Below, piece by piece: positions 1-64,000 of a DNA stretch of 64,000 nt. Below the pieces are notes generated by a model that saw nothing but the letters and a program-made list of their open reading frames with translations, made no database searches and had not been told where the DNA came from. A program made the translations under genes and the position numbers. Within the stretch, counting starts at the first letter, position 1. Each line of letters begins with the position of its first letter. The DNA comes from a virus, in IMG/VR virus record IMGVR_UViG_3300032579_000531, positions 14,033 to 78,032 of that record. The stretch is one strand, 5' to 3'.

Positions 1-549
1 TTTCATAAAGTCTTTTTCTTTACTACTTTCCGTATGATCATAAAACTCACTTTCACCAGTCTCGTCATCTGCTAACTGTGCAAAGGTCCAAATAAGTTCA
101 TCTAGCATCCAGCTATAGCGAGCTTCGGCATAGTTGTCCCAATCGTACGAGTTTTTAATACCTTTACGAGCACCGGGGGCGGTACTGCGTAATTCTTTTG
201 GCACGTCTTTGTTGTCAATCCAGCCGTAACCGTGCTTCTGCGTTTTAAGTTTTTGTAACATGGGATGAATAACAAGTGCTAAGGTATGGTCCATGCCCCA
301 AACATCATAGTTGTCGATTTTAACATACATACGACGCTTTTTATGTTCTTGTATCCAGTTACAAAATTTGCATAGCCAACTATCATTGCCATCTCGGTCG
401 TTGGCCAACCAAGTTCCAAAGTCATGAACCCAGACTGGTTTGTCCATATGACCATTTTCATCGGGCACTTTTTTAACCCAAAAGCATAGTAAGTCTGCTA
501 TTTGATAGGGACCTATCCAAGAGGTATACGGACCAAGATATACTTTCAT
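1..549 (-). CDS. conserved phage hypothetical protein (runs off left edge)
   Basis: Not in ORF track. ATG at 549 with AAGGA RBS; MKVYLGPYTSWIGPYQIADLLCFW...; frame open to position 1. Confidence 0.8.
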   Translation of the reverse strand, partial: MKVYLGPYTSWIGPYQIADLLCFWVKKVPDENGHMDKPVWVHDFGTWLANDRDGNDSWLCKFCNWIQEHKKRRMYVKIDNYDVWGMDHTLALVIHPMLQKLKTQKHGYGWIDNKDVPKELRSTAPGARKGIKNSYDWDNYAEARYSWMLDELIWTFAQLADDETGESEFYDHTESSKEKDFMK

Positions 550-573
550 TTGTGATTCCTTAGTTGAGCTACA

Positions 574-602
574 ATTATACTGTTATTTGAATTAAAGGTC
601 AA
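574..602 (-). promoter_or_regulatory. sigma70-type early promoter
   Basis: TTGACC(602-597)-17 bp-TATAAT(579-574). Confidence 0.7.
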
Positions 603-960
603 TAAATCTTTTTTGGGAAACTAGCCAGCCGATGCTATTTATGTCCGATTCAATTTCTTCAGTAACATAGCTTTCTTCTACGAAGCCAGTGAAATCGGTA
701 CCGGAGAATCCAGTACCAGAACAATACCAATCTATGTAACTTTCATCTTCGCGGATATCAGATATCAGTCTGGCCGCATAACTCCACGAACAATCCCAGT
801 TGATATTTGACAATATTCCCCAGACATCTTTTGGTTGATATTGATTGTTACATAATGCGGCATATAAATTTTGAGCGTAGATTTCTTCATGACGAACTTT
901 ATCAATGATCCGGTTCGTACCACGTAAATCGCGTTCTAAATTAAACACTTTTCTTGGCAT
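592..960 (-). CDS. hypothetical protein, paralog of 3332-3742
   Basis: Shared YAQNxYAALCN..W.CSW...Y.DWYCSG motifs; TAAATA 6 nt upstream of ATG. Confidence 0.8.
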   Translation of the reverse strand: MPRKVFNLERDLRGTNRIIDKVRHEEIYAQNLYAALCNNQYQPKDVWGILSNINWDCSWSYAARLISDIREDESYIDWYCSGTGFSGTDFTGFVEESYVTEEIESDINSIGWLVSQKRFIDL

Positions 961-983
961 ATAAAGTATTTAACTTGGCCAAG

Positions 984-1011
984 AAAAAAGCCCGCCTAAG
1001 CGAGCTTTTTT
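984..1011. terminator. intrinsic terminator (A/T tracts on both sides)
   Basis: aaaaaagcccgc-ctaa-gcgagctttttt. Confidence 0.75.
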
Positions 1012-1028
1012 GTGCTACTTAAACTTAA

Positions 1029-1322
1029 TTAAGCAACTAAGCCCATTGAGATAGCTTTGTATGCAACAGCAACCATCTTACGACTTGCTTCACCATGACG
1101 GTATTCAGTAACTTTAACGCCGTTACCTGCAACACGTTGGTTACCGTAAATAGCGTAGCCACGAGCGCGGATATCACTAATTGTTGCGGTAGGGTTCTTG
1201 ATACCAAAACGATGTGTAATTTGAGCTGGGCTCAAGGTTTCACGGTTTAATACCAATGCTTCAAACAAACGACCTTGTTTGGTCTTCAAATCAAATTTCT
1301 TTAGTTTTACAGTAATAGACAT
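1029..1322 (-). CDS. winged helix-turn-helix DNA-binding protein
   Basis: LSPAQITHRFGIKNPTATISDIRARGYAI HTH pattern; GGAG RBS. Confidence 0.7.
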   Translation of the reverse strand: MSITVKLKKFDLKTKQGRLFEALVLNRETLSPAQITHRFGIKNPTATISDIRARGYAIYGNQRVAGNGVKVTEYRHGEASRKMVAVAYKAISMGLVA

Positions 1323-1455
1323 GATGTCTCCTTTAAATTTAAAAGCTGTTTAGTAACAGCATGATGCTAGTATAGCAAACTTGTTGAGTTAAATGCAACT
1401 ACTAATTTAACCAAAACCAGATAAATAATAGTATTAAACCATAAAGGAAATCAAA

Positions 1456-1671
1456 ATGGCATACGCAATTTATAAAGCTGGTGTTCCAGCAGTAGTAGGT
1501 ACAAAAACTTTCGTAACAGGACAAGTTGCTAGTCCGGTTACAGCCACTTCTGTGACTACAGGTGTAGGTACAGTATCACCAGTAACAGGTACAGCAGTTA
1601 AACGTGGTCAAAATAGTGACAACGGTACAATCGTTTCTGTTGCAAAAGCTAAAAATACACCACAGAGTTAA
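1456..1671 (+). CDS. small V/T/A/K-rich late protein
   Basis: TAAATA at ~1422, AAGGA RBS; low complexity. Confidence 0.7.
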   Translation: MAYAIYKAGVPAVVGTKTFVTGQVASPVTATSVTTGVGTVSPVTGTAVKRGQNSDNGTIVSVAKAKNTPQS

Positions 1672-1673
1672 TT

Positions 1674-1985
1674 ATGACTACTACAGTTAAAGTAACTACA
1701 GTTCCAGTTCCAGTAGCATCGGTTGCAAAGGTCAAGGTTGCAAGCCCTGTAGTTACAACTACAGCTGCCGCCATGACCAAGGTAGCTAATCCTGTTGTAG
1801 CTAAGGTAGTTGGCGTAGCAGTTGTAGCGCCTATTACTCCTGCAGCACCTGCGGCAGTTAAAAATACTGCATCAGTAGCAGGTAGTGATACCGCACAACC
1901 TGCGGCTATCGGTAAAAAAGCAAAAACAACAACTACATCGCCTGTTGTAGGCAGTCAAACAAACGGTCACGCTAGTTATCTATGA
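1674..1985 (+). CDS. small V/T/A/P-rich protein
   Basis: Tightly packed operon; SPVV repeats. Confidence 0.65.
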   Translation: MTTTVKVTTVPVPVASVAKVKVASPVVTTTAAAMTKVANPVVAKVVGVAVVAPITPAAPAAVKNTASVAGSDTAQPAAIGKKAKTTTTSPVVGSQTNGHASYL

Positions 1986-2320
1986 CATACCCTGGACAAG
2001 GAACACCTAGCCCCGTTATTGGCCAAGCTAACCATGTTCCTAGTCCTGTAGCACCTGTGGTAGCTCCATCGAATCATCAACCTCAATATACACCGCCGCC
2101 TGTAGTAATTACTGCGGTATATACAGCGCCGGCACCAACTAGACAAGAAGTTGGTCAACGAGTTAAAAACCCCAATCCTTATAACAATCAAGTGCCTATT
2201 GTTGCACAAGGTATACACACGCCACTGAATACTCCGTTAGGAGTTTATCCTGCAAAAGAAACTTCTACACAAGAATGGACTTGGGATTATGGCAACGGTG
2301 GCGGCCAGGGCAACTACTAG
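1982..2320 (+). CDS. small Pro-rich protein
   Basis: ATGA overlap with previous ORF; SPV repeats. Confidence 0.65.
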   Translation: MTYPGQGTPSPVIGQANHVPSPVAPVVAPSNHQPQYTPPPVVITAVYTAPAPTRQEVGQRVKNPNPYNNQVPIVAQGIHTPLNTPLGVYPAKETSTQEWTWDYGNGGGQGNY

Positions 2321-2928
2321 GTAGATTTAATACCACGTCCTAAGATAGTGCCATATACAGGTTGTTCTTCTGTATACAATACTTCAAACCCATTTGCTAA
2401 TAAAAATGGAATTACACTTCCCGATTTACCTGAGTAATGTCCCCACCATTTGTTAAACCAAGTATCATCGCATACTACTAAACAATGTTCGGCCATGTGC
2501 GGCAATGCCAAGATCATCTGCGATAAGTGGGCGCTTTGGCTGTTTACGTTATTCATTTCCAGGCCCAGTGTTTGATACCGAGCTTGTTGTTCTAGAATAA
2601 AGTCGGGAGTCTTATCCGGATGCCAATCCCAATCAAAATTATCTAAATAAAGAAAATTAATTGGGCGCATCGAATAAATTCTATGATAAAGATAATCTTC
2701 ACCACTTTGATTTAATATAGTACAGTTTGGAATGTGCAAATTTTGCACAAACTCACAATTGGCTGGATCCATGTCAATGGTAATCAATTTAGTACCTAAC
2801 TGACTGGCCCATTCGGCTAAAGTTTTAGTACTACCATCATCGCCATTACGGCTAGTACCTATCTCAACAAATTCTCCCAAACTTAATTGATCTAGGTACT
2901 GTTCTGCTGTCCTAAAGACTTGACCCAT
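2317..2928 (-). CDS. class I SAM-dependent methyltransferase-like protein
   Basis: FVEIGTSR, LITIDMD, FLYLDNFD, VVCDDT Rossmann-like motifs. Confidence 0.6.
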   Translation of the reverse strand: MGQVFRTAEQYLDQLSLGEFVEIGTSRNGDDGSTKTLAEWASQLGTKLITIDMDPANCEFVQNLHIPNCTILNQSGEDYLYHRIYSMRPINFLYLDNFDWDWHPDKTPDFILEQQARYQTLGLEMNNVNSQSAHLSQMILALPHMAEHCLVVCDDTWFNKWWGHYSGKSGSVIPFLLANGFEVLYTEEQPVYGTILGRGIKST

Positions 2929-3089
2929 TACTCTTTATCGCGTTTACGATTCAGACTTTGACGAGCATTAGCGGCTTCTGCTTCGGCATAGCCTTTGATA
3001 AAGCTACGACGTTGTGCTTTATCTGTCATTGTTGCGGCTACTCGTTTTACTGATTTGCTTACTTTTACTGCACGTGGATCGTATGACAT
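2928..3089 (-). CDS. small basic hypothetical protein (53 aa)
   Basis: MSYDPRAVKVSKSVKRVAATM...RKRDKE; fills the gap, AAGGA RBS, TAATG coupling. Confidence 0.7.
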   Translation of the reverse strand: MSYDPRAVKVSKSVKRVAATMTDKAQRRSFIKGYAEAEAANARQSLNRKRDKE

Positions 3090-3090
3090 T

Positions 3091-3327
3091 TCATTTTCCT
3101 TTAAGTTCGTTTAATACAAGTTCTTTACTGCGCTGAATATCTTCTTGTTCTAATGCCAGGGCCATTCTTGAGCCTAGCACATTAATAATATCAAGTATAG
3201 CACGTTCGCCGGATTCAGTCAAATGGCAGTAGTCCGCCCCAATACTTGAGTGATAGTAGTAATTACGATCTCGTAGGATTTCTTTAATACTACCAACTAT
3301 CATTTTTTCAACATCTTTAGTTTTCAT
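3091..3327 (-). CDS. hypothetical protein
   Basis: Start moved to MKTKDVEKM to avoid overlap. Confidence 0.7.
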   Translation of the reverse strand: MKTKDVEKMIVGSIKEILRDRNYYYHSSIGADYCHLTESGERAILDIINVLGSRMALALEQEDIQRSKELVLNELKGK

Positions 3328-3331
3328 TCGA

Positions 3332-3742
3332 TCAATCCTTGTCTTTAGGCCACTCACTCGGAGTCCAACCCAGAGTCGCAAAATCTTCACGTATTTCATC
3401 TGTTACTGTTCCTTCCGGTACGTGTTTTTTTTCATTGAACTTTGATTCGGCTACTGCGGGATCTTCTGTAAAGTCGAAGCCACCACCAATGCCACTACAG
3501 TACCAATCCATATAATCTTCATTAACATCTTCGAATCCATTGCGGAAGTCCGCTACTATTCCGCCCGCGGCACGCCAGCTACACGACCAATATTCGTCTT
3601 TAAGTACAGGCCAGATGTCAGCAGGTTGCCAACGCATATTACACAGGGCGGCATATACATTTTGGGCATAGTCCTTGCGGGTCCTTATTTTTTCTAAGAA
3701 CCACGCACATTGCTCAAGATCGGTTACTAAATCTCTATCCAA
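3332..3742 (-). CDS. hypothetical protein, paralog of 592-960
   Basis: YAQNVYAALCN..WSCSWRAAGGIVAD..YMDWYCSG. Confidence 0.8.
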   Translation of the reverse strand: MDRDLVTDLEQCAWFLEKIRTRKDYAQNVYAALCNMRWQPADIWPVLKDEYWSCSWRAAGGIVADFRNGFEDVNEDYMDWYCSGIGGGFDFTEDPAVAESKFNEKKHVPEGTVTDEIREDFATLGWTPSEWPKDKD

Positions 3743-4037
3743 GAACGCGAATCTCTCTTACATTAGCTACCTTAAAGGCACGCCATTGAGAACGGTCCAA
3801 ACACCACACACTCAGAGTTTCTGGCTTGTATAGTCGTGTAGTTTGAAATTCTTCTGTAACTACACGTTGTGGCATTGCTTCAGTACGCAAGGTACAAGGC
3901 ATTGTGCGTAAGGTACCATCTACTTTAGTGAATGTAACTTCACAATCGTGTTCGTTGAGTAGATGCCTAAGTTCGCGGTTGCGAGCATCCAAGTCTAGGC
4001 CTTCTACAGTCTCGGTATATCTAATTCCAAATGTCAT
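3735..4037 (-). CDS. SH3/Sm-like (WYL_2/DUF2693-type) phage protein
   Basis: VTFTKVDGTLRTMPCTL...WRAFKVANV pattern. Confidence 0.7.
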   Translation of the reverse strand: MTFGIRYTETVEGLDLDARNRELRHLLNEHDCEVTFTKVDGTLRTMPCTLRTEAMPQRVVTEEFQTTRLYKPETLSVWCLDRSQWRAFKVANVREIRVLG

Positions 4038-4207
4038 TTTGTTTCCTTGCGTTTTAATGTCCACGTACCATCTTTGTTATCAATCCACTCAATGATAGCA
4101 CCTTCTTCCCAGCCCAGCTCTTTACAGGCCTCTCCGATGTCAAGAAGCATTTCTCCTGGATGGTCTGGATCTTCTACTATAGTAGTAATCCAACTATATC
4201 TTGTCAT
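4034..4207 (-). CDS. AbrB/MazE-like small protein (57 aa)
   Basis: Not in ORF track; MTRYSWITTIVEDPDHPGEMLLDIGEACKELGWEEGAIIEWIDNKDGTWTLKR; ATGA overlaps at both ends. Confidence 0.65.
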   Translation of the reverse strand: MTRYSWITTIVEDPDHPGEMLLDIGEACKELGWEEGAIIEWIDNKDGTWTLKRKETK

Positions 4208-4467
4208 TCTTCAACTCCAAAATGTTCTTCAAACTGTCTCACAACATCTGGTGCCACAGCGTCAGCAACCCAGTTATTAGATACAATTCTTGATGGATGT
4301 TCCTTACAAATGGTCATACATTCTCTCACAATCAACTCGGCGAACTTGGCTAAGTTTCCATCATATGTCATATTTTCAATATACAATCTAGGACTATCAT
4401 CCCAATGTACTAATTGAATGCCTGCATCTTTAACAAGTTTTTTAAACAATTCACTATCTGGATTCAT
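4204..4467 (-). CDS. 'KFAELIVREC/HFGVEE' family protein
   Basis: KFAELIVREC and HFGVEE motifs. Confidence 0.8.
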   Translation of the reverse strand: MNPDSELFKKLVKDAGIQLVHWDDSPRLYIENMTYDGNLAKFAELIVRECMTICKEHPSRIVSNNWVADAVAPDVVRQFEEHFGVEE

Positions 4468-4708
4468 TCTTCAACTCATCTATAGGTGGATAATCAATAT
4501 AATCACCAAACTCCGAACTATACAATACTGCATCAGTTCCTAATATCTGAACTTCTAAATCGTGGTGTGTAATATCATAATCAACAAAGGTAAAGTCCTC
4601 ATTATACACACGGAAGAAATAGAAGGTGCCGCCATTCATGTCAACGCCGTGCATGATAAATCCTTTTACACCATTGGCAGGTTTAACACTTCTTATCTTC
4701 TCGTTCAT
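4454..4708 (-). CDS. hypothetical protein inserted in the paralog array
   Basis: Starts MNEKIR but body is unrelated; junction motif on both sides. Confidence 0.75.
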   Translation of the reverse strand: MNEKIRSVKPANGVKGFIMHGVDMNGGTFYFFRVYNEDFTFVDYDITHHDLEVQILGTDAVLYSSEFGDYIDYPPIDELKNESR

Positions 4709-4965
4709 TCTTCAACTCCGAAATGTTGTTTAATTACTAAAACCGATTCATTCATACCAGCGATAGCACCTTGCTCGTAAGAGTAAACACCTTCGTCCGC
4801 AATTTTCTTTGTGAGGCTATTATTGTTGTATGTTTCAATAGTGGTTACACATTCCCGAACAATCAACTCGGCGAATCGTAGTCTTAAAAATTCATCTGGA
4901 TTGCATCCACAATCACATTCTTGTAGATTAACTTGTTGCCAAAGTTGTTCAAACCGATTGTTCAT
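4705..4965 (-). CDS. 'KFAELIVREC/HFGVEE' family protein
   Basis: MNNRFEQLW...RFAELIVREC...IKQHFGVEE. Confidence 0.8.
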   Translation of the reverse strand: MNNRFEQLWQQVNLQECDCGCNPDEFLRLRFAELIVRECVTTIETYNNNSLTKKIADEGVYSYEQGAIAGMNESVLVIKQHFGVEE

Positions 4966-5197
4966 TATTGCACCCCATATGATCTTTAACATAATCACTT
5001 ACCCTATTAGCGTGGCTTCTAATTTCTTTATCATTAAGCGATTGTAAGTTATAGTTAAATGTTAGTGCGAGTTTAGCACATTCTTTAATAATCAACTCGG
5101 CGAACTTTTCTAATTCGTTGTATGACATATTGCCGTCACTTAGATTAGCCTCTGTAATGCCAACCTGTTCACTAAGTTCTCTAATCTTCTCGTTCAT
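4949..5197 (-). CDS. 'KFAELIVREC/HFGVEE' family protein (degenerate C-terminus)
   Basis: MNEKIREL...EKFAELIIKEC...KDHMG. Confidence 0.75.
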   Translation of the reverse strand: MNEKIRELSEQVGITEANLSDGNMSYNELEKFAELIIKECAKLALTFNYNLQSLNDKEIRSHANRVSDYVKDHMGCNNEQSV

Positions 5198-5428
5198 TTA
5201 TAGACCTTGTGATTTTCTATAGTCTTCGAATTTATAATATTCAGATAAGCTATTAAATGAAATGCTGTCCGTTTCGCTATTTTTATATTGTATTACAGCA
5301 TTAAATTTAGTCTTAGCATATTGATCAAAATCATCACTTGATTTTAGTAGAATTTTATCAAACCTTGCTGCCTTCTTAAATGCTTTGGCGTTGCGACTAT
5401 ATTTTGTGAAATTTACAGTTACAGTCAT
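5198..5428 (-). CDS. hypothetical protein inserted in the paralog array
   Basis: Unrelated, AT-rich ORF between two family members. Confidence 0.7.
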   Translation of the reverse strand: MTVTVNFTKYSRNAKAFKKAARFDKILLKSSDDFDQYAKTKFNAVIQYKNSETDSISFNSLSEYYKFEDYRKSQGL

Positions 5429-5658
5429 TCTTCAATTCCGAAGTATTCTTTAACACTTTCATTACAATGCGTAATAGCATCATTCCATCCAAGATAAAAA
5501 TCTCTATGCGTACTGTTAACAGCATATGATTTATTTTGTCGTATAAATTCCCGCACAATTAACTCGGCGAACTTTTCAGCAAATACCGGATCATAATAAT
5601 GAATCGAATCTCCATTATTTTGAGCCTGTAGAGCAAGTTGTTTAATCCGTTCGTTCAT
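5425..5658 (-). CDS. 'KFAELIVREC/HFGVEE' family protein
   Basis: MNERIKQL...EKFAELIVREF...KEYFGIEE. Confidence 0.8.
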   Translation of the reverse strand: MNERIKQLALQAQNNGDSIHYYDPVFAEKFAELIVREFIRQNKSYAVNSTHRDFYLGWNDAITHCNESVKEYFGIEE

Positions 5659-5888
5659 TATTTTGCCTTCTGATATTGTCGTTTAATTTGTTCTACAGCA
5701 TGTTTAACTGAGGCATTATAACCATTTTCCCAATCTTGATACCCACTCTCCGGCTCGGCAATTTTCTGACTTTTGATAATCTTGCAGATATCTCTAGCAA
5801 TCAACTCAGCTAACAAGTTAGCACGACCTGCAAGTTCTGGTGCCGCAAATCCTGCTTCTAGCATTAGTTCTTTTATTCTATCGTTCAT
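5658..5888 (-). CDS. 'KFAELIVREC/HFGVEE' family protein
   Basis: MNDRIKELMLEAG...LAELIARDIC. Confidence 0.8.
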   Translation of the reverse strand: MNDRIKELMLEAGFAAPELAGRANLLAELIARDICKIIKSQKIAEPESGYQDWENGYNASVKHAVEQIKRQYQKAK

Positions 5889-6127
5889 TCTTCAACTCCG
5901 AAATGTTGTTTAATTTGATCTGCAGAAAAGTATGCGCCTTGGCCGAATTCTGGAGCGATGTCGTTATTACAGTCCCCTACTTGAACCGCAACACCTGCAC
6001 ATTCCCGAACAATCAACTCGGCGAACTTTTCTCTTAACGGTTCAGGAAGCATAATAGTGGCATACTGATGTTGTTTTGAGAACTCTTCTATAGAATCGTC
6101 CCAAAGTTGTTTAATCCGCTCGTTCAT
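5885..6127 (-). CDS. 'KFAELIVREC/HFGVEE' family protein
   Basis: MNERIKQLW...EKFAELIVREC...IKQHFGVEE. Confidence 0.8.
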   Translation of the reverse strand: MNERIKQLWDDSIEEFSKQHQYATIMLPEPLREKFAELIVRECAGVAVQVGDCNNDIAPEFGQGAYFSADQIKQHFGVEE

Positions 6128-7425
6128 AACTTCTCTCCCGGTTCAAATCCGCGGAATCCTTTGAAACGTGGGAATCGTAAACTGTAAGTACCGTCTTGAT
6201 TTTGTGTTACAGCATCGGCACGGACTTCAACAATGTTACCGACAAGGTTATCCCTAGCGGCCCAATAAGTAATGCGATTATCATCTGTAAGTCCTGATCC
6301 GACATTGGTCCTAATAAGTTTACCATCATCTGTTCCTTCTACAATTAATGCACCTAGTCGGCCTTCATTCTTACCTGTGCCTTCTTCGGTGCCCACTACT
6401 GTTAAACTAACTTCAATGTAGGGCTTTTGTTTTAACCATGCCACTGAACGTTTAGTTTCGTATGGTGCGTCGGGATCTTTAATCATAATTCCTTCGTAAC
6501 CGCCTGCGATTGCTTGTGCATTAATTTCCTTGAACTTGGCCTGGTGCTCGGGGTTTTCTAAGTCTAATAACACTTGCCCAACAATATCTACGTTAGGCAT
6601 ATGATCGGCTAAAGGGGTAAACCACTGCTTTAACCAAGTACTACGTTCAATTTGTGTACGTGAGCTTAGTCCTGCTTGAAAATCTTTAAGTGTAAGGATG
6701 TCAAACAAGTTAAGCACAGCATCGTTGCTTTCAACATCGCTCTTACGATGCACTTGTTTCATTAGGTCCTGGAACGAACTTGACATTACTTCGCCATCTA
6801 AGACCATTGGCTCTTGAAAGAAGATAGCGTGTTTGCTAATTTGTTTTGCAATATGCGGAAAGTTTACTAGCTCTTTACCGTTCCGGCTAAACATACTGAC
6901 AGCGCCAGAAGGATACACGATAGTAATAACACGAACTCCGTCCAACTTAACTTCCACCAACTTTTTGCCTGAGACTTTGCTTTCATGGTTAGCACCATCA
7001 TGCGCTAATTGACAAGAAAATACAGGAACAGCATATTTCTTATCTGCATGTTTATTGACTGTAGTATCGCTAGTTCCGCAACGCATATCCTTAATAAGAA
7101 TACGACGGTACCATTGATTCCACTCCTGTTCTGTTGCGTTCATACGCAAATAGTTAATCGCGGTAAGTGCGGCAATGCCTGTCACTTGACGTGAGCTAAG
7201 GGAGTCGGCCGTTTTCCAAAATGCATCAGATGTAATACCCTTACCGTCGCCTGACTTTTCTTCTACCTTCTTTACACCAAAGGTAACCATAGCATCATAC
7301 GCCGCACGGAATCCACGAAACAATTCGTCGTTGCCTGCAATGCTCTCACGTTTGATAATAGCTTCTTTGGCCAACCGACTAGCATCTGCTTCTAGCTCTG
7401 CAACAACTTCCCAGGGTTTCAACAT
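6124..7425 (-). CDS. lig: ATP-dependent DNA ligase
   Basis: KLDGVR motif I, LDGE, FDIL, YEGIMIK, WLKQK, C-terminal OB fold SLRFPRF. Confidence 0.95.
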   Translation of the reverse strand: MLKPWEVVAELEADASRLAKEAIIKRESIAGNDELFRGFRAAYDAMVTFGVKKVEEKSGDGKGITSDAFWKTADSLSSRQVTGIAALTAINYLRMNATEQEWNQWYRRILIKDMRCGTSDTTVNKHADKKYAVPVFSCQLAHDGANHESKVSGKKLVEVKLDGVRVITIVYPSGAVSMFSRNGKELVNFPHIAKQISKHAIFFQEPMVLDGEVMSSSFQDLMKQVHRKSDVESNDAVLNLFDILTLKDFQAGLSSRTQIERSTWLKQWFTPLADHMPNVDIVGQVLLDLENPEHQAKFKEINAQAIAGGYEGIMIKDPDAPYETKRSVAWLKQKPYIEVSLTVVGTEEGTGKNEGRLGALIVEGTDDGKLIRTNVGSGLTDDNRITYWAARDNLVGNIVEVRADAVTQNQDGTYSLRFPRFKGFRGFEPGEKL

Positions 7426-7640
7426 TAAGCTACCTCTTTCTCACGGAATGATAAAATTATATCACGTACACGCTCCCGGTCTACGCTGTCGCCTTCAAAT
7501 TCTGTTTGACCAAAATCTTCTTCCATACGGACTTTGTATAACTGGGTTGCAAGGATAACCTGCTTAGAAGTAAAACCGTAATCGTAAATGCCGTTAGGAC
7601 CATAAAAATCTAACATATATTTGGTAAAATTTAAGTTCAT
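7425..7640 (-). CDS. small hypothetical early protein
   Basis: GGAG RBS, directly downstream of an early promoter. Confidence 0.7.
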   Translation of the reverse strand: MNLNFTKYMLDFYGPNGIYDYGFTSKQVILATQLYKVRMEEDFGQTEFEGDSVDRERVRDIILSFREKEVA

Positions 7641-7659
7641 TTACGGCTCCTGTTTATTT

Positions 7660-7700
7660 ACTATACAACTATTATACATTAAATGGATTTAATGGACAAC
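7660..7700 (-). promoter_or_regulatory. repeated early promoter element
   Basis: TTGTCC-17-TATAAT followed by TTGTATAGT. Confidence 0.75.
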
Positions 7701-7704
7701 CACT

Positions 7705-7899
7705 TTAAAAGTGGAAATCCCTTACCCAATCAAACCGTGTAGTAGCAGGAACCCAACGTCTTTGTTGTCTTTTGTGCTCAGGAAGATGTAGATCGAACTC
7801 AACAAGAACCCAGTCTCGTTGTTGCGAAAAAGCAACAGTTTCTTGGGTGCGTACAACACGAACAAAACGATCGTTAAAACGAGCAACTGTTATTGTCAT
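7705..7899 (-). CDS. small hypothetical early protein
   Basis: GGGGG RBS; own promoter. Confidence 0.65.
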   Translation of the reverse strand: MTITVARFNDRFVRVVRTQETVAFSQQRDWVLVEFDLHLPEHKRQQRRWVPATTRFDWVRDFHF

Positions 7900-7917
7900 A
7901 CACCCCCCTTGTTATTC

Positions 7918-7960
7918 ACTATACAACTATTATAACATTTTGGGAATTAATGGTCTACCA
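7918..7960 (-). promoter_or_regulatory. repeated early promoter element
   Basis: TAGACC-ATTAATTCCCAAAATGT-TATAAT-AGTTGTATAGT. Confidence 0.75.
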
Positions 7961-8347
7961 GTCCTGTTCTGCTTGCTCGGTGGTATTCTTTAGTTCATTC
8001 CACATATACTTCTGTTCGCATTCTTTGTAATAAGAATCGCGAGCTTCCCGTGCATCCGATGAACACCACCACTGGACTGCTTCGTAACTACCTTGACATT
8101 CACGTGGAGCACACTCGCGAATCCACATAGCCAAGCCCCAATAGGTTTGTTTGTTGGCAGAGTCTGCATTGTATAAGGCACGTTCAAAATCGTAGGCAAA
8201 CATAGCTTCTAAGTGTCCACCTGGTGGCAAGCCGTCGAACAAAAAACGATTTAATGCTTCTGTAGTCTGCTCAGAGAAGCGCATACCCATATACCTAAGG
8301 TTTTCGTATACCTCTGTTTCAAAATCGAGTTTCATACGTTCAGTCAT
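7955..8347 (-). CDS. hypothetical protein
   Basis: Coupled ORF; GLPPGGHLEAM...APRECQGSYEAV. Confidence 0.75.
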   Translation of the reverse strand: MTERMKLDFETEVYENLRYMGMRFSEQTTEALNRFLFDGLPPGGHLEAMFAYDFERALYNADSANKQTYWGLAMWIRECAPRECQGSYEAVQWWCSSDAREARDSYYKECEQKYMWNELKNTTEQAEQDW

Positions 8348-8550
8348 TTTTCAACTCCAAAATGTTTTTTCAAAACCTCAACACACCGACGAACTTCCAT
8401 ATCCTCACGGTTATTATCGCCCATATAACGCTTTTGTACAATATCAACACATTCCTGCACAATCAGGTCTGCAAGCACCTGCGCCCGATTAGCAATCTCA
8501 GGAGCCGCATATCCTGCTTCTAGCATTAGTTCTTTTAATCGTTCGTTCAT
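8344..8550 (-). CDS. 'KFAELIVREC/HFGVEE' family protein
   Basis: MNERLKELMLEAG...LADLIVQEC...KKHFGVEK. Confidence 0.8.
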   Translation of the reverse strand: MNERLKELMLEAGYAAPEIANRAQVLADLIVQECVDIVQKRYMGDNNREDMEVRRCVEVLKKHFGVEK

Positions 8551-8981
8551 GCTGTTTCCTTTGCTACTGCTTCGTGTAGTGGGTTAAACTCATTACTTGA
8601 GTCTAGTACATACCAAACACCGTGATCATACAAATAAAAATATTCACAGCCACTGGCTTCGTAATGCTCAACAAAATCTGCTTCGCTACCAAAGCTGACG
8701 AACGTAGCATCTTCCTCTTCGCGATCGCGATCGTAGAAAGTGCATTGTTGAGCAATCCCATCAGGTAAGTATTCCGAACGTTGTGAAAAGTCATGCTTCT
8801 CACCAATGTCTGCACCAATGCACGACATATCTCCCATGGAGATCAACTTGTTTACTTTGATGCTATCTTGGTAGTAAGTATCAATGCATAGGCCAACATG
8901 CCCAACATAACCATCGTAATGACAATAGATGGCTTTAATACGATCACCGTGCTTGATACCGATTGCTGAACGTGTACTCAT
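8547..8981 (-). CDS. conserved phage hypothetical protein
   Basis: MSTRSAIG...IYCHYDGY motif. Confidence 0.75.
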   Translation of the reverse strand: MSTRSAIGIKHGDRIKAIYCHYDGYVGHVGLCIDTYYQDSIKVNKLISMGDMSCIGADIGEKHDFSQRSEYLPDGIAQQCTFYDRDREEEDATFVSFGSEADFVEHYEASGCEYFYLYDHGVWYVLDSSNEFNPLHEAVAKETA

Positions 8982-9334
8982 TGTGCTTTTTCCTCCACCG
9001 ATTTAACATGCTTACATTCGCCACGGAACATAAACCCTGGGCATGTACATTTTAACATATTATCTGTTTTCTGGACAACATAAGTATCACCCTTACTACC
9101 TGTAAATTCCCACTTTTCTGATTTTACTTCGTCTAAGTTGATTTCACCTAGTTCTTTAACTTCTATAAAGGTTCTACGACGTTGATCAAAGTTCAACGGT
9201 TTCTTAAAGGTAACAGTATCGCCTGATCCGGCTTTGATATAACCATACATCTTGCTCTTATCAGTAGTCAACAAGTAAGTATGGTTTGGAGTTGGATGAG
9301 CCCAATCCCGAGTAGTTTCTTTGTAGAATTTCAA
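8978..9334 (-). CDS. SWIM zinc-finger protein
   Basis: CTCPGFMFRGECKH. Confidence 0.8.
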   Translation of the reverse strand: MKFYKETTRDWAHPTPNHTYLLTTDKSKMYGYIKAGSGDTVTFKKPLNFDQRRRTFIEVKELGEINLDEVKSEKWEFTGSKGDTYVVQKTDNMLKCTCPGFMFRGECKHVKSVEEKAQ

Positions 9335-9643
9335 TTACATGCTCCAGTAAGATTCACTAGCAGGTGACATGAATACTGGAGTGTTAATTGGTTCCATGAA
9401 CTTCTTACCAGTCATGATGTTAGTACGTTCAATCATGTTAGTATCTACCAACATAACTTTCATTTGCTTTAGGTATTCATCTGAAGCGCACATACGGATA
9501 CCGTTCTTGCCAGTAACTCGAATATCAATCCAAGGAATAGTTTGGCCTGCAGCATTTAGGTCCAGGACAATGTTTGTAATCTCACCAGTTAATTTACCAG
9601 CGGCACTAACCCAACTAATTTTGCTACCAATTTTTAAGTTCAT
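9335..9643 (-). CDS. hypothetical early protein
   Basis: AAGGAG RBS after an early promoter. Confidence 0.7.
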   Translation of the reverse strand: MNLKIGSKISWVSAAGKLTGEITNIVLDLNAAGQTIPWIDIRVTGKNGIRMCASDEYLKQMKVMLVDTNMIERTNIMTGKKFMEPINTPVFMSPASESYWSM

Positions 9644-9662
9644 TTACTGCTCCTTATTAATC

Positions 9663-9708
9663 ACTATACAAACATTATAGCATTTTGGCCTTTTTGGATC
9701 AACCAAAA
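9663..9708 (-). promoter_or_regulatory. repeated early promoter element
   Basis: TTGATC-17-TATAAT-GTTTGTATAGT. Confidence 0.75.
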
Positions 9709-9719
9709 TTTTACCCCGC

Positions 9720-9745
9720 AAAAAACCCCCATTTAAGGGGGTTTT
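9720..9745 (-). terminator. intrinsic terminator
   Basis: aaaaccccc-atttaa-gggggtttt after the PP-loop gene. Confidence 0.7.
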
Positions 9746-9762
9746 GGGGTGTTGTTTTTAGA

Positions 9763-10917
9763 CTACACTAAGTAGCTGTCCAAATCTGGCAACAAATACC
9801 CTGGGATATTGATATTATTGTTGATAATATAGTAAGGACTTGTACATTTCTTTAATCCCACCTGAGTGCCAGCGTTACGTGATATATATTGATCGTTTAT
9901 AGAGCTTAAGAACTGTTTATTAGTCCAACGCCAAGATTGAAAGTACTTGGGATTATAATCATTGATCCAATGGTCGCTTTTCCATAACATAGATCCTTTG
10001 GGTTTAGCGACCTGAAATGTATCTGGATTATAATCAGGACAACATACAATCTGATAGATGTGTTTATAGTAGGTGGAAATGTATTTTGTATCAGACCCTG
10101 TTAGCTTTAATTGTTTCATTTTTTCTAGGTTGTCTAAAATAAACTCAAGAATGTTGTGCGCCTGCATTACAGGAATCATTGGTGCGTCGGGGGACCAATA
10201 AAACATTTCTGTATTTCTGTCCGGGTCCTGAGCTCCGCCTAGATTATCAGTAAAATACGCATAAAAAGAATTGTTACTAATCCCGCATTTAATTTTATCA
10301 TATCCGAGTACTACGCCTACACTCTTATTTTTTTCTATTTGGGCTTGTTCAAATTTTGATTTACGATTAAATCTAAAAAACGATAGCATCGACTGATAGT
10401 GATTACTTGCAAAGAAATCTGATTCAGATAGTTCTTGCTGAATACATTCTGAGTAATCATCAACTACTATATTAGTATTAGGATAGTTCTTTTTAATATA
10501 ATCTAAGACAGGAACTACTGCGTATTCAAACTCACTGGATAAATTAGAAGAATCTTTATTGCTACTGTCGGGATCTTTGAATTTACGTTCAGCAAATGCC
10601 CAGCGTGTGAATATTTCATCAACGTGAATGCCATTACTTAAAAAACTATTCAATACCGTCCATGAGTCCATTCCACCACTAAAGTGTATGATTACATAGT
10701 CATACTTGTCGCGAATTTGCTGAGCACGTTCTCTATATAAATCTCTTAGGGTACCTGCGGGCCGGTGACTCCAGTTGATAGCATTAAATACATCGTCATG
10801 AAACTTCCAAATCAATTCTTTGCCTGTTTTGGAGGCTTGAAACACAGCCTCAGACTTGTTTATGTATATTTGATCGCCGACTGTATAATAGCCATGTGGT
10901 GAATTAATTGGAATCAT
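9763..10917 (-). CDS. PP-loop (adenine nucleotide alpha-hydrolase-like) protein
   Basis: VIIHFSGGMDS PP-loop; start MIPINSP overlaps upstream stop (ATGA). Confidence 0.7.
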   Translation of the reverse strand: MIPINSPHGYYTVGDQIYINKSEAVFQASKTGKELIWKFHDDVFNAINWSHRPAGTLRDLYRERAQQIRDKYDYVIIHFSGGMDSWTVLNSFLSNGIHVDEIFTRWAFAERKFKDPDSSNKDSSNLSSEFEYAVVPVLDYIKKNYPNTNIVVDDYSECIQQELSESDFFASNHYQSMLSFFRFNRKSKFEQAQIEKNKSVGVVLGYDKIKCGISNNSFYAYFTDNLGGAQDPDRNTEMFYWSPDAPMIPVMQAHNILEFILDNLEKMKQLKLTGSDTKYISTYYKHIYQIVCCPDYNPDTFQVAKPKGSMLWKSDHWINDYNPKYFQSWRWTNKQFLSSINDQYISRNAGTQVGLKKCTSPYYIINNNINIPGYLLPDLDSYLV

Positions 10918-11543
10918 CGGTAGCACATAAATGAAGTAAAACACCAGCTGGCATCAATAATTTGTATATTTTTAAATCCAATGCACTCTAAGGTATCCAG
11001 GTACCACTTGGGATCTCGGATATACATTATATCTTTTACAGCGTTTTCTTTAGATTCAATTTCTTCCAGAGTTACACCTTGCGCTAATTTCCAATTATGA
11101 TAATGATTTATAGCAGTAGGATCCAGACTTGTCTTTTCGCTTAAGATAAAGAAACCGTCTGGTTGCATATTACGATGTATGTCTATTAGATATTTTTCTT
11201 TATCTTCTATAAAGTGTAAAGTCCAGTTACACAGAACAGCATCAAATGTTTCGTTGGGAAATCTATCACTGTGTATCAATCTAGCAACGCTGGGATCACA
11301 ATATTTTAACATTGCATGACTGGCCTCGACACCTATTAAGTTATCAAATCCTGCAGAATTTAATCTACGTAGAGTTTCTCCTGTGGCGCAACCTACATCA
11401 ATGATGCAACTCGATTCTTCTAAGTACCATTTGCACATACTAACGCATTTATCAATTACAAGATCGTAGTTGGGTATATGTTGACGTGCATGGTCAACAA
11501 AGTTTTTGGCAATGCCATCATCAAACTTCCAAGGTTGGGTCAT
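10914..11543 (-). CDS. CmoA-like SAM-dependent methyltransferase
   Basis: WKFDDGIA..F..HARQHIPNYD, IIDVGCATG, CNWTLHF, ILSEK; start moved to MTQPW. Confidence 0.75.
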   Translation of the reverse strand: MTQPWKFDDGIAKNFVDHARQHIPNYDLVIDKCVSMCKWYLEESSCIIDVGCATGETLRRLNSAGFDNLIGVEASHAMLKYCDPSVARLIHSDRFPNETFDAVLCNWTLHFIEDKEKYLIDIHRNMQPDGFFILSEKTSLDPTAINHYHNWKLAQGVTLEEIESKENAVKDIMYIRDPKWYLDTLECIGFKNIQIIDASWCFTSFMCYR

Positions 11544-11553
11544 ATGGGTTATG

Positions 11554-12153
11554 TTACTTGATATTTTGGTAAAAGTCAATGGTCTTTTGTTGTTGCTCTC
11601 GAAAATCTTCTGCGGTTCCATTCCAGGGGCGGAACTCTAAATCTTCAAGACGTTGACGGTATTTGTCTTTTTTGAATCCATCAACTAATACTTGTTCTAG
11701 CTTCTTTGCTAATTCTGGATCCATTGTAGCTGGCGCAACGATGCCATACCAATTGTCTATATCTATTCCAGGATACAACGTACTTAAACAATCTATATCA
11801 AGGCCGCTGACACTATCTAATACAGCAATAGCGCAAACGTCGGGGTTAGCTTTTGCAGCCACCCAAGTGTCAAATGCAAAGTCTATTTCACCTGCAACCA
11901 ATGCTTCAGCCTGTGTGGTACTACCAGTATAGGTGCGGGTAGTGGGTGTGGGTAAGCCGGCAAGTTTAATCCATTGATTGATAACTCTTGCAGTTGGTTC
12001 GTGCCAGAATCCCAGAGTAAATCCCTCATGGACTTTTTTTAAAAAATCATTATAACTGCGAATATCTAGTGTGGAACGTGCTACAAGAACAAAACTGGTA
12101 CGGGCTACAGGTGTTAACGGGACAAAACTGTCCCGTGTATATCCTAAGGACAT
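11554..12153 (-). CDS. C-terminal part of split Bug/TctC (TTT) binding protein
   Basis: YTRDSFVPL, YTGSTTQAEALVAGEIDF, WYGIVAPATM align with the intact Bug next door. Confidence 0.8.
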   Translation of the reverse strand: MSLGYTRDSFVPLTPVARTSFVLVARSTLDIRSYNDFLKKVHEGFTLGFWHEPTARVINQWIKLAGLPTPTTRTYTGSTTQAEALVAGEIDFAFDTWVAAKANPDVCAIAVLDSVSGLDIDCLSTLYPGIDIDNWYGIVAPATMDPELAKKLEQVLVDGFKKDKYRQRLEDLEFRPWNGTAEDFREQQQKTIDFYQNIK

Positions 12154-12416
12154 TACGCTAGATTAGATCCAACGCTGGTAGCACAACCTACCATTAATTT
12201 GTCTGCTAAGTTTGCACCAACTGAAGTAGCACAACCTACCATCAAACTACTATCTTTACTCGAGGCGTAACGAGCACCAACAGCGTTATTATCGCCTGGC
12301 ATGTTTGTTACAGTAACGTCGTAACCTGCTTCTTTAAGAATATCCATAGCAATACGACCAACTGAGTCAGTTGCGCCACCTTGAGGATAAGGAACTACGA
12401 TTTCTAATTTTGACAT
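12153..12416 (-). CDS. N-terminal part of split Bug/TctC binding protein, no signal peptide
   Basis: IVVPYPQGGATDSVGR; internal 14-aa duplication; TAATG coupling to the next ORF. Confidence 0.8.
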   Translation of the reverse strand: MSKLEIVVPYPQGGATDSVGRIAMDILKEAGYDVTVTNMPGDNNAVGARYASSKDSSLMVGCATSVGANLADKLMVGCATSVGSNLA

Positions 12417-12439
12417 ATTATTACTCCGGGAATATGCAA

Positions 12440-13381
12440 TTATTTATCTACTTCTGCGGCAATACGCTTTAGTATCTGCAAATTACGTTTTTGTAACACA
12501 AGTAGAGATTCTGAAGTGCCACCATATGTTTTAATATTAAGCATATCCATCTTTTCGCGGTACTTAGATTCTTTAAATGCTGCATTAATGATTCGGTTCA
12601 ACTCGTCTACGGTAGCCTTGGGAGTACCTGTTGGAGCCCATAACCCGTACCATACACCCACATTCAATTCTGGGTGTGCAGTTGATATAGCAATAGCCGA
12701 GCTGTCGGGTTTAATTTTTTTAATAACTGATAATCCACCCTGGTCCAATGTAGCAAGTACACGGACCTTGTCGGCAGCAAAGAACGGCTGAATTGCTAAC
12801 CATGTATCAAATCCCGACATGACCTGCCCGCCAACTAAGTCCTGCATTTGCGGAGTAGATCCTTTGTACAAAATGATTGTCGGACGAGGCAACCCCTCTT
12901 TCTTAGCCCAATCATAAAATATATTAGCAGTATTGGCATTCCAAAACGCCAAATTAAATTTATCTGGATTCGCCTTAACATAAAATTTAAACTGTTCGTA
13001 ATTTTTAATAGGACTACCGGAGGGCACCGCCAGTACATAACTAATATTTGCTAACGGTACAATAGGAACAAAACTTTGTTCTGTGTATTCCATACCTTGT
13101 GCTTTAAATGCTATGTTAGCGTCAAGAGCACCTGTTGCACCAACAAACAATGTTTTGCCATCGGGTTTTCCTTTAGCAACATAATTGGCACCAATGACAG
13201 CATCAGCTCCGGGCTTGTTTACAACAATACTTGGCATACCGTGTTCATTAAGAATTTCGCCAACAATGCGTCCTAGACTGTCTGTGGCCCCTCCCGGTGG
13301 ATAAGGTACTACAATTTCAATTGGCTGTGCCGCAAATACTGCTGTTGATACAAATAATAATAGTGTTGCTAAAAATTTCAT
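12440..13381 (-). CDS. tripartite tricarboxylate transporter substrate-binding protein (Bug/TctC)
   Basis: Signal peptide MKFLATLLLFVSTAVFA, IVVPYPPGGATD, NKPGA, YKGS..DLVGG, WYGLWAPTGTP. Confidence 0.92.
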   Translation of the reverse strand: MKFLATLLLFVSTAVFAAQPIEIVVPYPPGGATDSLGRIVGEILNEHGMPSIVVNKPGADAVIGANYVAKGKPDGKTLFVGATGALDANIAFKAQGMEYTEQSFVPIVPLANISYVLAVPSGSPIKNYEQFKFYVKANPDKFNLAFWNANTANIFYDWAKKEGLPRPTIILYKGSTPQMQDLVGGQVMSGFDTWLAIQPFFAADKVRVLATLDQGGLSVIKKIKPDSSAIAISTAHPELNVGVWYGLWAPTGTPKATVDELNRIINAAFKESKYREKMDMLNIKTYGGTSESLLVLQKRNLQILKRIAAEVDK

Positions 13382-14229
13382 TTCTTCATCCAATCTACGT
13401 AATTTTTGTTCCACTCAGCGGGATCATTGAATATGTCCTCACACAAACTGTGATGACGTGCTTTTGAATCTCGTGTAAACTCTACAACAAAGCGACCAAT
13501 TTTCTTTGGATCTTTAAACATACCAAAGTTATCGGGGAACTCTGTTTTAAGTTGTTCGTAAACATCTAGGTTAGCAGTAAAGCCATTAATTTCCATAATA
13601 GTCTTTAGTGCAGCAATACTTGAGTTAGCGGCTGTACACTTGATACTGCCGTTAACTGCGGCCAGCATAGTCATGTCGCCAGCTTGCCATTCTGTATAAG
13701 GGATTTCGTATTCCAAGTCGTGCCAAAAGTCGTGCGGTAGTATATCTTGGTTGCCGTTCCACATCCACTTAGGATGGCGGCTTTCTACAATAATGTGATC
13801 ACCTCTATGTGCTAAGTGTCTCATAAACCAAGCATGGTCGTGGTGGCCAAATAATACACCCCAACAAAAGATAATATCATATTTTTCATCATTACCAAGA
13901 AAGAACTCTGTTAAACTTTGGTTAATGATTTCCCAGTTATTATCTTTATGATACTTAGTTAATAGTTCAGTTGCCGTTTCGCAAAACTCTGGACTAATCT
14001 CCACACCTGTGTAACTTGCGGCACCATTGCTTAAACACCAATCGCCTGTTTGTCCAATGAAGCTACCGATATCTAATATACGTTTATTAAGTAATCGCTC
14101 GGGAGGCAATAGCCATTCGTGTTTTTTAATTGTAATGTTAGGGTTCATTGGAACGCCACACTCTGGTGGACGATTCGCTCTAAAGTCTTTTTCCAAGAAC
14201 TCAGGATGTTGTTTGAAGGAGTTTATCAT
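13378..14229 (-). CDS. class I SAM-dependent methyltransferase
   Basis: RILDIGSFIG, YTGVEIS, YDIIFCWGV. Confidence 0.8.
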   Translation of the reverse strand: MINSFKQHPEFLEKDFRANRPPECGVPMNPNITIKKHEWLLPPERLLNKRILDIGSFIGQTGDWCLSNGAASYTGVEISPEFCETATELLTKYHKDNNWEIINQSLTEFFLGNDEKYDIIFCWGVLFGHHDHAWFMRHLAHRGDHIIVESRHPKWMWNGNQDILPHDFWHDLEYEIPYTEWQAGDMTMLAAVNGSIKCTAANSSIAALKTIMEINGFTANLDVYEQLKTEFPDNFGMFKDPKKIGRFVVEFTRDSKARHHSLCEDIFNDPAEWNKNYVDWMKK

Positions 14230-14250
14230 TTTATCTTTGAAAGTGAGAGA

Positions 14251-14266
14251 AGCCCCCGGAGGGGCT
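14251..14266 (-). terminator. hairpin closing the tmRNA coding piece
   Basis: agcccc-cgga-ggggct; weak U tract. Confidence 0.5.
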
Positions 14267-14548
14267 GGTTGTTTCTGTTACGAGGCATTTCCTGCCCTAA
14301 GCAGTTTTTAGGCTGCTAATGCGTAAACTGAATCGTTTGCGTCTATAGATTTGCTTGATTTATGGTCATCGCCTACCCTGTTGCCTTTGTCGCTATCTCA
14401 CCATGTCGAAACCTTGTCATCCCCACCCAAGTATACTGTCCCACGGACTTTGCACTCCCATTTGGTTGCACAATATACTTAGGTGGAGATGCCGGGAATC
14501 GAACCCGGGTCCACAATGCCTTTACTCTAAAGGAATTACAACAATTCT
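14267..14548 (-). ncRNA. ssrA: tmRNA, circularly permuted (two-piece)
   Basis: On minus strand the T-arm/acceptor 3' part (GGACCCGGGTTCGATTCCCGGCATCTCCACC, ending ~14482) comes first, then a ~57-nt intervening segment, then 5' GGGGATGACAAGGTTTCGAC (from 14424). G3-U wobble; tag ORF 14340-14308 = ANDSVYALAA* after ATAGAC. Outer ends approximate. Confidence 0.93.
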
Positions 14549-14630
14549 ATTGACTATCTAACCAATCCTTTAGTTCTATCATACAATATAATAAAACTGC
14601 TACAATCATAAGATAGGCCAGATATGTCAT
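14547..14630 (-). CDS. 27-aa membrane peptide
   Basis: MTYLAYLMIVAVLLYCMIELKDWLDSQ; TAAATA 5 nt upstream. Confidence 0.45.
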   Translation of the reverse strand: MTYLAYLMIVAVLLYCMIELKDWLDSQ

Positions 14631-14644
14631 ATAATTATTTAGTG

Positions 14645-14821
14645 TTAAATACAGCTTGCGCCGTACTTATTTTCACCTGGTGTGCTAGGGACAAACATGA
14701 TAGCTAGGCTAACGACCCATCCAACGTATGGTACTAGAGTTAGTAAAATCCATACACCACTTTGACCAAAGTCACGAATACGTTGACTACCTGCGGCCCA
14801 AACAGGACTTATACGCTTCAC
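14645..14821 (-). pseudogene. DUF805 (YhaH/YhaI-like) membrane protein, C-terminal half only
   Basis: QRIRDFGQSGVWILLTLVPYVGWVVSLAIMFVPSTPGENKYG matches the DUF805 C-terminal motif; N-half absent. Confidence 0.6.
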
Positions 14822-14843
14822 AGCGAGTGCCCGTTGTTAAAAA

Positions 14844-15173
14844 TTACTCAGCTACTGCGTCGAGTAATGCACGGGCTTTGATATCTTCCAAGCTAGGCTT
14901 GGCTTTTACCTTGGTTGCTTTGGCAGATACTGTGCCATTGTACTTGGCATCAGCTGCGTCAATCGCCGCTTTATAGTCAGCGTTTGCATACAACTCAGTT
15001 GTCTTAAGGAATACAACCAATGCTGGCTTGGTCATGCCTTCTGGTAGCTCGAGCAAATTGATATCGCTATCTGTCTTTGCAAGGATCTTAACACGAGTCA
15101 TGTCAGTAGCAAAACGTACTTTATACTGACCTTTAGTTTTAGAAACACCACCAACTTTGAACAATTTATTCAT
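14844..15173 (-). CDS. hypothetical protein, paralog of 60993-61412
   Basis: VGGVS..KVRFA..RVKILAK.D.DI.L.ELP..MTK. Confidence 0.75.
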   Translation of the reverse strand: MNKLFKVGGVSKTKGQYKVRFATDMTRVKILAKTDSDINLLELPEGMTKPALVVFLKTTELYANADYKAAIDAADAKYNGTVSAKATKVKAKPSLEDIKARALLDAVAE

Positions 15174-15303
15174 TTTGTAAAACTCCATTTTTAAGTTAAA
15201 TTAAATTTACTACATTGTATGCTGGACACACTCCAACATATTTCATATTATAGATTATTTCGAATTAAAATGCAACCATAATATGAAATTCCTTTTACCA
15301 AAA

Positions 15304-15432
15304 TTACTTGGCCAATTCTGTACTTTGGGACTTGACAGTTTCTACACCCTTGTCCATAATTCTAGCAATACCACTAAAGCCCACGGTTGCCAGGATCAAC
15401 CCAAATACTGTACCGATGATAAACATTTTCAT
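15304..15432 (-). CDS. small membrane protein (42 aa)
   Basis: MKMFIIGTVFGLILATVGFSGIARIMDKG... Confidence 0.6.
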   Translation of the reverse strand: MKMFIIGTVFGLILATVGFSGIARIMDKGVETVKSQSTELAK

Positions 15433-15434
15433 AA

Positions 15435-15617
15435 TTAGTCTTTCTTAGAAATTGATGTCTTGGTTAAACTCAGTAAAACTGCTGCCGCCATCCAATGTTC
15501 AAAATCTACTGGAATTGCCAGTGCAGGGAATAATGTATTCAATGCCCAGATTGCCGCAAGAGGCCCAACGACAATCATTAATACCATGAATGCTAATGCC
15601 AAAAGAATTTTACTCAT
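15435..15617 (-). CDS. small two-TM membrane protein
   Basis: Hydrophobic ORF, coupled. Confidence 0.7.
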   Translation of the reverse strand: MSKILLALAFMVLMIVVGPLAAIWALNTLFPALAIPVDFEHWMAAAVLLSLTKTSISKKD

Positions 15618-15898
15618 TATACACTCTCCAACATATTTGCAGGGACCTTGTAAACTGTACCAGCTGTGGTACGAACAAGAACGTTTTTAACACTGACCTT
15701 TTCAACCACACCGTTATAAACAATACCACGACGTGAATCTGTAAACTTAACCGATGTACCTTTTACTAAAGTACCTTTATTCTTTTGACCTAACTGAGCA
15801 CGGGCAAATTTAATTGCTTGACCAATGTCATCTAGTTCTGTGTTGGTAAAACTACCACTAATAATACTACTACGAATGTCATGTAAACTTGAGTTCAT
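15617..15898 (-). CDS. protein with C-terminal SH3/KOW-like barrel
   Basis: GTSVKF...GVVEKVSVKNVLV...YKVPANML. Confidence 0.65.
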   Translation of the reverse strand: MNSSLHDIRSSIISGSFTNTELDDIGQAIKFARAQLGQKNKGTLVKGTSVKFTDSRRGIVYNGVVEKVSVKNVLVRTTAGTVYKVPANMLESV

Positions 15899-15907
15899 AT
15901 CTTATCC

Positions 15908-16249
15908 TTAATCTAAACGTGATCCGGCGTAAGCCTGGAAACCATATCGCTCAAATACTTCTGCCGCGGCACGAGCGCCTTCTTCTTTAGTGTCGATATT
16001 CTGACAACCCATATCACTCGGATTCCAAATCTGGAAACTACCGGTGTAACTTTTACGAATACCTGCTGCTTTCATTGCACGTCCTAACTTGGTGTTACCT
16101 TTGATACCAAAAATGTCTACCCAAGCAAAACCACAACTATACTGATCTTGTCCGCCTAACTTTTCATTGAAGTATTTGCGAGCGGCACGTTGAGCGGCTG
16201 TTTTAGCTTCAAACACAATTTCTTCAATTTGCTTTTGATCGTAGTTCAT
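15908..16249 (-). CDS. conserved phage hypothetical protein
   Basis: CGFAWV...Q..DTKEEGA.A...SRLD motif. Confidence 0.75.
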   Translation of the reverse strand: MNYDQKQIEEIVFEAKTAAQRAARKYFNEKLGGQDQYSCGFAWVDIFGIKGNTKLGRAMKAAGIRKSYTGSFQIWNPSDMGCQNIDTKEEGARAAAEVFERYGFQAYAGSRLD

Positions 16250-16250
16250 A

Positions 16251-16406
16251 TTAAACTCCACACGCATCTAAAAATTTTGCTTGATCAAATCTAGGATTAG
16301 TTGATTGTGCTACCTTGGCAAACGCAATCGCTGTCGCTAACCGTTGGGCCATGTCAGGCATCGAACTAATCTCTTTAGCCATTGCTACAAAGTGTTTTCT
16401 GCTCAT
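16251..16406 (-). CDS. small conserved phage protein (51 aa)
   Basis: MSRKHFVAMA...NPRFDQAKFLDACGV; AAGGAG RBS. Confidence 0.7.
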   Translation of the reverse strand: MSRKHFVAMAKEISSMPDMAQRLATAIAFAKVAQSTNPRFDQAKFLDACGV

Positions 16407-16424
16407 TTACTGCTCCTTATTAGT

Positions 16425-16468
16425 TACTATACAACTATTATACTATTTTGGGAATTAATGGACAACCG
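16425..16468 (-). promoter_or_regulatory. repeated early promoter element
   Basis: TTGTCC-ATTAATTCCCAAAATAG-TATAAT-AGTTGTATAGT. Confidence 0.8.
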
Positions 16469-16470
16469 TT

Positions 16471-16656
16471 TTATGCTTGCCAATCTGTTGGTGCCAAGTC
16501 CACTGTTTCTTCAATTTCTGTCCACATATCGTACACACGATTAACTAGTTGAGCACGAACAGCAGGGTTTAACGGGAGCTTCTGCAACAATTCTTCAACT
16601 TCGTCCAGTTTGGAGTCAATTTCTTCTAGTAGTTCCAGAGTATAATTACTTGCCAT
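16471..16656 (-). CDS. small acidic helical protein
   Basis: AAGGA RBS, own promoter. Confidence 0.65.
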   Translation of the reverse strand: MASNYTLELLEEIDSKLDEVEELLQKLPLNPAVRAQLVNRVYDMWTEIEETVDLAPTDWQA

Positions 16657-16675
16657 TTAATAGTCCTTTTTGTTC

Positions 16676-16741
16676 ACTATACAAACATTATACATTATTG
16701 GTAATTTTTGGGTCAACCAAAATTTGTTGCGTAAATACAAC
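16676..16741 (-). promoter_or_regulatory. early promoter plus GTTG-N8-CAAC box
   Basis: TTGACC-18-TATAAT; palindrome 16726-16741. Confidence 0.7.
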
Positions 16742-16831
16742 TCCGCCCAATGTGCCCTTATACATATTAGCAACGGATTTGATGTAAAACTGCATAACTT
16801 TACCGTTTTTTGTGATTAATGTATATGGCAT
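16688..16831 (-). CDS. small hypothetical protein (47 aa)
   Basis: MPYTLITKNGKVMQFYIKSVA...; AAGGA RBS. Confidence 0.55.
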   Translation of the reverse strand: MPYTLITKNGKVMQFYIKSVANMYKGTLGGVVFTQQILVDPKITNNV

Positions 16832-16849
16832 TTGTATTCCTTATTAATT

Positions 16850-16916
16850 ACTATAACAACAGTATAGCATTTTGGGAATTAATGGTCAATTCGAAATAGT
16901 GTGGGATTTTTGCAAC
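16850..16916 (-). promoter_or_regulatory. early promoter plus GTTG-N8-CAAC-like box
   Basis: TTGACC-17-TATACT; box 16901-16916. Confidence 0.7.
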
Positions 16917-16959
16917 AGAAATTGGTAAATATTAGATATAAAACAATAACGAATTCAAT

Positions 16960-16984
16960 AAAAAACCCGCCTAGTGCGGGTTTT
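16960..16984 (-). terminator. intrinsic terminator
   Basis: aaaacccgc-ctagt-gcgggtttt. Confidence 0.75.
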
Positions 16985-17351
16985 GTTTTATTATAGGTTT
17001 CACGTAAGCAACAGGAATAGTTTTTGCTCCGGATAACCAGTAAGCGCATAATCGATGCCTTCCTTCTACTACGTATAAAGTAGGATCATTGAATTTAACA
17101 TATACAGGAAGAGAGAAGGGTATATTGGCTTTTATTGTTGATATCATACTCTCTACTTTTCTCTTCTCGCCGATTTGTTTCTTAAAATGACCCCATATTC
17201 CTTTTGCCTGCGGAATAAATTTATCAATTGGTTCAGATTTTAAGTCAATGTCAACATTGTCGGGTGTAGTAGAATAAAAAACCCATGCTGCATTGGTCAA
17301 ATCATGTAGATTTGGTTGTGGTTGCAGACCTACAAATTCTTTAGCTCTCAT
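16971..17351 (-). CDS. ParB/Srx-like domain protein
   Basis: PVYV...YVVEGRHRL.A....IPVAYV. Confidence 0.7.
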   Translation of the reverse strand: MRAKEFVGLQPQPNLHDLTNAAWVFYSTTPDNVDIDLKSEPIDKFIPQAKGIWGHFKKQIGEKRKVESMISTIKANIPFSLPVYVKFNDPTLYVVEGRHRLCAYWLSGAKTIPVAYVKPIIKQNPH

Positions 17352-18331
17352 TTTGCACTCGCTACAAACCTTAGGTCTCTGCTTGTGCTGCCCAACTCTT
17401 TTTTCATTTGTGGTCCGGCTTGTTTAACGTCAACACGGGCAACGTGTGTTTCTGGTTCGTCTTGAGTAGTTACATTTACCGGTTCGTCGGTCTTTGTATC
17501 AAATCCGTGTATGTTTAACTTGCGACCGTAACGACGTTCTAATTCTTGCCAAACACGATATCCACCTGTACTTTGTTTGTTGTCTGACACCAGGGTCAAG
17601 CCACGATTTAAAATTAAGAAACCATATAGGTCTGCGGCACGGTACTGATTCTTAGGACCAGAGTAAACACCTTGGATGACAAAACTGTCGCGATTTGATT
17701 TGTACGGACGACCAGTTGTACCCAGCTGACTTGTGCGGGTGCGGGTATCAAATACATAGTAAGTAACAGTACCGCGATCTACCCAAGACCAAAGTTGATA
17801 GCCGTGTCCCATTTCTGCTACTAAGTCGCCCATATGACTAGACTCATCACCTTTGGGTATAGGCTTGCCATCATTAGGCATAACGTCTAAATGTTCACGT
17901 TTGCTTTTGGCAACGCTAGGCACTAACGTAACTTCTGCTACATTTTTAATACCAACGTAAGCCTTTATAGTAGGAATGCCTAATGCTTTTGCTACATTAG
18001 CTCTATGGTAACCATCTAAGATAAATCCATCACCAATAACAATAGGAGGTGCTTTACTAAAGTCCATTGTTTTATATTGTTCTACTTTAGACGAATCTAA
18101 CTTAGGCAAATCTGTCTTAATAGAATTTACAGGAATATCTTTTAATTCAAATCCTGTAAAAGTATTAGTAATATAATCAGTATAATCACTGTGTAAATTT
18201 GAATCGTGATATTTGCGAATATAACCAATAATATCTTCTGTAGAAACAGATTGACTTTCCATAATACCAGTGCTACGACGTAGGCGTAGCTCGTCGCTGA
18301 TTTCGTTTAGGAATAACTCAGATATTAACAT
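17348..18331 (-). CDS. ParB/Srx-like plus GNAT-like two-domain protein
   Basis: PPIVI..ILDGYHR; C-terminal AADLY..L..LVSD..QS.GG..VW; start MLISELF (TAATG coupling). Confidence 0.65.
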   Translation of the reverse strand: MLISELFLNEISDELRLRRSTGIMESQSVSTEDIIGYIRKYHDSNLHSDYTDYITNTFTGFELKDIPVNSIKTDLPKLDSSKVEQYKTMDFSKAPPIVIGDGFILDGYHRANVAKALGIPTIKAYVGIKNVAEVTLVPSVAKSKREHLDVMPNDGKPIPKGDESSHMGDLVAEMGHGYQLWSWVDRGTVTYYVFDTRTRTSQLGTTGRPYKSNRDSFVIQGVYSGPKNQYRAADLYGFLILNRGLTLVSDNKQSTGGYRVWQELERRYGRKLNIHGFDTKTDEPVNVTTQDEPETHVARVDVKQAGPQMKKELGSTSRDLRFVASAK

Positions 18332-21126
18332 TACGTACTCATCTTTGCTCGACAACTAAACAAGCTAGGATCTTCTGCGCCGATACCACGTAACCAGGCC
18401 TGTGCTGTTGACCACGCACTGGTTTGGTCGTGGTCAGCAAAGGTGTGTACTACGTTTCCAGAATCAAGCTCGTATACAATCCACAGTGGAACACCATTGG
18501 GTGCTGTTGCTTGTACAGGATCGCCTGAACGGTATTGTATATACGCATCATCTCTACCAGTCAAATCATTCACATATCGTTTGGCATCTATTGCCAGGTC
18601 TCGTAACTGTGATGAATGCCCGGGCATGGTTGGCAAGAAACCATAGATCCTGTTATCACTGCCGCCACGTACTTCATAGTAGTCGCCAGTACTAGGACGT
18701 TGACTTAACATTCCCGCCGGCGGGGTAGTATTGTCTTGTTGCGGAGTACGATTTGCTACACGTTCTGCGCTGGCATCAGTTGGAACACTACTCATAGTAA
18801 CTTCGCTACCACGTCTGCTTTCGATGCCTCGTTTAACTGCTTGCGCTTGAATCAACGTAATATCGTGAACTTGATCTATTAGATTACCGCTGCTATCTTT
18901 AAACTGCCAAGTGCGTGGAACAGTATTGGCATCGTTTGCATCTTTTGGTGTGTCTTTTTCGTTGTGCAGTTCTAAATCGTCTACACTATCAAAATCGTGT
19001 TGCTGTGCTACCTTGACCAATAGTTTCTGTGCTTCTTCACGACTGACATTCATAATAGTATCAACCACACGGCCAGTTGGACGATAAACAACGTTCCAAT
19101 TTGGTTTAGGTGCTTTGATACGTTTGGCTAGCTTTTCACGCTGACTCAACTCTGGTGCAGGTGCATCTGGATCTGCTGGACGTAAGTTAAATCCAATACC
19201 TTCTTTGCTGTACTTGTCGTATACTGAATCAGCAGCTTCGCCTTTGGTAGCAAAGCCGTTTAGAGTTTCTAGTGTTTCACCTGTGTTGACATCGTAAACT
19301 TCCCAGTCGCCTGTGGCACTACGCATTGGACGTAAGGTGTATTCCTTCTGGAAACCTTCCATACTACCGCCGGGACTGATTTTCTGTTTGGCACGTTCCC
19401 ACGCATCGGATTTGGTATAACCGTTGTACTCTTGACCAACAACGGCCTTGCCTGTGGCATCCCATAGTTTCCAATCGCCTTTGGGTTCGTTGCTTAGAGC
19501 TTTATCGGCCCAGCTCTTTTTAAGTTCTTCACTGCTGATAGCACCTGTGGCAAAACGTGCAAATAAATCCAATGCAGGATCACCTTCTACTGGTGCAATA
19601 AGTTTGTACAACTTCTTGTAGTATTCTTTGCGTTCTAGATCGGGACGGCTGGCAATATACATAGCCTGTGCATAGCGCATCAGGGTATTTTGTAATTTAG
19701 CGATATCTTCAAAGTAGTTTGTACCACCAGCTGAGCGGAACTCGATATACTTGGCACCTTTACGTTTAGTAGGATCTGGACTAGTATTTGCACCTTGTGG
19801 GTTAATACTTGTATACTTGCCAAAGCCAGCATTGCTGATCTCTAGAGCCTTTTGTGCTAGTTCCAACAGGTTGTGCTTCATTAGTTCTAGCGCACCAGCT
19901 ACAGCTTCTTTGTTGCCACGCACACGTGTCTTGATCTTTTTCATTGCGGCTTCGGCATAGTGATTACTAGCACGACCAAATGATTCTAGCACGTGTTCAT
20001 CACCTAAGAATAGTGCTAGTTTAACATAGTCAACATCGCCGCCCTTGTTAGGTAAACTAACGCCCATATGGAAGCCAGTTGATTCGTTAGAATAAGCACC
20101 ATTGGACTCGGCCCATTCAAAGAACTGTTGCAACTTGGCTAAACATTCTTGTAAGGGCATAGGAGGACTAACAATCTCTACTGGCATGTTGTCCGAATCG
20201 TCTGCATCTAAACTTGAATCTGGTTCAAAAATCCAAGTTTCATCATCACGTGTAGCTGAATGATATCCACCGGACACTTTGGTTTTAACACCTAATTCTT
20301 TACTTAAACTATCAGCTAAACTGCGAGCATTATCTTCGCTGAATCCACCCTCACTGCTCTGACCAGTGTAAGTAATAACGGGCCACACCAATTGAAATTC
20401 ACTAGCAATGTCACTCATCCAACGCAGGCCAACATCACCAAAGAAACTACTATCGTCATCGACATAAAAATCATTGCGGAAGTCATCTAATGCTGAGTCG
20501 TAAGTGCCATCTTGTGCTTTAATACTGTCTTGAACTAGTTCGTCTAGTAGGCCTTCTGCTTCTTCGCGAGCATTAATATAGTTTGCATAGGCTTTGTTTG
20601 TTTTCATTGCCTCACGTTGTTCAACGGAGCTATTAAATTGAGGAGCCTCACTACCTTGTATCAAGGCATCGCTAACTTCATCTTCGGACAGATCCATCAA
20701 CTCTAACTGTTTACGAGTTTCGTCATCCCAATCAAAATCATCTTCTTCGATAATTTTTTTAATTAAATCTTCTTGCTCATCACGGAAAGCATCGTACATT
20801 TTCTCGTCGACCCATTCCATATACTTTTCATCTAGCCCTTCTTGTAACTTATCCAAGTCTCGGCCATATGTAGCATAACCGTACTCGTCGTTACCGAAAA
20901 AGTTTATAACATCATCGATGCTATTGCAACGCTCGTCAGCATCATAATCGGGTTCGGGATCTTCATCGTAATCGGCTTCACCGCCTTGTCCGGTAAACAC
21001 AAGTTCTGCTTCAAATCCGGCCATGATGCCTTCTGCTTCGGGGCTACTAGCAAACTGCTGTAACGAACGAGGATTCATGCGAAGCTCGTCTAATTGTTGT
21101 TCGGAAAGTAGGTCTTTATATCTCAT
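18331..21126 (-). CDS. putative amidoligase (COOH-NH2 ligase) domain protein with C-terminal repeats
   Basis: GFEAEL, EPDSSL, EIVSPP, STGFHMGVS, KYTSIN, IEFRSAGG motifs. Confidence 0.75.
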   Translation of the reverse strand: MRYKDLLSEQQLDELRMNPRSLQQFASSPEAEGIMAGFEAELVFTGQGGEADYDEDPEPDYDADERCNSIDDVINFFGNDEYGYATYGRDLDKLQEGLDEKYMEWVDEKMYDAFRDEQEDLIKKIIEEDDFDWDDETRKQLELMDLSEDEVSDALIQGSEAPQFNSSVEQREAMKTNKAYANYINAREEAEGLLDELVQDSIKAQDGTYDSALDDFRNDFYVDDDSSFFGDVGLRWMSDIASEFQLVWPVITYTGQSSEGGFSEDNARSLADSLSKELGVKTKVSGGYHSATRDDETWIFEPDSSLDADDSDNMPVEIVSPPMPLQECLAKLQQFFEWAESNGAYSNESTGFHMGVSLPNKGGDVDYVKLALFLGDEHVLESFGRASNHYAEAAMKKIKTRVRGNKEAVAGALELMKHNLLELAQKALEISNAGFGKYTSINPQGANTSPDPTKRKGAKYIEFRSAGGTNYFEDIAKLQNTLMRYAQAMYIASRPDLERKEYYKKLYKLIAPVEGDPALDLFARFATGAISSEELKKSWADKALSNEPKGDWKLWDATGKAVVGQEYNGYTKSDAWERAKQKISPGGSMEGFQKEYTLRPMRSATGDWEVYDVNTGETLETLNGFATKGEAADSVYDKYSKEGIGFNLRPADPDAPAPELSQREKLAKRIKAPKPNWNVVYRPTGRVVDTIMNVSREEAQKLLVKVAQQHDFDSVDDLELHNEKDTPKDANDANTVPRTWQFKDSSGNLIDQVHDITLIQAQAVKRGIESRRGSEVTMSSVPTDASAERVANRTPQQDNTTPPAGMLSQRPSTGDYYEVRGGSDNRIYGFLPTMPGHSSQLRDLAIDAKRYVNDLTGRDDAYIQYRSGDPVQATAPNGVPLWIVYELDSGNVVHTFADHDQTSAWSTAQAWLRGIGAEDPSLFSCRAKMST

Positions 21127-21192
21127 AATCAGTCATAAAAATAGGGTAGATTTAGTCTACCCTAGTATTTATCATGCTACAGTCTTAGATGA

Positions 21193-22026
21193 TTAATCTG
21201 CGTCTGCGTTGGCACCGCATTTGGCACGTTTAGCGTTGGTTAATGCACCAAAGTTAACTGGCCATTCTTTACCTGGTTGTAGTTCAACACCGCCTGGTGG
21301 CAATGCAAACTGTACTCCAGCGTCTTGCATAATAGTAGCAACAGGCACACGGAACTTGGTTAAGTCATTGCCCAAGTTTGGATATGGTGCTGTGTGTGGG
21401 AATCCCCATCCAGCGTACTGTTTAGTTTGGTTATCAATAACAATCTTGTAAAAGCCATGTGGTACAACTACGCCTTTACCAATTGTTTTGTCGCCTGGGC
21501 CATATAAACCGCCAGCAATAACTGTAAATGAGTTGTTGCCTTGTACTGCCCAACCACGTACACTAGTTTCTAATAGTTTCCAGATACCACGGTTCAAACT
21601 ACCTGCTTGTGGACTCATGTTAGTCATTAGGAATGATTCAAATTCAACCTGTGTGTCCCATGATAAGTCACCATCGGGTGCCATATGGCCTTTGTCGTAA
21701 CCTGTGCCAGCATAGTCGCCAGGAACAGCGCCATTTTGAACAAATTGATTTGGAGCAAATGCGTTAGTACGAGCAACACAACCTAATGCGTTTTGTGGTA
21801 ATAGTTCATACATTACATAGTTAGGTAACTTGGCAGCCGCATCGTAACCTACCAAATATGCTTGTTGGCAAATTGGTTGTAGTTGACGTTGAGTCTGTGG
21901 GAAACCGTAGGGTGCGTGTACCGCACATTGAGCTGGTGGAAACGGCTGACGCTGTGTCCACGCACTAGCTTGAGTACTTGCTAGAGCTGTTACTGCAAAT
22001 GCCAAAATGGCTAATAGTTTTTTCAT
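21193..22026 (-). CDS. secreted DNA/RNA non-specific endonuclease
   Basis: Signal peptide; YDKGHMAP, SFLMTNMSPQ, LNRGIWKLLE. Confidence 0.92.
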   Translation of the reverse strand: MKKLLAILAFAVTALASTQASAWTQRQPFPPAQCAVHAPYGFPQTQRQLQPICQQAYLVGYDAAAKLPNYVMYELLPQNALGCVARTNAFAPNQFVQNGAVPGDYAGTGYDKGHMAPDGDLSWDTQVEFESFLMTNMSPQAGSLNRGIWKLLETSVRGWAVQGNNSFTVIAGGLYGPGDKTIGKGVVVPHGFYKIVIDNQTKQYAGWGFPHTAPYPNLGNDLTKFRVPVATIMQDAGVQFALPPGGVELQPGKEWPVNFGALTNAKRAKCGANADAD

Positions 22027-22047
22027 TATTGAAAATCTCCTTGTAAT

Positions 22048-22977
22048 TTATTTAGTGTGTGGTACCAACGCAGGTATGGTTTCTATTCCACGTGCTCTTG
22101 CGGCTGTAACTCTGTGGTTTCCGTCAAGTACCCAGCCCTCTGCATCTGCTACTACAGGGCGATTCTTAATGTCGCTTGGGGTGATGTTTTCAACGTGATC
22201 CCAGTCAATGTCAATGACACGACGGTAAGGGTCATCTTGATGTACATATTCAGGAGTTTTTAAATCTGCCACGGGTATATTTTTTAATAACCAAACTTTA
22301 TGTGCTAAGATAGGTTTAGGCATATGGTATTCATCATGTATGCCTTGTACATACTTTAACACCTGACGACTAGTATACATACCACCTTTACGTGACACAT
22401 CAATTAATTCTTCATCTTCTGACACTTCTAATTTCTTAGGTTCTATCTTGCCGGCAAGTGCTTTTGATAATTGATGTAAGGTATGTTTATAATCTTTGTC
22501 TTTGTGCAATATACCAATACCACCATTGGCTTCCCAAAGTTTGATGTTGGTATCCCAGTCATCTATTAAGATGTTGGGCGTGCCGTTGGCCTGGCGAGCA
22601 AATTTAAACTTTTCGTGATCAAATATAATTGCTTGCGGTTGATGTGCTCTTAGATATTTCTTTAACCAATCAGATTTTCCCTCTGAACTATCCTCAACAT
22701 TACTCATTAAGGGGCTACTCAAAATACTATACTTGTCTGTTAATTTTAAAATACCTGTCATTAAGCGTCCAGCATTTGGTAAGGGCGGTAGCTCTGCAAA
22801 AAAGCCAGGCTTCTTTGCAATTTGATCGACCCCTAATTCTTTACGGTGTATTTCGCGCCAGTATGCAACATCGTGCGCTTGTGCAACTTCGCCAAAGAAA
22901 TCGGCTAGGACGCCGTCCATATCAACATAGATTATGGGACGGGTTTCGTATTTGGATTTAAACTCTGTTGACCTCAT
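22048..22977 (-). CDS. HAD 5'(3')-deoxyribonucleotidase fused to a ParB/Srx-like domain
   Basis: IYVDMDGVLADF, ILIDD; C-terminal VLDGNHRVTAA. Confidence 0.85.
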   Translation of the reverse strand: MRSTEFKSKYETRPIIYVDMDGVLADFFGEVAQAHDVAYWREIHRKELGVDQIAKKPGFFAELPPLPNAGRLMTGILKLTDKYSILSSPLMSNVEDSSEGKSDWLKKYLRAHQPQAIIFDHEKFKFARQANGTPNILIDDWDTNIKLWEANGGIGILHKDKDYKHTLHQLSKALAGKIEPKKLEVSEDEELIDVSRKGGMYTSRQVLKYVQGIHDEYHMPKPILAHKVWLLKNIPVADLKTPEYVHQDDPYRRVIDIDWDHVENITPSDIKNRPVVADAEGWVLDGNHRVTAARARGIETIPALVPHTK

Positions 22978-23003
22978 AGTGTATTTATGAGGTAGTATCT
23001 TGC

Positions 23004-23558
23004 CTAGCCGTATAATTCCTGGTACCAGGATAAGTTCTTTTGCAAGAACATATGGTACATATTACGCTGTTTAATGCAGATCTCTTTGTTAATAGTGATC
23101 CAGTCTGCAGGTGCTAGTTTAACTTCTACTTCACTATCACCGTAGCAGTTTTTAGTTTCTAGCCCATGCTTATGACATAAGTGTTGTATGGGCTTGTTCC
23201 ACCCTAAACAATGCATATAAAGCTCTTTATATCTGCGGTTTCGTGCCCAGAATATGGCCTCTTCTAGCATGGTGCCAGCAATGCCCTGTCCGCGGAAGTC
23301 TTCGTGTACAATGACACCAAACTCCACAGCACGATTGCTTATTGCAATATGAATAGTACCAGCCCAACGATTACCTTCTCGAGCTACCAGGAAGTAGTGT
23401 TCGTCTGGATTGCCAATGATACGATCCATTAGGCTATCAATAACATACTGACTGCCTGCTACGCCAAAATATAACTGACGAGTTTCTTCGTCCTGAATTA
23501 ATAACCAGTCGCGATACTGTGAGTAGTCTTTAACGGGTAAAAATTCAGTAATGATCAT
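23004..23558 (-). CDS. GNAT acetyltransferase
   Basis: EFGVIVHEDFRGQGIAG, N.PIQHL..KHG. Confidence 0.85.
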   Translation of the reverse strand: MIITEFLPVKDYSQYRDWLLIQDEETRQLYFGVAGSQYVIDSLMDRIIGNPDEHYFLVAREGNRWAGTIHIAISNRAVEFGVIVHEDFRGQGIAGTMLEEAIFWARNRRYKELYMHCLGWNKPIQHLCHKHGLETKNCYGDSEVEVKLAPADWITINKEICIKQRNMYHMFLQKNLSWYQELYG

Positions 23559-23559
23559 T

Positions 23560-23652
23560 TTAGTACCACTGTCCATTGACCATACGTGCTTTAACTGTAC
23601 GAGTACGTGCTTCTACCCAGGCCGCATATAGTTCTTTTAAAAATTCACGCAT
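23560..23652 (-). CDS. 30-aa peptide
   Basis: MREFLKELYAAWVEARTRTVKARMVNGQWY; TAATG-coupled to the upstream ORF, 1-nt gap to the GNAT start. Confidence 0.55.
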   Translation of the reverse strand: MREFLKELYAAWVEARTRTVKARMVNGQWY

Positions 23653-23792
23653 TATAAACCTCTGAATTCAAAATACTTTTGCCAATATTCTGCATCGGCA
23701 TGTGTTTTTGGTTCTTTAGCTGTTACAAACTGTTCTAAGGCGCTTGGTTGTGTTACAAAAAACTTGGTAAGTTCTTTTAATAGTTTTGACAT
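23652..23792 (-). CDS. 46-aa protein, DUF3563-like
   Basis: GAGGAG RBS; MSKLLKELTKFF...LEQFVTAKEPKTHADAEYWQK. Confidence 0.6.
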   Translation of the reverse strand: MSKLLKELTKFFVTQPSALEQFVTAKEPKTHADAEYWQKYFEFRGL

Positions 23793-23832
23793 TTTGTGTC
23801 TCCTCATGGTTTCTACTTAGTATTAAGTATAA

Positions 23833-23859
23833 ACTTATTTATCATGCAGAGCAACATTT
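23833..23859 (-). promoter_or_regulatory. PhaR-like TGC-N3-GCA box adjoining a TAAATA late promoter
   Basis: AAATGTTGC-TCTGCATG-ATAAATAAGT; second copy at 30874-30900. Confidence 0.6.
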
Positions 23860-23867
23860 ATTCAAAA

Positions 23868-24122
23868 TTATTTTACCGGTTTAAGTAACCATCCCTGTCC
23901 AGAATGTTCATGTAGCCACGAGTAGAATGGTGCAGGAATGTTTAGGATACCGTTGTTGTGTGCTAGATATTGATATTTGGGCAGTATTTCGTAACCGTTT
24001 ATTGTAGTCGGCTGTGTACTATCTAATGTTATGGTATCAAATAATCCCGCACTAGTTTCTATTCCATCTATTAGAATAGTTAGTTGAGTCTTAGTAGCCA
24101 GCAGATCTGAGTAGTTCTTCAT
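23868..24122 (-). CDS. hypothetical protein
   Basis: Overlaps the end of the radical SAM gene. Confidence 0.6.
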   Translation of the reverse strand: MKNYSDLLATKTQLTILIDGIETSAGLFDTITLDSTQPTTINGYEILPKYQYLAHNNGILNIPAPFYSWLHEHSGQGWLLKPVK

Positions 24123-25365
24123 ATTCGGGTAAGTACCTTAGGATGCCATTGTTTCTACTGGCTTCTAATAATTTAATGTAGTCAACAAGAGCAGGCAGTC
24201 TAAATGATTCGTCTGGTTGATTTTCCAAGTAATCTATATAACTACGAGCATCTTGGATAATCTGTTGCTGGGCAACTGCGGGATGTCTGGTGTTTATAAT
24301 TTGTTCAGTGTTTGTGCTATCGTATCTATTGATCCAGCTAGATAATCTTTCTATCACCTGCGGTCTAACTGCCATGGGCAGTACACTAGGACGCATAAAT
24401 GCTGGGTCGTTTAAAAAATTACAACTCTCAACAGCTATATTATGATTATAAGCATATTCGTATACAGTATCAAGATGCCATATAGTAAAGATAGTTGGAG
24501 TAATTCTTAACTGCACTAACCAGCTGGATTCCTGTGCAATTTCTATCCACTGCTCCATGATTTTAACAGAGTCGTCGATATTGCCGCCATATCTAACGTA
24601 ATCGTTTAATGGATGAATACATTCAATACTCATGCCAAGATTAACCTGCTCAAACTGTTTGAGTAAATCAACTATACTTTGATCCCATACAGTAAGGTTA
24701 GTAGTAAACCCCACTGTAATTGTTTTATGCAAATTTTCTTCTATTAGAGTTTCTAATATTCGTTTAAAGCCGGGAGTGATTAATGTTTCACCGCCGATAA
24801 AGTGTAGGTATTTAATTGTTGTACTTGCTCGTAATGCATCAAGGAAGGTATTGAACTTGGCTGGATCTTCGCACCAGCTGGCACGCGGAGTTTGGTCAAT
24901 TATTCCTATGCGTTTAAATTCTGATGCCAACTTGCTACTACTTGCTGGGTCACAGAATATACAAGCACTATTACAAAAGTTGCCTAGGTCAATTTGCCAG
25001 TCTTGCGGAGTTTGCTTTGTGACTGTATTTTTAAATTCATCAACCCAGGGACTTGATAACATGGTGTTAGTGAAGTCATTCAATTGAACACCAGTTTTAA
25101 GTAATTGTTTTTGACGACCACTTACTTTACCGTGCGCTTCCATTTGATAACATTCTGTACAACCTAACAATTTTTCCCCACGTAACATAGACTCACGTAC
25201 AGGAGCCATACCTTGTTGGAAAAACTCTAACGGAGCTGTGTCAGCAATGCTGGGCAAACTTGTTCTGTCCTGCTTGGTTGCCCAACGACAATATTCATAA
25301 TGCCCAGAGTTATTGATTCTCATATGGAACCAAGGGCTCGGGCAAAATGAATCTTTAAATGTCAT
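24091..25365 (-). CDS. radical SAM protein with N-terminal twitch/SPASM-like Cys region
   Basis: CNSACIFC, GGETL, TTN; N-terminal CPSPW..C..C..C. Confidence 0.88.
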   Translation of the reverse strand: MTFKDSFCPSPWFHMRINNSGHYEYCRWATKQDRTSLPSIADTAPLEFFQQGMAPVRESMLRGEKLLGCTECYQMEAHGKVSGRQKQLLKTGVQLNDFTNTMLSSPWVDEFKNTVTKQTPQDWQIDLGNFCNSACIFCDPASSSKLASEFKRIGIIDQTPRASWCEDPAKFNTFLDALRASTTIKYLHFIGGETLITPGFKRILETLIEENLHKTITVGFTTNLTVWDQSIVDLLKQFEQVNLGMSIECIHPLNDYVRYGGNIDDSVKIMEQWIEIAQESSWLVQLRITPTIFTIWHLDTVYEYAYNHNIAVESCNFLNDPAFMRPSVLPMAVRPQVIERLSSWINRYDSTNTEQIINTRHPAVAQQQIIQDARSYIDYLENQPDESFRLPALVDYIKLLEASRNNGILRYLPEYEELLRSAGY

Positions 25366-25982
25366 CGTTTAGTAACAACCTCGTCTGCAAGTCCATATGC
25401 AACTGCTTCTTCCGCTGACAGGAATGTGTCAAACTTCATAGCTTCGTAAAGTTCATCATACTCTTTGCCTGCGGTGTTGTGACGTGCATACAGTTCAGTT
25501 AGACGTTTATTAATACGAACGCTTTCTTCGAATGTACGCTTTGCATCTTCGAACTGCAAGTCTTGTACGTGTACACTACCACGTGTACCTGGAGTACCTG
25601 AACTAACACGATGGATCATTGTGCGTGATTCTGGAAGAACTATTCGCTTACCTGCGGTGCCTGCCTGTGCAAGGAAGCTACCCATGGAGCAGGCCTGTCC
25701 TAATACTATAGTGGATACATCAGGTTTGATAAACTGCATTGTATCGTAGATAGCTAGGCCTGCTGTAACGCTGCCACCAGGGCTGTTGATGTAGAATAAT
25801 ATGTCCGCATCTGGATTTTCACTTTCTAAAAATAACATCTGGGCAACAATTAAACTAGAACTGTGTTCGTTTACGTCTGTGTCCAGCATAACAATACGGT
25901 CACGCAACAAACGACTATAGATGTCGTAAGCACGTTCGCCATTGGCAGTTTTTTCCAGAACGGTAGGTACAAAATTAGGCAT
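25362..25982 (-). CDS. clpP: Clp protease proteolytic subunit
   Basis: DIYSRLLRDRI, YINSPGG, GQACSMG, MIH, GLADEV. Confidence 0.95.
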   Translation of the reverse strand: MPNFVPTVLEKTANGERAYDIYSRLLRDRIVMLDTDVNEHSSSLIVAQMLFLESENPDADILFYINSPGGSVTAGLAIYDTMQFIKPDVSTIVLGQACSMGSFLAQAGTAGKRIVLPESRTMIHRVSSGTPGTRGSVHVQDLQFEDAKRTFEESVRINKRLTELYARHNTAGKEYDELYEAMKFDTFLSAEEAVAYGLADEVVTKR

Positions 25983-26035
25983 AACTTTCCTTAGTTGAAT
26001 TGATTGTTTATTGTAACAGAAAAGCTATTGTGTGT

Positions 26036-26524
26036 CTAGCACTTTGTAAAGTCTTGATGTTTAAACCAACGCTTCTGACCGTGTGCTGTTTTTAAGTTAA
26101 GTCCATAGTATTCAAAGCGTTCGCGGAACATAAAGAAATCTGGACCATGTGCGCCACTGTGTTTATCCATGATACCGCCACATGCTTCAAAACGGTGTAT
26201 GTCCCATTGGTACTGGTGAACCATTTCGTGTGCCAGGGTTTGCAAGAACCATTGTTGGCAAAACCATTTATCCATGATTTTAATAGTGCAGTAACTACCG
26301 GTATGGTCATAGTCGTTTTCCCATTGGCAAAATCCCCAGGTCTGTCGACGTACACCCTGTTCTATTTCGGGCTTGCGTAAACGGTTATCAAACAGGTAAC
26401 GATTGCAGATATTATATGCGTAGTTTATATCTGCGTAGCTAGGGCGGAACTGTAAACGTCGCTGGTACGTTATACTGGGAAGTTCTGCTTCCATTAATGC
26501 ACGGATTGGATTCGGTCTAGCCAT
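26036..26524 (-). CDS. SprT-like zinc metalloprotease
   Basis: TLAHEMVHQYQ...HGPDF; start MARPNP after GAGGG. Confidence 0.8.
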   Translation of the reverse strand: MARPNPIRALMEAELPSITYQRRLQFRPSYADINYAYNICNRYLFDNRLRKPEIEQGVRRQTWGFCQWENDYDHTGSYCTIKIMDKWFCQQWFLQTLAHEMVHQYQWDIHRFEACGGIMDKHSGAHGPDFFMFRERFEYYGLNLKTAHGQKRWFKHQDFTKC

Positions 26525-26527
26525 TGA

Positions 26528-26571
26528 AATGCCCTCGCTCAAGTATTTATATAATACTCCTGGAGGGCATT
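26528..26571 (-). promoter_or_regulatory. late promoter TATAAATA inside an RBS-sequestering hairpin
   Basis: AATGCCCTC...TATAAATA...GAGGGCATT-TCA-ATG. Confidence 0.7.
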
Positions 26572-26599
26572 AACTACTAGTTTATACTACATAAACGGC

Positions 26600-27331
26600 T
26601 TAGTTATTGATTGTTACTTGTCCTACAACTGCACCAGGTTTCTGGATTGCTTCTGCCCTACGTGCTTGATACTCGGCATTGTTTACAGGCATTAGGTTAA
26701 GTGTACTGGTACTGCCATCGGGTTTGACCACACTAATTTCTTGACCTTTTTGTGTAGCTACCGGGGTCACTTCTGCATCACCCAAGGGTTTGTTACCTGT
26801 AATTTCGTCTAGTTCTTTAAAGGCTTCCTTGGCACCACGCTTGGTGTCTTGATTACTTCGAGCACTAGTCGAAAGTGCAACCAATACATAAGATCGAATA
26901 CGTGTACCTTCTGCTACATGCTTCATCTCTACAGTTTCTACACCAGAGATATCAATGTCCGGGCAAATACTGCGGATTGCCATTTCGCTTTGTTCTGTAG
27001 TGGTAGTTCCGTTATCAGCGGAATACACTTTAGTTTGACTACGGACCTTGCCGCCTGCACTTGTACAGATCTTGGCGTATGCAATAGTCTTGGCCTTCAT
27101 ATCAGCCATACCAAAGTCGCCACTGGTAGCAGTACCATTTTCAAATACTACACCGGGTGACTTGGGCAACTTGAACATCCACTCGGGTGCCTGGTTGATC
27201 GCGGACTGCATATTAGCAGATTGCTGTGCTGATTGTAGTTGAGCTTGTTTAGTATAATTTGACTGAATCGAATTAGTACCACAGGCACTCAATAAACCTG
27301 CTACTGCACCTACAATTAATAACTTCTTCAT
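26600..27331 (-). CDS. lipoprotein (LPP20-like)
   Basis: Lipobox LLSAC; APEWM..P...A..KA...A; TTGACA-17-TATACT promoter at 27367-27395. Confidence 0.7.
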   Translation of the reverse strand: MKKLLIVGAVAGLLSACGTNSIQSNYTKQAQLQSAQQSANMQSAINQAPEWMFKLPKSPGVVFENGTATSGDFGMADMKAKTIAYAKICTSAGGKVRSQTKVYSADNGTTTTEQSEMAIRSICPDIDISGVETVEMKHVAEGTRIRSYVLVALSTSARSNQDTKRGAKEAFKELDEITGNKPLGDAEVTPVATQKGQEISVVKPDGSTSTLNLMPVNNAEYQARRAEAIQKPGAVVGQVTINN

Positions 27332-27381
27332 TTTTCATCCCTTTAGGGTTTAGTTACGATAACAACAGTATAACATTATGG

Positions 27382-27954
27382 TTAATATTTGTCAATCACT
27401 TGCCATTTTGAATTTGGTGCAGTAGACAAACGACATACAACTCCTTGATACAACATCAAATTTTGGTTACGACTATCACGCTCAACGAACATACGACACT
27501 GAGTACGTTTGTACCAAAAATACTTACGCTCAGGAACATAGGTATGTAAGTCAGTTTCGGACTCCCATACTATATCCCCAATTCTAACCGGATGAACACG
27601 AATATCCGGTAGATCACTACAGACCATTTGACTATCGGCATGCACTGAACTTGGTGCTTCTTCTAACATATTGCCACGGTGTTGATCTAATGCTTGAACA
27701 CACGCTTCTGTTTCGGTTGTGCCATATCCAATACCTTCTACAGTTTGCCAATCGTTGTTGATGTGTAGGCGATACTTTAATACGCACTTCTGACCACGAC
27801 CGTCGGGGCCGACCAATTTCTGTATATCAACTGGGCGGCTGTTAATTACTTGTTGAGATATATTTGTGCTAATTCTAGTGTAGCAGTCAGCCCTGGGTTG
27901 AGTACAGTACGCCGCTCCTGCCACTGCGATTGCAGATATAATTAGTAGTTTCAT
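27382..27954 (-). CDS. secreted Cys-containing protein
   Basis: N-terminal signal peptide, several Cys. Confidence 0.7.
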   Translation of the reverse strand: MKLLIISAIAVAGAAYCTQPRADCYTRISTNISQQVINSRPVDIQKLVGPDGRGQKCVLKYRLHINNDWQTVEGIGYGTTETEACVQALDQHRGNMLEEAPSSVHADSQMVCSDLPDIRVHPVRIGDIVWESETDLHTYVPERKYFWYKRTQCRMFVERDSRNQNLMLYQGVVCRLSTAPNSKWQVIDKY

Positions 27955-28232
27955 TTATTGTACCTATCGGGGTTGTTGCACCCTATACGTAAACTCCAAA
28001 TAATAATTTTGGCTTTTTCGTTATAAGCACGATCTGATTCAGACATATCTTCGGGATTCTTATTCAGTGTTCCTAATAACTTCAATTGGTATTCGACTTG
28101 CTGTGTTATTTGGTCAATCTGTGGACAGTTTGCATTGCTAACCTGGATACTAGCCAATTGGGTGTAACTAACCTGTGGACGGCTAGCACAACCAACTAGG
28201 CTAATAGCTAAAAGGATAGCAACAAGTCGCAT
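27951..28232 (-). CDS. lipoprotein
   Basis: MRLVAILLAISLVGC lipobox. Confidence 0.7.
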   Translation of the reverse strand: MRLVAILLAISLVGCASRPQVSYTQLASIQVSNANCPQIDQITQQVEYQLKLLGTLNKNPEDMSESDRAYNEKAKIIIWSLRIGCNNPDRYNK

Positions 28233-28585
28233 TAGAACTGTGCCTTGGCCAAACGGGCTTCGCGATTGCGTTCCCAACTTGCGTCTAGGTTAGCACCTTG
28301 TCTAAATAGTTTATCGTATGCTTTTTCGGCTACTCCATAATGCTCATGAGCTCCGGACTTTTCAAAAAAGTCGTAGTCAATGGTCCAGCGCGGAATGATA
28401 GTTACCCTAGCATCTGCATCATGCAAGATCGGTAGTTGTTGCCACTGGAACAATAACCGTTGAATAGTCTGTTCCCATTGTGTCTTGGCCCATGGTGTCT
28501 TGGCACGGGCTAATGCTTCGCGAGCCGCATCCAACCGTTGACCCAGTACTTCCATTTCATCACCATAAAAACGATAGTCTTTCAT
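28232..28585 (-). CDS. hypothetical protein
   Basis: AAGGAG RBS. Confidence 0.7.
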   Translation of the reverse strand: MKDYRFYGDEMEVLGQRLDAAREALARAKTPWAKTQWEQTIQRLLFQWQQLPILHDADARVTIIPRWTIDYDFFEKSGAHEHYGVAEKAYDKLFRQGANLDASWERNREARLAKAQF

Positions 28586-28598
28586 TTCTTCTCCTTGA

Positions 28599-28985
28599 TT
28601 AATAGTTACGACCTAGTACAACTTGTACCCGTTCATATACTTCGTCTTCTTCTGCTGTGTATGTATGGTCTTTGTCCCGAAACATAAACTTGCTCATTAT
28701 TTTGTGGAATTCATCAAATACTTTAAGTCGAGATGGATTTAATGTAACCTTGTCGTTTAGCAACCACGACTTTACTACACGCAACGTATCCACAGGGGCA
28801 AGGTCTTTATCCATCAATATAGTAAAACATTCATCTATTGTAGAGTCAGATTGTCCCCGTAATAAGTCACCGGCTTCTCGTACCATATCCTCTACTGTAC
28901 CATGCTTCATAATGAACTGTGCCGAGCGTCCTTGCAAACTTGCCCAGGCAAACTCTTCTTCGTAAGTTAGTGTTCTATCAGTCAT
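28599..28985 (-). CDS. hypothetical protein
   Basis: Start moved to MTDRTL. Confidence 0.7.
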   Translation of the reverse strand: MTDRTLTYEEEFAWASLQGRSAQFIMKHGTVEDMVREAGDLLRGQSDSTIDECFTILMDKDLAPVDTLRVVKSWLLNDKVTLNPSRLKVFDEFHKIMSKFMFRDKDHTYTAEEDEVYERVQVVLGRNY

Positions 28986-28986
28986 A

Positions 28987-29523
28987 TTAGATCTCAATGT
29001 TACTGTTTTTAGCCTTATTGTAAAAAATATGATCACCAATTTGTCCTGCTTCGTGCCGAGTGTCGACCCATTTTGGATCACGGATATATATGGCATGATA
29101 ATACAAACTATGCATCAAGCCACTGACACGATAACCGGTTAAAACTTTTTCTGCTACTTGACGGCTCTCTGCCCAAACTGTAGGATCAGGGTTTGGTAAC
29201 TTCTTTTGTAATGTCCACGAAAACTGAGACTTGGCATAAACTACCTTACAAACTGTATTGCCCCAGTGACCGGTCTTCAACCGATTTACTGTCACATGAG
29301 CAACCGCATACTTTCCCGGCGTGGCTTCTACTCCTGCTTCATAATACACGTTTTTAGTTAAACAGTCGAGATCGTTCTTGGTGTAGTTTACCTTTTCTGT
29401 AGTTTGAATAATGTCTGTAAGCTGATCTATCTTGTCCTCAACCTTGTCCATACGCAATTCTTGACGCAGGAGTAAGAGTGCAAGTAGAGTGCAAGCAATA
29501 ATAATTAAGTTACGGTTTGACAT
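28987..29523 (-). CDS. SleB/Hydrolase_2 cell wall hydrolase with N-terminal membrane anchor
   Basis: CLTKNVYYEAG, VAHVTVNR, QFSW, YYHA, IGDHIFY. Confidence 0.88.
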   Translation of the reverse strand: MSNRNLIIIACTLLALLLLRQELRMDKVEDKIDQLTDIIQTTEKVNYTKNDLDCLTKNVYYEAGVEATPGKYAVAHVTVNRLKTGHWGNTVCKVVYAKSQFSWTLQKKLPNPDPTVWAESRQVAEKVLTGYRVSGLMHSLYYHAIYIRDPKWVDTRHEAGQIGDHIFYNKAKNSNIEI

Positions 29524-29750
29524 TATCTATCCTGATTGTAGTCGTCGGCACCATCATTAAACTTTTCAGAAGCCAACAGATTAATTTGATCACCAAATTC
29601 CTCTTCGAGCTGTTCTAGCTCGTCGTCTGACAATGGTGTGCCATCTTCATACTCAGCATAGCTAAAAAATGCATCACAAAAGTCTGGATAGTCGTCAGCC
29701 TCAACGCCATCGACTTCTACATTTTTTACTCGACGTCCATTTAATTGCAT
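29523..29750 (-). CDS. small acidic protein
   Basis: DYPDFCDAF..A...DG..L.DDEL. Confidence 0.7.
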   Translation of the reverse strand: MQLNGRRVKNVEVDGVEADDYPDFCDAFFSYAEYEDGTPLSDDELEQLEEEFGDQINLLASEKFNDGADDYNQDR

Positions 29751-29754
29751 ATTG

Positions 29755-30084
29755 TTAAGCCTTTGGAATGTGATAAGTGATGCCCTGTGGGCTTGCAGAT
29801 TTTTTGTAACCCAATGTTTCGTAATCCGCTTCTAACAATTTTAAACTTGTACGGTCTTTAACTTGTGCCCGATCTACTTTAACTGCGATAAACTTTTTAC
29901 GATAGTTGATATGAATACCCTTGGCCCAGTAAACTAACTCTAACGCAAGAGCCATGCGATCTGCGGTAATTTTTTGTTTGTCTGAATAATGTGAAGATTC
30001 AACAATGTTACGCATACGGGCATCACGTGCGGCAGCAAAAGCATAGTAGCCTGCGGATTTTGTTTCTAGCTCTGTTGTTTTCAT
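29755..30084 (-). CDS. hypothetical early protein
   Basis: AAGGA RBS after an early promoter. Confidence 0.7.
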   Translation of the reverse strand: MKTTELETKSAGYYAFAAARDARMRNIVESSHYSDKQKITADRMALALELVYWAKGIHINYRKKFIAVKVDRAQVKDRTSLKLLEADYETLGYKKSASPQGITYHIPKA

Positions 30085-30103
30085 TTTTATTTCCTTTTGT
30101 TTA

Positions 30104-30173
30104 ACTATACAAGTATTATACTATTTTGGGTATTTTGGGTCAACCAAAAACACCGTTGTTTTTAAGCAACGGT
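30104..30173 (-). promoter_or_regulatory. early promoter plus ACCGTTG-N8-CAACGGT palindrome
   Basis: TTGACC(30143-30138)-17-TATAAT(30120-30115); palindrome 30152-30173. Confidence 0.8.
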
Positions 30174-30449
30174 TTTATTACGCTTTACTAGCATTTCTGA
30201 TAAAGAAGGGTTCATAACTAGTGAAACTTTAAGGGCATTGATTTTAGTTTTTAAGTTAGCAAGTACTAACTCTACTTCTTGCATAGACGAGTCCACTTGC
30301 AAATCTACAAAATATTGTGCTTTGTTTGCGGTGAATGCGGGATAAGTGTCTGCAACAATGCGAACAGAAACGGGAGTGTTAGAATACGGGCTACGCTTAA
30401 AAGTTACTTTTGCGTATAATGTACTTACAGGTGTATTTTTATAAAACAT
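30162..30449 (-). CDS. hypothetical early protein
   Basis: AAGGAG RBS; promoter TTTACC-17-TATACT at 30478-30506. Confidence 0.65.
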   Translation of the reverse strand: MFYKNTPVSTLYAKVTFKRSPYSNTPVSVRIVADTYPAFTANKAQYFVDLQVDSSMQEVELVLANLKTKINALKVSLVMNPSLSEMLVKRNKTVA

Positions 30450-30522
30450 ACTTACTCCTTTTAGTTACTATAGAGCTAGTATAGCATTTTGGTAATTTAT
30501 GGTAAACCAAAATTTGAGCCGT

Positions 30523-30547
30523 AAAAAAGCCCCAATTAAGGGGCTTT
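30523..30547 (-). terminator. intrinsic terminator
   Basis: aaagcccc-aattaa-ggggcttt with A6. Confidence 0.75.
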
Positions 30548-30568
30548 ATGTTAGTGTGTACTAACCTA

Positions 30569-30787
30569 TTACTTTGTTGCAAACATCTTGGTGAAGTCCA
30601 CTGATTTTGTAGACTCGGCTACTTGCTTGGCCAACTCTAAATTTGTTTCGTATACAGTCTTGGTAAAGTCTGCATAAGAGTCAACTAAAGTTTCTAAATT
30701 TGAGCGGATTGCTTTATCTTCAACGAATGTCAAAGGTTGCTTACTTGCTTGTGCTACTTGGTCGATTACGGATTTAAAATTAAACAT
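30569..30787 (-). CDS. phasin-like amphipathic helical protein
   Basis: MFNFKSVIDQVAQASKQ...LVDSYADFTKTVYETNLELAKQ; upstream TGC-N4-GCA box. Confidence 0.55.
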   Translation of the reverse strand: MFNFKSVIDQVAQASKQPLTFVEDKAIRSNLETLVDSYADFTKTVYETNLELAKQVAESTKSVDFTKMFATK

Positions 30788-30873
30788 TTTGGTTTTTCCT
30801 TTATTAAGCGAAATGTTATGTGAAGCCCAAACTATTTGGCACCTCACTGTTTCATACTATGTTTATAGTATAT

Positions 30874-30900
30874 ACTTATTTATGTGCGGTTGCAACATTT
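30874..30900 (-). promoter_or_regulatory. PhaR-like box adjoining a TAAATA late promoter
   Basis: AAATGTTGC-AACCGCAC-ATAAATAAGT. Confidence 0.6.
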
Positions 30901-30987
30901 TTATATTTTAATTTGCCCAAAAAAGGAATAAATATTGATGTAGTTCGCGATACTGGAAATATCCAACTACTCTAACATAAAAGGACT

Positions 30988-31515
30988 ATGTCAGCAATGT
31001 ATTTACACTATTACGTCTATGCCTATTTAAGAACCAATGGCACACCATATTATATCGGAAAAGGTAAGGGAACACGGGCATGGAAGCATTACAATGATGC
31101 TATACAGCCTCCCGCAGACTTGTCACGAATTATAATACTTGAACGGAATTTAACAGAATTGGGTGCGTTAGCCATTGAACGCAGAATGATACGTTGGTAT
31201 GGGAGAATAGATACGTCAACGGGGATTCTGCACAATAAAACAGATGGCGGCGATGGCGGGAGTGGAGTTAAAAAATCCAAAGAAACTAAACTTAAAATTA
31301 GCATAGCTCTTAGAAACAGATCAGCTGAAGCTCGTGCAGAAACTCGGGTAAAACAAAGTATAGCAGGGAAACAAAGAAAACACTCTGCGGAAACTCGAAC
31401 TAAAATATCAGAAGCAAATAAAGGCAAGTCAAAAATAGGTGGAATGACTGGCAAATTGCATTCCGAAGAAACTCGAGCTAAAATGAGTTTGGCGGCAAAA
31501 AATAGACGCCGATAA
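30988..31515 (+). mobile_element. free-standing GIY-YIG homing endonuclease with NUMOD3 repeats
   Basis: [23 protein letters not shown], HSxETRxKxS repeats. Confidence 0.88.
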
Positions 31516-31557
31516 AACACCCACTAAATAATATTATCCAATCAATTAGGAGATATT

Positions 31558-31809
31558 ATGATTAAGCATATCAAACGTCTATTAGGCATTTCCGCCGAGA
31601 CTCCAGTAGTAGAAGCACCGGTAGTTGAAGTTGCACCACAATCTTTTCCATTGCCTACAGAAGTTAAGGCCACTGTTAAGAAGCCAACTGTAAAGAAGGC
31701 AACTACACGTGCAGCTAAACCAGCTACAGCTAAAAAGACAACTGCAAAGAAACCTGTTGCTAAAAAAGCTACTGCAAAGAAAGCAACTAAAAAATCTACT
31801 TCTAAGTAA
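31558..31809 (+). CDS. histone H1-like Lys/Ala-rich protein
   Basis: AKKxxAKK repeats; TAAATA and AGGAG upstream. Confidence 0.75.
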   Translation: MIKHIKRLLGISAETPVVEAPVVEVAPQSFPLPTEVKATVKKPTVKKATTRAAKPATAKKTTAKKPVAKKATAKKATKKSTSK

Positions 31810-31819
31810 TTAGACGTAA

Positions 31820-32929
31820 ATGGACGTTAGTATCTACATTCCCGATGAAAGTGTTAACGTCTTTCGTTTTCATATCAATCAGTTAGCCGGAAGAACTTTC
31901 GATGACTGGTCTTATTACCACGATGCAGAAATATTTAAAACATCTGCACGTGGTCGTAAGATAGCATGTTTCCAAATTCCATATCCTTGGGATTCCCGAA
32001 TTGAAGATCAGATTAACGATATCTACGATACTGTTGATTATATCTTGATCATAGGCAGTGAACTACATGCAAAGACTGTTGAATTTATTCAACGATTTGA
32101 TTTAAAGAAAATTAAATACTTTATCTGCGGTTACCTACATCATCGCATGGTCAATGCCGAAGTTCTCAAGTTCCTAGATTGGTTCACTACCAGCGTACAT
32201 TTTTATAAGAATGTTCGTCCTAGTATACTGTACGAACTTAAACCATTTGATGCAAAACCTTTACAGTTTGATGCCTTGCTTGGACGCAAAAAGCCACATA
32301 GAGATTTAGCCTATAATTTTCTAACACAGAACAACATGTTAGATCAAGGTGTAGTCACTTATATCAACGACTACAAGGTAAACTTTGATTCTAGAGACTC
32401 TGAAAAATGGGTTTGGCAAAGTGAAGGCATTGAGGACTTTGAAGTACGTAGTCAAACTATAGACTTTACAGTAGACAGAGTAGATTACTATGGCTACAAC
32501 ATGAGTCTGAGTCAGATTATCCCCATAGACATTTATAACAAGACAGCGTACAGCTTAGTATGCGAAACTAACTTCGACAACAACTTTGTGTTTATGACAG
32601 AAAAAACTGTCAAACCAATTCTTGCTCGTAGATTGTTTATTACCTTAGGTAATCAGTACCACTTGGCGGCCTTACATAGATTGGGATTTAAAACATTCAA
32701 CGGCATCATTGACGAAAGTTATGATAATATCCCCGATCCAACTGAGCGTCATACAGCAGCTATGCACCAACTAAAATTATTATGCGAACAAGATCAAGCA
32801 GATGTAATAGAACGTTGCCGTGACATAGTTGACTACAACTTTAATTTAATGTACAGCAATGATTGGTATAACTTGTTTAGAACAGACTTTGGTGACTTCT
32901 TCTTTAGTCGTCACAATCGCGTTATTTAA
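31820..32929 (+). CDS. putative glycosyltransferase-like protein (TEKxxKPI family)
   Basis: SLVCET..FMTEKTVKPI....G....L...GFKTF..IIDESYD; paralog of 37608-38828. Confidence 0.55.
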   Translation: MDVSIYIPDESVNVFRFHINQLAGRTFDDWSYYHDAEIFKTSARGRKIACFQIPYPWDSRIEDQINDIYDTVDYILIIGSELHAKTVEFIQRFDLKKIKYFICGYLHHRMVNAEVLKFLDWFTTSVHFYKNVRPSILYELKPFDAKPLQFDALLGRKKPHRDLAYNFLTQNNMLDQGVVTYINDYKVNFDSRDSEKWVWQSEGIEDFEVRSQTIDFTVDRVDYYGYNMSLSQIIPIDIYNKTAYSLVCETNFDNNFVFMTEKTVKPILARRLFITLGNQYHLAALHRLGFKTFNGIIDESYDNIPDPTERHTAAMHQLKLLCEQDQADVIERCRDIVDYNFNLMYSNDWYNLFRTDFGDFFFSRHNRVI

Positions 32930-34194
32930 TCAATAATACCAAAGTTCGCCCAGCGAGCATCACCTAAACTTACCCACCCCAAAGGACCACCTAAACTAGG
33001 ATTACTATTGAATACAATAGTTCCCTTGGGCTGATCATTTGCCGGAGGAGTGTCGGCACTACTAATTGATACAGCGCCAATTATCAATTGATTAACTGCG
33101 GTAGCGCCGTCTGGGGTCAATGTAATATTGTTCTTGCCATTGGTACTTAGTACAAGAGTCTGACTACGTGGTGTGCCAATAATAGCAGTATTGTTGGATT
33201 GTTTACCAAATCCAATTTCAACTTCCTGATCCCAAATACTCAATGCCTGGCTTGGTTCAATGGTGTTGACGCCAACACGCTGAGTAGTAGTGTATAGTGC
33301 GCCACCGCTTAACAGAGTTTCGCCCTTGACTTGCAATTCGTTTAGTTGCCCAACTGTTTGTAGATTACTATTCAGAATACTATTACTCAAAGCATTACCA
33401 GTAATGATGTCCTGACCGTTTAAGGTAATCTTATTAAGATCAACACCCTGTTCTTTGATTTGGTCAAATACCATGTCGGCATAGGCTGTATAGATTACTT
33501 GTTTTAAACTTGTTTGTACATTGTTTGTTGCGGCATTGACGATGCTGACATACATCGGGCTTGTTTCTGGAATTGTACCAGTAACATTTAAATCGCCTTC
33601 AATTGTAGTTGTGCCTTTAACAGTTAAGTCACGAGTTAATAGATTATTTTCTACTACAGTAACATCATCCATGATAGTTAATTGGCAAGTAGTAGACTTA
33701 TCGTCGATGCCTGTACTACCAAAGTTTGCAATGATGCCACCCTTGATGTTATCGCCGGAGACTATCCAGTCAGCAGGATCAATTGCCACGCCGGGTATAC
33801 TGTTTGGGGGGAATTTTAATGTCTGACTTTGTATTGCAGCAGTTACAGCCGATTGGCAAATTTGCTGGAAGTCAATTCTATTAACTTGAGCATTGATGGA
33901 CTCAGTTGTTACACGAACAGACTCTGCCTGCACCGATGATGATATGTTTGTGCTTAGAGATTCTAGTTTTAAATTTAATTGTGCTTCAATACTTTTTGCA
34001 TCTATAGGTAATTGACTAATTCTAGCGTCAAGTTTTTTACCAATCTGATCTGCTAGTATTGATGTGGTGTCTAGGTTAGCAATGATATCATTGATCTTTT
34101 GATCAATTTGGGCCGCCACTTGTTGTTGAACTTGTGAGGTTATTTGCGAAATTATTGTTTGTACTATACCACTTACGTGATTATCGATATCCAT
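32926..34194 (-). CDS. probable virion fibre/structural protein
   Basis: N-terminal coiled coil, LTVKG/LNVTG beta repeats, C-terminal KGTIVFNSNP..GGPLGWV. Confidence 0.6.
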   Translation of the reverse strand: MDIDNHVSGIVQTIISQITSQVQQQVAAQIDQKINDIIANLDTTSILADQIGKKLDARISQLPIDAKSIEAQLNLKLESLSTNISSSVQAESVRVTTESINAQVNRIDFQQICQSAVTAAIQSQTLKFPPNSIPGVAIDPADWIVSGDNIKGGIIANFGSTGIDDKSTTCQLTIMDDVTVVENNLLTRDLTVKGTTTIEGDLNVTGTIPETSPMYVSIVNAATNNVQTSLKQVIYTAYADMVFDQIKEQGVDLNKITLNGQDIITGNALSNSILNSNLQTVGQLNELQVKGETLLSGGALYTTTQRVGVNTIEPSQALSIWDQEVEIGFGKQSNNTAIIGTPRSQTLVLSTNGKNNITLTPDGATAVNQLIIGAVSISSADTPPANDQPKGTIVFNSNPSLGGPLGWVSLGDARWANFGIID

Positions 34195-34240
34195 CTTTAC
34201 TCTTTAATTGATTACTGCTTCGGTGCTTCAATGCACCAAT

Positions 34241-34972
34241 TTATTCAAATTGAATAGATACAACGTGTTCGTAATTTTTCTTAATTAAACTCTTATACAT
34301 CAAGTTCTTGTGTACAAGGAAATTTACGGCACCAGCGTCCATACTAAACTTAGCTAACTGCTTAAAGAACATTGTGCGTCTTTGGAATACACCGTATGTT
34401 GTTAATGCGTTTGCAGCATTAATTTCATATACCATACTATTCCACAACGTACGATCCTTTACGTCCCAATCGTGATTTTCAACATATAGCTTATAATCGC
34501 TACCATTTCTAACCATAATTGGCTGACTGAAATCACGATCTTTAAAATCTTGATTCTTGTAGTCGCGTACTGTACTTATCACAAAACTTGTGGCCAGGCT
34601 ACAAATTTTAGCAATCAATTCCTGTTGCATTTGATCACTGTCAGCAAAAGTAAAATACTCATCCATTGCTATAACACACTGGAATTCTTTTTGGTGTTTA
34701 GATAAATCAGCTGAATCAATGTATGTTACTGCAATTCCCTTGCTCTTAATATAAGCCAATGCGGTATCACTTATTTCAGTAACTGAGATATGTTTGGCTT
34801 TGCAACTTAAAATGGCTGCATTAAACCCAACAAATAAAATGCTTTGAGGTTCAAGATTTTCTGTACGATATACCCCATCCAGAATTTCTTGTTTACGAGC
34901 AACAACGACGTTAAACTTTGGATTAAAAATTAGTGCGGACAGAATCGCGTCGGTGTAGGTGGCAAAAGTCAT
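34241..34972 (-). CDS. methyltransferase-fold-like protein
   Basis: SILFVG..., FQCVIAMDEYF Rossmann-like; degenerate SAM motif. Confidence 0.45.
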   Translation of the reverse strand: MTFATYTDAILSALIFNPKFNVVVARKQEILDGVYRTENLEPQSILFVGFNAAILSCKAKHISVTEISDTALAYIKSKGIAVTYIDSADLSKHQKEFQCVIAMDEYFTFADSDQMQQELIAKICSLATSFVISTVRDYKNQDFKDRDFSQPIMVRNGSDYKLYVENHDWDVKDRTLWNSMVYEINAANALTTYGVFQRRTMFFKQLAKFSMDAGAVNFLVHKNLMYKSLIKKNYEHVVSIQFE

Positions 34973-34983
34973 ACAACTATTTA

Positions 34984-35895
34984 TTACTTACGCAATAAAT
35001 CGAGTGTAACGCAATGAAATCCTCCCCCTAATGTACGACTATGGCGCAATTCCAATGGTATAACTGTGAATTTGTGTCGCTCCAGGGTATTAATCAAGCC
35101 AATTTGATGCCGATCAACCACAACTGTGCTAGGATCCACAACTAGCATATTCATTGCAATCCACTTGCTTGCATAGGGATATTCGTAAAAACCTTGTGCT
35201 ACAACTTCATTTACCCAAATCTTTTCCCACCCTTTAAACACTTGAGGGCATGTTGCTTCTGTTACACGACTAGCGTTTAACATAACAAGTCCTTCGCGCA
35301 AGGGGACGATGGTTGAGTCGACATGTACTCCTGCATAGAAGTTACATAACTCAATATTTACTTGAGGGAATTGTTCACATAACCATTCGTATGCTCTGCG
35401 GTTACCTGACGCACTTTCTAAGAACAACATGCTATCACCTAGACGACATACATTTGCCGCATCCAATATCATGCCTTGATTTCGTGGCATTACTCGACGG
35501 TCGTGAGTCTTGCTAGTTACTTCATCTAATACTAGTATCTCCTGATCTCTGCAGGGATACATCATTGCGGGATCAACTATGGTATTACCGTATACCAACA
35601 ATCTATCCCTGGGGCAATAATTATACATTCCCCCAGTTACTGGATAATTGCGAGGACCAGGTCTGATAACCTGTATTCCTAATCTGTGCAAGGTAGTTGC
35701 AAGTATATTTAGATCTTCGTCAGCTTCATCTACGATGTGCTGTGGCACTGGCCCTGCGGGTACTGGTGTATCTTTCCATAAAGTCTTTTCGGACTCTTGT
35801 GCAAATACTGGATCGTCGCTGGGCCAGTTTGCATATTTGGCACTACCTACTACAACGGACTTTAATGGGTCCCATTCATTATAACTGCTAATCAT
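34984..35895 (-). CDS. amidinotransferase (glycine/inosamine-phosphate type)
   Basis: NEWDPLK.VVVG, YCPRD, HVDS, GGGFHCVT catalytic Cys. Confidence 0.9.
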   Translation of the reverse strand: MISSYNEWDPLKSVVVGSAKYANWPSDDPVFAQESEKTLWKDTPVPAGPVPQHIVDEADEDLNILATTLHRLGIQVIRPGPRNYPVTGGMYNYCPRDRLLVYGNTIVDPAMMYPCRDQEILVLDEVTSKTHDRRVMPRNQGMILDAANVCRLGDSMLFLESASGNRRAYEWLCEQFPQVNIELCNFYAGVHVDSTIVPLREGLVMLNASRVTEATCPQVFKGWEKIWVNEVVAQGFYEYPYASKWIAMNMLVVDPSTVVVDRHQIGLINTLERHKFTVIPLELRHSRTLGGGFHCVTLDLLRK

Positions 35896-36410
35896 TTATG
35901 CCCTGTTATTTGTAAGGTATATCTATCTTCTAAACCAATATTTGCTGCCATGTGCGGTGCATCATGCGTCCATTCAACTACATCACCGGCACGCCAATCT
36001 ACTACAGGTGCTCCCAAGGCTTCTAGGTAGTGCCCGGGCTTCCAATCTTCTAGTAGCACTAACGCACGACAAATCGTCTGCTCTTGCCCATGCAGATTAA
36101 ACACTTCAATATAACGTTTATATAGGTCTTGATGGACTGGCATTACTGTTCCTGTACGCATGCGATAGTAAGCAACTCCGATATCTTTCCATCCCATGCT
36201 CTCGTACAAATCAATGAACTTTTGATTCCACGTCGGTAATCGATGGCGCATGTCGCATAGCTCGCCGCAGATCTTGCCGGAGTAGCCCTGTGTTGTCCAT
36301 TGTTCAATACTTACTGGATCGTTAAACGGTTCTGTGATGTAGTCTAAGGTCTTAAACTCGTCGTCCCAGAACTTGTCTAACTTATACTTGGTTATTACGT
36401 GTGTTGCCAT
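35892..36410 (-). CDS. 2OG-Fe(II)/cupin hydroxylase-like protein
   Basis: PVHQD...H.A.N.G...R..LQITG (HxD...H). Confidence 0.7.
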   Translation of the reverse strand: MATHVITKYKLDKFWDDEFKTLDYITEPFNDPVSIEQWTTQGYSGKICGELCDMRHRLPTWNQKFIDLYESMGWKDIGVAYYRMRTGTVMPVHQDLYKRYIEVFNLHGQEQTICRALVLLEDWKPGHYLEALGAPVVDWRAGDVVEWTHDAPHMAANIGLEDRYTLQITGHK

Positions 36411-37605
36411 AATGGATAACCTTAATATTTCCTGTCTGTGGATACTTGCGCCATGGATCAATTATAACACTACCTTGTTCTATTCTGCAATATAAACTTT
36501 GATTATCTGTTACCCCGGCATAGCCATATGTAATTTGTTGATTGTGTGCTAACAATACACAGCCCATGATTGCGTCTGGTGTTGACTCTTCTGTTAAGGG
36601 ATCAATGTATGTAACAGTAATACCCATCTCTTGTAGGTAATAACCTACCAACAGGCTGTAACTACCTTCAAGGTATGCCACATTAGGCTTGTACGCTTTA
36701 CCGTGAATAAATACCGGCAAGCCCTCTCGATTATCGTAAATGTAACGAGCCATGTTCTTTGCCTGTTGCTCACGTGCTTTCATGATAGTATCAAACAAGT
36801 CGTAACCTAGATCTAACTCTTCGGCCAAGTAGCGCAATGCGATATTATCACGAGGGTGGCAAGGACCAGCATCGCCTAAACCTGCTGTCATATATTTTGG
36901 ACCCATGATACGCATTGTGCTATTAGCTAGTGCATCTGTTACTACGTCTACATTGATGTTGCCTTGTTTGATGGCAACGTCTTGAATCATATTTACTAGA
37001 CCAATCTTGGCACTAATAAACGTATTGTAAAACACTTTGATACATTCTGCTTCGTCCCACGTACCTACTACGTACCTCGGATTGTTTTCCATTATTGTAT
37101 TATAGAAGTCGGTCAATAAACGAGCATCGCCGGTCTCGCTACCATCTTCAGTACCAATGATAACCATCTCTGGGTTAACCATGTCCCATTCAACTGATCC
37201 CATTGCGATTAAGTATGGGTTATAAATGAAACGTGCGTTGGTAATATTGTTTTTAAGTTCTCGTCGTGTAGTGCCTGGAAGAACTGTGGAGATAAGAACT
37301 ACTAGTTGATTTGATGTTGCAAATTCATTTACTTGTTTAAGAACTGCGTTTACAATAGTGTAGTCAAAGTCTTTGTTCCGTAAATGAGTAATAGGTTGAT
37401 CGCCGCCGTAACTAGGATCGTGTGGTGTTTGGACAGCAATAAAGATTAGATCTTTACCTTCCACTGCTTGTTGCAAAGTGGATGCAATAGTTATTTTGTC
37501 GCTAGTTACTGGATAAATATCATATCCAGTTACGTTATGCTTAGTTGCCATAGTTTCAGCACAAGCCATTCCCAATTTACCAACCCCAATAAATCCTACA
37601 TTCAT
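36382..37605 (-). CDS. UDP-glucose/GDP-mannose dehydrogenase family
   Basis: GVGKLG, IAVQTP, STVLPGT, K.F.NT, GPCHPRD, G.AYKP. Confidence 0.9.
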   Translation of the reverse strand: MNVGFIGVGKLGMACAETMATKHNVTGYDIYPVTSDKITIASTLQQAVEGKDLIFIAVQTPHDPSYGGDQPITHLRNKDFDYTIVNAVLKQVNEFATSNQLVVLISTVLPGTTRRELKNNITNARFIYNPYLIAMGSVEWDMVNPEMVIIGTEDGSETGDARLLTDFYNTIMENNPRYVVGTWDEAECIKVFYNTFISAKIGLVNMIQDVAIKQGNINVDVVTDALANSTMRIMGPKYMTAGLGDAGPCHPRDNIALRYLAEELDLGYDLFDTIMKAREQQAKNMARYIYDNREGLPVFIHGKAYKPNVAYLEGSYSLLVGYYLQEMGITVTYIDPLTEESTPDAIMGCVLLAHNQQITYGYAGVTDNQSLYCRIEQGSVIIDPWRKYPQTGNIKVIHYGNTRNNQV

Positions 37606-37607
37606 AT

Positions 37608-38828
37608 ATGTTTTCCTTAGATAGATTCTATAATATACTTCATAATAATTTGATATCAAAATGTGCTAACGGCAAATCTATATACTTTTTTCCGTTCGGT
37701 ACATATGAAGACAAAGTTGTGTTGGCCAATAGCTTTAGCATCAATGACTACATAAACCCCATAAATGAAAAAGCCGATCGTCCGTTTTTTCAGTGCTATT
37801 TTGCTGACCAGGAACCGTATTATAATGAAACGTTTCCTATACTAAAAGATGCATTAATTCATCGAGATCATGTTATGCCAGATACTCGCATTAATATTTT
37901 GGCTAACAGTGAAAAATCCCAACTTAAAAATGATTTTGTAAAATCACAAAACTATTACGATTGGTATTATTTTTATCACGGATTTGTAGCATTAGATTGG
38001 TATAGGGATTTTCAGTATTTGACACCAGATTCATTTAATCGGTTTGATAAAGTATTTATATGTTACAACCATCTTATCTCAAAATATCGTTCCTATCGAT
38101 TGCACCTTGTTAGTAATCTTATAGATCATGATTTAATTAAGCATGGACGGGTTAGTTTATTTCTTGAAGATACACACGGTACGTGGGAAGAAGCTGTTTG
38201 GCATCCTGACACGCCGCTTGACACCCGTGCCCGTTTAAAAATATACAAGACATTACGCGGTGTAACTGACACATTAACAATAGATACTGTTACCCCCAAC
38301 GGTACATTGAGTGCTAATGTAAAATTTGATGATTTAACTAGTGCGTTATTCCATGTTGTTACGGAAACTGTTTACTTTCACGATAAACTACATTTAACCG
38401 AAAAGGTATTTAAGCCTATTGTTGCTAAAAGACCATTCTTCTTAGTAAGCACCCCGGGGAGCCTGGCATACTTAAAGAGCTACGGTTTTAAAACCTTTGA
38501 TCGTTGGATAGATGAAAGTTACGATACAGAACAAGATCATTATATACGCATAGAAAAAATCACAGAAGAAATAGCTCGATTATGTGCCATGGATCGCGGT
38601 GCATTAAAACAAATGCACTTGGAAATGCAAGAAATATTAGAATACAATTTTAATCATTTTTATAACAAGTTTAAAGATATTATAGTAGATGAGTTAGTTG
38701 ATAATTTTGAACACATACTTTGTCGGATCAACAATGGCCGACAACCTAATAATCATAGTAAGCATCATCAACGATTTGAACTTTCTCCAGAATACCTCCA
38801 GGATGTAAAAAAGCGCCTTAAGCAATAA
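37608..38828 (+). CDS. putative glycosyltransferase-like protein (TEKxxKPI family)
   Basis: HVVTET..HLTEKVFKPI..RPF...GFKTF..WIDESYD. Confidence 0.55.
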   Translation: MFSLDRFYNILHNNLISKCANGKSIYFFPFGTYEDKVVLANSFSINDYINPINEKADRPFFQCYFADQEPYYNETFPILKDALIHRDHVMPDTRINILANSEKSQLKNDFVKSQNYYDWYYFYHGFVALDWYRDFQYLTPDSFNRFDKVFICYNHLISKYRSYRLHLVSNLIDHDLIKHGRVSLFLEDTHGTWEEAVWHPDTPLDTRARLKIYKTLRGVTDTLTIDTVTPNGTLSANVKFDDLTSALFHVVTETVYFHDKLHLTEKVFKPIVAKRPFFLVSTPGSLAYLKSYGFKTFDRWIDESYDTEQDHYIRIEKITEEIARLCAMDRGALKQMHLEMQEILEYNFNHFYNKFKDIIVDELVDNFEHILCRINNGRQPNNHSKHHQRFELSPEYLQDVKKRLKQ

Positions 38829-38880
38829 ATACTTGTACATTAAAGAACAGCAACAAGCTGTCGAGATCGAGGAGCTATGT

Positions 38881-39162
38881 ATGGGTGAAATTTTTAAGAT
38901 TATTGGTGATTTGGGTTTTCCTGTTGCAGCGGCACTAGCTGGCGGGTACTTTGTATTCCTAACCATCAAACTATTACTAGGCGGTGTTCTTAGTAGTGTC
39001 AAGGGCATGGCCGGCATTATTACTGCCTTAGACAATCGTGTTAAAACGATGAACCACGATGTTATACGCATTGATACTGTAGTAAGTAACGCACTAGGTC
39101 TACGTCCTGATGTAGAACGTATTAGTCGTGCAGATGGCAAGACAGACGCAAGAAGAGATTAA
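38881..39162 (+). CDS. single-TM coiled-coil protein (GFP motif)
   Basis: GAGGAG RBS; MGEIFKIIGDLGFPVAAA...LDNRVKTMNHDVIRID. Confidence 0.75.
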   Translation: MGEIFKIIGDLGFPVAAALAGGYFVFLTIKLLLGGVLSSVKGMAGIITALDNRVKTMNHDVIRIDTVVSNALGLRPDVERISRADGKTDARRD

Positions 39163-39353
39163 TGAATTATATTGGTTACGATTTTAGTCTAACCGAACGT
39201 GGTATCGGATTAGATGACGAACTTGATATTGATAAATTGGGTTGGCATGCTGGAGACTATTTTCGATTAGAAAATGTCAATGGTCGTGTAATGTTGCGTA
39301 AAATAGATCCACTAGAAAAATTTCTAATAGACGGAGAATCAAAAAATGGGTGA
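39162..39353 (+). CDS. small AbrB-like protein
   Basis: LDIDKLGWHAGDYF...GRVMLRK. Confidence 0.5.
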   Translation: MNYIGYDFSLTERGIGLDDELDIDKLGWHAGDYFRLENVNGRVMLRKIDPLEKFLIDGESKNG

Positions 39354-39669
39354 AATAGCAGAATTAGTTAATAAGTATGGCTTTCCAATTGTCATGGCAA
39401 TCGGTATGGGTTATATTATTCATTATGTGTGGAAATGGGCAACAGTTGAAGTTAAGCCAGTGATTACAGATGCTAATACTGTGCTTATTGCTCTTATTGA
39501 TCGTATCCGTATGTTGGACAATGACTTGATTAGACTTAATCAAAAGGTTAATACTGTGCTACACCTACGCGGTAAAACAATTGAACACGAACGGGTCGAA
39601 GCTGAAGCAGAAATTAATAAATTAACCAAGTCAGATGACGACAAGGAAGCCGCAGGCGGCAATGGCTAA
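39346..39669 (+). CDS. single-TM coiled-coil protein, paralog of 38881-39162
   Basis: MGEIAELVNKYGFPIV...LIDRIRMLDNDLIRLN. Confidence 0.75.
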   Translation: MGEIAELVNKYGFPIVMAIGMGYIIHYVWKWATVEVKPVITDANTVLIALIDRIRMLDNDLIRLNQKVNTVLHLRGKTIEHERVEAEAEINKLTKSDDDKEAAGGNG

Positions 39670-39821
39670 TTAGGCTTGCAGATATTACCTTTAGATCCAT
39701 TTAAACTATAGACACTGATCCAACGGTCAAGTTCTGTGCCGTATTCAGCAAAACGGTATGGCAGGAAATAGATGTGTAATGCCCACCATACGTAACTATC
39801 CAACACTTTGTCTATAATCAT
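39666..39821 (-). CDS. small hypothetical protein
   Basis: ATGA overlap with the cyclase stop; MIIDKVLDSYVWW. Confidence 0.45.
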   Translation of the reverse strand: MIIDKVLDSYVWWALHIYFLPYRFAEYGTELDRWISVYSLNGSKGNICKPN

Positions 39822-41869
39822 TTTTCGTGTGCGATAAATTCGCCGTTCCAATTAGCAGGTAAGTCCTGTTGCTTCATGAACTCACAACGCTCTATCCAAA
39901 TCTTGTAGTACTTGTCCATTTGTCCGCCAAAGTTACCAACGAGCTTTTTACACATCGCGGCCGCTTCATCAAACTTCTTAGCCTTGTATAAGGCATGCAT
40001 AGCATTGTGTTGTTCTCGATCTTTTGTGTAGTCTGCACCCTTGGTACGTAGAACTGTGTAGATTAAGTCTGCTACAGTCTTACCTTTAGGTTGTAAGTTA
40101 TCTAGTAACAAGTAGAAGAAATCATCTTGAGTACGGTTATAAGTTTCTGCGCCAATAATACACAATACACCATAGGCTTTACAACGTGCTTCTAAGCGAG
40201 CAGCAGTTGATACGGAATCACCCAGAATATCGTAGCTATGTCTGTCAGTTGAGCCCATTTCACCAATAAAGCCAATACCTGTATTACAGCCCCAGCCCAT
40301 TGCAGCAGGTGGTAATCCTTGTGCTTCCATTAGTTTAGTATATTCATCTACAGCATCTAACATCTCAAGTCCTACCTTAACGATAGTACGTGCATGATTA
40401 GGATCTTCAATAGGAGCACCGAACATATACATTGAAGCATCTCCTACATATTTTAAGACCATACCGTTATTATCTAGCACCGGCTTGCTAATAGCGTCCA
40501 TATAGCCGTTCATATACCGGCCAAGACCGGCCACATCGTCGCCATAATGTTCACCAATCGGGGTAAACCCTCTAAGGTCGCTAAAAGCAACCGATACATC
40601 TTTTCGAACGCCTTGCTTTACAAGTTCGGGATTTTTCTGTAGCATCTCTACTACTTCCTTACTACAGTAACCAGCAAACTGTTTCTTAATTGCTTGCTTC
40701 TGTAAGAACTCGCTTACGAACTTCACCCCATAAGTATGGAGAGCAACCAGGACAAGACCACCAACCACCACAGTAATGTCAAACAGCCAAGCCCTACTCG
40801 AATACATATAATTAGAAAGAGGAATAGCCCCGCCAATAACGATAACTGCTGAAAGAATGCCAACATAAGTCCACCTTGAAAGAAAAATTAATAGAATACC
40901 CAGTGCAACAAAGCCTATGACTTCTGCACCCTCGGCCCAGTCTGGACGAGTAATAACAGGACGTGTCTTGTTAGCAATTACAGTACCCAGTACAGCCGCT
41001 TGTAAATCTTGTGGTAGCATTTCACCTAAACTTGTTGCAACAGGGTTAGCTAGTCCTTGTGCCGATACACCTACTATAACAATCTCACCTTCAAAGTCTC
41101 GAGGCAAGTCAGTTAAACTATAATGGTCTGGAGTCAATGACCAGTCAATCCATATACGTGACAAACTATCTGTAGCCACAATGCCTTGACTAGGTATACG
41201 CATCTTCTCTACACCGTTGTCATTTACTTTGATCTGTACAGTTGAATCGCCTCCGGCTACACGTAAAGTCTCCATTGCCAGGTTGGGATATAGTTGACCA
41301 TTGTATGCAACTACTAACGGCATACGACGTACAACACCGTCTACTTCAGGAAATGTATTTGTAATACCAACACCTGCGGCAGCGGATTCTACTTGCGGTA
41401 TATTAGCAATAATGCCAGGGAACTCTACAAACGCTTCTTGGTTGAAACTTCCAATGACCGCTGAACCTGGGGCTCGTGGATTGTTTCTAGTTGTTGCTCC
41501 TCCGACGCTAGGAAGAACTGTTGGGTATTGTTTAAGTGCTTGTACATAATCTTGGTCACGACCGAGGCGATCACGATCAGGAGTAAAAATATTGAAAACA
41601 ACAAGACCAGCATTCCGCTTATAAAGATCGGCGATAATGCGGCCATAGATATCTCGACTGAATGGAAATTGTCCATATTTTTCTAGTGCCTTTTCATCAA
41701 TGTTTACTACGCTAACCCCAATCGGTTCTGCTGTCTTGCTGGTTACTAGTGTATCAAAGTAACGTAGGCGAACACTTTCAACAAATGTAGGATCTGATAT
41801 ACGCAGAGCAGTTACAAGGGCTAGAGTTAATAAAGCAGTCCAGGGACTGGTTAGTATTTTTTTGAACAT
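39818..41869 (-). CDS. CHASE2-domain class III adenylate cyclase
   Basis: VVNIDEKAL..YGQFPFSR, DGVVRR, three TM helices, FSDLRGFT, KYVGD, GD.V..AARLE; ATG 4 nt after TAAATA. Confidence 0.93.
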   Translation of the reverse strand: MFKKILTSPWTALLTLALVTALRISDPTFVESVRLRYFDTLVTSKTAEPIGVSVVNIDEKALEKYGQFPFSRDIYGRIIADLYKRNAGLVVFNIFTPDRDRLGRDQDYVQALKQYPTVLPSVGGATTRNNPRAPGSAVIGSFNQEAFVEFPGIIANIPQVESAAAGVGITNTFPEVDGVVRRMPLVVAYNGQLYPNLAMETLRVAGGDSTVQIKVNDNGVEKMRIPSQGIVATDSLSRIWIDWSLTPDHYSLTDLPRDFEGEIVIVGVSAQGLANPVATSLGEMLPQDLQAAVLGTVIANKTRPVITRPDWAEGAEVIGFVALGILLIFLSRWTYVGILSAVIVIGGAIPLSNYMYSSRAWLFDITVVVGGLVLVALHTYGVKFVSEFLQKQAIKKQFAGYCSKEVVEMLQKNPELVKQGVRKDVSVAFSDLRGFTPIGEHYGDDVAGLGRYMNGYMDAISKPVLDNNGMVLKYVGDASMYMFGAPIEDPNHARTIVKVGLEMLDAVDEYTKLMEAQGLPPAAMGWGCNTGIGFIGEMGSTDRHSYDILGDSVSTAARLEARCKAYGVLCIIGAETYNRTQDDFFYLLLDNLQPKGKTVADLIYTVLRTKGADYTKDREQHNAMHALYKAKKFDEAAAMCKKLVGNFGGQMDKYYKIWIERCEFMKQQDLPANWNGEFIAHEK

Positions 41870-41876
41870 CAAGTAT

Positions 41877-42353
41877 TTATTTTATTTGAATTAGGTTATC
41901 TTTGAAAATACTCCAACATTCTTCCCAGGTCCAGTGTAGACTAGATTCTTTAACTTGTGCTCGATCTAGAGTTAAGCATTTACGAACAGCTTCTTCAAGA
42001 TCCCAATCCATACACCCGTTTACACCCGGCTCAATAATGTCTATAGGGCCTTGTACCGGAAATGCCGCTACTGGAGTTCCTTGTGCCATTGCTTCTATAA
42101 TAACTAAACCAAATGTATCTGCGCTACTTGGGAATACAAATACATCTGCTTGATTATAATAGTCTACTAGTTCTTGTCCTGATTTATACCCCACAAACTT
42201 AGCCCACGGTAACAATCTACGAGCATCTTTCATGTACGGCCCATCACCTACAATGACCAACGTATATTCTGTGGGATCTAATTCTGCTAAAGTTGCCAAC
42301 AAACTGCTGTATTTCAAAATAGCCGCCGCAGTCCTGTACATATAAACTAACAT
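41877..42353 (-). pseudogene. GT4 glycosyltransferase, C-terminal domain only
   Basis: IVGDGP, ADVFVFPS..DTFGLVIIEAMAQGTPV; N-terminal domain absent. Confidence 0.75.
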
Positions 42354-42404
42354 CGTCTAAATTTTCTTTATAATAGCGATATTTGTTTATGGTAAAGGAT
42401 ATCA

Positions 42405-44609
42405 TTAGTTACCCTGGCGAACAGTTATTGTGCCGCAGGTGGTATAACAAGTTTGTGTAACACTATAACTTTGTCCACCAGTTTGTGTTAAATTTACACT
42501 TGCTGGAGCACCGCTATTAACTAAAGATATTGACGCAGAGTTTGCGCCGCTTGCACCTGTATTTGATTGCGTTACTGTAGCAGAGTTGCTGTTACCTGTT
42601 GCACTAACACTGATATAACTGGCACTAGTTCCTGTTTGACTTGTTGTTACTGTATTGCTATTACCTGTTACACTGGCAAATAATTGATTGCGAGCTGTAC
42701 CTGTTTGTGTAATACCAACGGTGTTTAAGTTTCCATTAATAGTTACACTAGCAAACTGGCCAGCATTGGCAACAGTATTCTCTTGCACTACAGTCAAGTT
42801 ATTACCAGTACCATTGACATAATCATATTGATAGTGCCCACCTTGATCAAGTCCTGTTGCTGTGCCTGTGCTACTTGTACCTTGATTTAAATTAAGAGTG
42901 TTACTACCTCCTGCAGAATACAAGTCTATTAGGTTATTACCTGTATGTGCAGTAGGATCACCTTGGCGTACAGTTATATGATTACTGCCTCCAGTAATAA
43001 TTGCAGCAGTAGCAGTAGCACCATCTAATCTATTGCCTGCACCAACTTGCGTAATATTAATTGCGTCTCCATTACCAGTTTGGTTAATATAAATTACATT
43101 ATTAGTAAGTCCCGGCATAGTGACTGCGTTAACTTGATTCTGTTGTGCGGTAGTAATTGTACTAGAGCCACCCGACGTGGATGTGTTGATCAATGTAGCT
43201 GAGCCATTGTTGGCTGTAGTTGTGCTACCATCACTCCATGTTGTGGTTGTAATAGGTTGGCTATAGTAGCTAGTAGTACTACCACTGGTACTAGATGTTG
43301 TGATAACAGAGTTTGCTGTGCTTACTACAGTTGGAGCAGAGGAACCGCCGGTTCCGCCGGTCTGTCCAGCAGTTAGCGGAGTACTACTCATACCACCAGA
43401 TAATGTATTAGTTTGTGCGGCTGTTGGATTTTCTACTCCAGTGAAGGTAGCACCTTGTCCTGTTAATCCCAAGTTACCACTGAGCAATGTTCCATTGTAG
43501 TTACTATTAGTAAAGAACAAATACAAGTTACCATTACTAGCAGTACCTTCAACTAATATGCGCCCAGTACCCAATGCTCTAAATGATCCATCAGCATTAA
43601 CCAGAATCATAGTCCACGGATTAGTTGCACTATCACTTCCTGTATTAGGAATAAACGTAACATACTGAGTACTACCGATTGCTGTCCAGCTACCTGTTTC
43701 GTATGTGCCACCTGGGCTTGTGCTATATACCTGACATGTTGCGGTTTGTGTGCAAGCACTGACATTCCATTGCGTATCTGCTACTTGACTTGCACCAAAG
43801 TGTACTCCGGTAAATGCCGAGCTTGATAAGGTTGTTTGTGTTGCTGTACCAACTACTGTAGAAACTGCGCCATCGCTATAGGTTGTTGTAGTTGTAGGTG
43901 TTGTTACAGTTACTTGTTGATTGCCAATAATAACTGTACTGGTTGCAGTTGTTGTAGTAGTGCCTGTTACAGTAACTGCCGGAGCTCCGCCCACACCTTG
44001 TGTTGCCTGCGGAGTGACCATTGTAGTAAATCCAGCACTAGCACCAGGAGTACATGTAAAGATAGTTGTACCTGCGGCACATGCACCTGCATAGGTTCCT
44101 ACTTCAATACTGGGATTGCTACTGGCATTTGTTCCAGACAAGTAGAAACTGATATTGTATGTTGAGCCTGCGGTTACACTTATACTTTGATAGATACCGT
44201 CGTAACTACCAACTGCGCCATCGTACCATTGATAAGGACTCCAATACCCAGCAGCCGATGGTACTGTTCCGTTTTGATACCATACTCCCCAATCAGCTGG
44301 TGCTTGTATTCCCACAGAGGTTGATCCACCATATTGTAAGTTACCATTGGCTAATAAGTTAGTGGATGATCCCGACTTGGTAACTGCGGCATTGGTAAAT
44401 GTCCAGTAACCTGGATCCTGTCTAAAAGCAAAACCAATGTAGTCTGCACCGGTTGTGTTGGCTGTAAAACTATAATTGTACTGTATATTACCGCTAGAAT
44501 AATTTAATACCCCACCCAAGTATCCACTTGGAAGATTCTGTGCGTGTGCCTTGGGAGTACAGAATCCAACAAGGCTGGCGATAAGGATAGTGGCAAGTAT
44601 TTTAAACAT
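42405..44609 (-). CDS. secreted protein with C-terminal curlin-like repeats
   Basis: Signal peptide; Trp/Tyr-rich N-domain; Thr-rich linkers; QxGxxN repeats in the last ~230 aa. Confidence 0.8.
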   Translation of the reverse strand: MFKILATILIASLVGFCTPKAHAQNLPSGYLGGVLNYSSGNIQYNYSFTANTTGADYIGFAFRQDPGYWTFTNAAVTKSGSSTNLLANGNLQYGGSTSVGIQAPADWGVWYQNGTVPSAAGYWSPYQWYDGAVGSYDGIYQSISVTAGSTYNISFYLSGTNASSNPSIEVGTYAGACAAGTTIFTCTPGASAGFTTMVTPQATQGVGGAPAVTVTGTTTTTATSTVIIGNQQVTVTTPTTTTTYSDGAVSTVVGTATQTTLSSSAFTGVHFGASQVADTQWNVSACTQTATCQVYSTSPGGTYETGSWTAIGSTQYVTFIPNTGSDSATNPWTMILVNADGSFRALGTGRILVEGTASNGNLYLFFTNSNYNGTLLSGNLGLTGQGATFTGVENPTAAQTNTLSGGMSSTPLTAGQTGGTGGSSAPTVVSTANSVITTSSTSGSTTSYYSQPITTTTWSDGSTTTANNGSATLINTSTSGGSSTITTAQQNQVNAVTMPGLTNNVIYINQTGNGDAINITQVGAGNRLDGATATAAIITGGSNHITVRQGDPTAHTGNNLIDLYSAGGSNTLNLNQGTSSTGTATGLDQGGHYQYDYVNGTGNNLTVVQENTVANAGQFASVTINGNLNTVGITQTGTARNQLFASVTGNSNTVTTSQTGTSASYISVSATGNSNSATVTQSNTGASGANSASISLVNSGAPASVNLTQTGGQSYSVTQTCYTTCGTITVRQGN

Positions 44610-44610
44610 A

Positions 44611-45747
44611 TTAATTCTGCTTGGTTGTTATAAAGGTATTGCCACCGGCATTGATTCTGTTGGTGATGGTTACATTACCACTCTGTGTCTGTACAATAGT
44701 AGAATTTTGACCTTTAGGAGTTGTAACACAACTTGTATTACTATTAGCATCACTGCGACATAACTGTACACTGATTGCATCTACAGTAGCTTCTACCCCC
44801 GATGATTTTCTATAATCGGGAAGCAATTGATTCTTGGGTGCGGCTAACAAGTTACCAAATTCTGCAGCAAGTTGATCATTCATTATTTGTAACATGCTTT
44901 CAAGGAAGTCCTGATCTAATAGATTACGTTGTAGTGCATTGGTATAAACTTGATTATTTTCTGCAACCAATACACTACTTAGATCAACACCCTTAAGAAA
45001 ATCTTGACTAAGTGCCGATTCAGCTGGCAACTTTTCTGCTTGTTGGCGTTGCTGAGCAGTTTTAATTTCTTGCGGTGGTGCCAGGATTAACATATTTCCA
45101 ATAGCATCTTCAGTTAAGTGTAAGGTAACAGGCCTTGTGGGTGCTACATTACGTGCGGATACTTTAGTTGCCTGGAATGCTTGATCTAATGTTACAGTAC
45201 CGGCGTCATTCATAACATCAATTTTACCAGTCACACAATAACGTTCAATCTCATCGGGCAACATATTTTTACGTGGACAGCTTGGCAATAGAATAAATGT
45301 GCTGGAACCTAGCTCATCAACTGTAGCAGTAAAATCAGTACCGCGAACAGCAACGGTAGCAGTAGGAGTGTTGATAGCCACCTTATTAGGATTGTTATGA
45401 GCAATCGCCCCTGATGCGTAGCGGACTGTACCACTAGCCATGTTAAGAGCAAGTTTGCCAGCATCTTTATTTTTTGGATCATACACGAATTCGTCAATGA
45501 CCAGTTTGGAGTTTTCATTCACTTGCACCTTAGTGTCATCGGCAAACACAATACCAACCTTGCCTTGCTTGGTAGTAATGGCGTCAGCCATATCAACACC
45601 GGTACCTTTACTACCAGTAAGTGTTGTTTTTGCTCGTTGTATTTGCGGAGGATTGTTTACTTGTTCTGTGATTGTGCCAATGGCAGCATGAGCGGAAATA
45701 GACAACAATAATGTTGCCCAAATTAATCGTCTTGTTGCTTGAACCAT
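44611..45747 (-). CDS. FecR-domain secreted protein
   Basis: F.DDT.V.V.ENS.L.ID, TPTATVAVRGTDF. Confidence 0.88.
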   Translation of the reverse strand: MVQATRRLIWATLLLSISAHAAIGTITEQVNNPPQIQRAKTTLTGSKGTGVDMADAITTKQGKVGIVFADDTKVQVNENSKLVIDEFVYDPKNKDAGKLALNMASGTVRYASGAIAHNNPNKVAINTPTATVAVRGTDFTATVDELGSSTFILLPSCPRKNMLPDEIERYCVTGKIDVMNDAGTVTLDQAFQATKVSARNVAPTRPVTLHLTEDAIGNMLILAPPQEIKTAQQRQQAEKLPAESALSQDFLKGVDLSSVLVAENNQVYTNALQRNLLDQDFLESMLQIMNDQLAAEFGNLLAAPKNQLLPDYRKSSGVEATVDAISVQLCRSDANSNTSCVTTPKGQNSTIVQTQSGNVTITNRINAGGNTFITTKQN

Positions 45748-45899
45748 ACACATCGTTGTAAGTCTCTCATTAATTGATCTTTTGGCGTACCAGTAAGTCT
45801 GTGCGCCAGCTCTATAAAATCTACGGCTCTACTAGCCACATTAGACTGACCATCGCTCCACTGTTGATATACTGTGTTTAAGAAGCGAAGGTCTGTCAT
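45723..45899 (-). CDS. small hypothetical protein (58 aa)
   Basis: Not in ORF track; MTDLRFLNTVYQQWSDG...WFKQQDD fills the gap after the curlin gene. Confidence 0.55.
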   Translation of the reverse strand: MTDLRFLNTVYQQWSDGQSNVASRAVDFIELAHRLTGTPKDQLMRDLQRCVWFKQQDD

Positions 45900-45902
45900 A
45901 TA

Positions 45903-46802
45903 TTAATGATGCTGTACAATGTTCCAAGTATTACTGCTACCACTACTTTGAATATTTGTAGTGTTGTTACCGCTTGTAGCTGTTTGGTTCACAGTAAATG
46001 TATTGCTATTACCAGTTAACCCTAATACTAACGTGTTATCGTTACTACCAGTTTGGCTTGCTGTAATAGTATTACTAGAACCTGTTAAACTTCCAACTAC
46101 TGCTAGGCCAGTTGCATTATAACCACCAATAGTAATACTGTCGCCATTGGAGCCACCAGTTTGTGTCAACCCAAATGTATTACTTGCACCTGTACTGTTT
46201 AAAGTAACACTAGCATTAGTTGCCGCTGTTGTTGTAGTCCCTTGAGTCATTGTTAGACTATTACTTGCGCCACCGTTCATTGTGATATTATCAGTATTAT
46301 TTGTACCGTTAACAATAGCAACAATAGAGTTACTACTACCGCCTGCTGTCACAGCGGTAAAGTTGTTACCTGTACCTAATAAGTTAATATTCAAATTGGC
46401 AGTATTACCAGTTTGTGTTACACTAATATTATTACTTGCACTTGTAGCAGAGCCATCATTGTTACTATTGATCACTGCTGTTGCATTGTTACCTGTCACA
46501 GAGTAATTGTAATTGTTACCAGTTAATCCGTTGGCCACAGTTGTCTGGATACCTAATTGTAAGGTATCGCCTGTGCCTACTTGATTTACTGTTACGTTAT
46601 TACTATTACCAGTAATTACTGCCGGTGTTGTTGCACTTGAACCTGTGCCTTGTACACCTTCTACTGCATCACCTGCGCCATTTTGTGTAATTGAAATGTT
46701 ACTGTTACTACCTGATTGATTGATGTAGATGGTGTTATCTGCACCAAATGCACTTATAGTCACTACGGCTAGCATTGTTGTTATTATTTTCGCTAGTTTC
46801 AT
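45903..46802 (-). CDS. curlin-repeat protein (CsgA/CsgB-like)
   Basis: Signal peptide; repeated (I/V)xQxGxxN/GxxN units, rich in N/G/S/T. Confidence 0.8.
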   Translation of the reverse strand: MKLAKIITTMLAVVTISAFGADNTIYINQSGSNSNISITQNGAGDAVEGVQGTGSSATTPAVITGNSNNVTVNQVGTGDTLQLGIQTTVANGLTGNNYNYSVTGNNATAVINSNNDGSATSASNNISVTQTGNTANLNINLLGTGNNFTAVTAGGSSNSIVAIVNGTNNTDNITMNGGASNSLTMTQGTTTTAATNASVTLNSTGASNTFGLTQTGGSNGDSITIGGYNATGLAVVGSLTGSSNTITASQTGSNDNTLVLGLTGNSNTFTVNQTATSGNNTTNIQSSGSSNTWNIVQHH

Positions 46803-46873
46803 TTTACTACTCCTTTTGGCCCCTGGCCTTATGTCCTGCGGTCCCTGCTTCTCCGCTGGTTGTTTTAGTTACT

Positions 46874-47836
46874 TCACTTTACTACCCCCAACTTTGCTTC
46901 TACATCTGCAGGTAAGCCTGTTTTATTAGACATACCTAATGGAATTGTTGGCTCGCCCTTGGCATTAGGATTAATATACGCTGGCGCTACTTGGTTGTAG
47001 TCCCATACCCCTTTGCGTTGGCCTTCCTTGATTAACTCTACTACACTTGCTTCAATAGTTGATTTAAGTGCGATAGTGGTTGCTTCGTTGATTGTTAAAC
47101 CTGATTCAAATTGGAATATTGCTGCCGCAGCATCTGTTGCGCCGGTATTAGGTGCGCCAATTTGCGTAACCATATGTCCCAAGCTACCTGGATCTATACT
47201 CTTAAAGATTGCAATACTATCTGCTGTTGAGTAAATGATCTTGGTAACAGTTACACTGGCTAGAATCTTACCGGTGTTAACACTGATAGCACGTAGACTA
47301 ATTGTGATAATATCTTTACTGTACTGAGTTGTTGGGCCAATACCAAGGAAGTTATATCCTGTACCACCAGACTCCAGTCCGGTATCGTAACCAATAATTC
47401 CGCCTTCAATAATTACGCCGGCAAACTGTAATGGCATTAGCTTCTGTGCATCTTTACCTTCATATGCTTGACGCATTTGAGTAATGATTAACCGCTCTTT
47501 GGTCAAGGCATCAATGTTTCCTCGCTCAACAACATCAAACCATAAACCGTGACCAACGTCTTGCAAACTGCGAATTAATAGTGCATCGCCACCTTGTGTA
47601 ACTGCTGTACTAAAACTGGCAATACCAGGAACTGCTTTACGTTGTCCTGTTTTATCTGCAAAGTTGTAGACAGCCACAGTTAAACGACCAGCAGCAGGTG
47701 GAGGAATAGCATCAAACTCTTTTTGTAATTCGTTTTTAGGTACTACAGGTTTTGCCTCTAGTACTCCCATTTTTTGGCTTATAGCACAACCAGAAAGTGC
47801 CGCTATTACCATTATGGATAAGAGTAATTTTTTCAT
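46874..47836 (-). CDS. csgG: curli secretion channel CsgG
   Basis: Lipobox LSGC; VAVYNF.DKTGQRK, FSTAVTQG, F.VVER..L.KER.II, EGGIIGYD. Confidence 0.93.
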   Translation of the reverse strand: MKKLLLSIMVIAALSGCAISQKMGVLEAKPVVPKNELQKEFDAIPPPAAGRLTVAVYNFADKTGQRKAVPGIASFSTAVTQGGDALLIRSLQDVGHGLWFDVVERGNIDALTKERLIITQMRQAYEGKDAQKLMPLQFAGVIIEGGIIGYDTGLESGGTGYNFLGIGPTTQYSKDIITISLRAISVNTGKILASVTVTKIIYSTADSIAIFKSIDPGSLGHMVTQIGAPNTGATDAAAAIFQFESGLTINEATTIALKSTIEASVVELIKEGQRKGVWDYNQVAPAYINPNAKGEPTIPLGMSNKTGLPADVEAKLGVVK

Positions 47837-48303
47837 TAGTTTCCGCCTCCGGTAATGTTAAATTGACTCAATGGAATATTAATTGTAGTTACGTTACCCA
47901 CGTTGTCTGTTACTTGCAATTGGATTTGACTACCATTATTGTTATAGTAGATCGTGTTGCCCTGGAAGGTAATCTGGCCAGTACTACTGCTACCGCCGGC
48001 AAACATTGCAGTGGCTAAATTCTGCGAAATCTGTGCATAAACACGCGATTCCAGGTTGGTTAGGAACTGATTTATAGGGGTATTGGCTGCATCTGCCTTG
48101 GCTTGTTGCGCGGCCGCTGTAAGTGCTTGCTGAATAGTCAATGCACGTTGATACTGCTGATTTTCCAAGGCCATTTGGAAAGTTGAGTAGCCGTTACCAT
48201 TCAAACTAGCACTTTTAAATGAGTAGTCTGATATTGTAGTAGCGTAGGTGGTTGTCGCGGATAAGGCGATTGCGGTTAGAATAACCTTGTTGATAATTCT
48301 CAT
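47836..48303 (-). CDS. csgF: curli assembly protein CsgF-like
   Basis: Signal peptide; YSFKSASLNG N-terminal motif; F..NLESRVYAQIS; adjacent to csgG. Confidence 0.75.
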   Translation of the reverse strand: MRIINKVILTAIALSATTTYATTISDYSFKSASLNGNGYSTFQMALENQQYQRALTIQQALTAAAQQAKADAANTPINQFLTNLESRVYAQISQNLATAMFAGGSSSTGQITFQGNTIYYNNNGSQIQLQVTDNVGNVTTINIPLSQFNITGGGN

Positions 48304-48403
48304 TACTTCTACCCCTGTTATTATTATTATAAGGTAGTAAAGTCGTGTAGACTCTAGCTCCTATAGTATTTAATAGGACCTAGAACAAGAATTATGTAGT
48401 ATT

Positions 48404-48712
48404 TTAAATTGTAGGTATTCTTTTAATTATTTCTTCGTAGAAAGAGTCCAATTCTCCACCAAATTGACCTATCAGATGATCTGAAATATCTTTGCAGAGC
48501 TGGTAATTTTCTTCTTTGAGTGCTTTGATAAAGCCTTCGTGTAACTCTATATAGTTGGTTAAATTTGTAAATCCAGAAAGTCCAATCTTTTCAGGAGGCA
48601 CTACACAATAGGTAGTTACCGGAATACCCTTAACATCAAACGTCTCAAGTTCTAATACTGTATGAGTTTGTTTTAATTGTTGTACTGCTCGGTGGTCCCA
48701 AACTATTTGCAT
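48404..48712 (-). CDS. stand-alone homolog of the cyclase C-terminal tail
   Basis: LELETFDVKG...H...L.GQFGGELDSFY...I.R resembles the cyclase C-terminus. Confidence 0.6.
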   Translation of the reverse strand: MQIVWDHRAVQQLKQTHTVLELETFDVKGIPVTTYCVVPPEKIGLSGFTNLTNYIELHEGFIKALKEENYQLCKDISDHLIGQFGGELDSFYEEIIKRIPTI

Positions 48713-49242
48713 TACCTATCCTTCGAAATCTTTAATCTGCGGTAAATCTCTTGTACACCCTGCGCTTGGCTAATACAATCTTCCAAGGCATTGTGTAAGC
48801 CAGCTTTGCCTTTTTCGCGAGGGTCGCCGTGTACACCAAATAAGGTACGGCTGTCGCGAATTTGCCAAAACTGCCATGGAGTTGGCCAGCCCTGTTGACG
48901 ATAAATGTTTTCAAGAATAACAATGTCAAACGCAGGTCCTTGGCACCAGATGTTGGTTACACCTACACAAAACCGATTTAGGTCTCGGTACAGAGTTTCT
49001 AAACTAACACGGCCTTCTTCGCTAAGTGCTTCTTCACGAACATCCTGTGCTTGCTGTCCCCACCATGCTAGTGTATCTTCCTGTACTTCACGTCCCAGGG
49101 CTAGTTGTTCATCAACATCGATGCGATGATATAAGCTATCACCAAAACTATCTACAGTATAAGGATCAAACTTAACAGCACCAATTGTGAGAATAGCACA
49201 ATCTGGGCGTGTACCTAGTGATTCCAAATCTAACATTATGTC
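48712..49242 (-). CDS. DEDDh 3'-5' exoribonuclease (Rv2179c-like)
   Basis: IMLDLESLG, FD..IL, RDSRT, HNALED; start approximate. Confidence 0.85.
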   Translation of the reverse strand, partial: DIMLDLESLGTRPDCAILTIGAVKFDPYTVDSFGDSLYHRIDVDEQLALGREVQEDTLAWWGQQAQDVREEALSEEGRVSLETLYRDLNRFCVGVTNIWCQGPAFDIVILENIYRQQGWPTPWQFWQIRDSRTLFGVHGDPREKGKAGLHNALEDCISQAQGVQEIYRRLKISKDR

Positions 49243-49248
49243 CACAAT

Positions 49249-49728
49249 TTATCCTTGCTTTAAAATTTTAAGAGATTCAGATTCCACTACACGTCTACGT
49301 AATCCTGAGCTAGAAAAGGAATGATCACGACCATTATATACAAGCTCTATTCCCCGACGTATGCATTCCATTCTTCCTGAGAATTCTTTATCTTTGTATT
49401 CAACACCAAGTACTCGTACGTCAAGTGGTAATATTAATAATAAGTCTATTAGATCTTGTTCTGTTTGATAAACAACTACTTCGTCTACATACCGACAAGC
49501 GGCCAATTGAATTTGACGTTCCACAATACTTTGAACAGGATGGTTCTTGGTTTCAGGACGATCAATTGTTGGATCTGTTTGCAAGCCGGCAATCAAGTAA
49601 TCGCAATGATTTTTTGCTTCTGACAACATAGAAATATGACCGGCGTGAGGACCTAAATCAAAAGTACTAAATGTAATTCCAATTCTTTTACCTTGTTCTT
49701 TTAATTCTCGTATTTTATTAAAGATCAT
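49249..49728 (-). CDS. cytidylyltransferase (TagD/RfaE-like)
   Basis: TFD..HAGH, LIAGLQTD, ER...L..C.YVDEV, SSSGLR. Confidence 0.88.
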   Translation of the reverse strand: MIFNKIRELKEQGKRIGITFSTFDLGPHAGHISMLSEAKNHCDYLIAGLQTDPTIDRPETKNHPVQSIVERQIQLAACRYVDEVVVYQTEQDLIDLLLILPLDVRVLGVEYKDKEFSGRMECIRRGIELVYNGRDHSFSSSGLRRRVVESESLKILKQG

Positions 49729-50416
49729 TTTTATATACCATTGATATTTTTTGTTGTTTTACCATTGTGTAAAATGTTGCCCTGTGTTTTATACCCAAAT
49801 CTATCATAGCATCTTTAATTGATGGATATTCTATATTGTTTATTATAACAGGTTTATATTTTTGTGTAAAGGGTTTTCCTTTTCGTTTTGCAGATGCTTC
49901 TGCATGAGCTTTTTTCCATTCTGCCGATTTTGTGTAATTTTTATTCGATGCTTTTATTTTTTCTATTGTTTCGGGTGTGTGTTTGTAACCAAAATGTCCG
50001 TTAGATTTTCCTTTTTTGGCTTCGCTTATTTTTTTTGAACGTGTTGCTTTTTCTTCTTCTGTTAAAGAAGCATGCCACTTTGTTAACCCAATATTTCGTT
50101 GATTAATTATGGTATTTTTATTAGGATGATTTAATATAGTGTTGCCACCATCACCTCCGCTGGCAATATTATATAAATCATTTAATGATTCGTATAAAGA
50201 AATGGTGTCTATTTCCAGCCGATTTAGCTCATCAACTGTTTTTGCCCAGTGCAATATTTCTATTTTGAAATTATCTTTACCGTATTTTTTAATAGCAGAT
50301 TGTAGTGCTATTCCAGATCCATAATAATCTTTATCAAAAATAGGTTTTGTTCTTTTGCCAATGTAACAACGATTATTAATTAAGTTAGTTGTTTTATAAA
50401 TGTAGCCAATATACAT
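49718..50416 (-). mobile_element. free-standing GIY-YIG (Seg-like) homing endonuclease
   Basis: GYIYKTTNLINNRCYIGKR, YYGSG, YNI..GGDGG, HTPETIEK; AT-rich. Confidence 0.88.
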
Positions 50417-50467
50417 AAGTATTCTCCTTATGTTTATTTACCACCTTTTGTCAGTTTAACCTATTAA

Positions 50468-50785
50468 TCATACGTCTTGTTCAATTTTAACTTGTAATGG
50501 AAATCCGTTGTTACGTGCCAACAGGGTCACTTCAATACCCTTTTGTTCGGCCAGTTCGTACGGTAATACTGCTACCACTGCTGAACCTTCTTCGTGTACT
50601 CGCATGGTAATTGCTTCTGCGGCACCTTCATCATAATTAAAAATAATTTTAAGTGTTTCGACTACAAACTCTTGTGTAGTAGTTTCGTCATTGATATAAA
50701 CAACTCTGTACTGTGGCGGTTCTGCAATATTGGATTTAACTTCAATGCGGGGGCGCACTTCTATATGTGTTCTAGTTTTAGACAT
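50468..50785 (-). CDS. clpS: ClpS adaptor
   Basis: PPQYRVVYINDETT..EFVV, VHEEGSAVV, ELAEQK, FPL. Confidence 0.92.
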   Translation of the reverse strand: MSKTRTHIEVRPRIEVKSNIAEPPQYRVVYINDETTTQEFVVETLKIIFNYDEGAAEAITMRVHEEGSAVVAVLPYELAEQKGIEVTLLARNNGFPLQVKIEQDV

Positions 50786-50850
50786 TGATTCACTCATGGT
50801 AGGAATAAGGGATGATTTGTTGTTCATCCCTTATTATACAGCCTAACTAC

Positions 50851-51309
50851 TTATTTTGCAAACTTAATGGCAATCTGTTTTGGTTGCTTTTCTTCCGGAA
50901 TGTTACGTTCCAGAGCAATGGTCAGAATACCATTTTTAACTACTGCACTCTTTACTTCTACATGTTCTGCAAGAGTAAAGGTACGAGTAAAGTTGCGGTT
51001 TGAAATACCCTTGTGGATATAAACAGTTCCTTCTATTTCTGGTTGAACTTCTTGTTCTCCAGTGATAGTTAGAATATTATCCGTTAGTTCGATTGAAAGT
51101 TCATCTTCCGCAAATCCAGCAATAGCAATTTCAATAGCATGATGATTCTCATCGTATTGAATAATGTTATGTGGGGGATAGTTGTCTACCTTGGAGCCGG
51201 TTGTGCGATTAAGCTGATCAAATAATTGATCGAAGCCAATGGCATTGCGATGCATTTGTGCGGCTAGTGTAGGTAAATCGAGGGTGCGAAGTGTGTACTG
51301 ATTTGTCAT
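50851..51309 (-). CDS. small heat-shock protein Hsp20/IbpA-like
   Basis: IGFDQLF, NYPPHNI, HKGIS.RNF, NGIL.I.L. Confidence 0.93.
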   Translation of the reverse strand: MTNQYTLRTLDLPTLAAQMHRNAIGFDQLFDQLNRTTGSKVDNYPPHNIIQYDENHHAIEIAIAGFAEDELSIELTDNILTITGEQEVQPEIEGTVYIHKGISNRNFTRTFTLAEHVEVKSAVVKNGILTIALERNIPEEKQPKQIAIKFAK

Positions 51310-51372
51310 TTGTTTTCTCCTTTATTAAGCAAGATGACTATAAAATGTAGACCCGATTATTCAGCATCTACA
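51310..51372 (-). promoter_or_regulatory. ROSE-like RNA thermometer leader
   Basis: Bulged hairpin, then TCTTGCT-TAATA-AAGGAG. Confidence 0.6.
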
Positions 51373-51407
51373 AATATATTTATACTACTAACCAAATTGG
51401 GTTTCGT

Positions 51408-51578
51408 CTATTTCGTCCGGGGATTGTTTTTATCTACTAGAGCTAATAGAGTTTTGTACTTTTTCCACTGCTCCATTAATGCTGGATTCAATTCCCTTAA
51501 CTCTTTTTCCTGTAAATATTCCAAAAGAATATTATGCTTGTCAACTACCAACAAGGTATACATGTCCAACATTTTCAT
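51408..51578 (-). CDS. small hypothetical protein
   Basis: ELRELNPALMEQWKKYKTLLAL; start uncertain. Confidence 0.6.
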   Translation of the reverse strand: MKMLDMYTLLVVDKHNILLEYLQEKELRELNPALMEQWKKYKTLLALVDKNNPRTK

Positions 51579-51579
51579 G

Positions 51580-51834
51580 CTAGTAAAGTTTTTTAGGCAG
51601 GGATTCGGACAGTAACTTTTTGCGCCAACGGTTCTTGGCCGCTGCTTTGGCTTTCTTACGTGCTGTTGTAGGCTTTTCGTAAGTTTCACGTTCTTTGAGT
51701 TCACGAAGCAAGCCTGATTCCAAGACTTTCTTCTTAAATTTGCGTAGAGCTTTCTCTACGGGTTCACCTTCACGTAACGTGACTGTGTTGCCTTTGCACA
51801 TGTTTGCAATATCGTTTTTTGGGTAGTATGCCAT
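51580..51834 (-). CDS. rpsU: ribosomal protein bS21
   Basis: V.LREGEPVEKALRKFKK...G...E...RE.YEKPT..RK; C-terminal LPKKLY. Confidence 0.93.
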   Translation of the reverse strand: MAYYPKNDIANMCKGNTVTLREGEPVEKALRKFKKKVLESGLLRELKERETYEKPTTARKKAKAAAKNRWRKKLLSESLPKKLY

Positions 51835-51854
51835 AATATTATTTAGTTGGGTTA

Positions 51855-53768
51855 TTATTTCTTTAAAAATTCTTCAATCTTACTGCGCTCTAAGTCCGAT
51901 AAACTATCCACATCGTAACGACCTTCTGCGATTTCGTTTATTAAATGCTTGATATACTCTTCTTCGTAAGCATACACGTCAATGTTGTCTTTGTCAACCT
52001 CTATCCACTTATAATCGTTAAATTTGAACAAACGATTTGGTAGGTAATCTGTACGTAAGTAGGTATCACCTTTTTCTGGATTTGTTGGGAATGTATTGCC
52101 AAAGTCACTGTGACTGGCTTTGCCTAACACAGGAGCATTATCTGCTTCCACTGCTATATGGCTGTGCATAACGTGGCGATTGCGCCCTGGAGCTGCTTCT
52201 CGAGTTACTGCTGTAACAGGAGTAGTTTCAACCACAGCTTCGTCGGGAGCAATTCCTGTTTCGTCTGGAACGTATTCTGGATTTACTTCACCAGTGTTGG
52301 TTAAGTATCCAATGTCTATTAGTTGTTTAACAGCTTCATCTTCGTCTACCTGAGTAGCAGGAGTCCATAATAAATCATTTGGAGTTTCAACATAATCGCC
52401 GGGACGTTCATCCATTGATATATTATAATTAGATTCTGGAAAAGCAATGCGAGTAATTAGTACAGGTTCTTCTTCGATTACAGATTCCGGTTTGTCTTCA
52501 AACATTTCTTCTACAGGTTCGTCATCAATCATTTCAAATGTAAATGGTGTAACAGATTCAGCAGGCACTATTTCCGTTTGTACTTCTCCTACCAATTTAG
52601 GTTGCATATAACTTGCAGTCATTGGCATCCCATATGATACTCCCTTGCCGCGGAATGGGTGCTCATCTACTACAGGTTCTTCGACTTCCAACGGAAGTTC
52701 CTCACGTTGTTCAAATACAGGAACATCACCAAGGTCATGTAGTACATCTACAAGATTCTGATGAGGTACATACGGGGAGTAATCGCCTTCGCGGAAAGAG
52801 GGTTCTAATTTACCCAGTTCCTCCTCTAACTCTGGTGTCAATGCAATAATCTTAGACTTTGGCTTAAATCGTTCTCTAAGGTTGTGGTAGTCGCTTATAC
52901 GCTTTTCTAATGCATCTGCAAACGCATTGAATATAGTTTTTGGTGGAGGCATAATAGTAGGATCACTATCTACCATACCATCATCATCGGCACTGGCACG
53001 TGCTTGTCTAATCTCACGCCGCCATCCAAATGTCATTTGGCTTGCCAACAACATGATAACTGCCAAGGGATCAAATACAATAACAATAAGGATAATGATC
53101 CAAGTTACTGCTTTTTCCAACATGTTGGCATCTGGTGTAGTACCGTAGATAAATGCCGCAATGTACTTGATAGGGCCAACTTCTGCATCTACCTTACGAA
53201 CTTCAGCACGGATAGGTGCAGCTTCGTCGTTTAATTGGGCAATAAGTTTTTGGTTTGATTCAATGTCTCGAGCTAGGCTAGCACGGTCTTTAGCTTGACT
53301 ACGACGTATAGCTACCGACTTGTCAGCGCCAGTTTCACTTGTACTACGTGCCATTACTTGATCAACAGCATCATCCATTTGACGTAACTGTTTACGGCCG
53401 GCATCAATGTTGTCACGTGCTGTTCGAATCTTCTCATCGTAGATTGCTATTTTGGATTGTACATCGCCGGATACTAAGTTTTGGTCATTATGTGCTTTGC
53501 TCAGGAAACCAAAGATGCCCATACTTGTGATCAACATTAATATCACAATGGCAATAACCATATAGGTCTTCATTAAGCGTGGTACTTGTGTCCAGTATTG
53601 CTTGATCCAGGTAGCACAAACTAACTTGGCTACCTCAAGGCTTGCACCCATGATCATGATTGGGATAGCGGCCGCGGAGAAGATTGCTGTGAGACCAACT
53701 ACTGAATAGTAAATGGCTACAGAGCTAATGGTTAAACCGGTGATGAGTAATAGGTAAGCAAGTATCAT
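51855..53768 (-). CDS. multi-TM coiled-coil membrane protein with acidic tail
   Basis: Three N-terminal TM helices, coiled coil, TM (IVFDPLAV), long E/P-rich region, C-terminal FP.NP..GD.YLR domain. Confidence 0.75.
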   Translation of the reverse strand: MILAYLLLITGLTISSVAIYYSVVGLTAIFSAAAIPIMIMGASLEVAKLVCATWIKQYWTQVPRLMKTYMVIAIVILMLITSMGIFGFLSKAHNDQNLVSGDVQSKIAIYDEKIRTARDNIDAGRKQLRQMDDAVDQVMARSTSETGADKSVAIRRSQAKDRASLARDIESNQKLIAQLNDEAAPIRAEVRKVDAEVGPIKYIAAFIYGTTPDANMLEKAVTWIIILIVIVFDPLAVIMLLASQMTFGWRREIRQARASADDDGMVDSDPTIMPPPKTIFNAFADALEKRISDYHNLRERFKPKSKIIALTPELEEELGKLEPSFREGDYSPYVPHQNLVDVLHDLGDVPVFEQREELPLEVEEPVVDEHPFRGKGVSYGMPMTASYMQPKLVGEVQTEIVPAESVTPFTFEMIDDEPVEEMFEDKPESVIEEEPVLITRIAFPESNYNISMDERPGDYVETPNDLLWTPATQVDEDEAVKQLIDIGYLTNTGEVNPEYVPDETGIAPDEAVVETTPVTAVTREAAPGRNRHVMHSHIAVEADNAPVLGKASHSDFGNTFPTNPEKGDTYLRTDYLPNRLFKFNDYKWIEVDKDNIDVYAYEEEYIKHLINEIAEGRYDVDSLSDLERSKIEEFLKK

Positions 53769-53875
53769 AGTTTGTATTTATTGAGTTTTAGCTCAGTAAT
53801 AATACTACAATAAATGATGTTTGTCAACAATTATGGTTACGATTCTTCTAAATAATATCCTGTTTGTATATTTAG

Positions 53876-54091
53876 TTACTTCCACGGACGGCCCTTGATT
53901 AGGCCTCCCACATTGGCATTGTCTACTACTACATTTCCAGAATAAAGTGTAGGCAATTCTGTAGTATCTAAGGTGTGTAGTGTTCTATATCCCGTGGTGC
54001 CAGCAGTGGCACGTTTGGTTGCGGCCAGGGCCAACTTGGCCTCTTGTTTGGCCTGTTTGGTTGCGAGTGTTGAGATTCCGTTTGCTGACAT
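53876..54091 (-). CDS. small late protein
   Basis: MSANGIST...GGLIKGRPWK; TAAATA 7 nt upstream. Confidence 0.7.
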   Translation of the reverse strand: MSANGISTLATKQAKQEAKLALAATKRATAGTTGYRTLHTLDTTELPTLYSGNVVVDNANVGGLIKGRPWK

Positions 54092-54107
54092 AGTATGTTA
54101 TTTATCG

Positions 54108-55481
54108 TTAAAAAGTTTGGCTCCAACCATTTACAGTCTTAGTATAAATGGCCTTAACGTTACTCCAGGTATTAGCGGCTGTTTTAACCTGTACGTTAGC
54201 TATATAACTCCAAGTATTTGCGGTTGTTTTAACAGTTGTTCCGCCACTGGCAACCATTTGATAAACTACGTTACCGTACGGTACACCTACTCCGGTAACC
54301 GGATCCCAGTTTGAACTTGCGGCATATCCATTCAGATATGTTGTTGTAGCATTATTCCCTGTGGTTATGTCATAATACGCATTTAAGTTTCCGTATAGTA
54401 CAGGATGTATAGCATTGGGTATAGGTCGGCGACCTCCATTTAGTGACATAAATCTAGCCAGCATTCCTGCCATGATGGGTGTTGCGGCACTAGTACCACC
54501 ATAACCGGCCGGAGTACCGTTTAACCACATAGCATAAGCGTTCATTGGTCCAGCGATGTCAGGAATTCCCCTAGTAGTTAATGTAATAGGAGAACTAGCC
54601 GTTAAATTAGATACAAAATAGCGTTTGTATGTTAACCCGGATTGCCAAGTTGGCACAGGAATAGTAGTACTAATTCCTCCGCCACTACCCCACCCCATCC
54701 CAAATAATGGGTCTCTGTTTTCAACAATTTCTCCAAGTCGAACATTGCCTGTTCCCAAGGTTAAGTTAGTTCCACCAACAGCAATAGCATTTGAGCTTGT
54801 TGCTGGATACGATACACTAACTATATTAGCATTAGCATACCCCTCACTTCCATAATCGCCCGCCGCAACAAGAACACTGATACCTTTTGCGGCAGCATTT
54901 GCCAATGGGGCCGCAAGCCAGTCTCCGAAATAATAAGTTGTTCCGCTACTAATAAATGATTCTGGAGTTGCCCAACTAATCGAAATAATATCACAGTTTT
55001 CATTTACAGCACGATTAATAAGATTACCAAATCCTGTTGTTAAATTCTGCGATGGGGTCACTAACGGATTAGTAGTTCCGTAATTGGGTCCTGATGGTGT
55101 TCCGATATATATAACAATATTAGCCTTAGGTGCTATGCCGGCTACGCAGTATAAGTCAAGAGTATTCTCGCCGTCGGCATCTGTATTAAATCCAACATTA
55201 CCTGTAGCTCCGTCTACTAGTACTGTAGTAATGTTAGCACTAGTAACCAGTGAATTTAGCCCCATATCACTCATAGAATTATTAAAATCTGTTGCGTTCC
55301 ATCCGCCTCCTAAACTAATAATTCCAATTTTAACGTTAGAACCAGTGGAAAGTGGCATGTTGTATGCTGTTGCTATCTGTGTAGGAGTTAAAAACCCAAG
55401 TTGGTTAATATTAGTCGCAGATGGAAAACTTCCCATTGGTATAGAAAATGAATTTGAGCTAACGTTGCTAGTAGCTATCAT
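54108..55481 (-). CDS. S53 (sedolisin/kumamolisin) peptidase lacking pro-domain
   Basis: GENTLD (ExxxD), ISISW, AAGDYG, PDI, GGTSAATP, WDPVTG.G. Confidence 0.88.
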   Translation of the reverse strand: MIATSNVSSNSFSIPMGSFPSATNINQLGFLTPTQIATAYNMPLSTGSNVKIGIISLGGGWNATDFNNSMSDMGLNSLVTSANITTVLVDGATGNVGFNTDADGENTLDLYCVAGIAPKANIVIYIGTPSGPNYGTTNPLVTPSQNLTTGFGNLINRAVNENCDIISISWATPESFISSGTTYYFGDWLAAPLANAAAKGISVLVAAGDYGSEGYANANIVSVSYPATSSNAIAVGGTNLTLGTGNVRLGEIVENRDPLFGMGWGSGGGISTTIPVPTWQSGLTYKRYFVSNLTASSPITLTTRGIPDIAGPMNAYAMWLNGTPAGYGGTSAATPIMAGMLARFMSLNGGRRPIPNAIHPVLYGNLNAYYDITTGNNATTTYLNGYAASSNWDPVTGVGVPYGNVVYQMVASGGTTVKTTANTWSYIANVQVKTAANTWSNVKAIYTKTVNGWSQTF

Positions 55482-55484
55482 ATA

Positions 55485-58400
55485 TTAAAAAGTCTGATAC
55501 CAAATATCGCCAACACTACCTTGACTTGAAGTCGGTGCTACGTTAGATACCCAAGTAAACCTTGCCACATTAGATACCATTGCAATGTTGCCACTGGAGT
55601 AAACTGTGCCGGTTGCTACAACGTTACCAAGTACTGTTATCTGTGTTTGTGAGATTGTAGCAACTTGAACTCCACCTACATCAAGCAATATATTGCCACC
55701 TGCACCTTGGAAGCCAACACTACTACTACCGCTACTAATACTACTACTTGCAGTAACAGTAGATAAGATATTAACACCGTTTGCAAACAGGTGATTGTTA
55801 GATATTACATTACCAGCAGATACGTTACCTGCGTATGTTGGCAAGTAAGCGGCCACGTTTGCATTGCTGTATGTCTGAGTTTGTAACGTAACAATAGCGG
55901 CATTGGCGGCTGTTACGTTTGCATTAACCGCATTAATTTGCGTAGTCTGGGCGGCAGCATTACTAAACAGGGTAGTAATATTTGTAGTTGCTGTACCTAG
56001 GTTAGCATTTGTGGCAATTTCGTATGCGCCCACGTTGGCATTTAATGTTTGTAAAGATGTTGTTATAGCACCAATGTTGGCATTAGCATATAACTCAAAC
56101 GCACCAACATTCGCCTGCAACGTTTGTAGTGATGCCGATACTGTTGCAGTATTTGAAGTAACAGTAGATAAAATATTAACACCATTTGCAAATTGATAAT
56201 TGTTAGAAATAACATTACCTGTAACTGCAAGATTGCCTTGTGTGGTTACTGTGCTGTTAACATTACCTATTAGGATAACATTAGCACCAATACCCATATA
56301 CAATGTGTTAGTTGAATTAAACACGTTGGCAATTGGCGCTGTAGTTCTTAGGTGTCCACCAAGTGTATATATGTTACCGACTGTGATATTATCGCCGTTA
56401 GTAATGACTGCACTATTGGCTTGAACTGCTATAGGTGCAGTTGCGGCAGCACTACCTGTATCAAACGTGATATAAGCACGAGTTTGGCCATTGCCCGGAA
56501 CTCCGTCGCCACGATATAGACCAAAGGTTGCGTGTTTGGTAGAACTATTGTTTGTTTGACCAGCGCCAATACCATCCCACCAGTCATATGTTGCCACTGT
56601 AGTATTGGCAAAACTGCCAGCATTACTAAAATTGATACCTAGGTTGCCAGTATTGACATTTTGTAAATTACCAATGTCTACCCAGTATGCAGGATTACTA
56701 CTGTCGAAGCCAGTTAGACTTTCAATATGGATTTTACCGTTACTATAAAAGTTTATACCGCCGCTGTTGTCAACACTACTGATATTGTCTCCAACAAAAG
56801 TAATATTACCAGTGGAACTCATGCTGGTCACATACTCTGCACCATTGGCCCAGAAGTAACCTGTAGTTGATATCACAGAGTTTGTGGCAATAAGGTTAGC
56901 ACTTCGGACGTTACCACTAATTGTAAATGGTCCAGTTGTTACATTTGCAGTCAATGCCGCAACGTCAGTATTGAGAGTTGTAATGGTGCCAGCCTGTGTT
57001 GCAATTTTTGCATTGGCGGCTGTTACGTTGGCATTAATTAAAATAACATCTGCGGCCAAAGTTGTGATGTTGTTTAATGCTCCTACCAGAGTAGCATCTG
57101 TGGCTAATATGTTTGCGGTGTTGGCCTGTATTGGAGCAATCAATGAATTAACATAAGTCACCACAGCAGAGTTTGCTGTAATAATTGCCAGGTTAGCGGC
57201 TGTTACGTTTGCATTGATAGCAGTAATTTCCGACGCTACGTTGATACCAGCAATGTTTGCAGCAGATACGTTGGCATTAATTAAATTGATATCATTTGTT
57301 AGTGTAGTAATGTTGGTCAATGCACCGGCCAAGTTTGTATCTGTTGTTAATATGTTTGCGGTGTTGGCCTGTATTGGAGCAATTAGTGAGTTGATATAAC
57401 TAACCACTGCGGTGTTGGCTGTAACAATAGCGGCATTAGCGGCTACAATTTGTGCAGATTGTGTAGCAGCATTACTTTGTAAAGATGCAATGGCCAAATT
57501 GGCGGCTGTTATGTTGGCGTTGATTAGATTAACACCTGTTGATAATGTAGTAATGTTGGTCAATGCACCAGATAAGTTATTTGCATTGTTCAACAAGGTA
57601 ACAATATTAGACTGAATTGGGGTTACTAGATTGTTGACATAACTTACTACCGCAGAGTTAGCTGTAACAATAGCGGCATTAGCGGCTGTAATATAATTTC
57701 CTAATGCAACTTCGTTGGCATTGTTAGTTTGAATATCCGAATACAATACTGCGGCATTTGCTTGCCATGCTGTTGATACATTAGCAATCGCAATATTAGC
57801 GGCAGTAATTTCTGATTGTAATAAACTGTCTTGAGCATTAACATAACTGACCACAGCAGAGTTTGCTGTAACGATAGCGGCATTGGCGGCTGTTACGTTT
57901 GCATTGATTAAGTTGATACTAACTGTTTGTGCGGCAGCATTACCGAACAATGTAGCGATATTAGTTACTGCATTGTTTAAATTATTATGATCGTTAGATG
58001 TGTTGGCGATTGTGCCTGCTAAGTTAGTAACTAAAGTATCGACATAACTAACCACACCTGTGTTAGCTGTAACAATAGCGGCATTGGCAGCTGTGATATA
58101 GTTGCCCAAGGTAACTTCATTGGTATTATTAGTCTGTATGTCAGCATACAATACCGCGGCATTGGCTTGCCATGCAGAAGATACATTTGCAATCGCTACA
58201 TTAGCGGCAGTGATTTCTGCTTGCAATAAACTGTCTTGTGCATTGACATAACTGACCACAGCAGAGTTTGCTGTAACAATAGCGGCATTGGCGGCTGTCA
58301 CGTTGGCATTGATCAAGTTGATACTAACTGTCTGGGAGGCAGCATTACTAAACAACGTGGTAATATTAGTTACTGCATTGTTTAAATTGTTATGATCGTT

Positions 58401-58802
58401 TGATGTGTTGGCAATCGTGCCTGCCAGGTTGGTAACCAGGGTATTAACATACCCAACTACACCTGTGTTGGCCGTAACGATAGCGGCATTGGCCAGGTTA
58501 ACACTGGTTTGTATTGCAATGATAGTCGAGTCAGTGGGCAAGTAGTTGGCCACATTAGAATTTGTATAAGCATATCCATTGAATAGACTTGCTACATAAA
58601 CGTTACTGGCTACACCTTGGACATCATTTACTGTTAAAATAACATTGCCACCTCGACCAGCAACACTTTGCACTGGTGCGCCTGCGCTTCCGCCAGCAAT
58701 ATTAGCAAAGTTCTGGTCAATTATCTCAAATGCGTTACGTAACGGTGTGCCTGTTCCGTCGTTAGCTGTGTTACCTACAAATACGTTAGCGAAAATACTC
58801 AT
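55485..58802 (-). CDS. long coiled-coil tail fibre/appendage protein
   Basis: N-terminal VG..ANDGTG.PLR.AF..I.QNF, VQSVAGR.G; Ala/Asn heptad repeats; C-terminal APTSSQGSVGDIWYQ. Confidence 0.8.
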   Translation of the reverse strand: MSIFANVFVGNTANDGTGTPLRNAFEIIDQNFANIAGGSAGAPVQSVAGRGGNVILTVNDVQGVASNVYVASLFNGYAYTNSNVANYLPTDSTIIAIQTSVNLANAAIVTANTGVVGYVNTLVTNLAGTIANTSNDHNNLNNAVTNITTLFSNAASQTVSINLINANVTAANAAIVTANSAVVSYVNAQDSLLQAEITAANVAIANVSSAWQANAAVLYADIQTNNTNEVTLGNYITAANAAIVTANTGVVSYVDTLVTNLAGTIANTSNDHNNLNNAVTNIATLFGNAAAQTVSINLINANVTAANAAIVTANSAVVSYVNAQDSLLQSEITAANIAIANVSTAWQANAAVLYSDIQTNNANEVALGNYITAANAAIVTANSAVVSYVNNLVTPIQSNIVTLLNNANNLSGALTNITTLSTGVNLINANITAANLAIASLQSNAATQSAQIVAANAAIVTANTAVVSYINSLIAPIQANTANILTTDTNLAGALTNITTLTNDINLINANVSAANIAGINVASEITAINANVTAANLAIITANSAVVTYVNSLIAPIQANTANILATDATLVGALNNITTLAADVILINANVTAANAKIATQAGTITTLNTDVAALTANVTTGPFTISGNVRSANLIATNSVISTTGYFWANGAEYVTSMSSTGNITFVGDNISSVDNSGGINFYSNGKIHIESLTGFDSSNPAYWVDIGNLQNVNTGNLGINFSNAGSFANTTVATYDWWDGIGAGQTNNSSTKHATFGLYRGDGVPGNGQTRAYITFDTGSAAATAPIAVQANSAVITNGDNITVGNIYTLGGHLRTTAPIANVFNSTNTLYMGIGANVILIGNVNSTVTTQGNLAVTGNVISNNYQFANGVNILSTVTSNTATVSASLQTLQANVGAFELYANANIGAITTSLQTLNANVGAYEIATNANLGTATTNITTLFSNAAAQTTQINAVNANVTAANAAIVTLQTQTYSNANVAAYLPTYAGNVSAGNVISNNHLFANGVNILSTVTASSSISSGSSSVGFQGAGGNILLDVGGVQVATISQTQITVLGNVVATGTVYSSGNIAMVSNVARFTWVSNVAPTSSQGSVGDIWYQTF
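57660..58495. repeat. 405-nt (135-aa) tandem duplication in the fibre gene
   Basis: NTSNDHNNLNNAVTNI unit at ~57987 and ~58392; a second 243-nt period at 57108/57351. Confidence 0.8.
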
Positions 58803-58841
58803 TGTTTTAACCTTGTTATTGAGTATTTATCTGAAAAGAAC

Positions 58842-58864
58842 AAAGCCCGCATAAAGCGGGCTTT
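58842..58864 (-). terminator. intrinsic terminator
   Basis: aaagcccgc-ataaa-gcgggcttt. Confidence 0.7.
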
Positions 58865-58901
58865 GGGGTACTACTAAGACCTAACTTCGGCAATATAGTA
58901 T

Positions 58902-59963
58902 TTATAAACCTAACTGTTTTGCCCGATTATATACCTGTTCACTGGCTAGATTTTTACCTTTTGATTCGCATTGTATATCAAATTGGTCCCAAAAGCTCAA
59001 GGCCCAATCAGTTACAGGTTGATTCCAGTAAAAGTCACTATGTGCTCGTAATTTTTGCTTTTTGTAACCTTCTACCAAAAGTGCCTGATATGCTGGTGCT
59101 TGATCGGTAGCATGTCCCACAAGTACATCTTCCCTACTAACGCTATAATGCATAGCAGGGCGAACACCGCGCCAACTATCAACAACTCGCTTAACACGTT
59201 CGTCGTTGGGCTGGAGATAGACTCCTTCGCGTATCCAATAATGATGAACGTCCAACACAATAGGCACAATATCACTAATGGTAAGACAATCATTTAACCC
59301 CCAGGAGTTTTCTTCGTTTTCGATGGTGATGCAGTTACGAGCTTCAGGTGACAACTTTTTGTAAGCGGCTCTGATACCTTCTGGCCCGCGTTTACCCGAG
59401 ATGTGTACGTTAATCTTATAATCTTGGAATTTTTTTCCGTAACCCATCCAACGTGCCATATCTGCATGATATTCAAACTCCTCTATTGAACGTTCTACAA
59501 TGCCAGGATTAGATGATGCAAGAACAGTAAACTGCCCAGGATGGAAACTAAGGCGAACCCCGTGAGCCCTAGCATGAGCACCCACTCGTGAAAAGTGGGT
59601 TTCGGCGTATGATACAACAGAAGGTTCCAGCCAATAACTAGAAAAATCCCCATGGGTATAACAAGGAAGGATATCACTGCTAAGACGGACCATACGAAGA
59701 GGCGCTGGGAGTTCACTTACTCGCTCCACTAGCAATCTTGTTGCCTCGATGTTTTGAACCATTAAGTCCCATAATTTCTGTTCCGCTACTTCTCTAGATT
59801 GTCTATTTAGCCAGGCAACTGTGGTAGTGCCGGTATTATATCGCTTGGCATCATCTGTGGGCTTAATACCTTCAGTTTGCCCAGCATGGTCAATCCATTT
59901 GCAACAGAAACCAATTTTTTTAGTGACTGCTTGGATTTTCAAACTCCCAGTATGTTGAACCAC
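58902..59963 (-). CDS. uvsE: UV DNA damage endonuclease
   Basis: RLSSDILP, RLSFHPGQF.VL, ITIEN, VLDVHH, HYS..AHSD, ESKGK; start uncertain. Confidence 0.9.
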   Translation of the reverse strand: MVQHTGSLKIQAVTKKIGFCCKWIDHAGQTEGIKPTDDAKRYNTGTTTVAWLNRQSREVAEQKLWDLMVQNIEATRLLVERVSELPAPLRMVRLSSDILPCYTHGDFSSYWLEPSVVSYAETHFSRVGAHARAHGVRLSFHPGQFTVLASSNPGIVERSIEEFEYHADMARWMGYGKKFQDYKINVHISGKRGPEGIRAAYKKLSPEARNCITIENEENSWGLNDCLTISDIVPIVLDVHHYWIREGVYLQPNDERVKRVVDSWRGVRPAMHYSVSREDVLVGHATDQAPAYQALLVEGYKKQKLRAHSDFYWNQPVTDWALSFWDQFDIQCESKGKNLASEQVYNRAKQLGL

Positions 59964-60204
59964 GTTGTTCTGCTGCTAGTATAGCATTTTCAAAATCTGC
60001 TGTCAAGTCCTGGCTACGCAAATCAATTGCTTGGTCTAATACTTCTAACATAGCAACACCAACTTCGTGATTTTCTGTGTCTAATAGACTTTCGCCAATG
60101 TCAACTAACTCGTCGACTACTGCATCCAATTCTGCTACTGTAAGATCTTTAACAGATATACTGTTGTCAAGTACTCCGCGAATTATAGTTTCGACATCTC
60201 TCAT
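59920..60204 (-). CDS. acidic hypothetical protein
   Basis: Coupled ORF. Confidence 0.65.
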   Translation of the reverse strand: MRDVETIIRGVLDNSISVKDLTVAELDAVVDELVDIGESLLDTENHEVGVAMLEVLDQAIDLRSQDLTADFENAILAAEQRGSTYWEFENPSSH

Positions 60205-60392
60205 AGTTTCATAATCCGACTAATAGCTTCTGTTGCTTCAGGGAAACCTTGACGTGCTTTAGCTTCTACCGCCTGCTCAACATAGTCCAGTTGCAGTTTG
60301 TTTAAGTCATCCAAAAAGCCTTGGATTTGATCTCGTGGAATAGTCATGCGAAATGTATTTTTATCTGGACGGGGTGTATCGTTAGGCCACAT
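60201..60392 (-). CDS. small hypothetical protein
   Basis: Coupled ORF. Confidence 0.65.
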   Translation of the reverse strand: MWPNDTPRPDKNTFRMTIPRDQIQGFLDDLNKLQLDYVEQAVEAKARQGFPEATEAISRIMKL

Positions 60393-60535
60393 TATTCATT
60401 ATCCTCTACAATATGTACATCATCATATAAACTACATTCTTTTAATTCATCTGCTATTGCATCAGCACTAAACACGTCAAAGCATTGTTCGTGTCTAACT
60501 GCTTGACCATTTTTATAAGCAATAACTGTGATCAT
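60392..60535 (-). CDS. small hypothetical protein
   Basis: Start moved to MITVIAY. Confidence 0.6.
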   Translation of the reverse strand: MITVIAYKNGQAVRHEQCFDVFSADAIADELKECSLYDDVHIVEDNE

Positions 60536-60536
60536 A

Positions 60537-60746
60537 TTAACCTTGGATGAATACTTCAACTGTTTGTACACACGCAACAAACTCTTCAAACGTCAACAAA
60601 CTGTACGGACTGTGATTGTAAAACTCACGCGGCATATCGACTCGTTGACCATGCTTGTAACACTCATGGAAGATCTTAATGTTATCTTCTTCTACATCTT
60701 CGCTCGGACGATATTCATAACCTAGATAGCTGTATAAACTGTTCAT
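60537..60746 (-). CDS. small hypothetical protein
   Basis: AAGGA RBS, ATGA coupling. Confidence 0.7.
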   Translation of the reverse strand: MNSLYSYLGYEYRPSEDVEEDNIKIFHECYKHGQRVDMPREFYNHSPYSLLTFEEFVACVQTVEVFIQG

Positions 60747-60991
60747 GATTGTTCCTTAAAGTAAATTGTAAAAGCACGGGCATTTCTTTTTAAGGTGTCG
60801 CGTTGTCTTAAATGCGGACCGCGATATCGAGTACGATAATTATAACCTAAACGATTTAAACCTTCTCTAACACCATCAAGTCTGTCAATGGGCACCATAC
60901 GCAAAGTAGGATACTCTTTAACAGTTTTGTACAAGACAGGTAACCCAGCAATAAAAGCTTCTGTTACTAAGTCACCGTTCTTGTAATACAT
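60743..60991 (-). CDS. small hypothetical protein
   Basis: RTRYRGP motif. Confidence 0.7.
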   Translation of the reverse strand: MYYKNGDLVTEAFIAGLPVLYKTVKEYPTLRMVPIDRLDGVREGLNRLGYNYRTRYRGPHLRQRDTLKRNARAFTIYFKEQS

Positions 60992-60992
60992 C

Positions 60993-61412
60993 TTAGTTAG
61001 CCTCGTAAGCCGCTTTTAACTTCTTCATAAACTCTGCACGGATCTTAGCCGCTTGCTTAGGAGTGTATGGCGCATCATCTGCACCAACTGAAGTAGTACC
61101 AACAACTAATCGAACATTTTTTGCCACTACAGTTTTTGTCTTTGCTACTGCCTTGGGTTTTGCAAAAGGGTTCTCATCTTTGGCATTAGCCGCAAACATG
61201 GCTTCTACTTCTGCGTCAACTTTCTTAAAAAAGTTAGTGAGCGCAAACTTAGCAGCTTCGTTTTTAGTCATTTCTTTAGGGAGTAACATCATAGTAACAT
61301 CAGTGTCGCCCAATTTTGCCAACTGCAATACACGGGCTTCATTACCTGCTGTGCGGAACTTGAGTTCACCTGCTACACGGCTAAAACCTACATACGAAAT
61401 TAATTTAGACAT
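60993..61412 (-). CDS. hypothetical protein, paralog of 14844-15173
   Basis: VGFS...KFR...RV..LAK.GDTDV....LP..MTK; AAGGAG RBS. Confidence 0.75.
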   Translation of the reverse strand: MSKLISYVGFSRVAGELKFRTAGNEARVLQLAKLGDTDVTMMLLPKEMTKNEAAKFALTNFFKKVDAEVEAMFAANAKDENPFAKPKAVAKTKTVVAKNVRLVVGTTSVGADDAPYTPKQAAKIRAEFMKKLKAAYEAN

Positions 61413-61431
61413 TTGCTACTCCTTATTAGTT

Positions 61432-61474
61432 ACTATACAAGTATTATACTATTTTGGGAATTAACGGACAACCG
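61432..61474 (-). promoter_or_regulatory. repeated early promoter element
   Basis: TTGTCC-GTTAATTCCCAAAATAG-TATAAT-ACTTGTATAGT. Confidence 0.8.
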
Positions 61475-61477
61475 AAA

Positions 61478-61624
61478 TTAGTCTTCCAATTTACGGTGTT
61501 TTTGGGTGCGTTTGTAGCGGGTTTTGAGCTCCACTTGTTGGGGTCTGAATGGGGTGTCGCGAAAAAACAACACATTGTGAATGCGTGTTTTGCGTGGGGA
61601 TTTTGCAACAATCTTATTCTTCAT
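61478..61624 (-). CDS. 48-aa basic protein, ArfA-like
   Basis: Not in ORF track; MKNKIVAKSPRKTRIHNVLFFRDTPFRPQQVELKTRYKRTQKHRKLED; leaderless behind TTGACC-17-TATAAT (61659-61631). Confidence 0.55.
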   Translation of the reverse strand: MKNKIVAKSPRKTRIHNVLFFRDTPFRPQQVELKTRYKRTQKHRKLED

Positions 61625-61659
61625 ATAGTAATTATACTATATTGGGAATTTAAGGTCAA

Positions 61660-61887
61660 TTAGTGCAGAGTGCCGCTATCTATGTCCATTAACTGCTCAG
61701 GATCTGAATATCCAAATAGTGCAAGTATTTTCTGAATATTGTCTGGAGTCTTAAAGGGAAGATTGTCAGGGAAGAACGCCGATTTTAGTTCGCCGTCTGG
61801 TCCAAATATAAATCCATAATCGTCTTCGCTAATATCGTCTTCGCAAAAACCATCTTCGATTGCTAATTCTTCTGATAACTTAGTCAT
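61660..61887 (-). CDS. small acidic protein
   Basis: GGAG RBS; DDYGFIFGPDGELKS. Confidence 0.7.
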   Translation of the reverse strand: MTKLSEELAIEDGFCEDDISEDDYGFIFGPDGELKSAFFPDNLPFKTPDNIQKILALFGYSDPEQLMDIDSGTLH

Positions 61888-62489
61888 GTTAGCTCCAGTC
61901 TATTAATATACTTAGCGACTTGTTTTTTTAATTGTAACATAACATTACGATCTTGTCTAAAGTATTTTTGATATGTTCTGTACACTTTGGTCTTGGTCAT
62001 TGCTCTATCGTACACCACCATTTCGCTTGCAACATTAAAAGCATGTGCAAGTATTTCATCTTCGCATCCTAGGTAGTCCTGCATACTATCCCCGTATCGT
62101 AGAGTTGATGCGCTACGATATCCTCGACCATGTCGATACCCACGCTTTCGGCAATAGTATTGATGTAAGTATTCGTGAGTAACCACATCGGCTAAATGAA
62201 AACTAATCGAGTCCCAGTTGTAGTTTTTAAAAGTTACGTGTTGGCATTTGGTACCAAAAGTCAACGTGATGTAAACACAGGGTTCATTATGACTATCTTC
62301 GTAAGGACGGTACTCGCCGCCGACCCAAAAGTCTTTTTTGGTTAATTGAGAACTACGTATGCAAGTGAATCGTAATTGGCTATCACGAAATTGCATACGT
62401 ATTAAACGAGTAAATTGCTCTGGCGTAAAAATCCTGCCACTGTGTCTAGTGGCTAAAGATTTAATACGCTCTAGAGCTTCGAAGAACAT
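61884..62489 (-). CDS. zincin-like HExxH protein
   Basis: THEYLHQY...YL...DEILAHA. Confidence 0.65.
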   Translation of the reverse strand: MFFEALERIKSLATRHSGRIFTPEQFTRLIRMQFRDSQLRFTCIRSSQLTKKDFWVGGEYRPYEDSHNEPCVYITLTFGTKCQHVTFKNYNWDSISFHLADVVTHEYLHQYYCRKRGYRHGRGYRSASTLRYGDSMQDYLGCEDEILAHAFNVASEMVVYDRAMTKTKVYRTYQKYFRQDRNVMLQLKKQVAKYINRLELT

Positions 62490-62494
62490 TTTAG

Positions 62495-63178
62495 TTAGAT
62501 GACACGGTCCGCATAAAATACATGGCCGCCAATCCTAGACACCGGTTGTTTAGACTTTGCCCATGCAGGCCGTACTGCGGTAGCATGGAAGTATAGTGCA
62601 TCACTATACTTGTTTTGCCAAGTAACATACTCGCCTTTGAGTAAACGTTCAGCAACTTCTTGACTAGCTTCCCATCGGTCGTCTGTTTCCTTGGGTTTGT
62701 GTACAAACATACAGCGCCAGCTAAACTGACACACGTCGGCATTTTGTGTAACAAATGTTTTGACTTTTTGTTTTTCTGGTGTACCAAAGTAACCAGTTTT
62801 CACCATGCGCTCTTCCGAGACTTCAATGGTACGAACTCTGACTGTACGTTGATCTACTACTGAGCAAATTGTTTTACCAAAGCGGCCATCGCGGACGCGA
62901 TTAATGGTAACCATGGCTACTGCCACTTTGCCTTCTTCTGGTTCCATACCAGCTTCGTAATAGATATTCTTTGCAAGGCAATCGACATCCTTGCTTGATA
63001 TGTTGATGTCTACAATGGGACTCATTATAGCACCTACTAAATTGTCCAAGCGATCTTGTGCTTGTATTTTGACGGTGTTAAAAAAACTTTGTTGCTGTAC
63101 TGCTACTTCTTCTGCATGACCGGGTGCCATTACGGTCAGGGCTAATATTGCTACGATTGTTTGAATAATCGTTCTCAT
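62495..63178 (-). CDS. SleB/Hydrolase_2 cell wall hydrolase with signal peptide
   Basis: CLAKNIYYEAG, VAMVTINR, CQFSW, ALYFHA, IGGHVFY. Confidence 0.88.
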   Translation of the reverse strand: MRTIIQTIVAILALTVMAPGHAEEVAVQQQSFFNTVKIQAQDRLDNLVGAIMSPIVDINISSKDVDCLAKNIYYEAGMEPEEGKVAVAMVTINRVRDGRFGKTICSVVDQRTVRVRTIEVSEERMVKTGYFGTPEKQKVKTFVTQNADVCQFSWRCMFVHKPKETDDRWEASQEVAERLLKGEYVTWQNKYSDALYFHATAVRPAWAKSKQPVSRIGGHVFYADRVI

Positions 63179-63321
63179 AAAGTCCTCCTTAGGTTAATAT
63201 GCCTTCCATACAGCAGAAGGCATTAGATATTTAAGTACATATCTATTGAGTTATAATACTATATAAGTGATTGCAAGTCAAGGTAAGTAACGCTTCTGGA
63301 CAAAAAACTGCCATTATAACC

Positions 63322-63999
63322 CTACTTATTCTGTGATAAGTACGTAGTTAACGGTATATTTTGAAGTTGAGCTTGAGCCAATGCACGAGCAGGATTTGGA
63401 TCGTTGTCTAACGTAATTCCCCTCGCGGCAAATAAACTGTTGTTGATTGACTCAGCAGTGGCCGATTTGATAGTGTCGCCGTAGACATCACTGGTGACTA
63501 AATTACCAAAAAATTGATAAGTTTGAAACTGGGTAGCGTCAGAAGATAGTGCACCAATTCGTTGTGCAAAGTTTTCTAACATCTGTGCTGTGCCAGACCC
63601 AAAGGTTACTCCAGCATCAGTTAAGTTTGTAATTTCGTTGGTGATTTTATTTAATATTTTGTAGTAAGCTGTCTGCCCCGAAGTCAGTGCAGTTGATGAC
63701 AATGCAGTCAATGTTGAATTAATTGCTGTCACGGCATTTTGTACTGGAGTAATATTAGCGTTTCCGATATAGCCAGTAACTGCTGCATTAAGTGTAGTTA
63801 CGTTGGCCAATAATGTTCCTTCGGCTGCAACGTAATTGGTATTTAATGTTGTAAATAAACTGGTGTAAGGTATGCCAGTTGCGGCTCCCAGGTAGTCGCA
63901 CATTACAGGATTACCAAACGGTCCTGTTCCTGTTCCTGTTATTGAATTTAATGTAGAAATTGTATTACTTGATAGTACTGTGGCATTTGCATTTGCAGT
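63322..63999 (-). CDS. probable structural protein, 3' part (runs off right edge)
   Basis: Frame stays open upstream of 63903 to the window end; A/T/N-rich. Confidence 0.7.
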   Translation of the reverse strand, partial: TANANATVLSSNTISTLNSITGTGTGPFGNPVMCDYLGAATGIPYTSLFTTLNTNYVAAEGTLLANVTTLNAAVTGYIGNANITPVQNAVTAINSTLTALSSTALTSGQTAYYKILNKITNEITNLTDAGVTFGSGTAQMLENFAQRIGALSSDATQFQTYQFFGNLVTSDVYGDTIKSATAESINNSLFAARGITLDNDPNPARALAQAQLQNIPLTTYLSQNK

Positions 64000-64000
64000 A

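Follow-up and report, generated by a model that had tools for sequence, protein, structure and literature searches.

Two minus-strand promoters of an uncultured freshwater (lake) jumbo phage of the lytic type carry a palindrome that closely resembles, in its conserved form, the operator of the bacterial repressor PhaR. PhaR is the PHB-granule sensor of PHB-storing bacteria, and its palindrome precedes phasin genes. On the basis of sequence comparisons we consider it reasonably likely that the two phage elements are sigma-70-type promoters for the host RNA polymerase, overlaid by a PhaR-type operator which would be bound, and the promoter repressed, by the PhaR protein of the host. Because its promoters bear this palindrome, the phage probably makes the expression of a small phasin-like protein and of a micro-protein operon dependent on the carbon reserve of the host. 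The phage is represented by a fragment, a 78-kb contig, from which a stretch of 64,000 nucleotides (the window) was analyzed.

Two sigma-70-type promoters with a palindrome over the -35 sequence

The initial annotation of the window described two exact copies of the arrangement AAATGTTGC-N8-ATAAATAAGT on the minus strand, and a sequence scan confirmed both, at 23833-23859 (element 1, the 27-mer AAATGTTGCTCTGCATGATAAATAAGT) and at 30874-30900 (element 2, the 27-mer AAATGTTGCAACCGCACATAAATAAGT). With up to three mismatches allowed, the window contained no other match, and neither did the rest of the 78-kb contig. None of 100 dinucleotide shuffles yielded two matches. The motifs TGC-TCT-GCA and TGC-AACC-GCA, which correspond to the TGC-N3/4-GCA reported in the same annotation, are present in the elements, as is ATAAATAA (23835-23842 in element 1 and 30876-30883 in element 2, minus strand). 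The identity of the two copies extends further, into the hexamer TATACT, which had been overlooked. This hexamer (23826-23831, minus strand) is located 17 nt after TTGCTC (23849-23854) in promoter 1, and similarly (30867-30872, minus strand) 17 nt after TTGCAA (30890-30895) in promoter 2. The fact that both copies contain a TTGC -35 sequence, a 17-nt spacer and a TATACT -10 sequence indicates that each of them is a sigma-70-type promoter.

In both copies the TTGC of the PhaR-type box serves as the -35 sequence, and the dyad covers the -35 sequence and the spacer. The boxes on the minus strand, ATGTTGCTCTGCATGAT at 23841-23857 in element 1 and ATGTTGCAACCGCACAT at 30882-30898 in element 2, are degenerate, each matching the consensus of related phages at 14 of 17 positions. 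In the box of element 1 the R position is occupied by T and the right arm is poor, and the box of element 2 is a variant with a 4-nt spacer, TGC-N4-GCA. The box is not enriched within the contig, where two sites scored at least 14/17 versus one for the reversed control, and TGC-N3-GCA is not enriched in the intergenic DNA of the contig.

Conservation of the palindrome in related phages

The part of the element that is conserved in related phages is a 17-bp palindrome over the -35 sequence, ATGTTGC-RNY-GCAACAT (ATGTTGCRNYGCAACAT). The upstream regions of the family of the 72-aa protein encoded after element 2 were picked by protein similarity alone, without a motif search, and 53 of the 75 non-redundant regions contained the box at 14/17 or better. 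In a subset of 64 regions 12 boxes were perfect, while a score of 14 was reached by 1 of 1280 shuffles. The position of the box in this family is fixed, at about -92 to -102 relative to the ATG, and in 43 of the 53 box-bearing promoters TTGCNN is separated by 16-18 nt from a -10-like hexamer. The box is a true dyad, with two arms that are reverse complements of each other and a center that obeys R-N-Y, and the variant with the 4-nt spacer (ATGCTGCGACCGCACAT) was found in both orientations among related phages.

The orthologous elements located before the DUF3563-like gene family, which follows element 1 in the window, also include perfect palindromes (L020, L081 and L051). In a motif-led scan of IMG/VR the element was found, in many phages, before two families, that of the 72-aa ("MFNF") protein and that of the DUF3563-like protein with its micro-peptide, and before no other recognizable family. 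In a 100%-complete relative with a genome of 357 kb (G001) there was one good site, which precedes its 72-aa gene. The PhaR domains PF07879 and PF05233, PhaC, and PHB esterase were not detected in the contig or in four relatives, which means that any PhaR acting on these promoters must be supplied by the host.

Comparison with bacterial PhaR boxes

The palindrome recognized by PhaR in R. eutropha is YTKNTGCRNYGCANMAR, with up to three mismatches accepted (PMC12849132), and the AniA/PhaR box of S. meliloti is YGC-RNY-GCR with AT-rich arms (PMC12542648). The proposal that the phage elements contain a PhaR-type operator is supported by the former motif, since the phage consensus fits the R. eutropha box at 15/17 positions, including all strongly conserved ones. 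The two mismatches are both at the outermost positions. The boxes in the window are more distant, with four mismatches to YTKNTGCRNYGCANMAR in element 1, and five, or alternatively a 4-nt-spacer variant, in element 2, compared with the published limit of three.

The phage palindrome was also used in a blind scan of 185,579 bacterial species genomes, and 144 ORFs flanking the first 120 matches were classified. The commonest families among these ORFs were Phasin_2 (12 ORFs, best E value 1e-29), PHB_depo_C (two) and Esterase_PHB (two), while thiolase, short-chain dehydrogenase and K_trans were each found once. In the bacterial phasin promoters L166, L222, L234, L173 and L243 the box supplies the -35 sequence with its TTGC, and TATAxT comes after a spacer of 17 nt. 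PhaR (PF07879, 99-109 bits) was present in all five bacterial genomes that were checked, each of which has a phasin promoter with a perfect box. In a class sample of 401 genomes, the box with at most one mismatch was found at 238 sites in 133 genomes, while the reversed control gave 34 sites in 31 genomes. Hence, the bacterial scan, the published boxes, the conservation in the phage family and the lack of a PhaR gene in the phages together support the assignment to PhaR by comparison.

The phage promoters resemble the PhaR-phaP circuit of R. eutropha/Cupriavidus necator and S. meliloti in the 17-bp dyad with its TGC-RNY-GCA core and T/A at positions +/-7, in the overlap of the box with the -35 sequence and spacer of a sigma-70-type promoter, in the small helical protein encoded downstream, and in the occurrence of this 17-mer next to bacterial phasin and PHB-depolymerase genes. 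On the other hand, they belong to a lytic-type jumbo phage without PhaR, PhaC or depolymerase, their target proteins are specific to phages and do not reach the Phasin_2 threshold, and the second target, the DUF3563-like gene with its micro-peptide, has no known link to PHA. They also differ in the degenerate boxes of the window.

Alternative explanations of the palindrome

The palindrome could instead be the operator of another dimeric DNA-binding protein, either a phage regulator or a different host factor reading TTGC-N3-GCAA, with its likeness to the PhaR box arising by convergence or mimicry. Many uncharacterized DNA-binding proteins are encoded by jumbo phages, the outermost positions are A/T in the phage and Y/R in the R. 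eutropha motif, and the boxes of the window deviate in the core. A profile of the phage 72-aa family also found no bacterial homolog in 300 genomes, and hence the 72-aa gene is not a host phasin gene captured recently. However, in PhaR-encoding bacteria exactly this 17-mer is the mark of phasin and PHB-depolymerase genes, and the geometry of the phage promoters matches that of those bacterial phasin promoters, which makes a different regulator rather unlikely. It is still less probable that both elements represent the same strong, constitutive and unregulated promoter, arisen by duplication or convergence, with the dyad as a side effect of a TTGCAA-type -35 sequence and an AT-rich spacer. Such an origin would explain the good -35 sequence, 17-nt spacer and -10 sequence of both copies, their degenerate boxes, and a box score in the contig not above that of the reversed control. 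The spacer sequence of sigma-70 promoters is, however, normally unconserved, while here the right arm, located in the spacer, is kept as a mirror of the left one across proteins that are 25-40% identical. Both orientations of the variant site are found, and the other sigma-70-type promoters of this phage have TTGAC and no dyad.

The initial annotation emphasized an adjoining TAAATA late promoter, so that the functional promoter would be a T4-type late motif, ATAAATA, with the box gating late transcription. The motif itself is present. Of the 35 occurrences of ATAAATA[AC] in the contig 15 are intergenic, which is an enrichment, as intergenic DNA makes up 8.5% of the total, and ATAAATA is located closely 5' of many genes, including one virion structural gene. 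The motif abuts the box in 29 of the 53 promoters, and in L003, an orthologue of promoter 1 upstream of a DUF3563-like gene, the -10 hexamer is missing and just ATAAATAAGT follows the box; other DUF3563-type promoters likewise have ATAAATA alone. The sequences GATAAATA and CATAAATA of the phage match the gp55/gp33-dependent T4 late promoter TATAAATA at 7/8 positions of the octamer, the first T of which is G or C in the phage. The motif adjoins, or lies directly 3' of, the sigma-70-type promoter, similarly to the tandem early/late promoters of the T4 style. In contrast to the T4 promoter, it is dispensable in many orthologous phage promoters, because TAAATA is missing in 20 of the 53 box promoters, and it is 3' of the -10 sequence in four, while the sigma-70 geometry is kept in 43. 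Hence, the link to late transcription is not the core of the design; the box is geometrically tied to the sigma-70-type -35 and -10 sequences and not to TAAATA. A late motif as the functional promoter thus appears unlikely, although the sigma-70 and late readings can coexist as a dual promoter.

Possible coupling of the promoters to the PHB granules of the host

Under control by host PhaR, the box would be occupied by PhaR dimers and the promoter blocked as long as the host cell offers no free PHB surface. Once the cell forms PHB granules, PhaR would be pulled onto them and both promoters would open. The 72-aa helical protein, which is probably phasin-like and coats the granules, would then be made, together with the DUF3563-like protein and the micro-peptide (and the GNAT protein). 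In some phages the abutting ATAAATA may contribute a further, T4-type late promoter, which this design would not require. A more speculative extension, which we regard as unlikely to hold, is a two-way plug-in to the PHB sensor of the host. In it, the boxes would restrict the mini-phasin and the micro-protein module to PHB-rich cells, and the leader of the 72-aa gene, which may sequester its Shine-Dalgarno sequence, would act as a second gate, possibly responding to temperature. The box copies on replicating DNA and the mini-phasin on granules would in turn pull PhaR off host promoters, derepressing the depolymerase genes of the host and releasing carbon for phage replication.

We found no paper in the literature describing such phage promoters with PhaR-type operators. 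If host PhaR binds them, the virus would read a bacterial carbon-store sensor by means of the host's own repressor, without a regulator gene of its own. The infection programs of abundant freshwater jumbo phages would be tied to PHB storage, a sink for much of the carbon in lakes and wastewater. This would also provide the first functional handle on the very widespread and highly conserved 72-aa protein.

The 72-aa protein and the leader of its gene

The genes that follow the elements are as initially annotated, with a 72-aa ORF after element 2, and a 46-aa ORF, a 30-aa ORF and a GNAT gene after element 1. The 72-aa protein (MFNFKS..., 30569-30787, minus strand) has relatives in more than 190 clusters (90% identity) that are 70-93% identical to it and occur on contigs as long as 380 kb, and a sister subfamily accounts for 367 loci in IMG/VR. 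The AF2 model (pLDDT 87) contains helices at residues 4-21, 25-61 and 65-69. The fold is a helical hairpin, which is unspecific, and hhalign comparison of the family alignments (A2 and A8) with phasins gave a probability of only 3-14% (P 0.002-0.017), although with the same register in four runs.

In Pfam the phasin-like call remained under the threshold, as the protein in the window had no match at E<=1, and its relatives peaked at 23.0 bits versus the Phasin_2 (PF09361) cut-off of 24.9 bits, which no member of the phage family reaches. Phasin_2 was the top match of the best two relatives (23.0 bits, E 9e-5, and 19.4 bits), in both cases sub-threshold and in HMM registers that disagree. It was also the most recurrent, sub-threshold Pfam match of the family, with 3 of 38 members matching at E>=0.0086, while a six-frame search of the contig detected no Phasin_2. 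The phage protein is, like Phasin_2 proteins, small and all-helical, it begins with MF.F, and its LVDAQAxFxK aligns with the conserved phasin ..L..Q.. core, but it has 72 aa versus 96-220 aa for the phasins found here. Its hydrophobic moment was not higher than in shuffles. The nearest named ESM-Atlas clusters were Phasin_2, PHB_acc and PHA_synth_III_E, which is a lead only. By these sequence comparisons the 72-aa protein is not demonstrable as a phasin.

The 5' leader of the 72-aa gene (30788-30866, minus strand) is conserved and structured. RNAalifold analysis of 44 orthologous leaders predicted 12 pairs, eight of them with compensatory double changes. The leader contains a hairpin (GAGGUGCCAAAUAGUUUGGGCUUC, at about 30821-30846), which is followed by a short helix pairing CUYGC with the Shine-Dalgarno sequence AAGGA. 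The leader had no match in Rfam. An intrinsic-terminator-like hairpin with a T run, AAGCCCC-TTAA-TTGGGGCTT, read from the sequence at 30523-30546 (minus strand; with a scan match nearby, 30532-30516), is located directly 3' of the gene, which suggests that the gene is monocistronic.

The DUF3563-like operon

The first gene after element 1 (23652-23792, minus strand; family alignment A3) encodes the 46-aa protein MSKLLKELTKFF..., for which the DUF3563-like call remains sub-threshold, as the protein in the window had no Pfam match and the L003 orthologue scored 16.4 bits (E 0.0088, nearly full length) against DUF3563 (PF12086), versus a cut-off of 26.9 bits. This orthologue is similar by eye to an Ideonella DUF3563 protein. 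A DUF3563-like neighbor was found at none of the 120 bacterial box sites, and the one bacterial DUF3563 gene examined had no box. The stop codon of the 46-aa gene is overlapped by the translationally coupled gene of the 30-aa micro-peptide MREFLKELYAAWVEARTRTVKARMVNGQWY (23560-23652, minus strand), and an ORF of 29-39 aa with the same pattern overlaps the DUF3563-like stop codon at all nine phage loci examined. The start of the GNAT acetyltransferase gene (23004-23576, minus strand; Acetyltransf_1, E 9.3e-15) overlaps the end of the micro-peptide gene, which makes it the last gene of the operon in this phage. An SprT-like gene is located at the same place in other phages, and hence conservation of the module does not extend to the GNAT gene.

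Two σ70-type promoters share a 27-nt element

The two copies of one 27-mer described in the initial annotation were confirmed on the minus strand of the window, at 23833-23859 (element 1) and 30874-30900 (element 2). With up to three mismatches allowed, these were the only two matches in the window and in the whole 78-kb contig, and two matches were obtained in 0 of 100 shuffles. In both copies TATACT begins one base after the 27-mer and lies 17 nt downstream of TTGCNN, which indicates that each element is a σ70-type −35/−10 promoter. Element 2 is located in a 140-nt divergent intergenic region, upstream of a monocistronic gene encoding a 72-aa protein (30787-30569, minus strand), and a terminator-like hairpin comes directly after this gene. 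Element 1 precedes three overlapping minus-strand genes, which encode a 46-aa protein (23792-23652), a 30-aa micro-peptide (23652-23560) and a GNAT protein (23576-23004). The elements were initially read as plain promoters, with control by PhaR, the bacterial sensor of PHB granules and repressor, then considered very improbable; this reading was dropped after the phage scan and the bacterial comparisons.

The box is a conserved dyad in related phages

Orthologous loci were gathered by protein similarity and their upstream regions were then aligned. The dyad was defined from a pattern scan of IMG/VR together with a further sample, collected by protein similarity from a sister subfamily that is only 25-45% identical. 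The data showed that what stays invariant is the dyad ATGTTGC-RNY-GCAACAT rather than the 27-mer itself; the dyad has 8+1+8 symmetry and is centered near position −30. This box was present at 14 or more of its 17 positions in 53 of 75 non-redundant upstream regions, which had been picked without regard to any DNA motif, and 43 of these 53 promoters had a −10-like hexamer at a distance of 16-18 nt from TTGCNN. A 64-region subset contained 12 perfect boxes and 13 boxes at 16/17, while only 1 of 1280 shuffles reached 14. Both window boxes score 14/17; one has a broken R-N-Y center and the other a 4-nt spacer, and when only the contig itself is considered, the statistics do not separate them from the reversed control. 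The 4-nt-spacer variant of element 2 was seen again elsewhere (ATGCTGCGACCGCACAT) in both orientations, as should be the case for a protein-binding dyad. A looser IMG/VR pattern with 14 fixed bases returned mostly chance matches, which were filtered by context, and the count of palindromes with three mismatches in the relatives equaled control noise, the extra matches lying inside genes.

Some further features of these promoters were observed. In DUF3563-type promoters (L027, L045, L081, L083 and L092 among the related loci, and window 23808-23826) an inverted repeat, TACTGAGT ... ACTCAGTA, flanks the box, and a recurring GTAGAAAC(C/A)NTGAG motif can be found on either side of it.

The box resembles bacterial PhaR operators

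The PhaR box of R. eutropha is YTKNTGCRNYGCANMAR, in which positions 1-4 and 7 from the center are near-invariant (PMC12849132). It agrees with the phage consensus at 15 of 17 positions, the mismatches being confined to the outermost ones. In S. meliloti the PhaR box is YGC-RNY-GCR with AT-rich arms, and it flanks or overlaps the −35 region of phaP1 and phaP2 (PMC12542648). The phage-derived palindrome was also searched against one genome per species from 185,579 prokaryote species. The 120 matches listed were mainly in Alpha- and Betaproteobacteria, and the commonest Pfam families in the 144 ORFs flanking them were Phasin_2 (12 ORFs, best E-value 1e-29), PHB_depo_C (2) and Esterase_PHB (2); a thiolase, a short-chain dehydrogenase and a K+ transporter were single matches beside these sites. 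Several bacterial phasin promoters are built like the phage ones, with TTGC of the box serving as the −35 element, followed after 17 nt by TATAxT. All five checked genomes with such phasin promoters encode PhaR (PF07879, 99-109 bits), as compared with only Caulobacter among 14 control genomes. In a sample of 401 genomes from the class of one such bacterium, the box with at most one mismatch was found at 238 sites in 133 genomes, whereas the reversed sequence, taken as control, gave 34 sites in 31 genomes. The 133 genomes include two that are marked as unpublished (G148 and G315), and the enrichment does not hinge on either.

Hence, the proposal of the initial annotation that the elements contain PhaR-binding sites is supported by three independent comparisons, namely conservation among phages, agreement with published PhaR motifs and the blind scan of bacterial genomes, and on these sequence comparisons the box is a candidate PhaR operator. 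No published account of phage promoters under PhaR control was found. Neither the contig nor any of four relatives has a gene for PhaC, a PHB esterase or a DNA-binding or granule-binding domain of PhaR, so that any PhaR acting here must be that of the host. At locus L092 (around 3900-4010), the TTGACT/TATAAT promoter of a phasin-like gene has in its spacer the dyad CTGC-GGC-GCAG, which is the alphaproteobacterial flavor of the PhaR core, and the flavor of the box may track the host lineage.

The 78-kb IMG/VR contig has a CheckV completeness of 19%, and because close homologs of window genes sit on contigs of 290-380 kb, the window is a piece of a jumbo-phage genome. Its DNA is present in many metagenomes, from lakes and freshwater only, and no RNA datasets were listed among the sequencing runs containing the stretch. 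Neither megablast with 10 kb nor tblastn with the 72-aa protein returned a cultured relative in GenBank. A phage UV endonuclease shares only about 45% identity with proteins of Erwinia, Dickeya and Aeromonas jumbo phages, from which the host can therefore not be inferred.

The box precedes two families of small genes

When downstream genes in related phages were compiled, the true elements in the IMG/VR scan always preceded one of two families: the 72-aa MF(N/T)F helical protein, or a DUF3563-like protein of about 50 aa with a translationally coupled peptide of 29-39 aa. A 357-kb, 100%-complete relative has one good site only, before its 72-aa gene. The restriction to two families and this single site indicate that the regulon is tiny and specific.

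The 72-aa protein is highly conserved, with over 190 clusters at 70-93% identity, and its family comprises about 44 clusters at 50% identity, with members that are all small and all viral by context. The window protein has no Pfam match, and a PDB sequence-profile search gave nothing below an E-value of 0.37. Among its relatives Phasin_2 was the sole recurrent Pfam family (3 of 38), and two members with the same operator came near its cut-off of 24.9, at 23.0 bits (E 9e-5) and 19.4 bits. In hhalign comparisons with phasins LVDAQAxFxK was always placed on the conserved phasin L..Q core, but the match was weak (P 0.002-0.017, probability 3-14%). AlphaFold2 with the family alignment predicted a confident helical hairpin (pLDDT 87), which is uninformative, because Foldseek found no structural neighbor below 1e-3. 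The closest named ESM-Atlas clusters were Phasin_2, PHB_acc and PHA_synth_III_E (0.81-0.87), which is a lead only. A profile search of 300 genomes found no bacterial homolog of the family, and the hydrophobic moment of the protein is no higher than that of shuffles. On these data the protein is phasin-like, as the initial annotation had it, but it is not to be called a phasin; the strongest argument for its putative granule role is its promoter.

A structured 5′ leader is conserved in front of the 72-aa gene, at 30788-30866 (minus strand) in the window and likewise in the upstream regions of L004-L017 and L272-L351. It consists of a 6+3-bp hairpin, whose loop is of the AUAG type, followed by a short helix formed between CUYGC and the Shine–Dalgarno sequence AAGGAG. 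Compensatory changes occur in 8 of 12 predicted pairs across 44 phages, and the leader has no Rfam family, the search of 22500-31500 giving one chance-level match. These observations point to a predicted second, post-transcriptional layer of control, and the leader might act as a translational operator or in a thermometer-like manner.

In the second family, the micro-peptide gene and the stop codon of the DUF3563-like gene overlap at all 9 loci examined (window 23560-23652, minus strand, L003, L020, L027, L041, L045, L051, L098 and L121). The peptides begin with an amphipathic stretch, continue with basic residues and in most cases end in two aromatic residues (such as WY, YY or FY), and the two genes form a conserved micro-protein module. 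The GNAT gene is particular to this phage; in others a SprT-like gene takes its place. The DUF3563 label can be kept for the 46-aa family only as "DUF3563-like", since the assignment is sub-threshold. A link between DUF3563 and PhaR in bacteria was not found, as there was no DUF3563-like ORF beside the 120 listed bacterial sites and no box at one inspected Ideonella DUF3563 gene; the 0 DUF3563 matches in 400 sampled genomes are an empty result that carries no weight.

The TAAATA motif and other features of the region

The motif ATAAATA[AC] is over-represented between genes: 15 of its 35 occurrences are in intergenic DNA, which makes up 8.5% of the contig. It is often located 1-40 nt upstream of a start codon, that of a virion structural gene among them, a pattern that fits a T4-type late promoter. 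In box-bearing orthologous promoters TAAATA abuts the box in 29 cases, lies downstream of the −10 element in 4 and is absent in 20. This variation in position and presence suggests an optional second promoter rather than a partner of the box, and with so many box-bearing promoters lacking TAAATA, the link to late transcription that had been proposed is the weakest part of the annotation and secondary.

At six sites, in the orientation of the gene concerned, just 1-7 nt separate the end of ATAAATA[AC] from the start codon (22981-22988, 26543-26550, 38825-38832, 41873-41880, 53774-53781 and 54098-54105). If these are T4-type late promoters, their transcripts would be leaderless or almost leaderless; otherwise the motif would have a translational role. 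Six other σ70-type promoters on the minus strand lack the dyad (7641-7704, 7900-7954, 16861-16889, 27367-27395, 30085-30161 and 30450-30568). They share TTGAC(C/A), CCAAAAT at the spacer end and TATA(A/C)T, closely followed in four of them by a conserved (T/C)TATAGT box, and these strong promoters are probably the early class of this phage. A GIY-YIG/NUMOD3 homing-endonuclease-like gene (30988-31515, plus strand) is divergent from the promoter of the 72-aa gene. An 84-aa ORF, a 424-aa radical-SAM enzyme and a ClpP protease (23868-25982, minus strand) lie immediately upstream of element 1 and form a group that looks like a peptide-modification set.
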